NCBI GenBank assembly: GCA_016926175.1
Contig: JAFGPA010000012.1
Span: 1 to 49,691 of the forward strand
From: Candidatus Micrarchaeota archaeon
Lineage (GTDB): Archaea > Micrarchaeota > Micrarchaeia > Anstonellales > Bilamarchaeaceae
DNA: 49,691 nucleotides
Direction of reading: 5' to 3'
How positions within the stretch are numbered: position 1 is the first letter of the stretch; the number at the start of each line of letters is the position of its first letter. The notes under the pieces were generated by a model. That model saw nothing but the letters and a program-made list of their open reading frames with translations. It was not told the DNA's origin and ran no database searches. The translations under genes were made by a program, and so were the position numbers. Below, one piece after another: positions 1-49,691 of the stretch.

Positions 1-147
1 ATTATAGGTAATAATTTTAAAACAAGCTTGAAATTTCCGCGAAAATGGGGTCTCTGTCCAAGATTATAAATGAAGAATTGGACAATGACCTTATGGGGGA
101 TGATGGAGTAAGTAACAAGAGGAATTTCAGGTAAACCAAGAAAAAGA

Positions 148-687
148 ATGCAGGTTTGTTTTTGTGGTAATTTAAAGTCTGAAACAAGATATAGGGAATA
201 TCTTCAAAAGCTGATAAAAAGTACTTTGAATGTTACTGGGTATTACCAAGAAAGGAAAAAGATCAACACTTACTACATAATCATAAACAGCGAAGGCATT
301 TTTGACTTATTTCATAGCAAATTCGATTTCCCCATAGGTTTCAAGAGTTTCTTTAATATTGAAAATTTCCCTAGATCGTGGAATCTCCAGAAACGCCTAA
401 TTAGAGGCATCTTTGACACAGATGGTTCGATTTTCTTTGATAAAGATCAGAGATATAAAAAACCGTATCCCATCTTAGACATAACTCTGAAAAACAAAGA
501 AGTATTGGATTGGATAGCTAAAATTTTACGCGGGCATAATTTCAAAGTAATAAGATATGGCAGGCATGTAAGATTAAAAGGAAGAGAAAACATTGGGAAT
601 TGGTTTAAAGAGATATCTCCTAAAAATGACTTACACGTAAGAAAGTATTCTAGATGGTTAATGGAATATTATGACAAGGGCCCGTAA
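148..687 (+). mobile_element. Free-standing LAGLIDADG-family homing endonuclease, probably 5'-degenerate
   Basis: LIRGIFDTDGS is a LAGLIDADG motif. A possible remnant of the first motif (INEELDNDLMGDDG) lies in another frame at 45-134. The region looks AT-rich, and the stop codon falls inside tRNA-Arg. Confidence 0.75.
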
Positions 688-803
688 CTCAGTTTGGATA
701 GATTGAAGTAGTCACCATATTTGCTATTTCAAGTCTTAAGTGCTGTCCTCCTAATCCAAAAGGAGATAGACAGAAGTCGAGGGTTCAAATCCCTCCGGGC
801 CCG
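678..803 (+). tRNA. tRNA-Arg(CCT) with two introns (702-738 in the D-arm, 754-767 at 37/38)
   Basis: Acceptor stem GGGCCCG/CGGGCCC, anticodon arm CTGTC-CT-CCT-A|A-GACAG, T arm GAGGG-TTCAAAT-CCCTC. Both introns form BHB-like pairings (GGAT/GTCT and CTCC/GGAG). Confidence 0.92.
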
Positions 804-834
804 TATTCTTATCCCGGCCTTCAGTTTCATGGAT

Positions 835-1431
835 TTATTGCATGATAGTTGAAAGAATCTCGTATGCTTTTTGCGTCTCTGACTGTTTCAGAACCAAGAT
901 TGTATCAGTATAGCAGGAAATGAATTCCACTACATTAATCCCTTCTGCAGCCAAAGCACCAAGAAGATATGAGATAAAGCCGGGAGTTTGTTCCACTTCT
1001 TCAGGGCTTTCTATAATTATAAGATTCAGGTTTTCCTCAATCCTGCCCGGCATCTTTTCCATGGAATCGAGTTCCCTTTGTTCAACAATATAAGTCATGT
1101 GCCTTCCCGACTGGGTGAATGAAAGGAACTTCAGCTCATCAAGTTTTCTTGATGTCATTATTACTGCCACCTTGTTTTTCACGATCATTGAGCTTTTTTT
1201 CATTACAGAACGGATTTTGCTTTCAAGATCAGATTCGTTCCTTTCCATTTTTCTTGAAAGGCGTATCAGGGCCATTTTGACGGCGTCTTCGTTTTTCAGG
1301 TTCAGTTCCATGGAAATCTTTCTTGCAAGCGAGGAATAGTTTACTACGCCCTGGCTGAGAACTTCCTTAAAGAAAGGCCTTTGTTTGATATAAAGGGCTA
1401 CAATATTTGAGATGTTTTCCATATGTTCCAT
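835..1431 (-). CDS. ACT-domain protein with N-terminal helix-turn-helix-like region
   Basis: N-terminal VNYSSLARKI motif; C-terminal TPGFISYLLGALAAEGINVVEFISCYTD is ACT-like. Confidence 0.75.
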   Translation of the reverse strand: MEHMENISNIVALYIKQRPFFKEVLSQGVVNYSSLARKISMELNLKNEDAVKMALIRLSRKMERNESDLESKIRSVMKKSSMIVKNKVAVIMTSRKLDELKFLSFTQSGRHMTYIVEQRELDSMEKMPGRIEENLNLIIIESPEEVEQTPGFISYLLGALAAEGINVVEFISCYTDTILVLKQSETQKAYEILSTIMQ

Positions 1432-1506
1432 TTAGAACAGAAGAGGATATAAATGTAACAAATTCTACAAAACATTTATAAGAGTGATTTTTCCCCAATA
1501 GAGACC

Positions 1507-2016
1507 ATGCTAATTCACAATACAATACAAAAGAGCAGGGTGCCTGCTTCGCCGCCGCCTTTGGTGGAAACCATAGAAAAGGCCCTCGTTGTAAAAAACA
1601 GCTTTGCCGGGCTGGACAAAAGCAAAGTCAGAAGCCTGCTGGAGGCCAGCTTTGGAAAGAAGCTTGGCCCCGGATATTTTGATGAGCAGATCAAACTGGC
1701 CATACTGGATAAAGATTACAGGGGCATTGCAATAGTTAAGGAAATAGACGGCATGCCCTATCTTGACAAGTTTGCCGTAGCTCCCGAATACCAGAGCAAC
1801 GGGGTGGGCAAAAGACTGTGGAATGAGCTTAAACAGCAGTGCCCCTCTGTAATATGGCGCGCTTCGGAAAATAATCCTATCAACGGATGGTACACACTGA
1901 AAAGTGACGGAAGCGAAAAATCCGGCAAATGGATAGTTTTCTGGTGCGGAGTTGAAGCTACATCTGAGCTGATTCAAAAAATATCTGCAAGGGAAGAAAG
2001 CTTTTCAGCGATATAG
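1507..2016 (+). CDS. GNAT acetyltransferase resembling the NAT (DUF619) domain of N-acetylglutamate synthase
   Basis: YLDKFAV..EYQSNGVGKRLW, IWRAS.NNPINGWY...SDG and W.VFW match the NAGS C-terminal NAT domain pattern. Confidence 0.75.
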   Translation: MLIHNTIQKSRVPASPPPLVETIEKALVVKNSFAGLDKSKVRSLLEASFGKKLGPGYFDEQIKLAILDKDYRGIAIVKEIDGMPYLDKFAVAPEYQSNGVGKRLWNELKQQCPSVIWRASENNPINGWYTLKSDGSEKSGKWIVFWCGVEATSELIQKISAREESFSAI

Positions 2017-2018
2017 GA

Positions 2019-2639
2019 TCATTCTTCAAGGCTTTTCCTGAAAAGCATGAACAAAACAATTATTGCAGCTACTCCAAGAAAGATTATTATCAGGCTAAGA
2101 TCCCCAAATGCACTGTCAAAGTTATTCTGTGATGCTGCAGGAATCTCTCCTTCATTTTTTGGAGGTTCTGTGGGTTTTGAAGGCCTGTAAGGCTCTGGGG
2201 CCGGAATTTCTTCCGCCTCAGGTTCCGGAACGGGATCCTCAGGCCCGGCCACAACAGGTGCTTCCACAGTGGCATTATTCTGTCCGGGGAACGCTTCTTC
2301 AGGCGAATAGCCGCATTCTGCTTCTGCCGGACAATAGTTTGGATGAAGCATCTGGACGCATGCCGCACCCATTTCAGATGGAGAAACGGGGGGGCAGTGG
2401 ATTACATTGCCGTCAGGCCTGTAGAACGTGCTTCCTTGGCTTTCAATGGAAGAAACAACCTTGACAACGTTTCCAAGGCAATGATAGACTGCTTTGGTAT
2501 TTTCCTGCTTGCATTGTGCTTCAATAGTGTCCTTTGCGAATTGTTCTCCATTGTCACCTGATGAGATTATTGCCGTAGCCGTAAAACTGACTGAAAGCAT
2601 TAGTAGAATGAATAAAAACGCCATCCGTTTCATATACAC
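2019..2639 (-). CDS. Membrane-anchored surface protein (signal peptide, Cys-rich domain, Pro/Glu linker, C-terminal TM)
   Basis: Hydrophobic N-terminus, 6 Cys, PEPE-type linker, C-terminal TM helix followed by RK. Confidence 0.65.
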   Translation of the reverse strand: MYMKRMAFLFILLMLSVSFTATAIISSGDNGEQFAKDTIEAQCKQENTKAVYHCLGNVVKVVSSIESQGSTFYRPDGNVIHCPPVSPSEMGAACVQMLHPNYCPAEAECGYSPEEAFPGQNNATVEAPVVAGPEDPVPEPEAEEIPAPEPYRPSKPTEPPKNEGEIPAASQNNFDSAFGDLSLIIIFLGVAAIIVLFMLFRKSLEE

Positions 2640-2674
2640 ACCTAAACAACCTATGAAACAACTAATTTAAATAC

Positions 2675-2944
2675 CTATTTACTTGTAACGAGGATGAGGT
2701 GGTAGCCGAACTGCGTTTTGACAGGATCTGAAATCTTGCCTACATTAAGGGAAAATGCTGCATCTTCAAATTCCTTCACCATCGCTCCTTTTCCGAATTC
2801 TCCCAGATCTCCGCCGTTTTCCTTGCTTGGGCAAAGCGAATGTCTTTTTGCCATCATGACAAAATCTGCGCCGTTTTCAATTTCCTGCTTAAGTTTTCTT
2901 GCTGTTTTTTCATTGTCAACCAGAATATGGCTTGCTCTGACCAT
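2675..2944 (-). CDS. ppiC: Parvulin-type peptidyl-prolyl isomerase (single domain)
   Basis: [31 protein letters not shown] and [11 protein letters not shown] motifs; GGTGA RBS. Confidence 0.93.
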
Positions 2945-3137
2945 TGTTTCACCTGTTTGGATATTAGCAAAAGAAAGAATAAATTTGTGCGTATTTTGAG
3001 TGGTAAAATGAGCATTTTCAAGCGAAAGATTTAAATAGTGGTAAAATAGGAGATTTCATATTTACAGACGTAAAATGTGGTTACTAAAAAAGTAAAATCA
3101 TGCATATTTATAAACTTAATAGTCGATAGAGTACAAC

Positions 3138-4079
3138 ATGAAGCTATCCTCTCATGCATCCCCCCTCGAAAAAAGTGGCACCAGAAAGAAGAAATTCAGT
3201 GGGTATGAATGTAAAATCGATGATAATTTAGTTGGAAAAAAAGTAAATGACAGGTATCAGTTGATAGAAAAAATTGGAGAGGGGGGCTGTGGTAATATTT
3301 ACTGTGGTTATGATGAGGAAAAAAAGGATTTTGTAGCAGTTAAAATTGATATTGATGGTAAAGATCTTGTTGCTGAAGAAGCTGCAATCCTGTCCACTTT
3401 CAGCAATGAGAACATCGTAAGATACCTGGACCATGGAACATTTCATGGTAAGGCATTTATGGTAACTGAACTGCTTGAAGGAGAAAGCCTTGCAGACGCA
3501 ATGATGAATGGAATAAGCTGGGAACAGCTAAAGCAGGCAATCTCACAGGTTTGCACTGCACTTAAGGCAGTGCATCAGGCTGAATATGTCCACAGGGACA
3601 TAAAGCCGGGAAACATATTCCTTGCAATTAAGGATGGCGTACAGGTCGCAAAACTGCTTGACTTTGGCATAGCAAGGAAGGTTGGGGTTGATGAAGGGCC
3701 CTTAAAGGGCACCCCAACTTATATTGCACCAGAGGTTGGCTCGCAACTGCATTATGATCAGAGGGCAGACATCTATGCTCTCGGATCCATAATGTACAGG
3801 GCCCTCTGCGGAACTGCACCTTTCATTGGAGAGTTCCTGGAGGTTCTGATCAGAAGCCTGAAGGAGGATCCCCTTCCTCCAAGCAAAAAAACTCCGGTAA
3901 GATCAATACCGCGTGAGATTGATGCGATTGTTCTTAAGGCAATGGCAAAAGAACCTGAAAACAGGTATCAGAATGTAGAAGAGCTTATGGCAGACCTAAT
4001 AAATTGTAAACACTCACCTAAGGAATTGGAACAACCGCCAATGGAAGCACCAACCAGGGCAGAAGCTGCTCATGGTTGA
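3138..4079 (+). CDS. Hanks-type (bacterial Pkn2-like) Ser/Thr protein kinase
   Basis: GEGGCG, VAVK, HRDIKPGN, DFG, GTPTYIAPE, DIYALG and AKEPENRYQ motifs. Confidence 0.93.
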   Translation: MKLSSHASPLEKSGTRKKKFSGYECKIDDNLVGKKVNDRYQLIEKIGEGGCGNIYCGYDEEKKDFVAVKIDIDGKDLVAEEAAILSTFSNENIVRYLDHGTFHGKAFMVTELLEGESLADAMMNGISWEQLKQAISQVCTALKAVHQAEYVHRDIKPGNIFLAIKDGVQVAKLLDFGIARKVGVDEGPLKGTPTYIAPEVGSQLHYDQRADIYALGSIMYRALCGTAPFIGEFLEVLIRSLKEDPLPPSKKTPVRSIPREIDAIVLKAMAKEPENRYQNVEELMADLINCKHSPKELEQPPMEAPTRAEAAHG

Positions 4080-5239
4080 ATCCATTCTATTTCAAAATAT
4101 TCATAGTCGCTTCCAGGAAGATCGATTTTCTTGATTATGTAATGGGTAACGCTGCTTTCACGGTCACTGATTGCCATCATCATTTCCAGGCCAAAACATG
4201 AACACTCGGCCAGAGCCTGCGCCAGTTCATCGCCTCCTATATATTCATCCTCAGTAAGGGAATACATAAGATATTTGGGGGTTCCGTCTTTTGGAGTTTC
4301 AATGCCTCCCTTCTTTCTGTGATAGAGAAGAAAATCCAGCCTGGGTTTATCTGGATTGACTTTTACCTGGGTTTTCTTTCCGGGAATGGCAAGTATAAAT
4401 GTTTTTTTCACTGAATGGGCAACCCTTATTGCCCTGGACCATTCTGAGATGATCTGCTTGTGTTTTCTCGGGAAAACATGAATGACGTGCCTGGAATGCA
4501 TCCATTTGTCATCTGTTTTAAGCGGGGATGCCCCGGGGAAATAAAGCCGGAAATGGGTTCCAAACTTGAATCCGGTCTTTATTACATAGCCTCTTTTTCT
4601 CCAGTCTTCATAGACAGAGTAAAGGTCAGGGAAAAACATGATTCTTTTTTTTGCCAGTGCTTCGGCGTCTTTCAGTCTGGCATTGAGAAGATGAAGCTGG
4701 CCGTGGCGAAGAAGGTAGATGGTTTCAAAGATATCGAGCTTTCCTATCTTTCCCCTGTGGGATGCCTTGTATGTTCCGAACTGCCCTATCCAGTGCCGTT
4801 CATAGAGCTCCTTGGCAACTTTCTCATCATCTACAAGAGTGATAAGATCATAGGGAAAGAAAAGCCCGTCAAAGGAAAAGGAATCTACTTCAAAGCTGGA
4901 GCTTTCATATTTCAAAAGAATTGTCCTGCCATAATTTCCATCTGCCTCGTTTGTCGGCCTCAGAACCAGCCCTTTGTCCCTCCAGTCCTTGTAGGTAAGG
5001 TATTTTGCCAGCAGCTTCTTGTTTTTCAGGAACAGGGAGGCAACCTGGTTGAAAGTATAGTGGTTTCCCGATTTGTCAAAGCATCTGCCGTTCCTTATGT
5101 CCATTATATAGAGGGCTTCCTCTGGGGTGAGGGTAATTATTCCTTTGTTCATTGAACCGTAAAAACCGTTTTGCAGGGAAGAGACATCAGAAGGCTCTTT
5201 GACAAATATGGTTTTTCGGTCCAGCTCAAGTTTAATCAT
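4070..5239 (-). CDS. endA: tRNA-splicing endonuclease, probably three-unit epsilon2 (Micrarchaeota/ARMAN) type
   Basis: Two EndA N-terminal modules (EEALYI..Y.DWRDKG and FETIYL..YEDWRKRG), catalytic KTGFKFGTHFRLY...H...RVAHSVKK, and an extra C-terminal unit; 389 aa. Confidence 0.88.
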   Translation of the reverse strand: MIKLELDRKTIFVKEPSDVSSLQNGFYGSMNKGIITLTPEEALYIMDIRNGRCFDKSGNHYTFNQVASLFLKNKKLLAKYLTYKDWRDKGLVLRPTNEADGNYGRTILLKYESSSFEVDSFSFDGLFFPYDLITLVDDEKVAKELYERHWIGQFGTYKASHRGKIGKLDIFETIYLLRHGQLHLLNARLKDAEALAKKRIMFFPDLYSVYEDWRKRGYVIKTGFKFGTHFRLYFPGASPLKTDDKWMHSRHVIHVFPRKHKQIISEWSRAIRVAHSVKKTFILAIPGKKTQVKVNPDKPRLDFLLYHRKKGGIETPKDGTPKYLMYSLTEDEYIGGDELAQALAECSCFGLEMMMAISDRESSVTHYIIKKIDLPGSDYEYFEIEWIQP

Positions 5240-5290
5240 GATAACAGCTCAGGCGGAATTTCCGAATAATAGAATAAGGATGTGAAAGTT

Positions 5291-5917
5291 TTATAGAAGC
5301 TTTCTTATTTCCTGGTCAGTGAAGTCTTCAGATACAAGGTCGCAGTCCGGAGCTTCAAGGGAAGGATGGGGCCTGAACCAGACAAGTTTCATGCCTGCTG
5401 CTTTGGCAGCCTGCGCACCCGAATAGGAATCCTCGATAACAAGGCATTCTTCCGGCTTTACATCCAGTGCTTTTGCTGCCGTCAGGAAGACTTTTGGATC
5501 TGGTTTCCGGTATGGAATGTCATCCGCAGAGATGACAAAATCAAAGGACAGGCCATGAATATTGTTCAGCTTTTCTATGTAGCCCCGATGGCCTCCTGAT
5601 GCTATTGCCGTCCGGATATTTTTCTGTTTCAGAATTTCCATAAAATCTTTCAGCCCTGGGATAAGAGGAACTTTTCCTTGGTCAACATAAACATCAAACA
5701 AAAGCCTTCTTTTTTCAATGAGGTCATCGATGCTGGCTTCAATTTTGTTTTCTTTCAGCAGCCTGGCAAAGATTTTTCCTGAACCTGTACCTGCAAATTC
5801 CCGGAACCAGCGGTTTTCATCCACTGATATGCCAAGCAGTTCCTCGAATGTTTTTTTATGGAATTCTTCAGAATGCACGATAACGCCATCGAAATCAAAT
5901 AGTACCGCTTTAATCAT
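5291..5917 (-). CDS. HAD-superfamily phosphatase (beta-PGM/CbbY-like)
   Basis: DFDGV motif I, KPDP and IEDS..G..AA.AAG. Confidence 0.9.
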   Translation of the reverse strand: MIKAVLFDFDGVIVHSEEFHKKTFEELLGISVDENRWFREFAGTGSGKIFARLLKENKIEASIDDLIEKRRLLFDVYVDQGKVPLIPGLKDFMEILKQKNIRTAIASGGHRGYIEKLNNIHGLSFDFVISADDIPYRKPDPKVFLTAAKALDVKPEECLVIEDSYSGAQAAKAAGMKLVWFRPHPSLEAPDCDLVSEDFTDQEIRKLL

Positions 5918-5969
5918 GAGAATAAAGATTTAGGTAATGTTTTTATTATGAAAGGCAGAACAAAAGGTC

Positions 5970-6689
5970 ATGAAATCTGTCATTCTTTCACTTCTGCTGA
6001 TGGCTGCATTGCTCAGTGGTTGTGTAATATTTGGAGAAGAGGAGGCAGTAGTAAATGAAACTGAAGGGCCGCCTCCGCCCCCGCCACCAAAGACGCCGGT
6101 GATATTAATCTCGAATCCGGTCAGCGGTGAAATGATCATTGTACCTGAAGAAGGAGGAGAAGTAGACCTCGTCATTACAACCCAGAATCTGATCCTGAAG
6201 CCTGCCGGCGGCTCAAAGAAAACAGGAGAGGGGCATTTCCTGATAACTGTCAATGGGCAAAGCAGTGAATTTTCAGGGAAAATTTATTCAGTTCCTGTAA
6301 TCCCGGGGGAGTATACTGTAGAAGTGGAATTGCGGCATAATGACAGGACTTCATACAGCCCAAGTATTGTGCGGGCAGTTTCATTTGCCGTGCAGGCAGA
6401 AGAACCTGAAGTTTATGTTCCCAGGGAATACACTGTAAAAATACGTGATTTCAGCTATGATCCTGAAGAACTTACAATAAAGGTCAGTGACAAGGTTGTT
6501 TTTGTAAATGAAGGAACATTCCCGAGATCAGCAACATGCTTTATTTCAGGAAAGCAGATTTTTGATACTGGCGTAATAGGTTCTGGAAAGCAGGCCACAA
6601 TAACGGCAGAGCAGATTGCCAGCTGCGAATATTATTCAACAACACACAGGGCAATGACAGGAAAGCTCGTTATTGAATCAGCAGAATAA
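5970..6689 (+). CDS. Lipoprotein with an Ig-like domain and a degenerate cupredoxin domain
   Basis: LSGC lipobox, poly-Pro linker, and FSYDPEELTIKVSDKVVFVN...YYSTTHRAMTGKLVI cupredoxin pattern. Confidence 0.7.
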   Translation: MKSVILSLLLMAALLSGCVIFGEEEAVVNETEGPPPPPPPKTPVILISNPVSGEMIIVPEEGGEVDLVITTQNLILKPAGGSKKTGEGHFLITVNGQSSEFSGKIYSVPVIPGEYTVEVELRHNDRTSYSPSIVRAVSFAVQAEEPEVYVPREYTVKIRDFSYDPEELTIKVSDKVVFVNEGTFPRSATCFISGKQIFDTGVIGSGKQATITAEQIASCEYYSTTHRAMTGKLVIESAE

Positions 6690-6764
6690 TTTTTTTCTTT
6701 TTATTATATATTTAAAAAACCTAGTCCTCTACAAAATACCACAATCATTGCCCCGGGGATTATT

Positions 6765-7424
6765 GTGAAACTAAAAAACAAAGCAGGGATAAAAAAGGCG
6801 AATTTTGCTTCAAAGGCAGTGCTTGCAGGAATGCTGGCCGCCGCCAGTGCCTCGGCTGCAGAAAAAGAACCTGATGAAACGCAGGTACATCCCATTCTCA
6901 AAGCAGTTGCCGGGGTTTATGACAAAGGAAAGCATCCATTGATTGCATATGGAATCGGAATGGGGGTAGAATACAAAGAAGTTTCCATGTACGGAGAGAT
7001 AGAGGGGTCGGTAAATGAGCTATACGGCAGTTTTCAATTTCCGGTGGGCCGGTTCAGGCTGGGCCCTTTTGCATACAGATCAGATTACTACGAAGTTTCC
7101 TTTGGGGCAGGAATACTTTATGAAATTCCGCAGCTGAATGTTATTTTTTCACCTCATTACCTGCCTGAAGGAAAAACATTCTGCTATCCGGTAAACTGGA
7201 CTTCTTCTGCAGGCAGATTCAATTTTAATCTGGGAATTTCCTATATCCCGGCATATGAAAGCGGTGGGGCAAGGGAAACATATGTTGGCGGAGAGATCTT
7301 AACTGGATTAAATATCAGCGAGGGGGTATCAGTCTTTGGAAAGGCATTTGTTATGGCTGACGCAAATAAAAAGCCGCAGTTAGTTGTTTTGAATGCCCAG
7401 GGTGGATTCCAGCTGGCTTTCTAG
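6765..7424 (+). CDS. Secreted beta-rich protein, outer-membrane-barrel-like
   Basis: Signal peptide ending ASA; alternating Gly/aromatic strands; C-terminus GGFQLAF. Confidence 0.55.
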   Translation: MKLKNKAGIKKANFASKAVLAGMLAAASASAAEKEPDETQVHPILKAVAGVYDKGKHPLIAYGIGMGVEYKEVSMYGEIEGSVNELYGSFQFPVGRFRLGPFAYRSDYYEVSFGAGILYEIPQLNVIFSPHYLPEGKTFCYPVNWTSSAGRFNFNLGISYIPAYESGGARETYVGGEILTGLNISEGVSVFGKAFVMADANKKPQLVVLNAQGGFQLAF

Positions 7425-8044
7425 TCAGATAGTTTTGTCTGGTTGAGATTATCGATTGTTTTCCATCTTGACCTTATGAATGGAACCAGTTTTTTCAGCT
7501 TTTCCCTGTCGTTTAATGCTGCAATGGTCTTGGTATCAGAAGGATAGCCGGACCCGAAATCAAAGGTTGCCTTTTGTATTTCCTGGATTTTTTTATCTCT
7601 TATTATTTTGGCGCATATGGATGCAGCAGCAACTATAGGATAATGATCATCTGCCTTATGTTCTGCCTCGAATTTGGTTGCGCCGAATCTTGCCATCCTT
7701 TCCCTGAACGTCCAGGAATAGCGGTCAGGCATATCGATCATTATATCGCCATCCTCGTTCTTTATAAGATCCGCCATGGCATTTGCCTCTATATCATTAA
7801 GGGACATTTCCTTCATCAGCCTGTTAAGATCTTCTGCGCTGATCTCAATCCATCGAAACTTCACAAATTTCCTGAGCTCCGCATAAAGTTCCTCCCTTTG
7901 CCCGGGAGTAAGTTTTTTAGAGTCTTTTGGCCCGGTTTTTTTGAGGCGCTTTTCATCGTCGCGTTTGCATATGGCACAGCATATTACAAGAGGGCCTATG
8001 ACAGGCCCCCTGCCTGCTTCATCGACACCGATAATATTCATCAA
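7421..8044 (-). CDS. rnhB: Ribonuclease HII
   Basis: GVDEAGRGPVIGP, DSKKL, AAASICAK and GSGYPSD motifs. Confidence 0.96.
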   Translation of the reverse strand: MMNIIGVDEAGRGPVIGPLVICCAICKRDDEKRLKKTGPKDSKKLTPGQREELYAELRKFVKFRWIEISAEDLNRLMKEMSLNDIEANAMADLIKNEDGDIMIDMPDRYSWTFRERMARFGATKFEAEHKADDHYPIVAAASICAKIIRDKKIQEIQKATFDFGSGYPSDTKTIAALNDREKLKKLVPFIRSRWKTIDNLNQTKLSD

Positions 8045-8102
8045 AAAAGAATGTCAGCAAATATTTATGTTGTTATGGGAAAGAAGGAGAGAGAATAAAA
8101 AA

Positions 8103-8363
8103 TTAGTAAGTCATGTTCCTTTTTTCAACAATAATGAAATCGCCTACTGCAAGAACACTTTCATAAGGAATATGAACCATGCCATCGTCTTTTCTCAGTT
8201 TAGTGGCAAGGGGGCTGTCAGGATTTGGCTCAACGACTATATTTTCTATTCTGCCACTCACTTCATTGACAGCAATATCAACCAGCCTGCCGAAGTCTTC
8301 CCCTTCGTTAGTAACTAGTTTCTTTCCGGAAAGTTGTCGCGCTATAAGATACTTGGTCATCAT
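8103..8363 (-). CDS. PRC-barrel domain protein
   Basis: L.GK.LVTNEG..FG...DI....SG...IPYESVLAVGDFIIV. Confidence 0.88.
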   Translation of the reverse strand: MMTKYLIARQLSGKKLVTNEGEDFGRLVDIAVNEVSGRIENIVVEPNPDSPLATKLRKDDGMVHIPYESVLAVGDFIIVEKRNMTY

Positions 8364-8424
8364 ATCACCTAAATTAACGTCTTGAAAGAGATTTGCAGTC
8401 TAAGTTTATAAAGATATCCTAGCC

Positions 8425-9828
8425 TCATGAGGATTTGAAATCAAGAGTATGCAGTCGCCCATATTTCATTTCATATACAGGTACGAGGGCGGGGGTAGGA
8501 ACATGGCCCTGTTTTATCTGGAAATCAGTACGGTCCTGGAATGTTCCGGAATTGATGACAAAAGTGCCGCGATACTGGGTATAGCCGTTTTTATGAACAT
8601 GGCCGCAGTGAAGGACATCAGGAGGCTCTTCCACCACCATATAGTCCACATTTTCAGGGATTATAAGATTTCCTCCATAGAGCGGGGAAAGGTGGCGGCG
8701 TTTCAGGTATTCGGTCATTACCTTCTCCGGATGGGAGTATGAAGTTCCCGGAACCGAGGCAATCATGGAATCTATGGAGGTGCCATGGTACATAAGGTGC
8801 TTTATCCCTTCAATGGAAAAACTGCATGGATTGCCAACCCGGTGGATATCAGATTCAAAGAGATCCTTGCCCATGGCAGGCTGTGGCTCGCCTCTTCTTA
8901 CGGCATCGTGATTGCCAGGGCCAGCTATTACCTCTATATGGTCAGGAAGATCCTCAAGAAAATCATCAAACATCTGATATTGCCTGTAGATGTCTTTGAC
9001 AACAAGATCTTTTTCCTGGTTTGGATAAATGCCTATGCCGTCAACAATATCTCCGGCTATGTTCAGGTATTTCACCTTCCCTGCAAGTTCCTTTGCCTCG
9101 CCCCTGCCGTGGAGCCAGTCTGAGAAGGTATCAAGGTATTTGTCAAGAAAATACCTGCTCCCAAAATGGATATCAGAAAGATACGCTGAAGCAACATCTA
9201 TCTCGGTTCTCTTTTTTTCACGTATGACTGGGAGGTCAGGCCATTCTATTTCTTCTGCTATCAAAAACGGCTCAAGTATCTTTCCTGAAAATGCGACAAC
9301 GTCATCTTTGAGGACGTTTCTGGCTTTTTCCATTGCCTTTTCGTTTGAAACAACGACTTTAAACTGGCCTGTCAGATCTTCAACTTCAAAAAGCAGGTTG
9401 CCTTTTTTTGTTTCCCGGACATCTGAAACAAGTACGATTATCCGGACTTTTTCATTGATGTGCCGCACAACATCGCAAAGATCAATGTTGTCTCCGGTGC
9501 CGCTCCTTCTGAGCATCCTCGATATGCGCTCATACCGGTTGCGAAAATGGCTGACAAAATTGTCAACTCCGCCTTTTGTCCGGGACTTGCCAGTGACATC
9601 AAGCCTGTGATCTATTTTGATATTTGCAGAATATTCCTTTGCAGGCGGACTGAAAAAGGAAGGTCTTTTCACCTCTACATTTATCAGCAAAAGAATGTCT
9701 TCCCTTGATATCAAAGGTTTGCCAAGCGCCAGGATTTTCTGAAAAAGTTCATTGGGGGGGTTTGAAGGCAATACAGCCTCAGCATCAGTTGTAAGCCTTA
9801 TTCCTCTTGCAGATAAATCCCCTATCAT
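8425..9828 (-). CDS. polD1: DNA polymerase D small subunit DP1
   Basis: OB fold, SDIHFGS, AGDIVDGIGIYPNQ, PGNHD, YHG, RRHLSPLYG and HCGHVH. Confidence 0.96.
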   Translation of the reverse strand: MIGDLSARGIRLTTDAEAVLPSNPPNELFQKILALGKPLISREDILLLINVEVKRPSFFSPPAKEYSANIKIDHRLDVTGKSRTKGGVDNFVSHFRNRYERISRMLRRSGTGDNIDLCDVVRHINEKVRIIVLVSDVRETKKGNLLFEVEDLTGQFKVVVSNEKAMEKARNVLKDDVVAFSGKILEPFLIAEEIEWPDLPVIREKKRTEIDVASAYLSDIHFGSRYFLDKYLDTFSDWLHGRGEAKELAGKVKYLNIAGDIVDGIGIYPNQEKDLVVKDIYRQYQMFDDFLEDLPDHIEVIAGPGNHDAVRRGEPQPAMGKDLFESDIHRVGNPCSFSIEGIKHLMYHGTSIDSMIASVPGTSYSHPEKVMTEYLKRRHLSPLYGGNLIIPENVDYMVVEEPPDVLHCGHVHKNGYTQYRGTFVINSGTFQDRTDFQIKQGHVPTPALVPVYEMKYGRLHTLDFKSS

Positions 9829-10064
9829 TTAGACGACTCTAATGCACTTATTATTGCCCAGATCTGCGTTCTGGCATGAGGAGGCATATTGATGTCTTCC
9901 GTAATCGATTCGATGAGATATATTGCTGCGCTTACCTTGACATTGGGCTCTTCATCTCCTTCCAGACGTCCTTTGGCATCTGATAGTGCTTTTCTTATGT
10001 TTTTGGGAATTGTATTGTCATTAACAAGATTATCCAGCATCTCAGTAATATCTTCAAGTTCCAT
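9825..10064 (-). CDS. UPF0147 family protein
   Basis: DNTIPKNIR...D.NMPPHARTQIW.IIS.LES. Confidence 0.9.
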   Translation of the reverse strand: MELEDITEMLDNLVNDNTIPKNIRKALSDAKGRLEGDEEPNVKVSAAIYLIESITEDINMPPHARTQIWAIISALESSK

Positions 10065-10198
10065 AAAATCACCTAAGGATAAGAATACTCTATAATCTGG
10101 TAGATAAGTAATTTAAATCATGGTTTTCCTGTTCTTCACTATTGCACCAGCAACTGCGACATAATATTTATATATGTTGTCTTCTAATTGGTCTAAAG

Positions 10199-10603
10199 AT
10201 GTCCAGTGCACTTACAAAAAGACCCGGCCAATTGGATGCCTGTGAACAAACCAGCCGTACTGTAAAGCAGTCGTTTATCAGGGCAACGGCCAAAACATTC
10301 GGGTTCAGTGATCTGCTGAAGATAAAAATAGCGGAGCTTGAACGGGCTTTTGACAAGGCGATAAGAATCAGACAGAGCGACGGCACCAGAATGCTTGTGC
10401 CCATAAGAGCGCTGGAACTGCATCCTGATGAAAAATCCCGGATAATAAAGGATGCCAGGACAGTTCTGCAAAAAGCAAATGCCAGAATAGCAAGCGATCA
10501 AACAAGCCTGTTTGAAATGAAAGAATCCATAGATGAATGCCAGAAGGCAATCTACAGCATCCACCCGCAACATCTTGCCGGAATATGGAAAATAAAAATA
10601 TAA
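10199..10603 (+). CDS. Hypothetical helical protein
   Basis: Open frame with a TATA-like TTTATA about 30 nt upstream of ATG 10199; no family recognised. Confidence 0.6.
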   Translation: MSSALTKRPGQLDACEQTSRTVKQSFIRATAKTFGFSDLLKIKIAELERAFDKAIRIRQSDGTRMLVPIRALELHPDEKSRIIKDARTVLQKANARIASDQTSLFEMKESIDECQKAIYSIHPQHLAGIWKIKI

Positions 10604-10605
10604 AT

Positions 10606-10897
10606 CGGGCCCGGGGGGAATTTCACAATTCTTAACGATCCTGATTTGAACCGTCTTTTTGATTTGAACCCCCGGCCTACAGCTGCCATCTGCTTCCGGC
10701 TTTCTGTTTCCTGCATCCCGAAGGAAGCCGGAGGGTCAAGGCCGGAAACATTAGAAGGCTGCCGCTCTATCCAAGTTGCTCCTGCAATTTAGCAGGCAGG
10801 TTTTGCCATGCTTCCCGATGGAAAGATATTTCTTTCCACGAGCGCGCCGAACAACGTCCGGTCGCGTTTACTAAAAAGCGGACTGAGCTACGGGCCC
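10606..10897 (-). tRNA. tRNA-Arg(TCT) with three introns (D-loop 10776-10882, 37/38 10685-10751, T-loop 10620-10662)
   Basis: Removing 107+67+43 nt leaves a 75-nt cloverleaf: GGGCCCG TA GCTC AGCTTGGATA GAGC G GCAGC CT TCT AA GCTGT AGGCC GGGGG TTCAAAT CCCCC CGGGCCC G. Confidence 0.9.
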
Positions 10898-10925
10898 TAA
10901 AAAGGAAATTATAATGGGGAAAGAA

Positions 10926-11006
10926 TTAATACTCTTCTTCGTCTTCTTCGCCCCATTCTTCTTCTTCAGATTCGTCATCTTCCCAATCTTCTTCCTCGTC
11001 AAACAT
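10926..11006 (-). CDS. Acidic micropeptide B, MFDEEEDWEDDESEEEEWGEEDEEEY (26 aa)
   Basis: RBS and start read GGGTG-TAATT-ATG; paralogous to the adjacent peptide. Confidence 0.7.
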   Translation of the reverse strand: MFDEEEDWEDDESEEEEWGEEDEEEY

Positions 11007-11016
11007 AATTACACCC

Positions 11017-11091
11017 TTAGAACTCCTCGTCTTCCTCTCCCCAGTCTTCTTCTTCGAAATCATCATCCTCGAGCTCATCTTCTTCGTCCAT
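11017..11091 (-). CDS. Acidic micropeptide A, MDEEDELEDDDFEEEDWGEEDEEF (24 aa)
   Basis: RBS and start read AGGTG-TCCAT-ATG, with a TTTAAAT TATA-like box about 35 nt upstream. Confidence 0.7.
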   Translation of the reverse strand: MDEEDELEDDDFEEEDWGEEDEEF

Positions 11092-11180
11092 ATGGACACC
11101 TTGAACTGGGTATGGTGTGGAAACATTTAAAATCTTACCTAGTATGCCGGATTAAAAATTGGAAATTTTATAAGAGGAAT

Positions 11181-11639
11181 ATGAAATTCGAAAAAATAGG
11201 ATGGAATGAAATTGCAGAGGATTGCAAAAAGCTTGCAAAAATGGTTGATGATAAGCCGGATTTAATAGTTGGTTTATCAAGAGGAGGCCTTGTGCCGGCA
11301 AGGATTTTAAGCGATATTCTGGATACCAAAATGCTTGTCCTTGGAATCAGGTTTTACAAAGGAATCGGAGAAAAAGAAGAAAATCCGGTCATAACGCAGG
11401 AGATGCCAAAAATCCAGGGCAAGAAGATTCTAATTGTTGATGACGTGGCTGATTCAGGAAAGAGCCTTGTAGCTGCAATGGAGTACCTTAAAGGAAATGA
11501 ATTGAAAGCTGCAACTCTGCATTATAAAAGAAGTTCAGAATACCGGCCTGACTATTTTGTCGGAACTACGGATGCCTGGATCATTTACCCCTGGGAAATC
11601 AATGAGATTGAGAGGCTACTTAAGTCTAATGGCCTCTAG
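11181..11639 (+). CDS. Type I phosphoribosyltransferase (purine PRT-like)
   Basis: IVGLSRGGLVP, ILIVDDVADSGKSL and WIIYPWE. The true start is ATG 11181, not 10914. Confidence 0.9.
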   Translation: MKFEKIGWNEIAEDCKKLAKMVDDKPDLIVGLSRGGLVPARILSDILDTKMLVLGIRFYKGIGEKEENPVITQEMPKIQGKKILIVDDVADSGKSLVAAMEYLKGNELKAATLHYKRSSEYRPDYFVGTTDAWIIYPWEINEIERLLKSNGL

Positions 11640-13514
11640 ATCCGCTATTGCCCTTGTATCCTTTCTCATCATTGCGCCAATTGAGCGGGCGAATTCATCG
11701 GTCTTGTTCCAGTCTCCATGCATTGTAAATACCCTTTCCGGAGACGGCCTCAGATTCTTAAGATACGCCATAAGCTGTGCCCTGTCGCTGTGGCCCGAAA
11801 AGCCTTCTGCAGTTTCAACGCGCATGTTGATTTTCAGGGATTTCATCCTGCCGTCATCGCCAAGCATTGGCACCTCTTTCTGCCCTCTCTGGATCTTGCT
11901 GCCCAGTGAAAGCGCACTCTGATAGCCGCAGAATATAAGTGCATTCTTCGGATCATCGGCAAGCAGCTTAAGGTATTCATATGACGGACCGCCTGTAAGC
12001 ATGCCTGATGGCGCAAGTATCACTGCCGGCTCGTCAGGAGCAACGATTTGCTCCTTGTCTGTTCCCTTTGCAACACGCAGTATTGGAGATTCGAAAGGAC
12101 TCCTGTCTGAAAGAATCCTTCTCTGGAGCTGCTCCCTGAGATATTCAGGGTATGCAGTGTGTATTGCAGATGCTTCAAGAATCATTCCATCAATGTATAT
12201 GGGTATGTTGAAGTCAGGGTCCCTTCTTGCATATTCTTCAATAACAAGGAGGAGCTCCTGTGATCTTCCGACAGCAAATGCCGGAATGAGAACTTTTCCT
12301 CTTTGTACGGCGGTTTCCTTGATTATTCTCATCAGCCGCTTTTCTGAATCAAATCGGTTTACAGATATATCATTTCTTCCGCCATATGTGGATTCTATAA
12401 ACATTGTTTCCAGCCTTGGAAACCTGGTATTTGCCGGGTCAAAAAGCCTTGTGAAGCCGAATTTTATGTCTGCAGAATAAACAAGATTGTGGGCGCCTTC
12501 GCCAATGTGAAGATGGACTGATGAACTTCCAAGAATGTGCCCCGCGTTGTAAAGCGTCATTTTGATTTCCGGGGTGATATCCACAACTTCCTCATAATCA
12601 ACAGTTATGACATTTCTGAGTTCTTTCTGGATGTCCTTTTTCTTGTACGGCGCATCAACATTGAAAACCTTGTTGCAGAGATTCAGATAATCCTGCTGCA
12701 AAAGGGCCATAAAATCCCTGGATGGCGGAGTGCAGTAAACCGGGCCTTCATAGCCATAGGCAAACAAAAATGGCAGGAATCCCATGTGATCCATATGTCC
12801 ATGGCTGATCACCACTGCATCAATATCTTCAAGTGAGAATCCGGCCATGTTCAGGTAAGGATATGCTTTTGTAGGATCAGATGTTGCAGGATTGACTCCT
12901 ACATCAACAAGCACCTTGCTGTTGGGGGTCTGTATCAGAAGACATGACCTGCCGATTTCCCTGAACCCTCCAAGTGCCATTACGCGAATCCAGTCGCTTG
13001 AAGGCGGATTCTGGCATATCTTTTTTCCAATATTAATCAGGAATTTTTTTCTTTCGTCAGCTTCTGCCACTGCGCTTTTCCTTACTCCATCCAGCGTTGC
13101 TGAAGGCATTGTAGGGGCACGCAATGTAACCGGAGCCCAGTTTGTCTCAAGCATTATCTGCTTAAGGATTGAGCCTCCTTTGCCGATCACAAGGCCGGGC
13201 TTTATAGCCTCAATCCTTACTTCGCACATTTCCGGAACGAAGGTAATCTTTTTTATCTCGGCTTCTGGAGGAACAACCTGCTCAATAAGCTTCTGGGCTT
13301 TGTCTGTCTGCATGAGCTGGGTTGGATCAACCCTGATTGTTACCTTCTTCTTTAATGCCCCTGCAAGTTCCTTTATAAGGCGGTCATTTTCATAAAAAGC
13401 CCTTATGTTCCTGATATAAATAACTGTTGAAAGCCCTTCAGGCTCTACCTTTGTCACTTCGCAGTTTTTTGGCATAATGTCATTAATCTTTTTTACAATG
13501 TCCTTAAAGTGCAA
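11616..13514 (-). CDS. fttA: Archaeal beta-CASP ribonuclease aCPSF1 (FttA) with KH domains
   Basis: KPGLVIGKGG (KH), SHGHMDH, AGHILGS, ESTYG and GFSGHSD. A TTG start after GGGGTG is inferred. Confidence 0.95.
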   Translation of the reverse strand: MHFKDIVKKINDIMPKNCEVTKVEPEGLSTVIYIRNIRAFYENDRLIKELAGALKKKVTIRVDPTQLMQTDKAQKLIEQVVPPEAEIKKITFVPEMCEVRIEAIKPGLVIGKGGSILKQIMLETNWAPVTLRAPTMPSATLDGVRKSAVAEADERKKFLINIGKKICQNPPSSDWIRVMALGGFREIGRSCLLIQTPNSKVLVDVGVNPATSDPTKAYPYLNMAGFSLEDIDAVVISHGHMDHMGFLPFLFAYGYEGPVYCTPPSRDFMALLQQDYLNLCNKVFNVDAPYKKKDIQKELRNVITVDYEEVVDITPEIKMTLYNAGHILGSSSVHLHIGEGAHNLVYSADIKFGFTRLFDPANTRFPRLETMFIESTYGGRNDISVNRFDSEKRLMRIIKETAVQRGKVLIPAFAVGRSQELLLVIEEYARRDPDFNIPIYIDGMILEASAIHTAYPEYLREQLQRRILSDRSPFESPILRVAKGTDKEQIVAPDEPAVILAPSGMLTGGPSYEYLKLLADDPKNALIFCGYQSALSLGSKIQRGQKEVPMLGDDGRMKSLKINMRVETAEGFSGHSDRAQLMAYLKNLRPSPERVFTMHGDWNKTDEFARSIGAMMRKDTRAIADLEAIRLK

Positions 13515-13543
13515 GAAAAACACCCCTTCAAATTAGAAAAAAA

Positions 13544-14176
13544 TTATGATTTCAAAATTTTATTTACGTATTCTTTGCTCATTCTCTTGAAACCAGATGT
13601 TGTTACGATACAAAGATCAACGCGTTCTCCGCTTGCGGCATCTCTTTTCATTGCAGCGCTCACTGCCTTTGCCGCAACTTCCATGTTGACAATAGTGTCC
13701 TTGTTTTCTTTGTAAAGCTCTTCAAGAACACCGTATGCAATTGGAGATCCGCTTCCCGTGGAAGTAAGATGCTCTTCGGTTAGCCCTCCCATCATATCAA
13801 CAGAAAAAAGTCTTGGTTTATCATCAACTCCCCCTACAAGAAGCTGAACAAAGAACGGGAAAAATTTATGCTGTGCCAGGATGTTTCCCAGCAGTGTAGC
13901 TGCGGCCTCAACACCCATCTGCCTTTCATGCTTTAGCTCATAGAGCTTGATTTCTGCTTTCATCCATCTTACAAGCGTCTGGGCATCACCAACACTGCCT
14001 GCAATTGTCATGGCAATGCGGTCATCGATTTCGTATATTTTGTCAATGTCCTTACTTGCAATGAGATACCCCATAGTCGCCCTCCTATCACTAGCCAGAA
14101 CAACTCCATCCTTACAAACTAGACCTACAGTGGTAGTTCCTGTTTGAACACCCTGGGTTTGCTTCGCGCTATCCAT
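13544..14176 (-). CDS. psmB: Proteasome beta subunit
   Basis: Propeptide followed by G|TTTVG, then ASDRRAT, GSGS and RDAASG. Confidence 0.97.
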   Translation of the reverse strand: MDSAKQTQGVQTGTTTVGLVCKDGVVLASDRRATMGYLIASKDIDKIYEIDDRIAMTIAGSVGDAQTLVRWMKAEIKLYELKHERQMGVEAAATLLGNILAQHKFFPFFVQLLVGGVDDKPRLFSVDMMGGLTEEHLTSTGSGSPIAYGVLEELYKENKDTIVNMEVAAKAVSAAMKRDAASGERVDLCIVTTSGFKRMSKEYVNKILKS

Positions 14177-14292
14177 ATAACCAACTTTGGGAGAATTAAT
14201 AAAACAACTAACATCCTGAATCTTTTTAAAACAATCTAATATTCATGGAAAATTAGTGCTGTTATAATCTATGGCATATAGTATTTATAATA

Positions 14293-16917
14293 CTATCGGA
14301 TTATGTGTTTCTCCATTTTCATTGCTCCCCAGACAATTGCAACGAATACCAGGCCAACCGCCCATGTAATAAGCCAGTCCATGAGATCCGGTGCAGTGAC
14401 ATTGAACCATGATGACAGATCGGTATAGAGAAGGACAATCTGCAGAACAAAACTTGCAAGTACGGAAAGATGAAGCCATTTATTTGTCAGGAACCTGGTA
14501 TTGTATCTCCAGCGGACAAGATAGACGGAGATTATTTCAAAAACAATGAATGAAGTGAAAAACATGGTCTGGGCTTTTATAATATCGTGGTTAAGGGAAT
14601 AAAATGCATATATTAAGATAACAGCAAGCATTTCAAAAATTCCTATAACAGCAATGAAGTAAAGGACGTTTTTGCTGATGATTCTTTCTTTCCTGTCCCT
14701 TGGCTTGTTCTGCATTACATCGGAACTTGGAGGATCTGCTCCAAGCGCCAGTGCAGGAAGACCGTCAGTAAGAAGGTTTATCCAGAGAAGCTGGATTGCT
14801 ATTTTTGATGAAATGCCCAGCGGAGAGAGAGTTGCAATTAACACTGCAAGAACTTCCGAGGTATTGGCACCCAAAAGCAGGGTAACGAATTTTCTTACGT
14901 TTGTAAATGACGCCCTTCCCTCTGCAATTGAATTTTTTATTGTTATGAAATTATCATCAAGGATTATCATGTCGCTGGCTTGCTTTGTAACTTCGGTGCC
15001 TCTGATGCCCATGGCAATGCCTACGTCAGAATTCTTGATGGCCGCGGCATCATTTACGCCGTCCCCGGTCATGCAGACAATATGACGGTTTTTTTGCAGT
15101 GCGCGCAGAAGCATAACCTTGTGTTTCGGACTGGTTCTTGCATAGATGTCATGCTCTTCAACTTTTTTCAGCAGCTGCTCTTCGCTTAGAGCATCAAGTT
15201 CGGTGCCTGTAATTACACTATCACGGAAACCAAGATCGCGGCCAATTGCTGCGGCTGTGTATTTGTTATCCCCGGTTATCATAACAACACGGATTCCGGC
15301 CTTTCTGCAATCCTGGATCGCCTCTTTCACGCCTTCTCTTGGAGGATCGATCATTCCCATGAGGCCAAGGAAAATCAGGTCTGATTCAGGGTTTTTTTTG
15401 CCGTTTTCAGTGTAGGCAAAGGCAAGAACCCTGAGTGCGCTTCCCGCCATGTCGATATTTTTCCTTGAGATTTCCTCTGCGTCTTTTTTGGTCATTTTCC
15501 TTATGCTGTTTTTGATTTTGATTCTCTTGCACCTTGAAAGTACTTCTTCTGGAGCTCCTTTGACGAAGGAGGTGTCTCCGTGAAGGGTGGACATCAGTTT
15601 TCTGTCAGAAGAAAAGGGGATTTCATTGCTTCTTGGATGGTCCTGGCGCAGCATGTCAACATCCATTTTTGCCTTGTATGCAGGAATAAGAACGGCTATT
15701 TCCGTGGGGTCGCCCCGGAATCCTTGTTCTGTTTCCCTGGAATCGTTGCAGAGAACTGCACATTTCAGGAGCTGGTCCAGCTGCTCAACTGCGCCTTCCC
15801 TGCTAATCAGTTCTCCCAGCTTTGCGAGCCCGGAACCGGAAACATAAAACAATGCTCCGGGAACATACATCCTTGTAACAGTCATGGTATTTTCGGTGAG
15901 CGTGCCTGTTTTGTCGCTGCATATAACATCGACAGAACCAAGATCCTGAATAGTGGACAGCCTCCGGGTAAGAGCTTTTTGCCTGAGCATCCTGTTCGTT
16001 GCTATTGATAATGACAGGGTAACAACTGCAGGCAGGCCTTCTGGAATGGCAGCAACCCCAAGGGCAACTGCGGCAATAAATATGAAGAGCAGATCCCCGG
16101 TTCTTAAAAGGAATTCCGTCGTTACTATTATAAAAAGCACAAAAAGCGTAATGTACATTATTTTCTTTCCTACATCCTCAATTTCGATCTGGAACTGCGT
16201 TGTTTTTTCTGGAGCATCTGATATTTCCTTTGCAATTTTCCCAACTTCAGTCTTAAGCCCTGTTTCAACAACAACGGCAGTTCCGCGCCCCCTTGTGATT
16301 ACAGAATTCATGTAAAGCATGTTTTTTCTTTCTGCAAGAGGCAGGTTGTCTGAAAGTTTTCCCGTTGATTTCAGGGATGGTACGCTCTCTCCTGTGAGGG
16401 CTGATTCATCTGCATGCAGGGAAAATGATTCTATTATCCTTGCGTCTGCCGCAACCTTGTCACCTTCGCGCAAAAGCAGAATGTCTCCAGGAACAACATC
16501 GTCTGACTGGATTTCCGTTTCCTTTCCGTCGCGCAGTACTGTTGCCTTTGGAGCTGACATTTTGGACAATGCTTCGATTGTCCGTTCCGCCTTGTACTCC
16601 TGGAAAAAACCAAAAAATGCATTGGCAATTACTATTGCAAAAATAAGAATGGAATCAAGGTAGTCCGATTCGCCTGGACCGATATAGGAAACGGCAAATG
16701 AAACAACAGCTGCAAAAAGAAGGACAATGACGAGGGCATTCTTAAACTGCTCAAGGAAGATCTTGAGTGGAGAAATCCGCTTTTCAATGATTATTGAATT
16801 CAGGCCATACTGAGCCAGCCGCTCCTCTGCCTGCAATCCGGTAAGGCCGGATTTGCCGGAATGCAAATCGGATAGGATTTCTTTTATTCCTTTTTCATGC
16901 CATTCCATCGGAATCAT
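14293..16917 (-). CDS. P-type (P2A, Ca2+-like) cation-transporting ATPase
   Basis: TGES, IPEGLP, DKTGTLT, KGAPE, DPPR, TGDGVND and QLLWINLLTD. Confidence 0.95.
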   Translation of the reverse strand: MIPMEWHEKGIKEILSDLHSGKSGLTGLQAEERLAQYGLNSIIIEKRISPLKIFLEQFKNALVIVLLFAAVVSFAVSYIGPGESDYLDSILIFAIVIANAFFGFFQEYKAERTIEALSKMSAPKATVLRDGKETEIQSDDVVPGDILLLREGDKVAADARIIESFSLHADESALTGESVPSLKSTGKLSDNLPLAERKNMLYMNSVITRGRGTAVVVETGLKTEVGKIAKEISDAPEKTTQFQIEIEDVGKKIMYITLFVLFIIVTTEFLLRTGDLLFIFIAAVALGVAAIPEGLPAVVTLSLSIATNRMLRQKALTRRLSTIQDLGSVDVICSDKTGTLTENTMTVTRMYVPGALFYVSGSGLAKLGELISREGAVEQLDQLLKCAVLCNDSRETEQGFRGDPTEIAVLIPAYKAKMDVDMLRQDHPRSNEIPFSSDRKLMSTLHGDTSFVKGAPEEVLSRCKRIKIKNSIRKMTKKDAEEISRKNIDMAGSALRVLAFAYTENGKKNPESDLIFLGLMGMIDPPREGVKEAIQDCRKAGIRVVMITGDNKYTAAAIGRDLGFRDSVITGTELDALSEEQLLKKVEEHDIYARTSPKHKVMLLRALQKNRHIVCMTGDGVNDAAAIKNSDVGIAMGIRGTEVTKQASDMIILDDNFITIKNSIAEGRASFTNVRKFVTLLLGANTSEVLAVLIATLSPLGISSKIAIQLLWINLLTDGLPALALGADPPSSDVMQNKPRDRKERIISKNVLYFIAVIGIFEMLAVILIYAFYSLNHDIIKAQTMFFTSFIVFEIISVYLVRWRYNTRFLTNKWLHLSVLASFVLQIVLLYTDLSSWFNVTAPDLMDWLITWAVGLVFVAIVWGAMKMEKHIIR

Positions 16918-17765
16918 TTTGCAGGTTCAACTTTAACAAGGGTTACCTCAAAATTCAAGGTTTTATTTGCAAGCGGATGATTGTAATCCAGGGTTATATT
17001 GTCATCGGTCTTGTCAACAACACTGAATATCTGTGGCACTCCTGTTTCTGGATTTGGAAGCAGATAACTTTGATTTACATCAAGTGCAAATTCGATGGTT
17101 GCAGTGAAATTAGAGGTATTGGCGATTCTCTGTGGAATGCCGTTTAGTTCGAATTCGGCGCCTGGAATGAAAAGATAGAAAAGTGTCACATTTTCCTCAT
17201 TGAAATCATTAATGAAAACAGTTCCGTATGGGCTTTCAAAACCTGTGCCGTTTGATATGTTTATGCCCTGGGACTCAAGATAAGACCTGGGAATTGTTTC
17301 GTAGAAGCTCTTTTCATAATATCTCTGAACAGCGATTATTTTGGTCGGATCATGATTCCCGTATCCTCTTGCCGGATCAACATCATATCTTACAGTTTCA
17401 TTTACTTTCATGCCAATGGTGTTTATGATTACACCGTCTATAATGCCTTTTCCGAATTCAACGGTAAATTTCAGCGGCTCATACATTCTTCCAGGATTGT
17501 ACTCGCTGGTTCCAAAAACAAGATCCAGCCTGCTGGTATCATAGATTTCATCATCAATCCTCAGTACATAATCAATCCAGACAGTATCACCAAGCTGAAC
17601 AGAATAATCCGGACCCGGAACAGTAACATTAGTTATATTCTCGGTGAGATTCGCAGGCGGGGTTACATTGGTCATGTTCGTCTCATTTAGAGGAGGGGTC
17701 TGTGCAACACACCCGGCAAAAACCATCGCAAAAACCATCATAAGAAAGATCAACATATATCTCAT
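16914..17765 (-). CDS. FKBP/SlyD-type PPIase with lipoprotein signal and large insertion
   Basis: FAGC lipobox; GDTVWIDY..YDTS, P..GYG and LDYNHPLANKTLNFEV. Confidence 0.85.
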   Translation of the reverse strand: MRYMLIFLMMVFAMVFAGCVAQTPPLNETNMTNVTPPANLTENITNVTVPGPDYSVQLGDTVWIDYVLRIDDEIYDTSRLDLVFGTSEYNPGRMYEPLKFTVEFGKGIIDGVIINTIGMKVNETVRYDVDPARGYGNHDPTKIIAVQRYYEKSFYETIPRSYLESQGINISNGTGFESPYGTVFINDFNEENVTLFYLFIPGAEFELNGIPQRIANTSNFTATIEFALDVNQSYLLPNPETGVPQIFSVVDKTDDNITLDYNHPLANKTLNFEVTLVKVEPAK

Positions 17766-17782
17766 ATCATCATCTCAAAAAT

Positions 17783-17889
17783 TGGGGTTACAGGGATTCG
17801 AACCCCGATATGCAGGTTACGGCCTCACATTGCCACATAAGCGGCGGGATCTGGAGCCTGCCGTACTAACCTGGTTATACTATAACCCC
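17783..17889 (-). tRNA. tRNA-Trp(CCA) with ~33-nt anticodon-loop intron (about 17818-17850)
   Basis: Acceptor stem GGGGTTA/TAACCCC; anticodon arm GCAGG-CT-CCA-G|A-CCTGC; TTCGAAT loop. Confidence 0.9.
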
Positions 17890-17979
17890 AATAAGCAAGG
17901 AAAATTAATCCTTACACATTTAAATCAGTATCTTCGCAGCAGCAACAGTATTTAACCGTTGTCGATCATTTCTATCATT

Positions 17980-18732
17980 ATGGAAACAATCCTCTGTTTC
18001 GGCATAGACCCCGATATACAGCGAATGAAAGTAGATGTTGACGGCATTTCACACTATTTTCAGGAACTTACGGACAGGCTTATTGAAGAACACCAGATAG
18101 CAGCAATAAAACCGAATTATGCTTTTTTTGCCCAATATGGGTTTGAAGGGTTGTATAATCTTGAAAACATAATCCAGCATTACAAAGGAAAAATACCGAT
18201 AATCCTTGATGCCAAAAGAGGGGACATTGGAAAGACCGGCAAAGCATATGCAAAGGAAGTTTATGATTTCTGGGGTGCTGATGCAGTTACCATAAGCCCG
18301 TATATGGGAAAGGATTCTGTTGAGCCTTTTTTAAGGGAGGGTAAAACGGTCTACCTTCTCTGCAGAACCTCCAATGAAGGGGCAGGGGACTTCCAGGAAC
18401 TGAAATGCGGAAGGAAATTCCTCTATGAAGAAGTAGCCCTGAAAGCTGTTGAATGGAAATGTGGCCTGGTTGTGGGTGCCACAAGCGATTCCATAAAGAA
18501 AATTGTCAAAATAACAGATAATCAGGTACCCATGCTGATTCCGGGGATCGGAACCCAGGGCGGCGATCTGGAGATGATCATGAAGGCAATAAAGTCCAAT
18601 CCTTCAATCCACAGGATAAATGCATCCTCTTCAATCGCTTATGCGCATGAAAAAGGCGGAATGCCGGCGGCAGATGCTGCCCTGAAAGAAGCGCAGAAAC
18701 TCAACGACACCATAAAAAAATACATGCAGTAG
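17980..18732 (+). CDS. pyrF: Orotidine-5'-phosphate decarboxylase
   Basis: CFGIDP, KPNYAFF, LDAKRGDIGKT, CRTSN, GLVVGAT and LIPGIGTQGG. Confidence 0.95.
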   Translation: METILCFGIDPDIQRMKVDVDGISHYFQELTDRLIEEHQIAAIKPNYAFFAQYGFEGLYNLENIIQHYKGKIPIILDAKRGDIGKTGKAYAKEVYDFWGADAVTISPYMGKDSVEPFLREGKTVYLLCRTSNEGAGDFQELKCGRKFLYEEVALKAVEWKCGLVVGATSDSIKKIVKITDNQVPMLIPGIGTQGGDLEMIMKAIKSNPSIHRINASSSIAYAHEKGGMPAADAALKEAQKLNDTIKKYMQ

Positions 18733-20272
18733 AATATGCAACCGTATGGCTAGCCTGGGAAAAGTCCAGAGAATCAGGGAATCTTCCGATCAAATCCCAG
18801 TTTAGATAAATAACATAAATTACAATTAACAGCAGAATGAAATAGATAATTCTGACAGGTTTTCTGGCCAGATATTTCAGGAAGATTTTTATTGGCTTAA
18901 GTATTATTGCAGAAAAAAGTTTTCCAATAACTTTGAGCATAAAATCCAGGAGTTTCAGCAGGAATCTGAAGATGCCTTCGTAGAAAGCCGGCCCCCGTTT
19001 TTTTGGCTTATTGGTTTTGTTCTCAGTTGTTTTTGATGTTTCATGAGATTGCTTCAGTTCAGGCTTTTCACGGATGATAGCGGTCCGTATTTCCTTTTCG
19101 CTTTTTGGTTTTTTCACTGGTTTTTTCCTTGAGTATTTTTCAATTAATTTAGGGTCGGATGCTTCAAGCAAAGTTGGATCATCAATAACTTCCATGGCAG
19201 TTGCCGGAGCAAACATTGTAACTTCGCCGGGCTCAGTCTGGTTTCCGTTTCCATCAAGTGTTGAAACTATGGCAACTCCGGGAGAGAGGCGCTTGAGCCT
19301 TTCCATAACATCGATATCTGATTTTGGAAATGATGTTGCCAGGGCATTCAGCTTTTTGTTCCCTTTTTGGGTGAAAACCTTTTGCGAGAAGATTATCTTT
19401 GTGGAAAGCTGGCCGAGTATTTCATCTGGAAGATCAGTAACGTCCTGAGTCACAAAGAAAACTGAAACTCCCTTGGACCGGATCTGCTTGAGGATTGTAA
19501 CCATAAGATCGCGCAAGGATTTGTTTGAATCCTTGAAAAGATAGTGCGCCTCATCAAAGAAGATTGCGTATTTTGGCTTTTCAACATCGCCGACTTCCGG
19601 GAGTTTTTCGAAAAGCAGCTGCAGCAGAAAAGCAGGTGCAATGGAAACCAGCATGTTTTTCCTTGAATCAGAAAGATTGAGGACATTCATGCCGCTGAAA
19701 TCATTGAGCTGAAGGCCGGGTTTGCCAAAAAGACTTCCGATGCCGGACTCCTGCATTGCAAGTATCTTTCTTTCAATTACATTGACTGATGACCGGCTCA
19801 TGCCCCTTTCCTTTCTTTCAAGCATTTCATCCAGGACATCAAGGAGATTTTCAAGGCTGTCAAGCGGAAGGCCGTTTTTTCTGGCATAGGCAAATACAAG
19901 GGAAAGATGGCTTTCCTGTGTGGGATTCAATGAAAGCATTCTGGAAAGCAGAACTGAGCCGGCTGCCTGCAGTGAGAATCTCAGTTGAATAAACCTGTCT
20001 GAAATGCTCCAGTAGTTTGTTTCTATTCCATGGGGCCGATAGCCTGCCAGTGCGTTTCTTTTGTTGTCTTTTCCCTCAATGCAGAATCCGGAGGCATCTC
20101 CTTTTACATCTGAAACGAAAACATTTGTGCCGTTGTCGGCCAGCTGTTCTGCAATTACCTGCATGGTTCTTGATTTGCCTGAGCCTGTGCTTCCGGCAAT
20201 AAGCCCGTGCCTTGTAAGATAATTTTCCGGAATGGAGATGACAGATTTTCCGCTTACTCCAAGATCGATCAT
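18701..20272 (-). CDS. HerA-like P-loop ATPase (DUF853/YjgR family) with C-terminal TM segment
   Basis: RHGLIAGSTGSGKS, DVKGD, LPEVGD.EKPK..IFFDEAH, IRSKGV.VFFVTQ and a hydrophobic C-terminus. Confidence 0.88.
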   Translation of the reverse strand: MIDLGVSGKSVISIPENYLTRHGLIAGSTGSGKSRTMQVIAEQLADNGTNVFVSDVKGDASGFCIEGKDNKRNALAGYRPHGIETNYWSISDRFIQLRFSLQAAGSVLLSRMLSLNPTQESHLSLVFAYARKNGLPLDSLENLLDVLDEMLERKERGMSRSSVNVIERKILAMQESGIGSLFGKPGLQLNDFSGMNVLNLSDSRKNMLVSIAPAFLLQLLFEKLPEVGDVEKPKYAIFFDEAHYLFKDSNKSLRDLMVTILKQIRSKGVSVFFVTQDVTDLPDEILGQLSTKIIFSQKVFTQKGNKKLNALATSFPKSDIDVMERLKRLSPGVAIVSTLDGNGNQTEPGEVTMFAPATAMEVIDDPTLLEASDPKLIEKYSRKKPVKKPKSEKEIRTAIIREKPELKQSHETSKTTENKTNKPKKRGPAFYEGIFRFLLKLLDFMLKVIGKLFSAIILKPIKIFLKYLARKPVRIIYFILLLIVIYVIYLNWDLIGRFPDSLDFSQASHTVAYSTACIFLWCR

Positions 20273-20322
20273 GGAAAAACATTGAATTATGAGTTTATAA
20301 TACTTTGAGGAGAGTGATAGTC

Positions 20323-21039
20323 ATGTACGTTCCGCCAAAAAGCTCGCATAAAGGGGAAAACGGCAGGCTGCAGATAATAGCAGGCAGCAGAATGTATCAT
20401 GGAGCTGCAATGCTCACGATCCTGGCAGCAAAAAGATTTGTAGATCTCGTCTATTTTACTCCTGGCGAGAAAGACAGTTATCTGCTTCAGACAGTGAAGG
20501 CAATTCCCGAGGTAATTGTAGCAGACAGGTCGGGTGAGGCAGACGCCATTCTTTTCGGGAATGGCATAGGAAATGCAAAAGTAAAACTGCCAAAAACAAA
20601 TGCAAAACTGGTTATTGACGCTGACGGCCTGAAAAGGATAAGGGGAAAAATCCCGAAAAATGCAATTCTGACCCCGCATGAGGGGGAATTCAAAAGATTG
20701 TTTGGATGCGATGGAACAAAGGAAAATGTCAGGAAAATGGCTGTAAAGCACAAGTGCACTATTCTGAAGAAAGGGGATGCAGACATTATCAGCGATGGAA
20801 AAAGAATTGCAATCAACAGGGTGCACAATCCTGGGATGACCAAGGGAGGAACCGGGGATGTCCTTGCAGGCCTGGTGGCTGCACTGGCATGCAAGAATGA
20901 CTCATTTGAAGCATGTGTTGCTGCAGCAAGGGTCAGCGGCGAGGCGGGCAACATACTTATGAGGTATTACGGATACAATTATTCTGCATCTGATATAGCG
21001 CATATGCTTCCGTTTGCATACAAGAAAGTGATAAAATGA
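20323..21039 (+). CDS. nnrD: NAD(P)H-hydrate dehydratase
   Basis: SHKGENG, VIDADGL, LTPHEGEF and GMTKGGTGDVLAG. Confidence 0.92.
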   Translation: MYVPPKSSHKGENGRLQIIAGSRMYHGAAMLTILAAKRFVDLVYFTPGEKDSYLLQTVKAIPEVIVADRSGEADAILFGNGIGNAKVKLPKTNAKLVIDADGLKRIRGKIPKNAILTPHEGEFKRLFGCDGTKENVRKMAVKHKCTILKKGDADIISDGKRIAINRVHNPGMTKGGTGDVLAGLVAALACKNDSFEACVAAARVSGEAGNILMRYYGYNYSASDIAHMLPFAYKKVIK

Positions 21040-21917
21040 GGATACAGAATCTGGAGCGGATAGACCGGAAATCGCTGGCGCACTGCGGATTCCAGGCAAC
21101 TAATGTTGCACAGGCAGCAGAAATCATCGAAAAAATGGAAAAAGAAAAAGCGGTTGTTTTTCTGGCATTTACTTCAAACATGGTGGCCTCTGGACTGCGG
21201 GGCTTGATAACAAGGCTTTGCAAGGAAAAGAAAGTCGATGCCATAATAACAGCAGGGGGAAGCCTGGATCATGATCTCATAAAAAGTTCGAAGGACTATG
21301 AACTCGGAGAGTTTGTAATGGATGATGCCAAACTGCATCAGAAGGGGATAAACAGAATAGGGAATATCCTGGTTCCTAATGAATGCTATGAATATCTGGA
21401 AAAATTCATGCAGAATGCATTCTCTGAACTCTACAATAATGAAAAGATTGTTTCTCCAAGCGAAATTGCAGTGAAAATAGGGGAAAAAACAAGCGACGAT
21501 TCGTTCCTTTACTGGTGCGGAAAAAATGGCATCCCGGTGTTCTGCCCGGGTATAACCGATTCGGCAATTGGCCTCCAGGCACATTTCTTCAGGCAAAAGA
21601 AAAAAGACTTTTCAATTGATGTTACAAAGGACATGAACCAGCTGTCCCAGATAGCCCTGAATGCAGACAAAACAGGCGGCATCATTCTGGGGGGTGGAAT
21701 CTCAAAACATCATGCAATAGGGGTTAATCTTCTCCGGGGCGGATTCGACTATGCAGTCTATGTAACAACAGCATCACCATGGGACGGATCATTAAGCGGA
21801 GCAAGAACAAATGAGGGGATATCCTGGGGAAAAATAAAGGAAAAGGCAAACCATGTAACAGTTGACTGTGATGCATCAATAGCATTTCCTCTGATTCTGG
21901 AGCTGTGTAAATGGTGA
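21036..21917 (+). CDS. dys: Deoxyhypusine synthase
   Basis: FTSNMVASGLRG, NRIGN, GGGISKHH and DGSLSGAR..E..SWGK. Confidence 0.96.
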   Translation: MRIQNLERIDRKSLAHCGFQATNVAQAAEIIEKMEKEKAVVFLAFTSNMVASGLRGLITRLCKEKKVDAIITAGGSLDHDLIKSSKDYELGEFVMDDAKLHQKGINRIGNILVPNECYEYLEKFMQNAFSELYNNEKIVSPSEIAVKIGEKTSDDSFLYWCGKNGIPVFCPGITDSAIGLQAHFFRQKKKDFSIDVTKDMNQLSQIALNADKTGGIILGGGISKHHAIGVNLLRGGFDYAVYVTTASPWDGSLSGARTNEGISWGKIKEKANHVTVDCDASIAFPLILELCKW

Positions 21918-22402
21918 TGCATTTTGTATTGGCATTCCTTGCAGGAATCATAGTCAAGATAGTTGACTGGCTGGAAGATGACAAAAAAAGCCGCCACAAA
22001 TCAAAATATTTTATGGCGGCCATTTACGGCTGCCTGATAGGATATCTTATTGCAAATGCAAGTTTTGGCATTCTGTTCCTTGCCGCTCTTTTTGCACAGG
22101 TGCTGTCAAGAAAGATTGACAGTTTTGCTCACAGGCTTGGATTTCTTACTGCATTCATAGTAATCCTGTTTTATCAGCTTCCGGACATAAATATTCTGAT
22201 ATTCGGATATTTTGTTGTTCTGGCATTTCTGGATGAGATAGACTATGTGGGGATTCTCAGGCCGTTCAATGAATACAGGCCGTTTCTGAAATTGGGTCCC
22301 ATACCATTTGTCTTTCTTGGAAGGCCCGACTACCTCATAGGAATTCTTGCATTTGACCTTGGATATGAACTTTTCAAAACCCTCCAAAACAATAAAAAGT
22401 GA
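21911..22402 (+). CDS. Hypothetical multi-pass membrane protein
   Basis: About 5 hydrophobic segments with K..D...D and KID..H motifs; lies in an operon between dys and priL. Confidence 0.75.
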   Translation: MVMHFVLAFLAGIIVKIVDWLEDDKKSRHKSKYFMAAIYGCLIGYLIANASFGILFLAALFAQVLSRKIDSFAHRLGFLTAFIVILFYQLPDINILIFGYFVVLAFLDEIDYVGILRPFNEYRPFLKLGPIPFVFLGRPDYLIGILAFDLGYELFKTLQNNKK

Positions 22403-22419
22403 AACACAGACAATAAATC

Positions 22420-23334
22420 ATGGATAATTTTGCCCTCAGGTACCCCTTCACAGATGATGCTAAGCAGGTACTTGAAGGTGCGGAACTGAATTCAAGAATA
22501 ATAGAAATGGGATTCCAGAGAATAAAAAATGCGCTTGAAGGAAAAGCAGCCGGAAAGATAGTTTATAGTGAAAATGAGATCATTGAGGAAATAGCCTCCT
22601 ATGCAGCTGCAAGAATGATACTCGGAACCCTGGGAAATCAGTTCATAACCGGAAGGTTTGCAGTCAATGAATCAAAAATTGCAAGAGCTCACCTCAACAA
22701 AGAAAATCAGGCTGCGGTAAACAGAATTGCATTGCATTTCGGGATCATCACCAATGAAAATCTTCTTGATATTCCAACCTATCTTAAATACTGTCCAAAA
22801 TCAACTCCATACAGACTGATCAACCGCAGAATAGTTAGCGGCAAGGTGGAGATAAGTGAAAATGAAAAGCTGAGACTTATAGAAGAGGGAATAAGAAAGC
22901 ACATGGAGGATATTCCGCGGCCAAATGACCCTCCGGAAGAGATAAAAAAAGCGGGGGAGCGTCTGCTGCTTGAATTGCCAAAGCACCAGACCAGGATAAC
23001 AGTCAAGGAAGGAGATCACCCCCCATGCATAATGAAATTGTTTGAAAGTGTAAAAAAGCACCAGAACCTCCCCCACACCGCAAGATGGTACCTAGCTACA
23101 TATCTTATCGGGATAGGAATGGAGGAGGATGCCATAGTAGAAATCTATTCAGGACTTCCTGACTTCAATGAGAAGATTACAAGGTATCAGATAAGCCATG
23201 CAAAGAAAAAGGGTTACAGGGTTCCCTCGTGCTCCACAATAATGAGCTATGGTCTTTGCTGTGCTGTCTGCAGAATAGGCAACCCACTGAAATGGCATAC
23301 CATAAGCAACATACGAAAGGAGGGAATCAGATGA
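22420..23334 (+). CDS. priL: DNA primase large subunit
   Basis: RYPF, PPCI, NLPH.AR, PDFNEKITRYQI.H and Y.VPSC...C..C (Fe-S ligands). Confidence 0.93.
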   Translation: MDNFALRYPFTDDAKQVLEGAELNSRIIEMGFQRIKNALEGKAAGKIVYSENEIIEEIASYAAARMILGTLGNQFITGRFAVNESKIARAHLNKENQAAVNRIALHFGIITNENLLDIPTYLKYCPKSTPYRLINRRIVSGKVEISENEKLRLIEEGIRKHMEDIPRPNDPPEEIKKAGERLLLELPKHQTRITVKEGDHPPCIMKLFESVKKHQNLPHTARWYLATYLIGIGMEEDAIVEIYSGLPDFNEKITRYQISHAKKKGYRVPSCSTIMSYGLCCAVCRIGNPLKWHTISNIRKEGIR

Positions 23335-24395
23335 ACATCAGGAATATTTTTGCAAAATACTACGAAACCGCAGACATCAGGATTCCTGAGATTGAAAAAA
23401 GGGAATTTGGAATTGGCAACAACAAAAAGATAGATGCCAGGCATCTGAACTTTGCAAATGTTTCTGAATTCAGGAAATACCTTTGCATGAATACTCCGAT
23501 GTTTGTTTCGCATTCCACTGCATACTACAGATTTCCCGGAGCAACGCCCATACAGAAAAAGCACTGGCTCTATGCAGATATTGTATTTGATCTTGATATC
23601 CATGCTGAAGGAAAATACGGTGTTTACCCCCTGCTTGAGAATATGAAAAAGGATGTTGTAAGGCTTGTGGAGGATTTCATTGTAAATGATTTTGGAATTG
23701 AAAGGCAGCATGTCATGATAGTGTTCTCCGGAAACAGGGGCTACCACGTACATGTAAGGGATCCCCGCTATATGAAGATGGGTGGGGAGGAACGAAGAGA
23801 GCTTGTTGATTACATCATGGGGCAGGGATTGAACTATCTTGACTTTTTCCCATCAAGAGAAACTGTACATTCAAAACTTATGGGACCAAGGCCTGATGAA
23901 GGCGGGTACAGGGGAAGATTTGCAAGAAAATTGATTAAAAAGCTTGAAGAAGATCCAACGGCAATCTCAAGAATTTTCAAAAAAGACCAGCCAAGAAAAT
24001 TCTTCATTGACGGAATTAAAGAGGGCAATTACAGCAAGACAACATTGAAGCTGGATGATCTTTTGAATAGATTGTCCTTGATAGCACAGGACCTTTCAGT
24101 CGGTACTGTAAATACTGATGTTGCTGTTACGCAGGATCTCAGCAAACTTATAAGAGTCCCGAACAGCGTGCATGGTGAGACAGGGCTGATTGCAAAGATT
24201 GTTGATGACATCGAAGCATTCAGTCCATTTGAGGATGCAGGAATCAATGGGGAAAACAGAAGGATAAAATTCATTGAGGATGTTCCTGAACTTGAGATTA
24301 CAGAAACAAAAGAATTCAGAAAAGAAGATATGGCGGAACTGCCTTTACATAAAGCATTGTTTTTTGTCTTGAGAAAAAGCGCAGTGTGGGCCTAG
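23331..24395 (+). CDS. priS: DNA primase small (catalytic) subunit
   Basis: REFG, VFDLD, FSGNRGYHV and D..VT.D..KLIRVPNSVHG.TG; ATGA overlap with priL. Confidence 0.95.
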   Translation: MNIRNIFAKYYETADIRIPEIEKREFGIGNNKKIDARHLNFANVSEFRKYLCMNTPMFVSHSTAYYRFPGATPIQKKHWLYADIVFDLDIHAEGKYGVYPLLENMKKDVVRLVEDFIVNDFGIERQHVMIVFSGNRGYHVHVRDPRYMKMGGEERRELVDYIMGQGLNYLDFFPSRETVHSKLMGPRPDEGGYRGRFARKLIKKLEEDPTAISRIFKKDQPRKFFIDGIKEGNYSKTTLKLDDLLNRLSLIAQDLSVGTVNTDVAVTQDLSKLIRVPNSVHGETGLIAKIVDDIEAFSPFEDAGINGENRRIKFIEDVPELEITETKEFRKEDMAELPLHKALFFVLRKSAVWA

Positions 24396-25660
24396 TCCTT
24401 GCAGCAGCGGAAACCAACGGAATAGTCCTTGTAGTCTTTTTCATGGGCTGCAGTGGTATACATGCAGCCGGGTTTATTTTGCGTGGCATCAAGGAAATAG
24501 CCGCCTTTAAACTGGGCTTTGCCTCGTTGCGAGAGAGTGCCTACGAGCTCATTTACAGACCCGACCATATCATACACTTCATATTCACTTGTGCATTCCG
24601 GATAGCTGCCTGTAACCTCCATACCGATATGGATCTGTGCCAGCCTTTCATCCCAGAACAGTCTTTTGGAGTTGTTCCATACATACATCTCATCTTTTCT
24701 TGATGAGCATTTTGGATAAAGGGAAAGATTAACAGGAACGCCGTTCATATAAAGCGTTCCGTCAGGATCAACATTATTGTCAAACTTTGCCCGGCTTCCT
24801 TTTTGGCACCGGGCAAATAAGTGAAGAGGAGGGCTTTTAACGCCGAGTGCCCTCTCGAAAACGGACTGTTTGTTGTAATTGCATTTGCCTGGAATTTCAT
24901 TCCATCCGCCCCATGGATATGCTGCCTTCCTGGCATTTCCAAGACAGGATTTCATCCACTCGTTAATGGTGCAGAGCCTTTTGCCTGCGTTGTAGCATGC
25001 CTGCCTTGCAGTTTCATAGCTCATCTGCACCTGCGGAAAAACTCCCGCCTGCGAAACGGCTTTCAGATTGTGATGCTCCGGGGGCATTTTATAGTAGGGA
25101 TGCCTGGTGCCATCAGGATACTGGAGGTGGCATTCCCATTTGTCAATGCAGAACTGCTTTCCGTCCAGGTCAACCGCCGACATATCTGAAGAGCACCTTC
25201 CGGAAGCTCTGGATTTCTGCAGCGCAATTTTCTTTTCCGGTTCAGGAGCGGCGGCCTTGGGCTTATAATCCCTGCAGTCTTCCCTGCAATAGCCCATGGA
25301 ATATTCTTCGCAGGATTCGTTTTTTGTTATAGTAGAAAACATGTATCTGCCGTCCGGCTTCTTGTCAAGGATGGCAAATGTAACATTTTTGTCAAGTACG
25401 CCGTTTCCGCAGGCAAAATCAACAGGACACTGAACTGCAGTTTTCCAGGGCTGTCTTTTTCCGTCGCCGCAGTAGCCGCATGATTCAGGATCATAATTCC
25501 TGGACAGCGGATCTCTTTCGCCAAGTTCAGGCTGGCAATTGCCATCCCCTCTAAGGGAAATGCATTTTTCCGGAGCTGGTTTGTAGGTTGCAAGAAGGAA
25601 AATAGAAACAGCACAGATGGCGGTTCCCGTAGTAAAATCACTCCAGAAGCGCGTGTTCAT
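24392..25660 (-). CDS. Secreted Cys-rich FGE-sulfatase (SUMF1-like) domain protein
   Basis: N-terminal TM, CGDG/CGNG Cys-rich repeats, FCIDKWE, GKRLCT..EW, YPWG, YDMVG.V.E, KGG and GFRCC. Confidence 0.85.
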   Translation of the reverse strand: MNTRFWSDFTTGTAICAVSIFLLATYKPAPEKCISLRGDGNCQPELGERDPLSRNYDPESCGYCGDGKRQPWKTAVQCPVDFACGNGVLDKNVTFAILDKKPDGRYMFSTITKNESCEEYSMGYCREDCRDYKPKAAAPEPEKKIALQKSRASGRCSSDMSAVDLDGKQFCIDKWECHLQYPDGTRHPYYKMPPEHHNLKAVSQAGVFPQVQMSYETARQACYNAGKRLCTINEWMKSCLGNARKAAYPWGGWNEIPGKCNYNKQSVFERALGVKSPPLHLFARCQKGSRAKFDNNVDPDGTLYMNGVPVNLSLYPKCSSRKDEMYVWNNSKRLFWDERLAQIHIGMEVTGSYPECTSEYEVYDMVGSVNELVGTLSQRGKAQFKGGYFLDATQNKPGCMYTTAAHEKDYKDYSVGFRCCKD

Positions 25661-25697
25661 ATTGGTAATTGTGTTAAAAAAGGTTTAAAAAAGGAGG

Positions 25698-26087
25698 TTA
25701 CTGGGGCTTGCCAAGCTGTATCTTCGGCGGAATCAGCGGTGCAGTAAGGTTAAGAACTCTTGCAAGAAGGGTTCCATTTGCACTTCCGCTGTAGTTCACA
25801 GCACTTAAAACGACAGTGGCATAGTCATCAGGAATTTTTTTGCTCTTTTTCCATGTGCTTACAATTTCCTTTGACAGTTTCTCATCTTCTTTTGCAATAA
25901 GAAGCCCCTTGATCTTGATCTCACCCACATTATCCCTGTATTCGGCCGTGTAGATATAGGTAATCTCAAGATTTTTGTCTTTGTTCAGTTCTACATTCTC
26001 AAGCTGGATGTTGATGTTAAGTCCCTTGATTTGCTGTTGTGGAACCTTGTTTCCGCTGACATCAAGTATTCTTTCTCCTACTATCAT
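25698..26087 (-). CDS. Conserved archaeal hypothetical protein, divergent from cdc6
   Basis: Clean ORF with GGTGA RBS; beta strands followed by helices and an LxAPLIPP C-terminus (SecB-like outline, unverified). Confidence 0.75.
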   Translation of the reverse strand: MIVGERILDVSGNKVPQQQIKGLNINIQLENVELNKDKNLEITYIYTAEYRDNVGEIKIKGLLIAKEDEKLSKEIVSTWKKSKKIPDDYATVVLSAVNYSGSANGTLLARVLNLTAPLIPPKIQLGKPQ

Positions 26088-26178
26088 TTTATCACCAAGA
26101 ATATTGAACTGTATGGGAATATATTAAAAGCTAAGCAAGAGCCATTTGTTTTAAATATTTGCCAGCATCAACATTCTG

Positions 26179-27369
26179 ATGGCTTCTTTTGATCAAATAC
26201 TTTCACAACCTTCTATCTTTCGTAATCTCTCAGCCCTTTCTCCGCATTATGTGCCAAAGGAACTTCCATTCAGGGAAACCCACATACAGGAGATAATGAG
26301 AATAGTCTCTCCGGCCCTGAGAAAACAAAAGCCCAGGAATCTCATAATATATGGAAAAACCGGGACAGGAAAAACCTGCACCGTGAAGAGGGTAATGGAG
26401 GATTTTGTGGAAGCAGGCAAAAAAAGAAATGCAAGCATGCATTATGTAAACTGCAGAATCTACAATTCCAGGTACAGGATATTCCAGAAAGTCATGAAGG
26501 AGTATGTTCCTGAGCTCGACAAAACCGGATTCGGAATGCCATTCCTCTATGAAAAACTTGTTGAAACTGCATCCGGAGGAGAGCAGGTGGTTCTTGTATT
26601 GGATGAAATAGACATGATAAAGGATCTCGATGAACTCGTTTATACGTTAACAAGATCAAATGATGAAATAAAGGCTGGGGGGGTGACAATTGTCGGCATA
26701 TCCAACAAGCTGTCATTCAAGGATTCGCTTGATCCAAGATCAAGAAGTTCTCTTTATGAAACTGAAATGATATTCCAGCCTTACACTGCAGAGCAGCTAA
26801 AGAAAATACTTGAAGCGCGGGTAAAGGAAGGCTTCGAAAATAACGTTGTGGACCCCTCTGCCATCAATCTTTCTGCAGCCATAACATCCCAGGAAAGCGG
26901 GGATGCAAGATTTGCATTGAAACTGCTCAGCAAGGCAGGGGAACATGCAGAATCAGAGAAAAGAAACCTGGTCACTGACAATGATGTTGAAGCTGCAAGG
27001 AAGAAGGTTGAGATTGACCTTACCTTTGAGACAATAAGCACTCTTCCGCAGATGCATCAGATTGTACTTTATGCAATAGGATCCATTACAAAATCCGGAA
27101 GCAGATACTCCAGACTGGAAGGGGTGGAATCAGATTTCCTGTTCTCTGGAGAAGTATATGAGGAATATGAAAAGATCTGCAGAAGGCTTAAAACAAGGCC
27201 AAGAAGCTCCAGATGGTACAAGGAATACCTGAATGATCTTGAGGTTCTGGGCCTCATCACAACAACAATAAGCGGGAAGGGCGTACGCGGTACAACCACT
27301 CTTATAAGAATGGGCCAGGGAAGCGATGTTGTTATGTCAATACTGAATTCGCAACTCTTTGGAGAGTAA
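26179..27369 (+). CDS. cdc6: Cdc6/Orc1 replication initiator
   Basis: YVPKELPFRE, YGKTGTGKT, VLDEID, SGDAR and a C-terminal winged helix with GVRGTT. Confidence 0.96.
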   Translation: MASFDQILSQPSIFRNLSALSPHYVPKELPFRETHIQEIMRIVSPALRKQKPRNLIIYGKTGTGKTCTVKRVMEDFVEAGKKRNASMHYVNCRIYNSRYRIFQKVMKEYVPELDKTGFGMPFLYEKLVETASGGEQVVLVLDEIDMIKDLDELVYTLTRSNDEIKAGGVTIVGISNKLSFKDSLDPRSRSSLYETEMIFQPYTAEQLKKILEARVKEGFENNVVDPSAINLSAAITSQESGDARFALKLLSKAGEHAESEKRNLVTDNDVEAARKKVEIDLTFETISTLPQMHQIVLYAIGSITKSGSRYSRLEGVESDFLFSGEVYEEYEKICRRLKTRPRSSRWYKEYLNDLEVLGLITTTISGKGVRGTTTLIRMGQGSDVVMSILNSQLFGE

Positions 27370-27642
27370 CTATTTTCTGATTCTGAGAAATCCATAAAAC
27401 AAAGAGAACATGACAACGCCCGCAAATGATGCGATTGTAAGGGAATTCAGATCATCAAGCCCAAATGATACTATAAGAATGAACATGCTTACAAGTGCAA
27501 GTTTCAGGAAAAGCGATTTCAGTGAAAGGTCTGCCTGGAACGGATCCACTGGTTTTTCCCTGTGCTTCATGGTTTTTTCCAGAAGCACCGAACTCTTTTT
27601 CGGCTGGATTTCAACCGGAGTGTCCTTGCCTGTGAGGTACAT
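27370..27642 (-). CDS. Small two-TM hypothetical protein
   Basis: Start chosen at ATG 27642 so that it does not overlap tRNA-Ser; two C-terminal hydrophobic helices. Confidence 0.55.
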   Translation of the reverse strand: MYLTGKDTPVEIQPKKSSVLLEKTMKHREKPVDPFQADLSLKSLFLKLALVSMFILIVSFGLDDLNSLTIASFAGVVMFSLFYGFLRIRK

Positions 27643-27719
27643 AATATCATAATGTGCACAAAAATGCTTAAAAATGTTTAACACTGCTCTTTTTGGCATG
27701 TTTTCACTGAAAACAAAAT

Positions 27720-27803
27720 CGCTGAGGGGGAGATTTGAACTCCCGCGTACTTTCGTACACAAGGTTAGCAACCTTGCGCAATACCGGGCTATGCGACCTC
27801 AGC
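27720..27803 (-). tRNA. tRNA-Ser(GCT), no intron
   Basis: Acceptor stem GCTGAGG/CCTCAGC; anticodon arm CAAGG-TT-GCT-AA-CCTTG; long variable arm; G discriminator. Confidence 0.96.
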
Positions 27804-27856
27804 AGAAATTTTCCTTCAATAATTCTCAAGGTAAAATTTCATTAAACTTCCTGAGG

Positions 27857-29020
27857 CTACAGGATTTTCCCCCAGGCTGCGAGTTTCCATTTCTGGCCGA
27901 CGCGCTTTGACAATGCGGCGTGCATGCCAGGATAAACGGTTGTAGGTTTCTTGAGACGCACAGTTGCAGTCCCTTTGTGAAGTTTTGTTATCAGCCCGAC
28001 GCCTGTTGATGTATGTATGTTGATTACAATGGGCTCATTATCGTGCAATGGAATGGGACCCTCCTGCCTTTTCAGAAGGCTGTATTCCATCTTTATTTCT
28101 GTAACGGGCTCAGGAACTTCGCCGGGCCTCCCGACAATTGAACCTACCAGCGAATCTGCCTTTGTCAATGACGGATCGATTTCTGTTCCGACTGCAACAA
28201 GGCCTCCTGCCTTTGCTATTTTGAGGTCATCATTTTCTTCTCGGAGAGCAGTGACTTTCGTTATGATTTTTTCCGGTTTTGCGCCTTCTTTTTTTGCAAC
28301 CCCGGGTTTTATTTCTATTTCATCGCCGACTTTAAGCGCTCCATTTACAATGGAGCCTCCAAGCACCCCTCCATTAAGTTTCTGAATTGGGGTTCCGGGC
28401 CTGTTGATATCGAATGAACGTGATACATACATCCTGAATTGTGCCTTTTCATCAAATACAGGAGCAATCATTATCCTGTCTATAGCTTCCAAAAGAACAT
28501 CAATGTTCAGGTTATGGTTGGCTGAAACTGGAATAATTGGTGCATTTTCAGCTGATGTTCCCTTAAGGAACTGCTTGATCTGTTTGTAGTTTTCCAGCGC
28601 CTTTTCTTTTGAAACAAGATCAACCTTTGTCTGGACAATCAGGATTTTTTTGATTCCTGTTGAATTAAGAACAAGAAGATGTTCGGCAGTCTGCGGCTGG
28701 GGGCAGGGTTCATTTGCTGCAATTAGAAACAGCACACCGTCAAGGATGCTTGTGGCTGAAATAACAGTTGTCATAAGGATTTCATGACCCGGGGCATCCA
28801 CTATGGAAAACTTTCTGTAAAGCTTGCCTTCTTCAGGATTGATCGAAAGTTTGTCCTTGTTCTTGTAGATATGCGCATCTGCATAGCCAAGACGAATGGA
28901 AATGCCACGCTTCAGTTCTTCGCTGTGGGTATCTGTCCATTTGCCTGTCAGGGCCTGCGTAAGGGTTGTTTTGCCATGGTCAACATGCCCAAGCATGCCG
29001 ATATTCATATCAGCTTGCAT
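27857..29020 (-). CDS. eif2g: Translation initiation factor aIF2 subunit gamma
   Basis: GHVDHGKTT, SEELKRGISIRLGY, DAPGH, PQPQTAEH and RSFDINRPG; starts at MQADMNIG. Confidence 0.96.
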   Translation of the reverse strand: MQADMNIGMLGHVDHGKTTLTQALTGKWTDTHSEELKRGISIRLGYADAHIYKNKDKLSINPEEGKLYRKFSIVDAPGHEILMTTVISATSILDGVLFLIAANEPCPQPQTAEHLLVLNSTGIKKILIVQTKVDLVSKEKALENYKQIKQFLKGTSAENAPIIPVSANHNLNIDVLLEAIDRIMIAPVFDEKAQFRMYVSRSFDINRPGTPIQKLNGGVLGGSIVNGALKVGDEIEIKPGVAKKEGAKPEKIITKVTALREENDDLKIAKAGGLVAVGTEIDPSLTKADSLVGSIVGRPGEVPEPVTEIKMEYSLLKRQEGPIPLHDNEPIVINIHTSTGVGLITKLHKGTATVRLKKPTTVYPGMHAALSKRVGQKWKLAAWGKIL

Positions 29021-29402
29021 CTTTTTCCTCTTTCTTTCCAAATAGCTCTTCCAGCTTAGTGGCACCAGCCTTAACCACTTTCGTATTGACCTGGACTATA
29101 TCAACAGAATAGACGTTTCCTCGTACTATCACTCTTTTACGCTCGCCCTTTTCAGATGCATGGAATCCCTGGCCTTCGGTGGAAAGAATGGATTTCCTCA
29201 CTGCACCATAGACATTTTCCCTCATGGGGAATCCGCTTCCGTCGCTTCCTCCGGTAAGCTGGAGTGAATAGCCTGCAGCACCAACAAGATTGCCGTCGAG
29301 TTCATCGCCAATTTTCTTTCCTATTATGTTGGCCTCTCTGCCTTTTTCAAGTTCAGTCTGGTAACTTTTTCCGCTAGATGTTTCAGAAATTACTATCCGC
29401 AT
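29010..29402 (-). CDS. rps6e: 30S ribosomal protein S6e
   Basis: IGKKIGDE, LTGGSDGSGFPMR and GERKR..VRGN. Confidence 0.96.
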   Translation of the reverse strand: MRIVISETSSGKSYQTELEKGREANIIGKKIGDELDGNLVGAAGYSLQLTGGSDGSGFPMRENVYGAVRKSILSTEGQGFHASEKGERKRVIVRGNVYSVDIVQVNTKVVKAGATKLEELFGKKEEKDAS

Positions 29403-29472
29403 TAGTTCACCTCATAAAAAGCAAAAAAAGAATTAGTTGGCTTTCATTTAAAAAAGAATGGGAAAAAAAGGA

Positions 29473-29688
29473 TTATGAATTTTTGAGCTTTGCTTTGTAA
29501 ACAAATCCATCTTTTCCGAGATAATACATGAAGCCGCCTTCTTTGTCGACTTTCTCGCTGCCTACTTTCTTTTTTCTTCCTTTCTTGTTGTGCTTCATTG
29601 GAGCAGCCCAGACGTATCCATCCTTTCCTACATAATAAAGATAGCCATCTTCTCTGCTAATTTTTTCTGATCCGATTTTTTTTCCCAT
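29473..29688 (-). CDS. Small basic Cc1-like chromatin protein with internal duplication
   Basis: Two copies of KK(I/V)GSEK(I/V)..E.G(Y/F).YY.GKDG(Y/F)V; resembles the Cc1 motif as recalled. Confidence 0.7.
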   Translation of the reverse strand: MGKKIGSEKISREDGYLYYVGKDGYVWAAPMKHNKKGRKKKVGSEKVDKEGGFMYYLGKDGFVYKAKLKNS

Positions 29689-29842
29689 ATTGTCACCTGT
29701 TTTCCCTCAAGGGTTTGCCCAAAAGAATTCTTTCCCAGGGCTACGTCTATATCCAGAAGATAATTTTTAAATCTATCGACGAAATTCAGACGGGCGTTAA
29801 AAATCAAAGGCCTTTTTAACGGCAAATGCCTTAATAATAGAC

Positions 29843-30109
29843 ATGTTCTCACTGCTTTGCAGGCCAAAACCCTGCCGGATTCTCATGCTTCTCAGAGACA
29901 ATGAAACATCATGGCACCTCTCGAAACTTGCAAAAAACAGTGACACCACATACGTCTATGTTACCAAGCTTATGTCAAATTTACAGGGAAAGGGACTGGT
30001 GAATATAGAGGTAAAGGGCAAAAAAAGGATTGTAAAATTAACAGAAAGAGGAGTGGGAGCAGCCAACCTCATTCATGAACTTAAAAACAAGCTAGACCAC
30101 TCTGAGTGA
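29843..30109 (+). CDS. Winged-helix (MarR-like) transcription regulator
   Basis: SKLAK..DTTYVYVTK...GLV....KGKKR.VKLTERG. Confidence 0.85.
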   Translation: MFSLLCRPKPCRILMLLRDNETSWHLSKLAKNSDTTYVYVTKLMSNLQGKGLVNIEVKGKKRIVKLTERGVGAANLIHELKNKLDHSE

Positions 30110-30517
30110 GCTGCTTTTCTTTACATAGCTCAGCACCTTGTCAAAGCCTATGTAATGGGAATAAACAGTTACTTCAATGGCATAGTTTCCTGAATTTGTC
30201 TGGCTGTTTGCAAATACCCTTACCGGAACTTCCACGGAGTCGCCGGATTTCAATTCGCCCACTCTTTTCTCAGTGGCTTTATTTATGCAGGCATCGTCAA
30301 ACCCAAGCATGACACCCTTGGGAAGAAGAGCATCGACAGAAACAAGATGGATCTCAGGGGATTTGTTTTCCACCCTTACAATAAGGTCAACCGAATTCTT
30401 CCGGTTTGCAGAAAGCCTGAGGGGGGCAAATTTCAGAGAAACATTGAATGGATTTGTTGATTTCTTCTCAGATTCTGGCTTTTTTTCTTCACCAAATATT
30501 GAGTTCCAGATTCCCAT
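30092..30517 (-). CDS. Hypothetical Ig-like beta-sandwich protein
   Basis: GGTGA RBS before MGIWNSIFG; beta-rich G.LK.G.S.EV...GNY.IEV pattern. Confidence 0.7.
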   Translation of the reverse strand: MGIWNSIFGEEKKPESEKKSTNPFNVSLKFAPLRLSANRKNSVDLIVRVENKSPEIHLVSVDALLPKGVMLGFDDACINKATEKRVGELKSGDSVEVPVRVFANSQTNSGNYAIEVTVYSHYIGFDKVLSYVKKSSSLRVV

Positions 30518-30607
30518 ATCAAAATCACCTGAATGTATCAGATAGATAAAGTATATAAACCACAGCAAATGGAAATTTTTAAAAGTAGTTAAGTAAAGAA
30601 CTATTTG

Positions 30608-31762
30608 ATGGAAAATAAATTAGTATTATTTGTAACCCTGGTTCTTGTCGCAGTTGCCCTTTATTTTGTAGCTACTGCTCCAGAGCCGGAAACTGAAGAG
30701 ATAAAAGAAGTTGATATCCAGGAGGCAAAGGACCTGCTAATGCGCGGGCTGGATTTCGGCAGAGGCACCACAGAATATGATTACTATTATACTGAAATCT
30801 CAAACGGATATCCGCTGGAATATCGAATAACTGAAAAAGGCAATATCAGCAGGGTTGAAGTTGTAAACCCACTTTCAGCAAAACAGCTTTATTTCCTTGA
30901 AAATGACACCATACTTTGTGTGGATTATGAGAACAGGGCGGTCTGTTCATCGGTCAAGAATCAGGCAGAGCTGAACAATTACGTTGAATCATTGAAAGTC
31001 AAGCTCCTGAATGACGAGCTTATCAACAGAAACAAGGCCAGTATGCAGTATCTTCTGGCGCACGGACTGGCGCAGCTTGATCCGGAATTAACTGAAAGGC
31101 CCGGATGCAAAGAAATCAGCTATCTGCTGAACTTCACGAACATTACGCTTTCTGAAGCAGCAACTTTTGGAATCAGTTCCAATTCTCCAAAAGTGTTCCA
31201 CTGGACAATGTGCATTGACTACAAAACAGTAAAGCAAAAATCATTCTGGTATATTCATGAGCAAATGAACAATACATATGAATACCGGTTTGTGTCATTC
31301 AATGAGCATCCTGCAGATATTGAAGTTCCTGAAAACATATCAACAGGAGCGATGGTCCAGCTTGAGAAAGAAAGAGAACAGTCCATAAAGCTTTCAAAGT
31401 GTTACACTGAAAAAGAAGGCCAGGAAAAGGAAAAATGCATCAGCGACAGGGCTCTGATACTGTCGCTACCGGCCCTTTGCGACCTTGCAGGAGAAAGAAG
31501 GGACAGGTGCCTGGTTTCGCTGATACCCAAAACAAACAATGAAACAATATGCACTACCATAATCAACCAGTCATACAAGGATGACTGCTACATTGAGCTT
31601 GCAGGCAAAAACAAAAACCAGAGCTATTGCAGCAATGTGATTGATGGCGAGAAAATTGATTTCTGCAATGAAGTTGCAACAAGAAATGAAACGAAGGTGG
31701 GCTCTGGAATTGATATTAATGAGCTGTTCAGCCAGATCGAAAGCTATGAAGGAATGGATTAG
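30608..31762 (+). CDS. Membrane-anchored surface protein with Cys-rich helical repeats
   Basis: N-terminal TM; repeated C..I.....(R/K)D.C units in the C-terminal third; many N-x-S/T sequons. Confidence 0.75.
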   Translation: MENKLVLFVTLVLVAVALYFVATAPEPETEEIKEVDIQEAKDLLMRGLDFGRGTTEYDYYYTEISNGYPLEYRITEKGNISRVEVVNPLSAKQLYFLENDTILCVDYENRAVCSSVKNQAELNNYVESLKVKLLNDELINRNKASMQYLLAHGLAQLDPELTERPGCKEISYLLNFTNITLSEAATFGISSNSPKVFHWTMCIDYKTVKQKSFWYIHEQMNNTYEYRFVSFNEHPADIEVPENISTGAMVQLEKEREQSIKLSKCYTEKEGQEKEKCISDRALILSLPALCDLAGERRDRCLVSLIPKTNNETICTTIINQSYKDDCYIELAGKNKNQSYCSNVIDGEKIDFCNEVATRNETKVGSGIDINELFSQIESYEGMD

Positions 31763-32914
31763 ATGAAAATAGCCATCTTCACCGATACTTACCTGCCCCA
31801 GAGAAATGGGGTAGTTTCATATCTTTTGGATGCAACAGGAGAATTATCAAAGAAACATAAGGTAATTATTTTTGCCCCGGGAGGGAAAAAACTGAGGGTT
31901 GAAAGGAAAAATGTGACAACCTACTGGATACCCTCTTCCCCATTTCCATTCTATGAAGGATACAAAATTGCATCAATGAATTACGCCAGGGTAAATGAAT
32001 TGATAAAAAAGGAAATGCCCGACATAATTCATGCCCATGCCCCGGTTGTTCTTGGAGTGCAGGGGATAATATGTGCAAAAAGAAAGGGGATACCGCTTGT
32101 GATCACCCATCACACCCATTTTCCGGATTATGTGCCCTATCTTCTCAATGGAAAACTTCCTGAGGCTTTCGAGGATATCAGCGGATATACTGTCAAGAAG
32201 CTGATCAGGCATGTTTTTACAAATGCCGACGTTGTCACTGCACCAACAAATGAACTTGCCAAAGAGCTGCGTTCATACGGCCTCAACAACGTTGTCCATT
32301 TGCCCAATGGCGTAAAATTAAAAAAGTTCAAAAGAAACCCGAAAAAAGGAAATGCTTTCAGGAAAAAACTCGGCATCCCACAGAACAAAAAGATTATTCT
32401 TTATCTTGGCCGCGTAAGTTTTGAAAAGAAGCTGGATATGCTCCTTCATGCATTCAGCATGATAGACAATGCCTATCTTGTAATTGCCGGAACCGGCCCT
32501 TATCTTGAGGATCTCAAAAAGCTGGCGGAAACGCTTGGTGTGAGGAATGTCCGCTTTACCGGATTCCTGAAGGACATTGTAGAGGCCTATTCCGCAGCAG
32601 ACATTTTTGCCTCGCCTTCAGACACTGAAACTTTTGGGCTGACTTTTGTGGAAGCAATGCAAAGTGAACTGCCTGTGGTGGGAGTCTCGAAGCTTGGAGC
32701 CAGAGAGATAATCCAGAATGGAAAAACAGGCTATCTTGTTACGCCGGGAAAAGCAAGGGCTTTTGCAAGTGCCCTGGAAAAACTCCTGAAAAGCAGCGAT
32801 TTAAGGAAAAAATTCGCGAAAAACGGAAAGGAAAGGGCAAAAGAATACTCCTTAAGCAACAGCATAAAAAAAACCGAAGAGATCTACAAAAGGGTGAGGA
32901 GATCTACACCATAG
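31763..32914 (+). CDS. Glycosyltransferase family 4
   Basis: FTDTYLPQRNGV, YLGRVSFEK and SDTETFGLTFVEAM. Confidence 0.93.
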   Translation: MKIAIFTDTYLPQRNGVVSYLLDATGELSKKHKVIIFAPGGKKLRVERKNVTTYWIPSSPFPFYEGYKIASMNYARVNELIKKEMPDIIHAHAPVVLGVQGIICAKRKGIPLVITHHTHFPDYVPYLLNGKLPEAFEDISGYTVKKLIRHVFTNADVVTAPTNELAKELRSYGLNNVVHLPNGVKLKKFKRNPKKGNAFRKKLGIPQNKKIILYLGRVSFEKKLDMLLHAFSMIDNAYLVIAGTGPYLEDLKKLAETLGVRNVRFTGFLKDIVEAYSAADIFASPSDTETFGLTFVEAMQSELPVVGVSKLGAREIIQNGKTGYLVTPGKARAFASALEKLLKSSDLRKKFAKNGKERAKEYSLSNSIKKTEEIYKRVRRSTP

Positions 32915-33354
32915 TCGGTATTGATGCTGGAATCAAAACAGGCTATGCAATACTGGATCTTTCCGGAAATCTCATAGGAACGGGCTGTGAAAAGGAGGCA
33001 AGTGATGAAAAGATCGTGAAACGAGTATCTGAATTTGGCATACCTGTTTTGATAGCATCCGATACTTCGCCGCCTTCTCATTTTGTCTCAAAAATAGCAG
33101 CAAGATTCAATATCAGGGTGTTTCATCCGATGAAAAGCCTTACAAAGGCTGAGAAAAGGGAGATAGGAAAAGGGATTGAGGATGTGCATATCAGGGATTC
33201 ATATGCAGCTGCTGTCAAGGCATACCGGAAATACCAGAACCGGCTGCGGCAGATAGATGCCATGGATGCTGATAACAAGGAAGAACTGAAGAGGAACGCA
33301 ATATGCGGCCAGAAGATAAGTGGTAATACGCATAAAGAAACATTTAAATACTAA
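32902..33354 (+). CDS. DUF460-like RNase H-fold protein, probable ATC start
   Basis: The frame extends upstream of the called ORF to IYTIVGIDAGIKTGYAILDL; it also has G.PVLIASD..P and H.RDSYAAA..AY. Confidence 0.8.
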   Translation: MYTIVGIDAGIKTGYAILDLSGNLIGTGCEKEASDEKIVKRVSEFGIPVLIASDTSPPSHFVSKIAARFNIRVFHPMKSLTKAEKREIGKGIEDVHIRDSYAAAVKAYRKYQNRLRQIDAMDADNKEELKRNAICGQKISGNTHKETFKY

Positions 33355-33385
33355 GAATGCGTAATTTATTGTTGTTGGTGATACT

Positions 33386-34003
33386 TTGGTGGGCAAAAAG
33401 AAAGTTGTTAGAAAGAAAACTGTTTCTAAAAAGAAGATTAAATCAGTAAAAAAGGCAGTCAAGCCTGCAAAAAATTCAAGCCCTCCAAAAAAAGAAGTTC
33501 CAAAGGACTTGCCAAGGCCTGAGAATATGAAAAGGATTTCAAAAATCCTTCAGGATGCCTACATCAGGCAGAATCTTATAGGTGTTGGCGGGGAAAATGC
33601 ACTTTCAATCATCAAGAATTTTTATGGCAGGCACAGTGACGAGGAACTCGCAAAGAAGCTTAAGATCAAGATAAGTGATGTCAGGGCTACATTGAACAAG
33701 CTTCACAACGAAGGGCTTGTAAACTACAACAGGCAGAAGGACAGCGAAACAGGATGGTATTCCTACAGCTGGACACTGAATCATGAAAGAATGGAAAGAT
33801 GGGCAAATGACCAGACAAATAAGATTGAAGATGTGCATGGGGATGGAGAAAAATACTATTGCCCTTCCTGTGGCGCAGCAACAATAACTGATTTTGAGAC
33901 AGCATCTTCAGGAAATTTCAAATGCTGCCAGTGCGAGAGGATGCTTGAATTTTTGGATAGAAATAAAATGCTTGAGTTGTATGATAGAAAACGATTAGGA
34001 TGA
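33386..34003 (+). CDS. tfe: Transcription factor E alpha with Lys-rich N-terminal extension
   Basis: DEELA..L......VR..LN.L...GLV.Y.R.KD.ETGWY.Y.W plus CPSC/CCQC Zn ribbon. Confidence 0.93.
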   Translation: MVGKKKVVRKKTVSKKKIKSVKKAVKPAKNSSPPKKEVPKDLPRPENMKRISKILQDAYIRQNLIGVGGENALSIIKNFYGRHSDEELAKKLKIKISDVRATLNKLHNEGLVNYNRQKDSETGWYSYSWTLNHERMERWANDQTNKIEDVHGDGEKYYCPSCGAATITDFETASSGNFKCCQCERMLEFLDRNKMLELYDRKRLG

Positions 34004-34383
34004 AAATTCAGGAACTGAACTCTTACATGGTCGTTTTCAACAGGGGCAGAGTGCTACTTCTGAAAAGAGGGGATTTCTGGGAATTCCCCGGAGGCGGAGT
34101 GGAATGGGGAGAAGATCCCCTGAAAGCTGCCATAAGGGAAACAAAGGAAGAAACCGGCCTGGATACCTATAATGTGAAATATGTTACTGTGACTTCGGCA
34201 ACCTATGAGAAGGACGGAAATCAGAAGCATTCTGTTTACATTGTCTACAAAGGTGAAACTGATTCTGAAACGGTTAATCTGTCCGGTGAGCACAGGGAGT
34301 ACCGATGGCTTAACATGCTTGAGGCAAAATACCTTAAATTCGGCCTGAATGCAGAGGGCATTCTTGACTGCATTTCCGAATGA
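34000..34383 (+). CDS. NUDIX hydrolase
   Basis: PGGGVEWGED...AAIRETKEETGL Nudix box. Confidence 0.93.
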   Translation: MKIQELNSYMVVFNRGRVLLLKRGDFWEFPGGGVEWGEDPLKAAIRETKEETGLDTYNVKYVTVTSATYEKDGNQKHSVYIVYKGETDSETVNLSGEHREYRWLNMLEAKYLKFGLNAEGILDCISE

Positions 34384-34399
34384 ATTCCCACGCCGCTTC

Positions 34400-36970
34400 T
34401 CACATTGACTTGAAATCGATAACCATTTGTTCCAGTTCATCAGGCTTATGGAACAAAAGGGATTTGCTTTCAGATTCCAGCTTCAGGATAAGAGGAGCAA
34501 CAGATGGAGAGGAATTGACAAGCTCTATGAAATTCTGCTTTTCTGCTTCATTCTTGAACAGCATTATTGTTATTCCCTTGCTGATTGTTGAAAGCGCACG
34601 CTTAAGCGAGAGTTTATTGTCTGCATTCCTGTCGTAGAAATGCAGGTACATCTGCTGGCCAACAACTGTGATAACTGAATCGGCTTCTTTGGATTCGTTC
34701 AGGCTTGTAAACGGAACTGCATTGTTGACACAGATGTCGCGGATTCTGCGCATCATTGCAAGATAGTCAATTGTCTTCTTGGTTTTATCCTCCCAGGAGA
34801 CAAGACCATAATAGTTTATGGAAAATTTTACTTTTCCGGCTTTGATAAGCTGGTCAAGAAGCAATTCAACATTGAAATCGGTTATGAATATGGGCCTGCC
34901 CTTATAGAATATATCCTTAAAGCCGTTTTTTATTTCTGCAGTTGTAAGAGGGGTGTTTTCCCATCGGTAGTTCTCATTTACTTTCTGGAAGATGCTGAGA
35001 ATGGTATCTGATGACAGCGGAACCCTTGTTCTGGCAACTGGCGGGAAAACAGGTATATCCAGCCAGTATGAAATTTCTTCCCGCCTTGCAAACAATACAC
35101 CAAGCCCAACGATGCCTCCGGTAAGAATGATCGTGATCCAGAAAACCGGATTGTCAAAAGGACCTTCCGGTCTTGGCAGGGACACAGGAACATTGACCCT
35201 AAGTGCTCCTGATGTGAATTCAAAATTATAATTTCCGTATGGAAGCCTCTGGTTATCTGTTTTTGATCCGACATCAACACGGATAGTATCAACATTGCGG
35301 AACTGATAGGATCCGTATTCTCCCCTGTTGACATTTACTGAAACTTCATTAAGGGTAACAGGGCTGCCGTCCATTGTAACGGCAAAAACATAAGTGGACG
35401 GATTTGCAGCAGCAGGGCCTTTGTATGTGATGTCTATTGAAACTACTTTCATGTAGGTCTGTGCATGAACGACATTGGAAGAATCCATAAGCCTGACCAT
35501 GTATTCCCCGCGGTCAAGGTCAACGGAAATATCAAATGATCTTTCAGACTGGGTATTTACCGGTCCCTGGGGGAACAGCTCGACTTCAGTGCCGTTCTCA
35601 TCAGTAATTTTAAGGAACATGTCAAGGGATGCGGGATTTTGCTCTTTCAGCACTGCATTGAGCCTTACGGATTCTGCCGTGATGCTTGTTGGAACAACCT
35701 TCACCCCACCCTGTATAAACAGCTGGTTTTCATCGAATTTTTCAACAAAAGTATAAAGAGTCTGGCGTACCGGAACATTGGATGCTTCTGATTCTCCAAT
35801 GAATTCAACTTTTATTGTAGCCTTTGGAGCTGTTCTCTCAAAAGAGAACGGCTCGGTATAGAAATAGGATTTTCCCGAATATGCCGTCTGGTTAGCAATG
35901 ACATATGTTTTTGATTCAGCTATGGGTTCGGCCCAAGGCGTCTCGAATATTAGTTTGGATATGTCATCTGCTGCACTTTTCGCGTCTCTTTTCCATCCGC
36001 CGTCAAGAGTCTGCGGAACAAAGATGAATGCTCCATTGCCTCTCTTAACAGAGCTTATTGCTCCATATATGAGCTTGCTTTCCCAGCCTCCGCTTCCAGT
36101 TGCCCGGTAAAGCGGCTGGAACAAATTAATATCTGAAGATGGCTGGAGAGGCGTGTTCCTGTCGAACGTCACCGGAAGGGATGCAATCTGAGCCTGTGAA
36201 AGGGAATTTACAAGAGTTCCGTTCAGCACCCTGTCAAAGGGCTGCCCCATGTAAATCAGAACTACGCCTTTTTCTGCAAGGGCAGTCATATTCAAAAGGC
36301 TCCCATAACCAAGCAGCTCTTTTGGAACTGCACCGCTTGGAACTATGATTATTGCGCCCTGTGGAAGGGATTCGAGCTCAGTCACGGTAATTTCATTGAG
36401 GAGTATGTTTCTTGTTTCAAGGTTTGCGCGCAGATGCACAGTGAAATTGGTATAAGTTGTTGCTTCAACCCTCTGGCTGTTCAACAGGAAAATCTCGGAA
36501 GGGATTTTTTCCCTGTATGGTGTAAGAACTATGCTGTAGTTGTCTATGTTCCTGGCGCCATATTCCACAAAAACAGCGCCCGTATATTCAGGGAAACCAA
36601 GCCTTCCGGAACTCAGGAGTTCGCTGTCATGAAGAACATTGTCTATTAATGGCTTGTCCATAGGCTCCTGGAAAACTTCAGGGGCCGTATGGCCCAGGGA
36701 AACAGTTATGTAAAGCAGACCCACGCCCAGTATGATCATGGCAATAAGCAGTGCTGCTCCGATAACTGCAAAATTGAATCCGCCCTGCGGTTTTTCAGGT
36801 TCCGCTTCTTTTTTCCCTGCTTTCGGCTTGAGGAATACCTTGATTGCATCCTTTATTCTTTCAACTGGAGGCCGGTCAATCATTTTATAGTGGGAGACAT
36901 ATTCATACTTGCGCTTAACATCGAACTTGTAAATTTTCTTCCTGATCTTAACATTACCTAGGTCCGCCAT
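34400..36970 (-). CDS. Large two-TM membrane protein with big extracellular domain (VirB4-like operon gene 5)
   Basis: TM near residues 65-92 and near 610-630, with about 500 aa beta-rich region between and a cytoplasmic tail; TAATG coupling to the upstream gene. Confidence 0.8.
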   Translation of the reverse strand: MADLGNVKIRKKIYKFDVKRKYEYVSHYKMIDRPPVERIKDAIKVFLKPKAGKKEAEPEKPQGGFNFAVIGAALLIAMIILGVGLLYITVSLGHTAPEVFQEPMDKPLIDNVLHDSELLSSGRLGFPEYTGAVFVEYGARNIDNYSIVLTPYREKIPSEIFLLNSQRVEATTYTNFTVHLRANLETRNILLNEITVTELESLPQGAIIIVPSGAVPKELLGYGSLLNMTALAEKGVVLIYMGQPFDRVLNGTLVNSLSQAQIASLPVTFDRNTPLQPSSDINLFQPLYRATGSGGWESKLIYGAISSVKRGNGAFIFVPQTLDGGWKRDAKSAADDISKLIFETPWAEPIAESKTYVIANQTAYSGKSYFYTEPFSFERTAPKATIKVEFIGESEASNVPVRQTLYTFVEKFDENQLFIQGGVKVVPTSITAESVRLNAVLKEQNPASLDMFLKITDENGTEVELFPQGPVNTQSERSFDISVDLDRGEYMVRLMDSSNVVHAQTYMKVVSIDITYKGPAAANPSTYVFAVTMDGSPVTLNEVSVNVNRGEYGSYQFRNVDTIRVDVGSKTDNQRLPYGNYNFEFTSGALRVNVPVSLPRPEGPFDNPVFWITIILTGGIVGLGVLFARREEISYWLDIPVFPPVARTRVPLSSDTILSIFQKVNENYRWENTPLTTAEIKNGFKDIFYKGRPIFITDFNVELLLDQLIKAGKVKFSINYYGLVSWEDKTKKTIDYLAMMRRIRDICVNNAVPFTSLNESKEADSVITVVGQQMYLHFYDRNADNKLSLKRALSTISKGITIMLFKNEAEKQNFIELVNSSPSVAPLILKLESESKSLLFHKPDELEQMVIDFKSM

Positions 36971-37710
36971 TATCTTACCACTTCTATATAACCTTCATTT
37001 ACAAGGCGGTTTAGTGCATCTTCTATTTTTGCCTCGGAAACTTTGTAAAGTTTGGAAAATTCTATTATGTTTATTGAGCCGTTGTGCTCGCTGATCCATT
37101 CCTGAAGCTTTGATTTCAGAACATCATCAGAAAGACCTTCCAGTTCCTTTACACGGAGATTTAATTCGTCGTTTGCGGATTTGAGTTCATAGTTGCTTGT
37201 TGAAAGAGCCTGGCTCTGCTCGGTAAGCCTCTCCACTTTCTTGTTAAGGTCCTTGACTTCCTTCTTAAGTGAATCATACTGGGTATAGAGCTTTGTGTAT
37301 TCCATGGTAACTGAATTGGAAAGATCAGTAATTGCACTCTCTATGAGCTGATAAAGAGTCTTATTCTCAACCCGGTATGAGTCTTCAATAAGCGAGAATA
37401 TGTTGAGCAGATACCTGATAACGTCAACCCTTCTTTTTCTCGGGCTGATTTCGGTGGGAATAGTATATGTAACTTCAACTTCATCTTCCTTGATCTTGGC
37501 AATTGAAAAGAGATATGGATTCTTGTCAATGTCGCGGCTCTCGACATATATAACGTTGAGAACATCCTTTTCAGGGGCTATTTCAAGAAAAGATATTGAC
37601 CTTAGGACAGATGCAAGATCCTTGATTTTTCCGTTCACTAATTTTCCTTTGATCTTAAATCCGTCAACTTGTGGAGGATGGGTTTCTTCCTGTTGTGTTG
37701 GTCCTGCCAT
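36970..37710 (-). CDS. Coiled-coil protein with C-terminal winged-helix-like domain (operon gene 4)
   Basis: Heptad region YDSLKKEV...LRVKELE and C-terminal IEDALNRLVNEGYI; GGTGA RBS and TAATG overlap. Confidence 0.8.
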   Translation of the reverse strand: MAGPTQQEETHPPQVDGFKIKGKLVNGKIKDLASVLRSISFLEIAPEKDVLNVIYVESRDIDKNPYLFSIAKIKEDEVEVTYTIPTEISPRKRRVDVIRYLLNIFSLIEDSYRVENKTLYQLIESAITDLSNSVTMEYTKLYTQYDSLKKEVKDLNKKVERLTEQSQALSTSNYELKSANDELNLRVKELEGLSDDVLKSKLQEWISEHNGSINIIEFSKLYKVSEAKIEDALNRLVNEGYIEVVR

Positions 37711-38114
37711 TATTTCACCTTCTTTTTCCCTTTTGGGGATTTTCCGATAGTCTTTGGCTCGTCCCACTGCAATGCTGGGGAGTATTTAAACAATGGAAGC
37801 ACCAAAACAAATCCTGATATTATAAATGCCGATATTAGGGCCCACAGGTCAATTCTTCCTGAATATACCATGGAAAAAAGTGCAAGGATCATTATCAAAC
37901 CTGCAAAAACGCTTACAAAGAGCATGCTTCTTTCAAAGGATTTTCTTCTTTTCAGGTGTTCTTTTACATGGTCCTCGGAAACGTAGAGTTCATTCATCTG
38001 CGCTATGCCAAAAATCTTTTTGATTTTTCTGATGGCGTAGATTATCCTGTCTTCCTTTACAGGAATTGCACTTTTACCATCGACATTTTCCTGGGTATAG
38101 ATGCAGACTTTCAT
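37710..38114 (-). CDS. Small two-TM membrane protein (operon gene 3)
   Basis: Two C-terminal hydrophobic helices and a basic tail. Confidence 0.75.
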   Translation of the reverse strand: MKVCIYTQENVDGKSAIPVKEDRIIYAIRKIKKIFGIAQMNELYVSEDHVKEHLKRRKSFERSMLFVSVFAGLIMILALFSMVYSGRIDLWALISAFIISGFVLVLPLFKYSPALQWDEPKTIGKSPKGKKKVK

Positions 38115-38115
38115 T

Positions 38116-39708
38116 CTAATCCTCCAGAACTACCTGGCTAATTTCGCGGCCGACTCCGCCGCTCTTTTTCAGATCAACTTTGCCGAATATGTTGATTATG
38201 GTAACATCATCAACACCTGAATCCTTCAGGAAATCAGATATGTTTCTTCTTGCAACACCATATCTTTCAAGGGTGATCACCAATGAAATAACATCCATTC
38301 TTCTGTTGCCCTTGTCAAACTGCTTTGAAAGGGTTTCTATTCTGTCGTCTGCTAATCCAAATTGCCTTAATTTTCTTCTGAAATCTTCTTTCAGGAATGA
38401 CACGCTTCTTGCCATGGAAATATCCCTCCTTTGTTTTTCAGTAAGCACTTCTTTAAGGTCGAGGAAGTACTCCTTGCTTGGCTCTTCCCCTTCAATCTTT
38501 TCAAGAAGGAAAGTTGACGGGTACGGAGTCTGGGTTGTGAAGGACATGTTGACAGCCGCCTGGCCTACACCAAGCCTGCTGATCTCTTCACGCATAAATG
38601 GACTGAAGTTCAGGGATGACTGAAGATAATCCAGGAACCTTGCAAATTTCACTTTGAGTATAAATGTTGTTCCGACGTTGGAGAAGATTGCCTCGCTGAT
38701 ATCGGTAGGGTTCTGGGATGCAATGATCATGCCAAAGTTGTATTTACGGCCCTCACGAACAATCATAACGGCATCGGAATTGTCCTCTTTTCCGATTTTC
38801 CATGCTTCGTCCAGAACAATCAGAAGCCTGAGTCCTGACTGGCGGGCGCCTTCAATTGCACCGCTTATCCTCATTCTTTCCTTGATAAACTGCAGCAGCG
38901 TCAAAGCAGCCAGGGCACGCATTGTTTCATCAGGAAGGCCCACAAGGTCAAGGTCAACAAGGCCAGATGTTACAAGCCTTTCCAGGTCAACGGTACTTTG
39001 CTGTGCAAAGAAATCCTCCCCTGGTTTGGTAAACTGCCTCAGGCGGTAAATCGCGTTTTCCAGCTCTGCCGGGAATTCATAGGATCCCATCTGAGCCTGT
39101 TCGGTAAGTACTCTCACAACATCTTTCAGTGTCGGGGGGAGGATGGGCTTTCCCAGTTCATCCTTCTGTTCCCTCTGATCCATCCTGAACTTGTTTTCAA
39201 GATAGGTCTTTTCAATGGCCTGTTCTGTAAGCCTTCTTTGTTCCGGGTATTGGGAGATGTCTGTAAGAAGTTCCAGGGTTCTCATGATCTGCTTGATACG
39301 GTCATAGGGCTTCATGCCGCCCAGGTCAAGAAGATTGAGGTAGGAACCGCGGCCGAGCGAAACCACCTTGCCGCCTGTCTGTTTTACCCAATCCTTGTAT
39401 TCTCCTGCCCAGTCAATGATAAGTGCATTGGAATTCCAGACAAATGCCGCCCTCAAAAGAAAAGTCTTGATGAAGTAGGACTTTCCGGAACCTGAAATTC
39501 CGCACACTGCTATGTGAGGGTTTGCAACATTCTCATGGGTCCAGTAAAAAGGAGCATTGAATATTTTGGTTCTTCCGATGTAGACAGAATTGGTCGGATC
39601 TGCAAAAACTATCTCCAGGGGAGGCTCCGGCGGATGTACCAGTATATTCCTCTTTGAAATTGCAACATTAGGCAATTTGCCCAACCTAAGCCGTCCTGCT
39701 AATGCCAT
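38116..39708 (-). CDS. VirB4/TraC/HerA-like secretion ATPase (operon gene 2)
   Basis: NPHIAVCGISGSGKS, IIDWAGEY, IVLDEAW, REGRKY..G.IIASQ.P.D, plus an extra C-terminal helical domain. Confidence 0.88.
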   Translation of the reverse strand: MALAGRLRLGKLPNVAISKRNILVHPPEPPLEIVFADPTNSVYIGRTKIFNAPFYWTHENVANPHIAVCGISGSGKSYFIKTFLLRAAFVWNSNALIIDWAGEYKDWVKQTGGKVVSLGRGSYLNLLDLGGMKPYDRIKQIMRTLELLTDISQYPEQRRLTEQAIEKTYLENKFRMDQREQKDELGKPILPPTLKDVVRVLTEQAQMGSYEFPAELENAIYRLRQFTKPGEDFFAQQSTVDLERLVTSGLVDLDLVGLPDETMRALAALTLLQFIKERMRISGAIEGARQSGLRLLIVLDEAWKIGKEDNSDAVMIVREGRKYNFGMIIASQNPTDISEAIFSNVGTTFILKVKFARFLDYLQSSLNFSPFMREEISRLGVGQAAVNMSFTTQTPYPSTFLLEKIEGEEPSKEYFLDLKEVLTEKQRRDISMARSVSFLKEDFRRKLRQFGLADDRIETLSKQFDKGNRRMDVISLVITLERYGVARRNISDFLKDSGVDDVTIINIFGKVDLKKSGGVGREISQVVLED

Positions 39709-39710
39709 TT

Positions 39711-40523
39711 TCAGATCACGCTCTCTTCAAGCTCCTGTGGGGATGTCGGGAAGAACCTCTCCCATTCAAAGCATTTAAGCATTTCATCGCCGCTAAGCTT
39801 TACAACCTCGATATTAAGGGCATTTGCAAGCACTGTTCTCAACTCATTGGACTGGGATCTTACAGCTGCAATTGCAGCATCCTTGCTCATTCCAACAGCA
39901 GTTGTCTGGGCATAGGCAATAATCCCCATAGGCTTTACCCCTTTTATAAGACGGGTGAGCTGGCTGTCCCATACGGCAGCTTCACGCTCGTATTTGTCTA
40001 TCTTAAGAACGTCAGCCTGCGCCTTGTCTCTTTCACGTGCAAGCCTGAGCTGCGCTTCAGCGCGCTTTGTTTCAATCATCTTTCTTTTTTCACCAACGTC
40101 TTCCACGTAGAGCATGTATGCGATTTTGGTTACATATTTCAGGTTTGATATTGCACGTTCAAAAAACTGGCTGTATGCAATGTTTTCCTCTCCTGTTTTT
40201 TCCGCCGCTGATTCGAATATTTTAATTCCCATAAAGGCAGATGCATAAAAAACGCCATTCCCTGATTTAACAATAACATCCTGGCTGGGAGGAATTTCAA
40301 AACCTTCATCGCTCATCATTATGATTTTGGTCCGCTGGGTGATAAGAGGGACAATGATATATCCGTATTTCCAGAACAAAACTCCCATAACCGATCCCAT
40401 GAAAGCAATAATGCCTCCAATTAAACCGAATATGCCGCCCCCCATGAAAGCAAAGAGAGCCCCTAAAACCCCGACAAAAATTGAGGCGAACATGTAATTC
40501 TTAGAACCTGCAGTGGCTACCAT
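39711..40523 (-). CDS. Two-TM membrane protein with coiled coil, resembling a separated VirB4 N-terminal part (operon gene 1)
   Basis: Two N-terminal TMs, then alpha/beta region, coiled coil and L...L.G.E.L end. Confidence 0.7.
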   Translation of the reverse strand: MVATAGSKNYMFASIFVGVLGALFAFMGGGIFGLIGGIIAFMGSVMGVLFWKYGYIIVPLITQRTKIIMMSDEGFEIPPSQDVIVKSGNGVFYASAFMGIKIFESAAEKTGEENIAYSQFFERAISNLKYVTKIAYMLYVEDVGEKRKMIETKRAEAQLRLARERDKAQADVLKIDKYEREAAVWDSQLTRLIKGVKPMGIIAYAQTTAVGMSKDAAIAAVRSQSNELRTVLANALNIEVVKLSGDEMLKCFEWERFFPTSPQELEESVI

Positions 40524-40563
40524 AGTCTATCCCTCAGTAAATATCAAAGGAATGATATTAAAA

Positions 40564-41871
40564 TCAATCCCTTACCGCATCCTCCACTATCTTCTGAGCT
40601 TTTCCAATATAGGTGGAATAATCAAAAAGCGTGTTTGTTGTTTTTTCATCCAGAATCTTGCTTTCTATAACAAGTTCTTTCAGATGCCGGTTGTTTTTAT
40701 AGGCTTCCTGCGCCAGGGTCCTGACAAGCTCATGCGCCTCCTGCCTCCCCATGCCCTTCTCCGTGAGGGCAATCATCAGGCGTTCGGCCATGATAAGGCC
40801 GTTTGTTAGTTCAAGATTTTTCCTGATGTTTTTGTCATTGAACTCCAGACCGGAAAGGATTCTGGAAATTTCAAGGATCATGTAATGGACGCACAGAAAA
40901 GTTTCGCCGAAAATTGCGCGCTCATTTGCACTGTTTGTCAAATCCCTTTCATGCTCCAGGGCAATGTTCTCCAGTGCAGTAATCAGGTTTGCCCGGGGCA
41001 GTCTGGCAAGCGAGCAGACGCGCTCGCTTTTATGCGGATTTCTTTTATGGGGCATTGTTGATGAACCCACCTGCGATTTGCCGAACGCCTCTGAAATTTC
41101 AAGGATTTCCGTTCTCTGAAGATTCCTGATTTCCTTGGCTATTTTTTCTATGGAAGCTGCCAGAATCGCAAGATCTGCAATCACTTCGGCATGGCGGTCT
41201 CTTTGCACCACCTGGCTGGAAACCTTTGCAGGCGAAAGGCCAAGCTCTTTCATCACAAGCTCCTGTATTTCAGGACCCTGCTCACCAAAGGTTGCCATAG
41301 TGCCCACGGCTCCGGACATTTTGCCTACTGCAATCCGTTTTTTTGATTCCAGAAGTCTTTCCAGCGAGCGCAGGATATCCTGGTAGTAAAGGGCAAATTT
41401 CATGCCATAGGTTGTTGGTACGGCGTGCTGGCCATGGGTTCTTCCCATGCACACTTTGCTTTTGTTTTCCTTTGCCAGTTTTTTCAGAATGGCTGCAAGC
41501 TTCCTCCCGTCATCCTCAATAATTGCAATTGCATCCATGAAAATCAGGGCTGTCGCAGTATCTTCAATATCATAGGAAGTTGAACCAAGATGGACATATT
41601 TGCCAGCATCGCCTGACTGTTCTGAGAGGGCCTTCACCATTGCCATCAGATCATGATGGATTTCATCCTCTATCTCCTTAACTCTGGAAAGCTGCACTTT
41701 CTTTGCGCCTTGCTCTATTTTGGCAGGGGCATCGGGGGGGACGTTGCCAAGCTTTGCATGGGCTTTTGCCAGGGCAACTTCAACCTCCATCCATTTCCGG
41801 ATTTTGGTGTCATCCTCGAAAACCTTATTCATCCTGGTAGCATAACGCTCTTCAAAAGGAGAAATCGACAT
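40564..41871 (-). CDS. purB: Adenylosuccinate lyase
   Basis: HHD, H.G.TS.D, GRTHGQHA.PTT and GSSTMPHKRNP. Confidence 0.97.
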   Translation of the reverse strand: MSISPFEERYATRMNKVFEDDTKIRKWMEVEVALAKAHAKLGNVPPDAPAKIEQGAKKVQLSRVKEIEDEIHHDLMAMVKALSEQSGDAGKYVHLGSTSYDIEDTATALIFMDAIAIIEDDGRKLAAILKKLAKENKSKVCMGRTHGQHAVPTTYGMKFALYYQDILRSLERLLESKKRIAVGKMSGAVGTMATFGEQGPEIQELVMKELGLSPAKVSSQVVQRDRHAEVIADLAILAASIEKIAKEIRNLQRTEILEISEAFGKSQVGSSTMPHKRNPHKSERVCSLARLPRANLITALENIALEHERDLTNSANERAIFGETFLCVHYMILEISRILSGLEFNDKNIRKNLELTNGLIMAERLMIALTEKGMGRQEAHELVRTLAQEAYKNNRHLKELVIESKILDEKTTNTLFDYSTYIGKAQKIVEDAVRD

Positions 41872-42103
41872 GAAAAAAATATCTCATCAAAGGATTAAAA
41901 AGCTGCCCACTAAATGGAAATGATCGTAAAAAATGGGGATTAACGGGCCTTTATAAGCAAAATGTGGGAAATCCCGTAAAAAAAGGATAGATTTAAATAC
42001 TTGAAAGTCCATATTAAATAACAGCAAAAAAAATGGGACCAGTTGAAGTAATAGAAATATTTAAATACATGGAATCCCATATATTATAACATAGGCGAAT
42101 GAT

Positions 42104-43129
42104 ATGGCAGAACAAAAAATAGATGTGGATGAGGTCAAAAACGGCCTTTACAATATGGTTGAGGCAATGCTTAAGATGGGCGGCGGAGAGGAACTCATGA
42201 TGAAAACAGAGTTGCTCATGCTCGGCATCAGGCAGAGCAAAAAGCTTGAGCCGCATGACACCCAAAAATTCTATGACCTGCTTGTTCTTTCATACATAGG
42301 TCCTCAGGGAGATGCTCCGAATCTTGACAAAAAGCTGATGGATGGAATCAGCACGAAATTTATCCAGGGAACAACAGAAAGAGTAATACTTGAAACTGAC
42401 AGGGACGACAGATATGCAGAATTTGCAAAAAAATGCCTCATAAACGCTGCAAAGCATGGTAACGATATTACAAGAAAATATGCTGCAATCGCACTGGGAG
42501 CCTTCACAAATGATGTCCATATCAGGAATTCACTTGTAGATATTGTGGAAAAAGAAACGGGAGCTGCTGCTGAAGGTGCAGAAGCAGGCCTGAGGGCAAT
42601 CAAGATCAGAACAGAAAGGGAAACAGCAGACGCTGACCGTGCAATGCTTGTTGAAACAGAATATCCTGATCCGAAAATGGTCCAGAGGCAGTTTATTGAC
42701 AACATATTCAGGGCAGTAAACGCGATCTATGGAGGGACTGTAACTGGAACTGCCGGAAGAATCAATGTGATAACTTTGGCAACCCAGGGAACCAGCATTC
42801 CAGTAAAACTGGATGCCCACAGCATCAGGCTTGTGAAAAGAAACGTTGAGGGTGCCCTCATAAGCGCATTTATCAACGGAGATGAGGCTGTCAGAAATGA
42901 GGCAATTGAAGGAATAAAAAAGATGGGCAGCGTAAGAATACTTGAGAACCTTGAAGACATTACAAAAACAGAAAGAGATTCTGCAGGAAGTCTTAATCCT
43001 CTTGGAAGGAAAGCAAGAGAGATTGCGGAAGGGATACAAAGGACAAGATATGGAAAGACACTGCCTCCTCCGCTGTCAAGAAGGAAGGCAGCTTCAAGGC
43101 ATGATGCCAGGTTAACCCAGCAGAGTTAA
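42104..43129 (+). CDS. Hypothetical alpha-helical (HEAT-like) protein
   Basis: R.YAAIALG and VRNEAIEGI..MG resemble HEAT repeats; Pro/Arg-rich tail. Confidence 0.65.
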   Translation: MAEQKIDVDEVKNGLYNMVEAMLKMGGGEELMMKTELLMLGIRQSKKLEPHDTQKFYDLLVLSYIGPQGDAPNLDKKLMDGISTKFIQGTTERVILETDRDDRYAEFAKKCLINAAKHGNDITRKYAAIALGAFTNDVHIRNSLVDIVEKETGAAAEGAEAGLRAIKIRTERETADADRAMLVETEYPDPKMVQRQFIDNIFRAVNAIYGGTVTGTAGRINVITLATQGTSIPVKLDAHSIRLVKRNVEGALISAFINGDEAVRNEAIEGIKKMGSVRILENLEDITKTERDSAGSLNPLGRKAREIAEGIQRTRYGKTLPPPLSRRKAASRHDARLTQQS

Positions 43130-43153
43130 AAGTGAATCATTCAAAATAGCCAT

Positions 43154-43837
43154 ATGGCAAAAAGCCGGATTCTGAAGAAAGAAAACAAGGCTTACCTTGA
43201 GCTTCCAAAGGAGCTTATGGAATATGACGAGGTAGAGCTTTTTCAACTGAAGGAAGGCTACCTTCTGGTGCCTGTTGAAGTAAGGGTAAAGGAAGCTGAA
43301 ATAGCCGTTATAAGAAAGCTCCTTGCCATTAAATTTGAGAACCGGACTCCTTCTGTTATTGAAAAGGAATTTGTAGACGTAGAGAAGATACTGCTCAGGG
43401 AGCTTGAGAAAAAAGGGCTTGTAAACATTTTCAGGGGGAAAAAATACCCGAAAGGGGTCTATAACATCAATGCAGAGGTTTATGCTCTCCTGCAGGAATC
43501 CAAAAAAATTGAGAATCCTGAAGGCCTTGTGCGGGGATTTGTGACTTTAAAGGACAAAGACGATGCATACAGGCTCTCCCAGAAGCTCGGTTCTGAAATG
43601 AAAAACGGTACAGTAATAGGAGTGAAAGGTTTTGATGGCAAATTCTATGCAGTGACAAAAAGCTACCTTGAAAGCTCCCGGAAGGATATTGAAAAGGCCC
43701 TTCAGGGCGAAATGGACGCAGGCGAAATTGCAAATGCTGCAAAACTGGATCCTGAAGGCTGTATTGCTGTCCTGAGGCTTATGGCTGAGAGCGGGGACAT
43801 TCTTGAAAAAAAGAAAGGGATCTTCGTGAGAGTATGA
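43154..43837 (+). CDS. Hypothetical protein with winged-helix-like segments
   Basis: LLRELEKKGLV and EIA....LD...C..VL..M.E.G.I.E patterns; coupled to the HD gene. Confidence 0.7.
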   Translation: MAKSRILKKENKAYLELPKELMEYDEVELFQLKEGYLLVPVEVRVKEAEIAVIRKLLAIKFENRTPSVIEKEFVDVEKILLRELEKKGLVNIFRGKKYPKGVYNINAEVYALLQESKKIENPEGLVRGFVTLKDKDDAYRLSQKLGSEMKNGTVIGVKGFDGKFYAVTKSYLESSRKDIEKALQGEMDAGEIANAAKLDPEGCIAVLRLMAESGDILEKKKGIFVRV

Positions 43838-44898
43838 TGATCAAGGATGAAATTTACGGAACAATTGAGTTCGATGATCTGGAAGAAAGAATCATCGACA
43901 GCGAGGATTTCCAGAGGCTCAGAAGGATAAAGCAGATGTCAGTAACAAATCTTGTTTACCCCGGGGCAAACCACACGAGATTTGAGCATTCCCTTGGAAC
44001 CGCCCACCTTTCAGGATATATTGCAGAAAGGGTGGGGCTGAAAACCGATGAAATAAAAAAAGTGAAGCTTTTCGGCCTCCTCCATGACATAGGGCACACT
44101 GTTTTTTCGCATGAGGGGGAAGATGTGCTGAAAAGGCATATTGGCAGCCATGAAGAGATAGGAAAAAAGAAGATCCTTCATGGAGACATTGCAGATATAA
44201 TATCAGAAAACTATAATCCTGGAGAGATTGCCGAATCAAACATTGTAACTTCGGATATTGGAGCAGACAGAATGGACTACCTGAAGAGGGATGCACAGAA
44301 CACAGGAGTGGCATACGGCATAATCGACCTGGACAGAATTGTCCATACGCTGATGATGAAGGATGGTGAGCTTTGCATAAAGAAAGGCGGCCTGGCGGCG
44401 GCAGAATATCTGCTTGTCGCAAGGTTCATGATGTTTTCAACAGTTTATCTTCATAAGACAGTGAGAATCGCAACTGCCATGCTTTACAGGGCCATGGAAG
44501 GCGCAATAGAAGATGGTTTTCCCCCTAAAAGGTTTACAGAAATAGATGATGAGCAGGCCATGGCAGTATTGCTGGAATCTGAAAAAGGAAGAAGATATGC
44601 TGAAGGACTGAAAAAGAGAAAGTTGTTCAAGGAAGTATGCTCAGTCAAAACATTGCCGGAAAAGCTTGAGGATGAACTGAAAGAGGAATTTGAAGTCATA
44701 GTGGACAGGCCGCATCAGTTTTTCAAGCCTGTCGGATTCAAAGTGGACAGTGAAAACGGGCCTGTGTCAATATCGGAAATATCCAATCTGGTGAAGTCAC
44801 TGAAAACGGCTGAAGAAGAAAGAATGAAAATACTCATACTGGCAAGCGATGAGAACAGGAAAAAATTCGGAAAAAGCATAATGGCTAAAGCAGGTTAG
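43834..44898 (+). CDS. HD-domain phosphohydrolase (SAMHD1/dNTPase-like)
   Basis: FQRLRRIKQ, HTRFEHSLG, LLHDIGH, ADRMDYL.RD and VY.HK. Confidence 0.92.
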   Translation: MMIKDEIYGTIEFDDLEERIIDSEDFQRLRRIKQMSVTNLVYPGANHTRFEHSLGTAHLSGYIAERVGLKTDEIKKVKLFGLLHDIGHTVFSHEGEDVLKRHIGSHEEIGKKKILHGDIADIISENYNPGEIAESNIVTSDIGADRMDYLKRDAQNTGVAYGIIDLDRIVHTLMMKDGELCIKKGGLAAAEYLLVARFMMFSTVYLHKTVRIATAMLYRAMEGAIEDGFPPKRFTEIDDEQAMAVLLESEKGRRYAEGLKKRKLFKEVCSVKTLPEKLEDELKEEFEVIVDRPHQFFKPVGFKVDSENGPVSISEISNLVKSLKTAEEERMKILILASDENRKKFGKSIMAKAG

Positions 44899-45040
44899 CA
44901 ACGTGTACAATTACCACAAGAATAACCACTGCCGCCACAACGAATTTAGGCTCTATGGATTTTCCGCTTATCGCAATATCAGGCGAAGAGCCTATGATGC
45001 CGGCAGAACTCATGGGCATTGAAACCTTGTTTGAGGACAT
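44885..45040 (-). CDS. secG: Preprotein translocase subunit Sec61-beta (51 aa, absent from the ORF track)
   Basis: MSSNKVSMPMSSAGIIGSSPDIAISGKSIEPKFVVAAVVILVVIVHVANLL has the SSAGI motif, I.P and a C-terminal TM. Confidence 0.85.
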   Translation of the reverse strand: MSSNKVSMPMSSAGIIGSSPDIAISGKSIEPKFVVAAVVILVVIVHVANLL

Positions 45041-45095
45041 ATTTTTGATTGTGTTGGGGATGGTATTAAAACCTTTGTCATATCATATCTAGCGT

Positions 45096-45833
45096 ATGGC
45101 TGGCGTAGAAATACACACGAATTCCAGGATAAAAAAATTAAAGAAGCCGACAATAATTATAGGGTTTCCAGGCACCGGTCTTGTCGGAAGCGTTGCAGCT
45201 TCCCAGATTGTCGATTCCCTTAACATGGAATTTGGAGGCCATATAAGCAGCCCTGATTTTGCTCCCCTCGCTGCAATACACGATTACAAGCCATTGCCTG
45301 CAGCAAGAATACATTTTTCGGAAAAAGACAACCTGATAATAATAATTTCAGAAATGACAATACCAGTCTCTTCCTCCAGCGAACTCGCAGACAAGATATT
45401 CCAGTTTTCCAAGGCAGTTGATGCAGCATCAATAATCTCGCTTGGGGGAATTTCACTTAATGACGAGCAGGGCGAGGTATACATTGTTTCAAGCGACAGG
45501 GAAATGATAAAGCTTGCTACAAGCAAGAAGTTTGCAAAACCAATAAGGGAGGGCGCAACAACCGGAGTAACCGGCATTCTTCTTACAAAAGGAACCCTGG
45601 AAAGATTTCCAATCACAACAATACTGGCAGAATCTTCGGAAGAATATCTTGATCCAAAAGCCGCATCGCGTGTGATAAAGGTGCTCTCAAGAATAATAGA
45701 GCTTCCGATAAGCACAAGCAAGCTTGATAGGGAAGCCCGTGCAATGTCCGAAGACATAAAGACCGCTGTCAAGAAAGCAAAAATTTCAAAGAAAGGGCCT
45801 TCAAGCTATGAAGGCGGAACTATGTACGGCTGA
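45096..45833 (+). CDS. PAC2 proteasome assembly chaperone family protein
   Basis: GFPGTGLVGS, ISLGG, DPKAA and a C-terminal MYG HbYX motif. Confidence 0.9.
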   Translation: MAGVEIHTNSRIKKLKKPTIIIGFPGTGLVGSVAASQIVDSLNMEFGGHISSPDFAPLAAIHDYKPLPAARIHFSEKDNLIIIISEMTIPVSSSSELADKIFQFSKAVDAASIISLGGISLNDEQGEVYIVSSDREMIKLATSKKFAKPIREGATTGVTGILLTKGTLERFPITTILAESSEEYLDPKAASRVIKVLSRIIELPISTSKLDREARAMSEDIKTAVKKAKISKKGPSSYEGGTMYG

Positions 45834-45885
45834 ACTTTTTGTAGCGGCAAGGCAGCATTTCTAATTAAAATAGGCCAGGGTATAG

Positions 45886-46085
45886 TGCAGGGAGCAGGAT
45901 TTGAACCTGCGAAGGCACTAAGCCGCAGGATTTCCCCTCAAGAAGTTTGATGGAACTTTACCCTTGGAGAAGTTTATCAAAAACATGAGAACAACTCATG
46001 AAGTTTGATGGAACTTTATCCTTGGAAAAACCTGGGGAAAGTTCCCTTAAGTCCTGCGCATTTGACCGGACTTTGCTATCCCTGC
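45886..46085 (-). tRNA. tRNA-Leu(TAA) with 114-nt anticodon-loop intron (45932-46045)
   Basis: Acceptor stem GCAGGGA/TCCCTGC; anticodon arm CAGGA-CT-TAA-G|A-TCCTG; long variable arm; T arm GCAGG-TTCAAAT-CCTGC. Confidence 0.9.
45937..46026. repeat. 32-bp direct repeat x2 (45937-45968, 45995-46026) with 26-bp spacer inside the tRNA-Leu intron
   Basis: ctcaagaagtttgatggaactttacccttgga vs ctcatgaagtttgatggaactttatccttgga (2 mismatches). Confidence 0.9.
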
Positions 46086-46112
46086 ATAAGTATGAACTTT
46101 GCATGATCTGGT

Positions 46113-47051
46113 TTAAAGGATTTTTGCTTTTTTTCCGTCATGATAAACAGTTTCTTCAAATCGCATGCCGTATTTTTCATAATAGAATGCAGGCTCTATT
46201 GCCATTGTTGCACCGGCAATTCTGGCTTTTGATCTAAAGCCAAGGCCAGGGTACTCATGAACATCAAGCCCGATGCCGTGGCCAATAGAATGTATAAGAT
46301 GCGGAAATCCGGCTTTTTCCATCTGCTTTTCAGCAAACCCGGCAACATCTTTTCCGCATTTAAGATTTGGCAGTTCGTCAATTATGGAATAACAGATGTT
46401 CTGCAAAGTTTCGTATTCCTGCCTTTGTTTTTTTGTCGGCTGAAGAAGAAAGCAGCGGGTCAGATCAGAGCAGTAATGGCCATATTTCACTCCATAATCA
46501 ACCATGACAAGGGAGCCGAGTTTTTTCTTTCGCGCCCTGTAATGAGGATATGAGGTTGAAGAATCAGTTGCAACTATCGGATCGAATGCAGGTTCGAGAC
46601 CAAGTTCAATTGTTTTCATACGTATTTGTTTTTCGATATCAAGCTCTGTCCCGGCGGAAAAATCCAGTGAGTGAAAAATTTCCCGGGTGAACTGAGCTGC
46701 TTTTCTGATTTTTGCGATTTCGTCTTTTCTTTTAACAGACCTTCTGGCAATGATTTCAGCGGTAGCATCCTTCAGGCTGCAGTATTTTTCGAGCTTTTTG
46801 ACTGTTGCAGCAGCAAGCGAGGAAAAATCAGCGCACACTGTTTTTCCTTTTACAAAGTTTGAAAGCTTATCAAAAGGATCTGAATAAACCACTACCCTGC
46901 CGGGAAAATTTGCCTTTGCAAATGCTTCATTAAGCGCGGGAACAAAAAGGATTTTGCTCTTGCCAACAAGCAGAAAGGCATGATCGATATCAAGGCCGCT
47001 GTAGTAGTAGAAATTTGAATCAAAACTTTCGCCCCTGTAAAAGATATACAT
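46113..47051 (-). CDS. pepP: Xaa-Pro aminopeptidase (M24B)
   Basis: YPH, VDYG....YCSDLTR, HSIGHGIGLDVHE, IEP and GMRFEE. Confidence 0.9.
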   Translation of the reverse strand: MYIFYRGESFDSNFYYYSGLDIDHAFLLVGKSKILFVPALNEAFAKANFPGRVVVYSDPFDKLSNFVKGKTVCADFSSLAAATVKKLEKYCSLKDATAEIIARRSVKRKDEIAKIRKAAQFTREIFHSLDFSAGTELDIEKQIRMKTIELGLEPAFDPIVATDSSTSYPHYRARKKKLGSLVMVDYGVKYGHYCSDLTRCFLLQPTKKQRQEYETLQNICYSIIDELPNLKCGKDVAGFAEKQMEKAGFPHLIHSIGHGIGLDVHEYPGLGFRSKARIAGATMAIEPAFYYEKYGMRFEETVYHDGKKAKIL

Positions 47052-47053
47052 AT

Positions 47054-47353
47054 CTACATCTCATAGGTTCTTTGCTTTCCCTGCTCAGTTTCAACAATAA
47101 CTATTGTTTTTGTTTCAGCAGCCGGATAAGTAAAGTCAACTGTCTGCCCTTTTCTTATTTTTGACCTCGCAAAAATAATGTCGTTGGATTTTACAGTTAT
47201 TTTGTGGATATTCCTGTTGGCGGTTATTGTAAGAGTATCGAGATGGTCTCCTTTGCTTTTCCTTGCACTGAATGGCCGGTTTCTTATAATAAACAATACT
47301 ATCAGGATTAGGATTAGAAGAATTAAACCTCCTACACACGCTTCAACAATCAT
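47054..47353 (-). CDS. Small single-TM hypothetical protein
   Basis: ATGA overlap with the PIN gene; N-terminal TM followed by a beta-rich domain. Confidence 0.65.
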   Translation of the reverse strand: MIVEACVGGLILLILILIVLFIIRNRPFSARKSKGDHLDTLTITANRNIHKITVKSNDIIFARSKIRKGQTVDFTYPAAETKTIVIVETEQGKQRTYEM

Positions 47354-47733
47354 ACGAATCCCAGGCTTGACTTTGATTTCATGGTTACTATTTTTATTCT
47401 GTGAGATTTCAGCCGCCGTCTGAGATTTGTGTCGTTGGTACAGACAATTGCGTTGGTCTCCTTGGAATAATTTACTATCCAATCATCTACAGCAGCGTCA
47501 TTTTTAATTATTTCAATGGGATTTGTCTCAAGAATCCTGAGGGCAAGGCGTGCTGCAATGCCATTTTTTCCTTTTCCCTTTCCTATTTTCTTAAGCTCGC
47601 TTATGGTCTGTGATGAAATTGCAAATTTATGGCTCACCTCCAGCATCTGCTCCAGCTCCTTGAAGATGTTTATCTTGAACTGAAAAGGCACAAGAAGGAA
47701 GTTAGTATCTAGTATTATGATTTTTGGAGGCAT
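47350..47733 (-). CDS. PIN-domain ribonuclease (Fcf1/Utp24-like)
   Basis: ILDTNFL, EL, VDD and VCTND..LRRRL. Confidence 0.88.
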   Translation of the reverse strand: MPPKIIILDTNFLLVPFQFKINIFKELEQMLEVSHKFAISSQTISELKKIGKGKGKNGIAARLALRILETNPIEIIKNDAAVDDWIVNYSKETNAIVCTNDTNLRRRLKSHRIKIVTMKSKSSLGFV

Positions 47734-47864
47734 ATATCTGCTACGGCGGGGGGGCATAAAAAGCTTCCTTATGAAGATGTGGGAGAATATGTGTAAAAAG
47801 GAATATTTATAAACATTTCTTATCTTAATATTGTTATACTCAAGGGGAGAGGGTGAAATAAACC

Positions 47865-48767
47865 ATGATAGAAAAAACAAAAAAAGAAGGTAGAGATATA
47901 CAAGCCTCTGTGAAGAGGAATGTTACTGCACTGGGCAGGAAAGCAGTATTGGCATCATCAATTATGTTGATTGCAGCGTGCGGCAGCAGGGAGGAATCCA
48001 AATCTTCAGATAATGCTTCTGGAGGCAGCTCCGGTGTTGCAGGCACAGGAACCGGCGGCCAGACTGAAAGCGGCGGAACTGCAGGCCAGACTGAAAGCGG
48101 CGGAACTGCCGGCAGCGGAGGCACCACATGTCCTATTTCAGCCAGATACAATGTTGATTGCGAATCAACATCTTCAATATCGGCAACCATGGAAGTGAAC
48201 GAGGAAATGAAAATCGGAACTGAAAATGGGGCAATTTCGCTTAGGCTCGCAGGAGTTGTTGGAAGGAATTTTGAAGTCTCCCAATGGTATGCTTATGACG
48301 AAACATGCGCAGACTCTAATGAAGAAATTACAGAGGGAACCTCAAAGATTGTTGCTGCTGGAAGCAAAAGAGTGGATGTAACAGTTCATGAAATAGCACC
48401 TGATACAAGCGACGGAAAAATAAAGGTCACTACCACTTTCTCGGCAGTATGCGGGAATCTGCCTGTTGTTGATGGAGGAGCCGGTGCTTCAGGCGAAGGC
48501 TGCGGCGCAGTTCAGGAAGAAGGACAGGAGGCAACTTTCAACGTTGGCGACAGCGTCACGGTCGGAAATGTCACATTTGAGCTGGTATCCACAAGCACAG
48601 TATCTGCAGTAGTGGCAGTTTCATGCACAGATGCTGTTCCAGGAGAAATAACTGTTAATGCAGGATCAGTTGCAGGATATGATCTTGAAACTCATGAAGC
48701 TGAGGTAGAAAATATATGGAGCAATCCGGTTCAGGCCAGATTGAAGCCGTCAGTAAATAATAAATAA
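47865..48767 (+). CDS. Gly-rich secreted lipoprotein (paralog 1)
   Basis: GGTGA RBS, long basic n-region, IAAC lipobox, Gly/Ser/Thr linker and Cys-bounded beta domains. Confidence 0.8.
   Translation: MIEKTKKEGRDIQASVKRNVTALGRKAVLASSIMLIAACGSREESKSSDNASGGSSGVAGTGTGGQTESGGTAGQTESGGTAGSGGTTCPISARYNVDCESTSSISATMEVNEEMKIGTENGAISLRLAGVVGRNFEVSQWYAYDETCADSNEEITEGTSKIVAAGSKRVDVTVHEIAPDTSDGKIKVTTTFSAVCGNLPVVDGGAGASGEGCGAVQEEGQEATFNVGDSVTVGNVTFELVSTSTVSAVVAVSCTDAVPGEITVNAGSVAGYDLETHEAEVENIWSNPVQARLKPSVNNK
48057..48109 (+). repeat. 27-bp in-frame tandem repeat x2 (GQTESGGTA)
   Basis: ggccagactgaaagcggcggaactgc occurs at 48057 and 48084. Confidence 0.9.
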
Positions 48768-48779
48768 AGGTGATTATGA

Positions 48780-49691
48780 ATGGTCGAAAAAATAATCAGG
48801 AAAACTCCTGAAGAAAAAAATTCAAATGGATTTAAGAGGGTAAAACTTCTGGCTTCCGTAGCACTCGCAGGAACACTTGCAGCATGCGGCAGCAGGGAGG
48901 AATCTGCACCTGGCATACCATCTGCAGGCGGTGCTGTAGGAAGTGCCGGAGCAACATCCGGCGGATCAACAACCGGAGGAGCAGCAAATGCAGGCGGAAC
49001 AACCAGCAGCGGCGGTTCAACTCAGGCTGGAGGAAATGCCGGCGAAGCAGAAGGAGGAGCTCCTGCATGCCCGGTTAATGTAGAATATAATCTTAGCTGT
49101 GATTCACTCAGCTCAGTCCCGAAAACAATGGTAGTCGGAGAAGAAGTCAACCTTGGCGTTTCAAACGGGGCAATAGTAGTCAGGCTGGCAGAAATAACTG
49201 GCCGAAACTTTGATACGGCGCAGTGGCACGCTTCAAACGAGACATGCGATCAATATCAGATCAGCATCAGTGAAGGACAAAGCTCGGATCTTTGGGTAGC
49301 TACCAATGTAGTCAATGTAAGGGTAAACGAAATTTCACCCGATCCAGTGACACAGGTGGCACTTGTAAATGTTGTATTCTCGGCCGTCTGTGAAGGCGGG
49401 GCCGGAGGCAGTGCCGGAGAAGGTGGAACAACTTCCGGAGCTGGAGGTCAGGCAACTGGCGGCACTGGAAACAGTGCAGGCATTGGAGGTTCTTCTGGAG
49501 AAGCCGGCGTTGGCGGAATTAGCGGCAGTGCCGGAATGTCTGGTGCTGGTGGAGCAACTGGTGGTGTTGGCGGAGTGTCTGGTGCTGGTGGAGCAACTGG
49601 TGGTGTTGGCGGAGTATCTGGTGCTGGTGGAGCAACTTCCGGAGCCGGAGGTCAGGAAACTGGCGGGGCTGGAGGCAGCGTGACATCAGGA
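48780..49691 (+). CDS. Gly-rich secreted lipoprotein (paralog 2), runs off the window end
   Basis: Open for 304 codons from ATG 48780: MVEKIIRK...LAACGSREES...CPVNVEYNLSC...FSAVC, then a long Gly-rich tract; homologous to 47865-48767. Confidence 0.85.
   Translation, partial: MVEKIIRKTPEEKNSNGFKRVKLLASVALAGTLAACGSREESAPGIPSAGGAVGSAGATSGGSTTGGAANAGGTTSSGGSTQAGGNAGEAEGGAPACPVNVEYNLSCDSLSSVPKTMVVGEEVNLGVSNGAIVVRLAEITGRNFDTAQWHASNETCDQYQISISEGQSSDLWVATNVVNVRVNEISPDPVTQVALVNVVFSAVCEGGAGGSAGEGGTTSGAGGQATGGTGNSAGIGGSSGEAGVGGISGSAGMSGAGGATGGVGGVSGAGGATGGVGGVSGAGGATSGAGGQETGGAGGSVTSG
49539..49637 (+). repeat. 39-bp in-frame tandem repeat x2.5 (SGAGGATGGVGGV)
   Basis: Unit tctggtgctggtggagcaactggtggtgttggcggagt starts at 49539 and 49578, with a partial copy at 49617. 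Confidence 0.9.

Follow-up and report, generated by a model that had tools for sequence, protein, structure and literature searches.

The window analysed here, a stretch of 49,691 nucleotides from Candidatus Micrarchaeota (contig JAFGPA010000012.1), carries on its minus strand two consecutive open reading frames (ORFs), ORF1 and ORF2, which encode peptides of 24 and 26 aa (Table 1). A preliminary description of this DNA had called both peptides highly acidic and free of basic residues, and this is what they are: D and E account for 18 of the 24 residues of ORF1 and 19 of the 26 of ORF2, and K, R and H are absent from both. ORF1 begins with MDEEDE and ends with DEEF; ORF2 begins with MFDEEED and ends with EEEY. 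Each start codon is preceded by its own GGTG ribosome-binding site at the spacing claimed earlier, that of ORF2 beginning one base past the stop codon of ORF1 (GGTG-TAATT-ATG). Equally in agreement with that description, a TATA-like box lies upstream and a tRNA-Arg(TCT) gene on the same strand starts 28 nt downstream of the ORF2 stop; the tRNA gene is a neighbour and not part of the peptide genes.

Table 1. Features at and around the micropeptide locus (positions in the window; family assignments by Pfam where indicated).
Feature	Position	Strand	Remarks
Proteasome beta	13544..14176	minus-strand gene order	Pfam
FttA/aCPSF1	11616..13523	minus-strand gene order	Pfam
Phosphoribosyltransferase (PRT)	11181..11639	+	divergent; Pfam
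TATA box, TTTAAAT	11125..11131	-	about 37 nt upstream of the ORF1 ATG
Shine-Dalgarno (SD) of ORF1, GGTG	11097..11100	-	5 nt to ATG; context AAGGTG-TCCAT-ATG
ORF1, MDEEDELEDDDFEEEDWGEEDEEF	11017..11091	-	24 aa; F-type (L..F..W core); 75% D+E; stop included
SD of ORF2, GGTG	11012..11015	-	5 nt to ATG
ORF2, MFDEEEDWEDDESEEEEWGEEDEEEY	10926..11006	-	26 aa; S/T-type (W..S..W core); 73% D+E; stop included
Oligo-T, TTTTT	10899..10903	-	between ORF2 stop and tRNA; likely archaeal terminator (putative function)
tRNA-Arg(TCT)	10606..10897	-	three introns
tRNA-Arg introns	D-loop about 10880-10777; anticodon loop 10750-10684; T-loop 10661-10619	-	removed in silico
Gap without family match	between tRNA-Arg and UPF0147		about 540 nt; Pfam
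UPF0147	9825..10064	-	Pfam
PolD small subunit DP1	8425..9828	-	Pfam
RNase HII	7421..8044	minus-strand gene order	Pfam

The two ORFs have the heptapeptide W-G-E-E-D-E-E in common, a pattern with no further occurrence in the genome. Within it, 4 of 21 bases differ between the ORFs, all at third codon positions and all synonymous, which bears out the earlier observation of synonymous differences in this segment. A six-frame scan of the 1,047,127-base genome found five stop-to-stop frames containing a 15-residue window with at least 66% D+E; ORF1 and ORF2 have the highest acidity among the five (0.87) and are the only short ones. The extreme acidity of the two ORFs is not due to chance. Repeats of the GAA type leave all six frames open, and a plus-strand frame crosses the tract into the PRT gene (10914..11639), so that an open frame by itself is no proof of a gene.

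When 41 genomes, that of the window and 40 relatives, were searched at the DNA level, 28 gave a match, among them 21 of the 24 genomes of the genus, and the fetched loci hold one to three tandem ORFs of 23-34 aa at the same place in nearly every genome. An alignment was assembled from 44 ORFs at 26 loci in 25 genomes, window included, leaving out longer forms of 59-61 aa found at two loci. ORF1 and ORF2 match the family HMM at E 2.0e-6 and 6.0e-5, respectively. When the family profile was run against 301 genomes of the phylum, small open frames matched in 44, with one to five candidates per genome and almost all matches in frames of 26-87 aa. They fall in family f1 (41 of 64 genomes), genus g1 (20 of 21) and family f9 (2 of 14); the other 28 families gave no match (for example, 0/75 in f13, 0/54 in f14 and 0/23 in f6). 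More diverged acidic ORFs are present in other families of the order (three loci), and the count of 44 in 301 is therefore a lower bound.

Public records that carry the same peptides are named Candidatus Micrarchaeota, Micrarchaeia or Bilamarchaeaceae. Among 1,835,955,588 representative proteins, the profile found 21 matches, all of 29-69 aa and with the same motif. Viral contigs yielded 17 pattern stretches, every one of them in proteins of 50-238 aa of other kinds. A Pfam-A hmmscan (E up to 10) of both peptides and three relatives returned a single row, HRDE1_NRDE3_N at E 3.1; the best ESM Atlas score, 0.81, was under the useful range; and Rfam gave two sub-threshold matches only, with 16 bits against a gathering threshold of 42 and 14.9 bits against one of 86. 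No title or abstract among the top-ranked full-text literature matches concerned such peptides. As far as this search of literature and databases extends, the micropeptide family is undescribed. The micro-genes are genuine and conserved in one Micrarchaeota family, whose annotations almost never include them.

The pattern of substitution in the alignment has a strict period of three. Averaged over 28 well-occupied columns of the 44 ORFs, entropy is 0.48, 0.45 and 1.57 bits at the first, second and third codon position, and pairwise differences at the same positions amount to 0.159, 0.168 and 0.623 (23,641 codon pairs). The codon pairs that differ comprise 5,299 synonymous changes, 5,276 D/E swaps and 5,631 others. 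In many columns the GA at codon positions 1-2 is invariant and position 3 is near 2 bits, that is, near random, and one TGG column is nearly invariant at all three positions, with W in 40 of the 44 ORFs. As judged from this comparison, the ORFs are shown to be protein-coding and under selection at the level of the peptide. The preliminary description had suggested such selection from the window's two copies, and the relatives agree: frame, ATG, SD and one Trp are kept, and third codon positions are nearly randomised.

The family consensus reads M-x-P-L/M-R-I-D-E-E-E-D-[W/F]-E-D-D-D-F-E-D-E-x-W-x-E-E-..., with a core W/F-x4-F-x4-W in which bulky aromatics follow one another at five-residue steps. 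Outside the genus, the gene is single in 11 of 11 genomes examined and almost always of the form W-x4-F-x4-W; inside the genus, there is one copy in 11 genomes, two in 17 and three in four. Two paralogue types, distinguished by a middle residue that is either F or one of S/T/A/V, occur together in 21 of the 32 genus genomes; in the window, the F-type ORF1 precedes the S-type ORF2. On this distribution, the tandem pair is a genus-level duplication. The N-terminal M-K/R-P-L-R-I of most members is absent from ORF1 and ORF2, the window's subclade having lost the segment.

Two motifs stressed in the preliminary description do not extend to the family. It had made conservation of the frame, the ribosome-binding site and the WGEED motif in relatives decisive for the two genes; frame and ribosome-binding site are conserved, so that the proposal of real genes stands, but Gly follows the Trp in only 11 of 44 members, and WGEED is a local feature. 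The acidic-aromatic C-terminus had been described as common to the two peptides. Among 68 family ORFs, however, the last residue is E in 38, D in 10, F in 6, Y in 6, G in 3, L in 2, Q in 2 and S in 1, which gives an F/Y end in 12 and an E/D end in 48. As far as the alignment indicates, the constants of the family are the Trp and the aromatic spacing. AlphaFold2, run on a 24-row alignment, produced neither helix nor strand (mean pLDDT 64.3, pTM 0.12), and the peptides are accordingly predicted to be disordered, with no fold.

Signals for transcription and translation accompany the ORFs throughout the family. An SD-like motif is found at -14..-3 in 39 of 44 family starts, against 8.7% of the genome's 43,261 ATGs; for GGTG alone, the figures are 26 of 44 and 2.3%. 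Ahead of the first ORF, at -60..-26, a TATA-like hexamer is present at 21 of 26 loci versus 3.4% of random windows, and exact TTTAAA at 18 of 26 versus 0.9%. At least five T within 45 nt past the last stop are seen at 21 of 26 loci, compared with 14.8% of random windows. Judged by their agreement with consensus sequences, these elements would act as promoter and terminator, and the micropeptide genes are probably a self-contained, well expressed unit. An oligo-T tract trails the last ORF at those 21 loci, which makes it doubtful that the peptide ORFs and the tRNA share a transcript. Two metatranscriptomes from the study of the possible source DNA run contained next to none of the sequence words sought, and no RNA contig fell on 10500-11700, an outcome that speaks neither for nor against expression. 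In several loci an AT-rich TATA-like sequence is present between the last ORF and the tRNA, which suggests that the tRNA there has a separate promoter.

In the raw DNA, neither ARAGORN nor Rfam calls the tRNA-Arg; once the three inserts are taken out in silico, ARAGORN recognises a full-length tRNA-Arg(tct), and does so at most of the D-loop junctions tried. Relatives retain the exons of this tRNA downstream of their peptide genes. Across the genus, the recurring arrangement is FttA and/or PRT upstream and the tRNA exons plus UPF0147 downstream; in other genera and in named records (five loci), UPF0147 is again downstream on the same strand and the upstream genes differ. In at least six genomes, 11-62 kb separate the peptide gene from UPF0147, and the link between the two is not obligatory. 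UPF0147, in whose window copy acidic residues outnumber basic ones, is the commonest neighbour of the peptide genes. It was found in 294 of 301 genomes of the phylum, a tally that takes in two genomes flagged as unpublished; it is near-universal, and its phyletic distribution therefore carries no signal. A P-type cation ATPase gene lies 3 kb from the ORFs.

The degenerate pattern [DE]2-F-[DE]4-W-x-[DE]2, applied to one genome per prokaryotic species, gave at least 118 stretches, 80 of which were fetched. Among those fetched, the bacterial matches were mostly acidic tracts within large proteins, and the archaeal matches included free-standing ORFs of 22-56 aa, most of them ending in W or F. The free-standing ORFs came from Nitrososphaerota, Caldarchaeum, Geothermarchaeota, Thermofilum, Sulfolobaceae, Brockarchaeota, Bathyarchaeota and Thorarchaeota, and 5 of 17 such loci, among the matches fetched, adjoin the gene for ABCE1.

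In a sample of 101 Thermoproteota genomes, ABCE1 was located in 100 and the 800 nt upstream were fetched for 94; five genes with N-terminally extended frames of 922-926 aa and one at a contig edge were left out, and one of the upstream loci is only 165 nt long. A short hyper-acidic frame lies upstream of ABCE1 in 42 of the 94 genomes, on the same strand in 41 and on the opposite strand in one; with the two discovery genomes removed, the count is 40 of 92. All 42 frames end in a C-terminal Trp (...EEEW). Their stop codon is 43-124 nt from ABCE1, or 224-379 nt in a smaller set, and at two named Nitrososphaerota loci with the wider gap, a gene encoding an RPB9/TFS-type zinc ribbon lies in between. 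The string "EEEEW-stop" has a single occurrence in each of two such genomes, at the site upstream of ABCE1. In one Sulfolobaceae genome, T tracts follow the ORF and ABCE1 has its own TATA box, which argues that the ORF and ABCE1 are separate units there. Complex prediction for a Sulfolobaceae ABCE1 (600 aa) and the 34-aa peptide beside it gave a score of 0.00, which is not an answer on binding either way. A 45-aa Thermoproteota peptide matched a single entry, annotated as hypothetical, among 5.8 billion clustered proteins. No such frame was found upstream of ABCE1 in 30 Asgard or 16 Micrarchaeota genomes. A link to ABCE1 was considered for the window's family as well and was rejected, given the empty upstream regions in all 16 Micrarchaeota and the fact that the window genome has its ABCE1 on another contig, where no acidic ORF is nearby.

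The reading we favour, with a probability of roughly 0.4, is that the ORFs have a transcript of their own and encode disordered polyanionic peptides, which would work in trans at a basic surface. Each locus would form a short unit of its own, made up of a TATA box, a leader of about 20 nt with an SD, one to three tandem cistrons and an oligo-T tract. The product would be a polyanion of 24-34 residues with a net charge of about -18 and no predicted fold. Its binding site would be a strongly basic surface on a partner protein, of the kind that takes up nucleic acids or polyanions, with carboxylates standing in for phosphates and Trp/Phe side chains serving as anchors, and the peptide would thereby compete with, shield or chaperone that surface. 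We infer both the action in trans and the electrostatic mimicry. The retention of two paralogue types is easier to reconcile with products that differ in role than with a cis signal in several copies, and hyper-acidic W/F micro-ORFs of unrelated appearance, found in other archaeal lineages and gene contexts, suggest that this type of product recurs. Against these points, no conserved neighbour is an obvious basic partner, many genomes keep the peptide genes immediately ahead of a co-oriented tRNA and the UPF0147-DP1 operon, and the M-K/R-P-L-R-I N-terminus is missing from the window's own copies. Moreover, the yield of the product may be low, because ORFs rich in D/E at the N-terminus are reported to abort translation in bacteria and eukaryotes (10.1101/2021.02.02.429294), and a role in cis is plausible. 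The periodic bulky residues may be what lets such an acidic sequence be translated at all.

A cis-acting function is unlikely, though it is the main rival. The ORFs would then be leaders in which some 20 acidic residues after the start codon destabilise the ribosome, the peptide being a by-product; whether ribosomes get as far as the stop codon, a few nucleotides ahead of the oligo-T tract, would set the amount of read-through into tRNA-Arg and the UPF0147-PolD small-subunit operon, and the locus would be a sensor of Mg2+ or of how the translation apparatus is faring. The distance from the stop codon to T5 is indeed short, and the termination factor FttA/aCPSF1 is encoded next door. The ORFs are upstream of tRNA-Arg(TCT), UPF0147 and DP1 on the same strand, in an order that recurs in several genera although the upstream neighbours differ. 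MgtL provides a precedent, and periodic W/F residues together with a bulky N-terminus could modulate such destabilisation. However, the exact Trp, the five-residue aromatic spacing and the two paralogue types exceed what a stall driven by composition would need, and copy number varies from one to three with an SD for each copy. The T tract after the last ORF, the AT-rich TATA-like sequence that several loci have ahead of the tRNA, a sign of a possible separate promoter, and the 11-62 kb between peptide gene and UPF0147 in at least six genomes also fit poorly with control of the downstream operon, and the literature searched contains no archaeal demonstration of ribosome destabilisation.

That an abundant soluble polyanion with no specific protein partner buffers or stores divalent cations, iron or polyamines, or sets the charge balance of a very small cell, is distinctly improbable. 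The extreme charge density agrees with such a bulk role, as do the consensus-like promoter and SD, which would point to high expression, the tandem amplification in the genus, which could raise the dose, and, weakly, the P-type cation ATPase gene 3 kb off; but a buffer requires no invariant Trp, aromatic spacing or conserved N-terminal motif, and the peptides, by profile search, are concentrated in one family of a phylum whose members all share the small-cell lifestyle. It is hardly credible that the EDWGE-like stretch marks the peptides as LysW-like carriers, that is, as substrates of an ATP-grasp Glu-ligase. LysW is a small acidic amino-group carrier with an N-terminal four-Cys zinc ribbon and a C-terminal EDWGE, the terminal Glu being the attachment point. 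The window peptides resemble it in E-D-W-G-E-E (ORF1) and E-E-W-G-E-E (ORF2). A LysW-like identity was nevertheless rejected: Cys is absent from both ORFs and from the 44-member consensus, hence there is no zinc ribbon; the motif is internal, with its Gly in 11 of 44 members, and the ORFs end in F/Y; and the RimK/LysX-type ATP-grasp family PF08443 gave no match in this 93.4%-complete genome, although the same search detected it in 13 of 14 control genomes. Very improbable, too, is a non-coding GA-rich element (a promoter spacer, a small RNA or protein-binding DNA) whose frames are open by chance. The openness of all six frames, the plus-strand frame that continues into PRT and a weak C/D-box-like Rfam match (E 0.73) would suit it, whereas the strict three-base periodicity, the conserved ATG, SD and stop, and the invariant in-frame TGG would not, and the Rfam scores are far under the gathering thresholds.

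Taken beyond this family, the trans-acting reading could be widened to a hidden archaeal class of aromatic-punctuated micropeptides of 20-60 aa with at least 65% D/E, passed over by gene callers, which would serve in Thermoproteota as a trans-acting cofactor of ABCE1, the ribosome-recycling Fe-S ATPase, and in Micrarchaeota in related docking or mimicry for another basic partner. This generalisation is a long shot, and so is its corollary that the ...EEEW branch would be an archaeal forerunner or analogue of the eukaryotic rule by which an acidic C-terminal Trp (Lto1, the targeting tripeptide) brings ABCE1 and other clients to Fe-S insertion.

If the reading of these ORFs is right, genes of 75-100 bases, dropped by nearly every annotation pipeline, are among the conserved genes of genome-reduced archaea. 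In a genome of 1 Mb, the fact that 20 of the 21 genus genomes sampled have kept them implies a needed function, and conserved genes for 24-34 residues, 75% of them acidic, would surprise specialists in such reduced genomes. The peptides would represent an extreme of functional sequence, with little information beyond charge and three aromatic anchors. Tryptic proteomics would be expected to miss the window peptides, since K and R are absent from them. Whether acidic nascent chains destabilise ribosomes in archaea could be tested on these natural sequences. The Thermoproteota result ties a peptide of this sort to ABCE1 in lineages to which genetically tractable relatives of Sulfolobales belong, so that the role of a free, acidic, Trp-ended peptide beside ABCE1 is open to direct experiment.

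Several known systems share part of this anatomy. In Ocr and ArdA, a folded scaffold displays carboxylates in a DNA-like array; a structured DNA mimic of this type was rejected for the window peptides, for which AlphaFold2 shows no helix or strand at the pLDDT and pTM given above. The tip of bacterial SSB and phage T7 gp2.5 have acidic C-terminal tails ending in an aromatic residue, and the endings ...DEEF and ...EEEY of the window peptides are similar. The window peptides differ in being free-standing and not the tail of a folded protein, and the idea of a free SSB tail, raised in the preliminary description, loses its defining feature with a terminal aromatic in only 12 of 68 family members.

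In bacteria and eukaryotes, translating ribosomes are destabilised by runs of acidic residues that directly follow the start codon (10.1101/2021.02.02.429294; PMC9718836; PMC12673854). MgtL uses this destabilisation to sense Mg2+, bulky residues counteract the destabilisation, and in MgtL the effect comes from about six residues (EPDP) within one leader (10.1101/2021.02.02.429294). Both window ORFs resemble MgtL in being D/E-rich directly after the initiator Met, and they stay so along their whole length, and in having co-oriented genes downstream. They differ from it in belonging to a family of 24-34 residues with one to three SD-equipped tandem copies, a conserved Trp and an oligo-T before the next gene.

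Lto1 is a dedicated adaptor for Fe-S insertion into Rli1/ABCE1 and needs a conserved C-terminal Trp, replaced by Phe in some organisms (PMC4523923). More generally, many clients of eukaryotic cytosolic Fe-S assembly carry a C-terminal [LIM]-[DES]-[WF]-COO- signal (PMC10245660). The Thermoproteota ...EEEW ORFs, which adjoin ABCE1, are similar to Lto1 in their C-terminal Trp. The likeness to the tripeptide is an acidic residue followed by a C-terminal W/F; of the window peptides, ORF1 ends in E-E-F and ORF2 in E-E-Y, and with E and not L/I/M at position -3 they do not fit the pattern. Unlike Lto1, they have no deca-GX3 domain, and they are not beside ABCE1.

For the mode of action proposed here, a further counterpart is DSS1/Sem1, a eukaryotic acidic disordered protein of 70-90 aa found in the proteasome lid and with BRCA2 and RPA. 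It has Trp/Phe anchors in acidic runs and binds basic grooves, and DNA mimicry has been reported for it. It is two to three times longer than the window peptides and eukaryotic; the DSS1_SEM1 profile gave no row for the window peptides or three relatives in the Pfam-A hmmscan (E up to 10), and the established DSS1/Sem1 partners (PCI-domain lid subunits, BRCA2) are not known in these archaea. What the window peptides have in common with it is a high D/E content, Trp/Phe set in acidic runs and disorder, which on their side is predicted.

A short hyper-acidic ORF lies upstream of the gene for ABCE1, the ribosome-recycling Fe-S ATPase, in 42 of the 94 sampled Thermoproteota genomes (loci L188-L281), and no such ORF was found upstream of ABCE1 in any of the 30 Asgard genomes and 16 Micrarchaeota genomes examined. 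All 42 ORFs end in Trp (...EEEW), and 41 are encoded on the ABCE1 strand. The distance from the stop codon of the ORF to ABCE1 is 43-124 nt in most cases. A smaller set has a wider gap of 224-379 nt, and two named Nitrososphaerota loci contain an RPB9/TFS-like zinc-ribbon gene in it. In five Thermoproteota genomes (G339, G355, G363, G371, and G395), the ABCE1 homologue is contained in an open frame of 922-926 aa, and the match begins only at query residue 55, which suggests that these proteins carry an N-terminal extension or fusion.

ABCE1 is usually considered universal in archaea. Within the phylum of the window, a query made of the N-terminal 120 aa of ABCE1 matched all 16 sampled genomes from ten families, and none of those sampled from three others: f13 (0/15, a count that includes G064, flagged as unpublished), f14 (0/8), and f17 (0/1), among them G041, G042, G047, G051, and G067. 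Similarly, when five genomes of 94-97% completeness (two of them single-contig) were searched with full-length ABCE1, no ABCE1 was found, and the only matches were frames of 245-351 aa for generic ABC ATPases (E 1e-6 to 1e-11).

In the window itself, the tRNA-Arg(TCT) gene downstream of the two micropeptide ORFs is interrupted by three introns of approximately 104, 67, and 43 nt, located in the D-loop, the anticodon loop, and the T-loop, respectively. This gene was detected neither by ARAGORN nor by Rfam; its exons are common to relatives, in which the inserts are fewer or shorter. Approximately 540 nt separate the tRNA from UPF0147, whereas the corresponding gap in the relative L005 is only ~70 nt, so the longer gap looks like an insertion. 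Neither of the two long frames within it has a Pfam match. UPF0147, present in 294 of 301 genomes of the phylum, shares 4 nt with the beginning of the gene for the PolD small subunit, which suggests that the two form a single operon.

Coordinates of features in the window and of one Thermoproteota example
Feature	Position	Strand
UPF0147 overlapping PolD small-subunit gene	8425-10064	-
tRNA-UPF0147 gap	10065-10605	
Long frame in gap	10142..10603	+
Long frame in gap	10193..10573	-
tRNA-Arg(TCT), three introns	10606-10897	-
Thermoproteota ...EEEW ORF	L282:1936-2037	-

Acidic F/W sequences also occur in other contexts. The degenerate acidic F/W pattern was matched in 17 viral contigs (L283-L299). 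In ten of these, the proteins that contain it are hyper-acidic, 50-104 aa long and rich in recurring F/W, and are unrelated to the micropeptide family; in the rest, it lies inside larger proteins. In Caldarchaeum-type genomes (L044, L051, L055, L077, and L106), a 35-37-aa ORF ending in ...EEEEEF adjoins MoeA and a gene for a stand-alone Lrp/AsnC ligand-binding domain, not ABCE1. Finally, four Anaerolineae/Chloroflexota records (L093, L095, L103, and L110) encode 77-79-aa proteins that consist of a Cys-rich N-terminal domain and, after it, an acidic W/F tail whose composition is that of the micropeptides.

Follow-up and report, generated by a model that had tools for sequence, protein, structure and literature searches.

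Several chromosomal systems derived from type IV secretion systems (T4SSs) resemble the gene cluster analyzed here. The Ced system of Sulfolobales (CedA/CedE, CedA1/A2, CedB/CedD) is described as a domesticated chromosomal T4SS that lacks a relaxase and VirD4, and in each of whose ATPases the VirB4 N-terminal domain is present only in part (PMC11868833, PMC9905601). The Ted system of Thermoproteales (TedA, TedB, TedC) is reported to have its pilin encoded beside VirB6-like and VirB4-like genes (PMC9905601). Chromosomal T4SSs are also reported from most genomes of Patescibacteria (CPR), where they come with several VirB2-like pilins, in most cases lack a relaxase, and are said to be essential for growing on the host (PMC12102498, PMC12857230).

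Here we describe five genes, W1 to W5, from a 49,691-nucleotide stretch of a Micrarchaeota genome (hereafter 'the window'). These genes probably form the motor-end module of a T4SS-derived machine that is encoded in the chromosome, passed on vertically, related to Ced and Ted, and found in most Micrarchaeota.

A compact operon with housekeeping flanks

From the sequence and its list of open reading frames, all five genes lie on the minus strand within 34400..40523, the coordinates given by the first-pass annotation (Table 1). Reading the junctions confirmed that annotation's description of five co-oriented genes, two of whose junctions are gaps (2 nt and 1 nt) while the other two are TAATG overlaps. 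The region immediately before W1 is a possible operon promoter. The flanks are housekeeping genes, as had also been claimed: beyond adenylosuccinate lyase lie genes for NUDIX, TFE-alpha, DUF460, a GT4 glycosyltransferase and aIF2-gamma. The GC content of the locus is unremarkable.

Table 1. Coordinates of the operon, its junctions and its upstream flank (TM, transmembrane segment)
Feature	Position	Strand	Description
W1	39711-40523	-	270 aa; N-terminal TM helical hairpin and cytoplasmic domain
W2	38116-39708	-	530 aa; P-loop ATPase of VirB4/CedB-like type, lacking its own N-terminal domain
W3	37710-38114	-	134 aa; TM 65-83 and 90-108 (hydropathy), basic tail
W4	36970-37710	-	246 aa from ATG at 37710
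W4, alternative start	36970-37767	-	265 aa from upstream GTG at 37767
W5	34400-36970	-	856 aa; basic N-terminus; TM 68-86 and 609-627 (hydropathy)
W1/W2 junction			TGA-AA-ATG on coding strand; 2-nt gap
W2/W3 junction			TAG-A-ATG on coding strand; 1-nt gap
W3/W4 junction			TAATG overlap on coding strand (ATG start of W4 at 37710)
W4/W5 junction			TAATG overlap on coding strand
Intergenic region upstream of W1	40524..40563	-	40 nt; TTTTAATA TATA-box-like motif, GAGGGA before ATG
Adenylosuccinate lyase	40564-41871		Flank of W1

A probable split VirB4/CedB-like motor

W2, initially read as a VirB4-like ATPase, carries all the motifs listed for it (GISGSGKS, DEAW, REGRK and SQ). It passes the Pfam cut-offs for DUF87 (51.8 bits; cut-off 23.2), AAA_10 (42.5; 27.5) and P-loop_TraG (30.9; 25.8), and among NCBIfam models it scores 71.3 bits with CD1110 VirB4-like, 63.4 with CedB, 63.2 with CedD and at most 50.2 with HerA. 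Its scores with these curated models are all far below the cut-offs (for example, 71 versus 325 and 63 versus 700). CedB is matched by all 30 ATPase family members (best E 1.4e-29), ahead of HerA (7e-17), and in each of the 30 the top scores are with CedB and VirB4-like models. Moreover, the Walker A motif occupies residues 70-77 of W2, and therefore there is no space for a HerA-type N-terminal barrel. A separate HerA encoded in the same genome scores 165 bits with HerA models, with which W2 reaches only 37-50 bits. Within the FtsK-HerA superfamily, these sequence comparisons support an assignment of W2 to the side of VirB4 and CedB and not to repair HerA, as in the initial reading. In the phylogeny that had been proposed as a check, Micrarchaeal orthologues and paralogues (13 rows in the tree) form a single clade with an SH-aLRT value of 99, but this clade joins HerA, TraC, TcpF and the pNOB8 VirB4-like protein in a polytomy with long branches. 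In families f7-f9, the C-terminal helical domain of W2 (~100 aa) has an ORF to itself; such a separate ORF was seen at nine loci.

W1 has no match in Pfam or NCBIfam. However, when its AF2 model (31-sequence alignment; pLDDT 82.0) was compared with pdb entries by Foldseek, ranks 1-11 were without exception R388 T4SS structures containing TrwK/VirB4 (best E 2.7e-3, prob 1.00). A structural second look superimposed W1 residues 73-270 on TrwK residues 221-383 (chain 8rtd_g; Z 12.5, rmsd 2.8, 151 aligned); rows 2-5 were again TrwK (Z 9.4-9.7), with unrelated rows at 8.2 or less. As modeled, the cytoplasmic domain of W1 folds like the latter half of the R388 TrwK/VirB4 N-terminal domain. The protein was first annotated with two TM segments, and the model does have two N-terminal helices (residues 5-27 and 31-65), although a single segment passes the hydropathy threshold. 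The position of this hairpin suggests that it may be VirB3-like.

Relatives in which the two parts are fused point the same way. An hhalign comparison (prob 86.5, E 4.6e-6) matches the W1 family to residues 83-253 of a fused relative of 892 aa, a stretch that sits directly ahead of the ATPase domain, and fused relatives of 860-913 aa cover the CedB model over nearly its whole length (126-148 bits). Because W1 matches both the VirB4 N-terminal domain and the N-terminal region of fused relatives, W1 and W2 look like a split VirB3-VirB4/CedB-like motor composed of a hairpin, a VirB4 N-terminal domain and an ATPase.

Three partners without a known family

None of W3, W4 and W5 has a demonstrated T4SS counterpart. 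W3 is the small protein with two hydropathy-predicted TM segments that was first described, and it has no family match in Pfam or NCBIfam. In the consensus of 19 orthologues, a CxxC stands close to the N-terminus and 'LVV' is followed by another conserved Cys, with an extra Cys two residues beyond the latter in some rows of the alignment; the window copy retains the first Cys alone. This pattern is consistent with a zinc-ribbon-like N-terminal cytoplasmic domain whose cysteines are mostly gone in this genus.

In W4, which is predicted to be cytoplasmic, a conserved N-terminal domain is followed by a coiled coil and, at the C-terminus, by a winged-helix-like domain; mean column identity is 44% across 23 aligned sequences. 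Its initial description as a coiled-coil/wHTH protein fits the Pfam results, which comprise only coiled-coil-type matches and, in the C-terminal part, weak wHTH matches (TrmB, 16.3 bits at 231-264; GntR, 14.7). Apart from coiled coils, searches against PDB profiles returned a single winged-helix entry, an archaeal ESCRT-III protein (2xvc_A, E 0.0011). Paralogues of W4 are present in both other ATPase modules of the genome.

W5 has the two TM segments and, by prediction, the large extracellular domain originally assigned to it. Judging from charge and hydropathy, the ~520 residues between the TM segments would be extracellular and the ~230-aa C-terminal domain, where conservation is densest among 22 aligned sequences, would be cytoplasmic. 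No match of weight was found in Pfam, NCBIfam, PDB profiles or the Atlas. A 704-aa paralogue (A5) is encoded in the module on contig C20 of the same genome.

Pilin and VirB6-like parts encoded at a distance

For synteny comparison, 20 loci were fetched from other genomes of the phylum. At eight of these (families f7-f9), four to six tandem polytopic VirB6-like genes lie directly upstream of the operon, and the five to six distinct paralogues per array show positional orthology. Five of the eight loci, extended upstream, encode apparent VirB2-type pilins, small proteins with a signal peptide and two TM segments just before the array. Among seven such proteins scanned, one passes the Pfam TrbC/VirB2 model (32.6 bits; cut-off 27.9) and two others reach 24.5-25.3 bits on T4SS_pilin, below the cut-off of 26.6. 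The sole full-length structural match of the polytopic model is TrwI/VirB6 (7o3v_G; Z 8.7, 236/261 residues aligned), which falls inside the noise range for helical proteins, and VirB6 is absent from the top 50 of a Foldseek-independent structure search with this model. By hhalign, helices 1-2 of the polytopic protein share homology with the pilin family (prob 87.9, E 3.2e-6), and the same helix-to-pilin relation is described for CedA/CedA1 and VirB6/VirB2 (PMC9905601).

In the window genome, the T4SS-like parts are scattered over contigs. There are three paralogous ATPase modules (the operon and two others), 14 VirB6-like polytopic ORFs (six on C2, six on C19 and one each on C20 and C4) and, on contig C30, a VirB2-like pilin homologue that scores below every Pfam pilin threshold and adjoins a PMT-type glycosyltransferase gene. 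Large, non-conserved secreted proteins adjoin several modules. The first-pass annotation found no polytopic VirB6/CedA-like gene and no pilin nearby; the former is true of the window and the latter of the operon's surroundings, but neither is true of the genome. Because VirB6-like genes and a pilin are encoded elsewhere, its picture of a minimal complex with its own architecture gives way to that of an ATPase-proximal module of a large T4SS-derived system.

A resident, syntenic gene set

The ATPase, W4 and W5 occur in the same order at all 20 loci; a W1-like gene occurs at 19 and W3, by BLAST, at 16. This conservation is far beyond chance. W3, W4 and W5 are lineage-specific parts that travel with the ATPase. 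Across Micrarchaeota genomes, the ATPase is found in 113 of 121, the pilin in 110 and VirB6-like proteins in 111 (112, 109 and 110 of 120 without the unpublished genome G029, which the larger set takes in). The eight genomes without the ATPase also lack pilin and VirB6-like matches, the same families being affected. Matches per genome range from 1 to 12 for the pilin and from 6 to 18 for VirB6-like proteins. Together with the absence of integrase, relaxase and VirD4 matches noted below, this distribution and gene order agree with the earlier claim that the cluster is resident.

Proposed function and competing explanations

We propose that W1 and W2, as homologues of parts of a VirB4/CedB-type motor, would assemble physically and dock on a platform or channel of VirB6-like polytopic proteins. 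The motor would then pull VirB2-type pilins from the membrane to form a conduit or pilus, or drive a polymer through the single membrane and S-layer, or do both. W3 (a zinc-ribbon membrane anchor), W4 and W5 might serve as adaptors that handle substrate or DNA in the cytoplasm and span the envelope. Neither a coupling protein nor a relaxase or integrase was detected, and contact-dependent import or exchange would therefore be the most probable task of such a machine. DNA is the first candidate substrate, as in Ced/Ted, although within this proposal we give the assignment slightly less than an even chance. If the proposal is true, the machine is a good candidate for the uptake or exchange of material between symbiotic Micrarchaeota and other cells.

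The same machine could instead do a job that does not involve nucleic acids, as an adhesive pilus or as a host conduit for proteins, lipids or metabolites, in line with what has been proposed for the T4SS of Patescibacteria. This alternative is the strongest competitor, even if we consider it rather unlikely. It would suit the 1 to 12 pilin matches per genome, the big secreted proteins by several modules, the PMT-type glycosyltransferase next to this genome's pilin, and the report that a Patescibacterial T4SS with a pilin cluster is essential for epibiotic growth (PMC12857230). Conversely, the motor has its nearest relatives among CedB-like proteins, and Ced is reported to import DNA (PMC11868833). 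The winged-helix-like features of W4 and possibly W5, and the zinc ribbon of W3, would also suit nucleic-acid handling. Neither point is decisive.

Far less probable is a membrane-anchored FtsK/HerA-type pump that acts on the cell's own chromosome in segregation, division or repair, with the pilin and polytopic families as unrelated neighbors. Inteins often sit in highly conserved proteins, and the ATPase is unusually conserved, with inteins at its catalytic motifs in some genomes. Winged-helix and zinc-ribbon features of the cytoplasmic partners are compatible with such a pump, and a plain-sequence search of the PDB with W2 ranks HerA-type chains (8wiv_A, 7.1e-11; 4d2i_A, 1.3e-10) ahead of VirB4 (4ag5_A, 4.4e-5). 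Yet the genome has a distinct HerA gene, W1 has the VirB4 N-terminal fold and no HerA barrel, and the pilin and VirB6-like families share the phyletic gaps of the ATPase and are contiguous with the operon at 8 of 20 loci.

We judge it marginally less probable still that the genes are an integrated conjugative element or its remnant, a mobile T4SS that exports its own DNA. VirB4-like ATPases, VirB2 pilins and VirB6 do form the core of conjugation, three paralogous ATPase modules share this genome, and archaeal conjugative plasmids are likewise reported to lack recognizable relaxases (PMC12857230). However, orthologues with 50-91% identity and conserved gene order occur in nearly all of the genomes surveyed, whereas plasmid relatives (209 records, all below 60%) reach no more than ~27% identity. 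Orthologues and paralogues are monophyletic inside the phylum, and the locus has housekeeping flanks and ordinary GC content. The first-pass annotation saw no relaxase or integrase nearby, and none was detected in the whole 93%-complete assembly, where searches for VirD4 (PF02534), relaxase (PF03432) and tyrosine integrase (PF00589) were all negative.

A HerA-based anti-virus defence system is the least probable explanation of all: the PADLOC HerA, DndH and mad8 models match W2 at ~60 bits, near its VirB4-like scores, but W1, W3 and W5 match no PADLOC model, W4 does so only at coiled-coil level (E ~1e-3), and near-universal, syntenic, vertical inheritance such as that seen here is atypical of defence islands.

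Comparison with known systems

A T4SS-derived machine of the kind we favor has partial counterparts in several lineages. The HerA-NurA repair helicase belongs to the same ATPase superfamily as W2 (DUF87) and supplies its top plain-sequence PDB matches, but a separate HerA gene is present, and W2 differs in lacking an N-terminal barrel region and in having membrane proteins as partners. The R388 inner-membrane complex (TrwM/VirB3, TrwK/VirB4, TrwI/VirB6) is the structural template for W1 (residues 71-270, aligned with TrwK residues 219-383) and the polytopic model, at 7-15% sequence identity; its VirB4 is one chain where Micrarchaeota have two, and its VirB5, VirB7-VirB11 and outer-membrane parts are not expected in a monoderm archaeon. 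The rvh T4SS of Rickettsiales is a chromosomal system of reduced-genome obligate symbionts with tandem VirB6 paralogues (see also PMC2653234). It shares the multiplication of VirB6, but it is bacterial, diderm and effector-secreting, and no direct relation is implied.

Among other symbionts, the SPEARE proteins of Nanohaloarchaeota (DPANN) are described as combining a VirB4/TraG-like ATPase with a large surface protein proposed to act on the host, the ATPase being fused to a giant Ig-repeat protein (PMC10266531); the operon has no such fusion, and no homology was detected. Patescibacteria are ultrasmall episymbionts as well, but their T4SS is of the MPF-FATA type with VirB1-, VirB8- and VirD4-like parts, of which VirD4 was searched for here and not found. 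Its ancestry is separate, because the nearest relatives of the Micrarchaeal system are archaeal and CedB-like.

The Ted pilin is described as beginning with a signal sequence, after which come two hydrophobic helices (PMC9905601), a description that fits the Micrarchaeal pilins; Ted differs in gene number and in the extra partners. Like the operon system, Ced combines VirB2-like pilins with VirB6-like paralogues (PMC11868833, PMC9905601), and the fused relatives of W2 span the CedB model at nearly full length. W2 itself, at 63 bits, falls short of the cut-offs for CedB (700) and CedD (600) and is therefore a member of neither family. No described system matches the operon gene for gene, in keeping with its first description as a candidate uncharacterized machine. 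Relative to Ced, the N-terminal domain resides on a separate membrane-anchored polypeptide (W1), there are five to six VirB6-like paralogues per array and 6 to 18 matches per genome, and counterparts of W3, W4 and W5 are not known from Ced. The new features of the Micrarchaeal system are its split VirB4, its VirB6 expansion and these three family-less partners.

A conserved operon in Micrarchaeota

The five genes of the operon, W1 to W5, are open reading frames (ORFs) that can be read directly in the sequence (see table). All four gene junctions reported in the first-pass annotation (TGA-AA-ATG, TAG-A-ATG and two TAATG overlaps) are present, as are the motifs GISGSGKS, DEAW, REGRK and SQ that it had listed for the ATPase W2. 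A gene for adenylosuccinate lyase lies upstream of the operon, genes for a NUDIX protein, TFE-alpha, a DUF460 protein and a GT4 glycosyltransferase lie downstream, and the GC content of the operon resembles that of the remainder of the window. Close homologues of W2 carry the source names Micrarchaeota, Micrarchaeia or Bilamarchaeaceae.

Synteny, which the first-pass annotation had proposed surveying, was compared in 20 loci fetched from genomes of 12 families, all within the phylum, with the best ATPase match as the anchor. The ATPase, W4 and W5 occur in 20 of the 20 loci with their order kept. A W1-like gene is found in 19, and W3 is detected by BLAST in 16, with an aligned ORF at the equivalent site in two more. 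The operon is a real, conserved feature. In families f7, f8 and f9 (8 of the 20 loci), two W1-like genes come before it, together with four to six tandem genes for multi-TM, or polytopic, proteins of 300-620 aa, and the final ~100 residues of the ATPase form a separate ORF. The GT4 glycosyltransferase gene falls inside the fetched region in 10 of the 20 related loci, all from short-form families. No contig from two metatranscriptome runs, both of the same study, fell on the operon, a result that has no bearing on expression either way.

Coordinates of the genes, arrays and modules discussed in the text (C, contigs of the genome that contains the window, G000; L, fetched loci)
Feature	Location	Strand	Remarks
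W1	window 39711-40523	-	ORF read from sequence
W2	window 38116-39708	-	ORF read from sequence; ATPase
W3	window 37710-38114	-	ORF read from sequence
W4	window 36970-37710, from ATG	-	open frame extends to GTG at 37767
W5	window 34400-36970	-	ORF read from sequence
GT4 glycosyltransferase	window 31763-32914	+	1.5 kb downstream of W5
Six polytopic genes	C2 14120-21501		then 1411-aa secreted protein
Six more polytopic genes	C19 17368-24934		
Second gene of C19 array	C19 18645-20159 (= L074:5645-7159)		504 aa
Large secreted proteins	C2 9884-14119; C20 14220-17324		
Separate HerA gene	C2 2091-3581		
Pilin homologue	C30 51204-51596		
Neighbours of C30 pilin homologue	L073:7664-9079 (= C30 51664-53079); L073:6448-7152		
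ORF with three hydrophobic segments	C29 1325-1579		84 aa
Pilin in related locus	L062:2464-2895		
6-7-TM protein, this genome	C34 4567-5310		
6-7-TM protein, related loci	L061:8771-9502; L062:1652-2386; L063:6609-7373; L066:9119-9868; L067:6142-6876		~245 aa
ATPase orthologue with intein	L043:7985-11128	-	
Thaumarchaeal compact modules	L059:8667-12577; L060:8927-12727		~290-aa polytopic, then fused 861- or 913-aa CedB-like ATPase

The W2 ATPase stands apart from curated families

W2 scores above the Pfam cut-offs for DUF87 (51.8 vs 23.2), AAA_10 (42.5 vs 27.5) and P-loop_TraG (30.9 vs 25.8). Its scores against the curated VirB4 models are 34.1 for TIGR00929 VirB4_CagE (cut-off 643), 71.3 for the NCBIfam VirB4-like model CD1110 (cut-off 325) and 62 bits, far under the cut-off, for the Mycoplasma-type VirB4 of NCBIfam. 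The protein likewise lies outside CedB (NF041017, 63.4 vs 700) and CedD (NF053655, 63.2 vs 600) as curated, and it fails the HerA models NF040819 (36.9 vs 970) and NF040937 (50.2 vs 800). Because every one of these cut-offs is missed widely, the system is placed outside the CedB, CedD, VirB4 and HerA families as they are currently curated.

Assignment of W2 to the repair-type HerA proteins was weighed against several observations. First, all 30 of 30 members of the W2 family rank the models likewise, with best E values of 1.4e-29 for CedB vs 7e-17 for HerA. Second, with Walker A already beginning at residue 70, W2 is left without a separate N-terminal domain, the HerA barrel included. Third, the same genome encodes a separate HerA, whose four best matches are all HerA models (best 165 bits). 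No nuclease family in Pfam or NCBIfam is matched by W1, W3, W4 or W5. A quick LG+G4 tree (31 rows, 517 columns) in which the references were three VirB4, three FtsK/TraG-type and one HerA sequence, with CedB, CedD and TedB unrepresented, joined the Micrarchaeal orthologues and paralogues in a single clade of 13 rows with an SH-aLRT of 99. The deep nodes, where HerA, TraC, TcpF and the VirB4-like protein of pNOB8 fall in a polytomy, and the long branches mean that this tree cannot decide between VirB4 and HerA.

W2 matches generic HerA, DndH and mad8 models of PADLOC at ~60 bits. A known anti-phage defence system is very unlikely, since W1, W3 and W5 match no PADLOC model and W4 gives coiled-coil-level matches only. 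A tblastn search of plasmids with W2 returned 209 records, all below 60% identity (23-27% among the matches listed) and none a close relative.

Inteins (Intein_splicing plus LAGLIDADG endonuclease) interrupt some ATPase orthologues, and two insertion sites were seen. The first comes after the Walker A region (in locus L043 and the relative P0123), and the second directly precedes Walker B, at about residue 297 (in the relative P0122); the split at residue 297 of the match in another sampled genome, G115, agrees with the latter site.

W1 and W2 as a probable split motor

W1 matches no family in Pfam or NCBIfam. An AF2 model built from 31 sequences (pLDDT 82.0) has two N-terminal helices followed by an alpha/beta domain, and a Foldseek search with this model placed R388 entries holding TrwK, the VirB4 of that type IV secretion system (T4SS) for conjugation, at all of ranks 1-11 (best E 2.7e-3). 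A second aligner superposed W1 71-270 on TrwK 219-383 (best row Z 12.5, rmsd 2.8, 151 residues aligned); four further TrwK rows at Z 9.4-9.7 completed a top five consisting entirely of TrwK, and unrelated rows reached at most 8.2. As judged from the predicted structure, W1 carries the second half of the VirB4 N-terminal domain on a separate polypeptide. PDB profile searches with the alignments of W1, W4, W5 and the polytopic proteins gave coiled-coil or chance matches only. Complex predictions for W2 1-430 with W1 60-270 scored 0.71, 0.00 and 0.02 in three runs and constitute no evidence either way.

The range of the family beyond the phylum was probed by a representative-protein search and one genome scan. 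Relatives are few among 1.84 billion representative proteins (83 at E <=1e-30 and 1888 at E <=1e-3). Of ten relatives whose cluster members were listed, two have named members, one from Thermoproteota and one from Micrarchaeota. Beyond the Micrarchaeal proteins they include fused forms of 813-913 aa in which the ATPase begins at about residue 285, and three of these match the CedB model over nearly its whole length, with scores of 126-148 bits. In one fused relative, residues 83-253, in the region preceding the ATPase, align with the W1 profile (hhalign prob 86.5, E 4.6e-6). Because W1 resembles both the N-terminal domain of TrwK and the pre-ATPase region of the fused relatives, we conclude that W1 and W2 are the two pieces of a split CedB/VirB4-like protein that bears a membrane hairpin at its N-terminus and is homologous to VirB4/CedB-type motors. 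The hairpin may be the counterpart of VirB3.

Two fused forms are encoded in Nitrosopumilales/Thaumarchaeota MAGs, in each case directly after a gene for a ~290-aa polytopic protein, and in L059 a 99-aa 2-TM gene lies just ahead of the latter. These compact modules look like an undescribed Ced/Ted-like system. In the consensus of the 813-913-aa fused family (alignment A6, composed of metagenome proteins distinct from L059 and L060), the ATPase appears to be followed by a winged helix and a nuclease-like motif.

Polytopic proteins and pilins

The polytopic proteins have no Pfam match. A Foldseek search with an AF2 model of the copy on contig C20 (43 sequences, pLDDT 82.9) gave weak rows only (8rtd_L, E 0.48). 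When these were examined a second time, the two best rows were TrwI, the VirB6 of R388, and these were the sole full-length alignments (7o3v_G, Z 8.7, rmsd 6.0, 236 of 261 residues; 8rtd_L, Z 8.1), with Z values that are within noise for helical proteins. VirB6 was absent from the top 50 of a wide search independent of Foldseek, which returned helical-hairpin matches only (Z <=9.2). Two other observations bear on the identity of this family. Its genes sit between the pilin and VirB4 genes, a position that fits VirB6, and its first two helices show homology to the family of pilins (hhalign prob 87.9, E 3.2e-6). Kinship of helices to pilins is also reported, in PMC9905601, for CedA/CedA1 and for VirB6/VirB2. 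We call these proteins VirB6-like, their membership in VirB6 itself being inconclusive. Each polytopic gene of an array finds its closest counterpart in the gene that occupies the equivalent place in the arrays of other genomes. Comparison of the family with the 293-aa polytopic neighbour from Thaumarchaeota gave a weak match (hhalign prob 14, E 0.0019).

When the eight array loci were extended upstream, short ORFs of 104-143 aa were seen just before the array at five of them, one or two per locus, and every product combines a signal peptide with two hydrophobic helices. One of seven scanned ORFs, in the related locus L062, exceeds the Pfam cut-off for TrbC/VirB2 (PF04956, 32.6 vs 27.9), and two more score 24.5-25.3 on T4SS_pilin (PF18895, cut-off 26.6). 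A VirB2/TrbC-type pilin is thus present in a related locus, whereas the copy on contig C30 of the genome studied here is itself under every Pfam pilin threshold and is linked to the related-locus pilins by homology only (tblastn E 7.6e-12).

Several further genes were seen near pilins. The C30 pilin gene has on one side a gene for a PMT_2-type (GT-C) glycosyltransferase (41.2 bits) and on the other one for a KaiC-like ATPase (47.6 bits), and ~500-aa multi-TM proteins with a similar N-terminal motif occur near pilins in three related loci (L063, L064 and L067). These neighbours may point to glycosylation of the pilin or envelope. A conserved 6-7-TM protein of ~245 aa that has no Pfam match recurs beside pilins and VirB6-like arrays, with a single homologue in this genome, and may serve as a factor in pilin processing or assembly. 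The 84-aa ORF on C29 has a sub-threshold T4SS_pilin score (20.2 vs 26.6) and may be a further divergent pilin. Within the C19 array, the second gene encodes a product whose N-terminal portion holds two tandem pilin-like stretches, which match free pilins in tblastn at E down to 3e-8, and this gene looks like a pilin-VirB6 fusion or intermediate.

Three partners without a recognized fold

W3 combines a domain resembling a zinc ribbon with two TM helices and a basic tail. In most families its orthologues carry CxxC and one or two further cysteines. A single Cys is left in the window copy, and the zinc-ribbon cysteines have been lost in this genus (window and L034), where the domain may work without metal. 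W4 opens with a conserved N-terminal domain, continues as a coiled coil and ends in a winged-helix-like part. W5 begins with a basic N-terminus and a TM helix, followed by a region of ~520 residues that is probably outside the cell, a second TM helix and a conserved C-terminal domain of ~230 residues. The sequence, profile and Atlas searches run with W3, W4 and W5 revealed no known fold; the ESM Atlas gave no usable match to whole W5, and for W5 630-856 the best scores (0.85) were to unnamed clusters and serve as a lead only.

Components are dispersed in the genome and nearly universal in the phylum

The genome that contains the window (1.05 Mb, 39 contigs, 93% complete) devotes five loci to one machine, comprising 14 VirB6-like genes, three VirB4-like modules and several pilins. 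The C20 module encodes a 358-aa polytopic protein, W1-like, ATPase, W4-like and W5-like proteins and a 1034-aa secreted protein, and the C4 module a 361-aa polytopic protein followed by W1-like, ATPase and W4-like proteins. Identity to W2 by BLASTP is 46% for the C20 ATPase (54% over a shorter stretch) and 39% for that of C4 (44% in another comparison). Two arrays of polytopic genes, on C2 and C19, contribute the remaining VirB6-like genes.

Several modules are followed by genes for large secreted proteins (1034 to ~1490 aa), which in L043, L050 and L051 lie downstream of W5. The two from this genome have no BLAST similarity to each other or to large ORFs of the 20 related loci, and for lack of such similarity these proteins are not counted as parts of the system. 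One gives weak Ig-like matches, and they may be variable adhesins.

Among 121 genomes of the phylum, this one and the unpublished G029 included, the ATPase is found in 113, the pilin profile matches in 110 and the VirB6-like profile in 111 (112, 109 and 110 of 120 when G029 is left aside). Most genomes of f7-f9 have six to nine VirB6-like matches and most in other families have 12-18. The eight genomes that lack the ATPase (families f10, f11, f14 and f16) also lack the pilin and VirB6-like families, as do two genomes with a weak ATPase match only, and one genome has the ATPase and no pilin match. Because related genomes are not independent, we treat this co-distribution as a pattern and not as a statistic. 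The motor is both co-located and co-distributed with VirB2-type pilins and VirB6-like proteins, and its inheritance is vertical and near-universal in the phylum. Given the five loci in this genome and a similar investment in most of the phylum, the machine appears central to Micrarchaeota biology.

Possible functions

We propose that W1 would hold a W2 hexamer at the membrane, on a platform of VirB6-like paralogues, and that this motor would raise a VirB2-type pilus and/or drive a polymer through the envelope, with W3, W4 and W5 acting as putative cytoplasmic and envelope adaptors. In the 93% complete assembly, searches with models for VirD4 (PF02534), relaxase (PF03432) and tyrosine integrase (PF00589) found no match, so that the coupling protein (VirD4/TraG) and relaxase of a conjugative form were not detected with these models. 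Since the nearest relatives are CedB-like and relaxase and coupling protein are missing, as in Ced and Ted, we favour contact-dependent import or exchange, for which DNA is the first candidate cargo.

The main alternative is that the machine is a host-contact conduit or has an adhesion role instead of importing DNA, as has been proposed for the Patescibacterial T4SS in PMC12857230.

A more far-reaching reading, which we consider rather improbable, is that the system corresponds, in archaea, to the essential T4SS of Patescibacteria and is a core symbiosis organelle of Micrarchaeota. Plasmid T4SSs use a single-species VirB6 assembly. In such an organelle, five or six different VirB6 paralogues would build a hetero-oligomeric stalk or channel, the split VirB3-VirB4 motor would raise the VirB2-type pilus, and W3, W4 and W5 would deliver DNA derived from the host, or other polymers, to the cell interior. 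If true, DPANN-host exchange would have its physical conduit here, the object of a search that dates back to the first ARMAN images.

Contact-dependent import and its alternatives all touch on the question of how DPANN archaea with ~1-Mb genomes obtain what they cannot make. The pilin (by immunolabelling and filament cryo-EM), the W1/W2 motor and the W5 ectodomain are testable targets in the sole cultivated Micrarchaeon co-culture.

Comparison with known systems

In the searchable literature, as distinct from subscription-journal papers and supplementary tables, we found no account of a Micrarchaeal T4SS. The accessible parts of PMC10266531, PMC12102498, PMC9905601, PMC11420986, PMC12857230, PMC10354927, PMC8975820 and bioRxiv 10.64898/2026.05.20.726742 report none; the main text of PMC8975820 does not contain the words 'secretion', 'pili' or 'HerA', and the archaeal section of a 2025 T4SS review does not mention DPANN.

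The Micrarchaeal system would work like both Ced/Ted and the Patescibacterial T4SS, and Ced and Ted are likewise devoid of a VirD4/TraG coupling protein and relaxase. A precedent for two of its features is described for Sulfolobales in PMC11868833, where the VirB4 N-terminal domain is divided between proteins and VirB6 paralogues occur. What is new here, and what T4SS biology gains, is a naturally split VirB4-like motor, an extreme tandem radiation of VirB6-like proteins with positional orthology and three obligatory partners that match no known fold, all in a phylum-wide chromosomal setting in a DPANN lineage.
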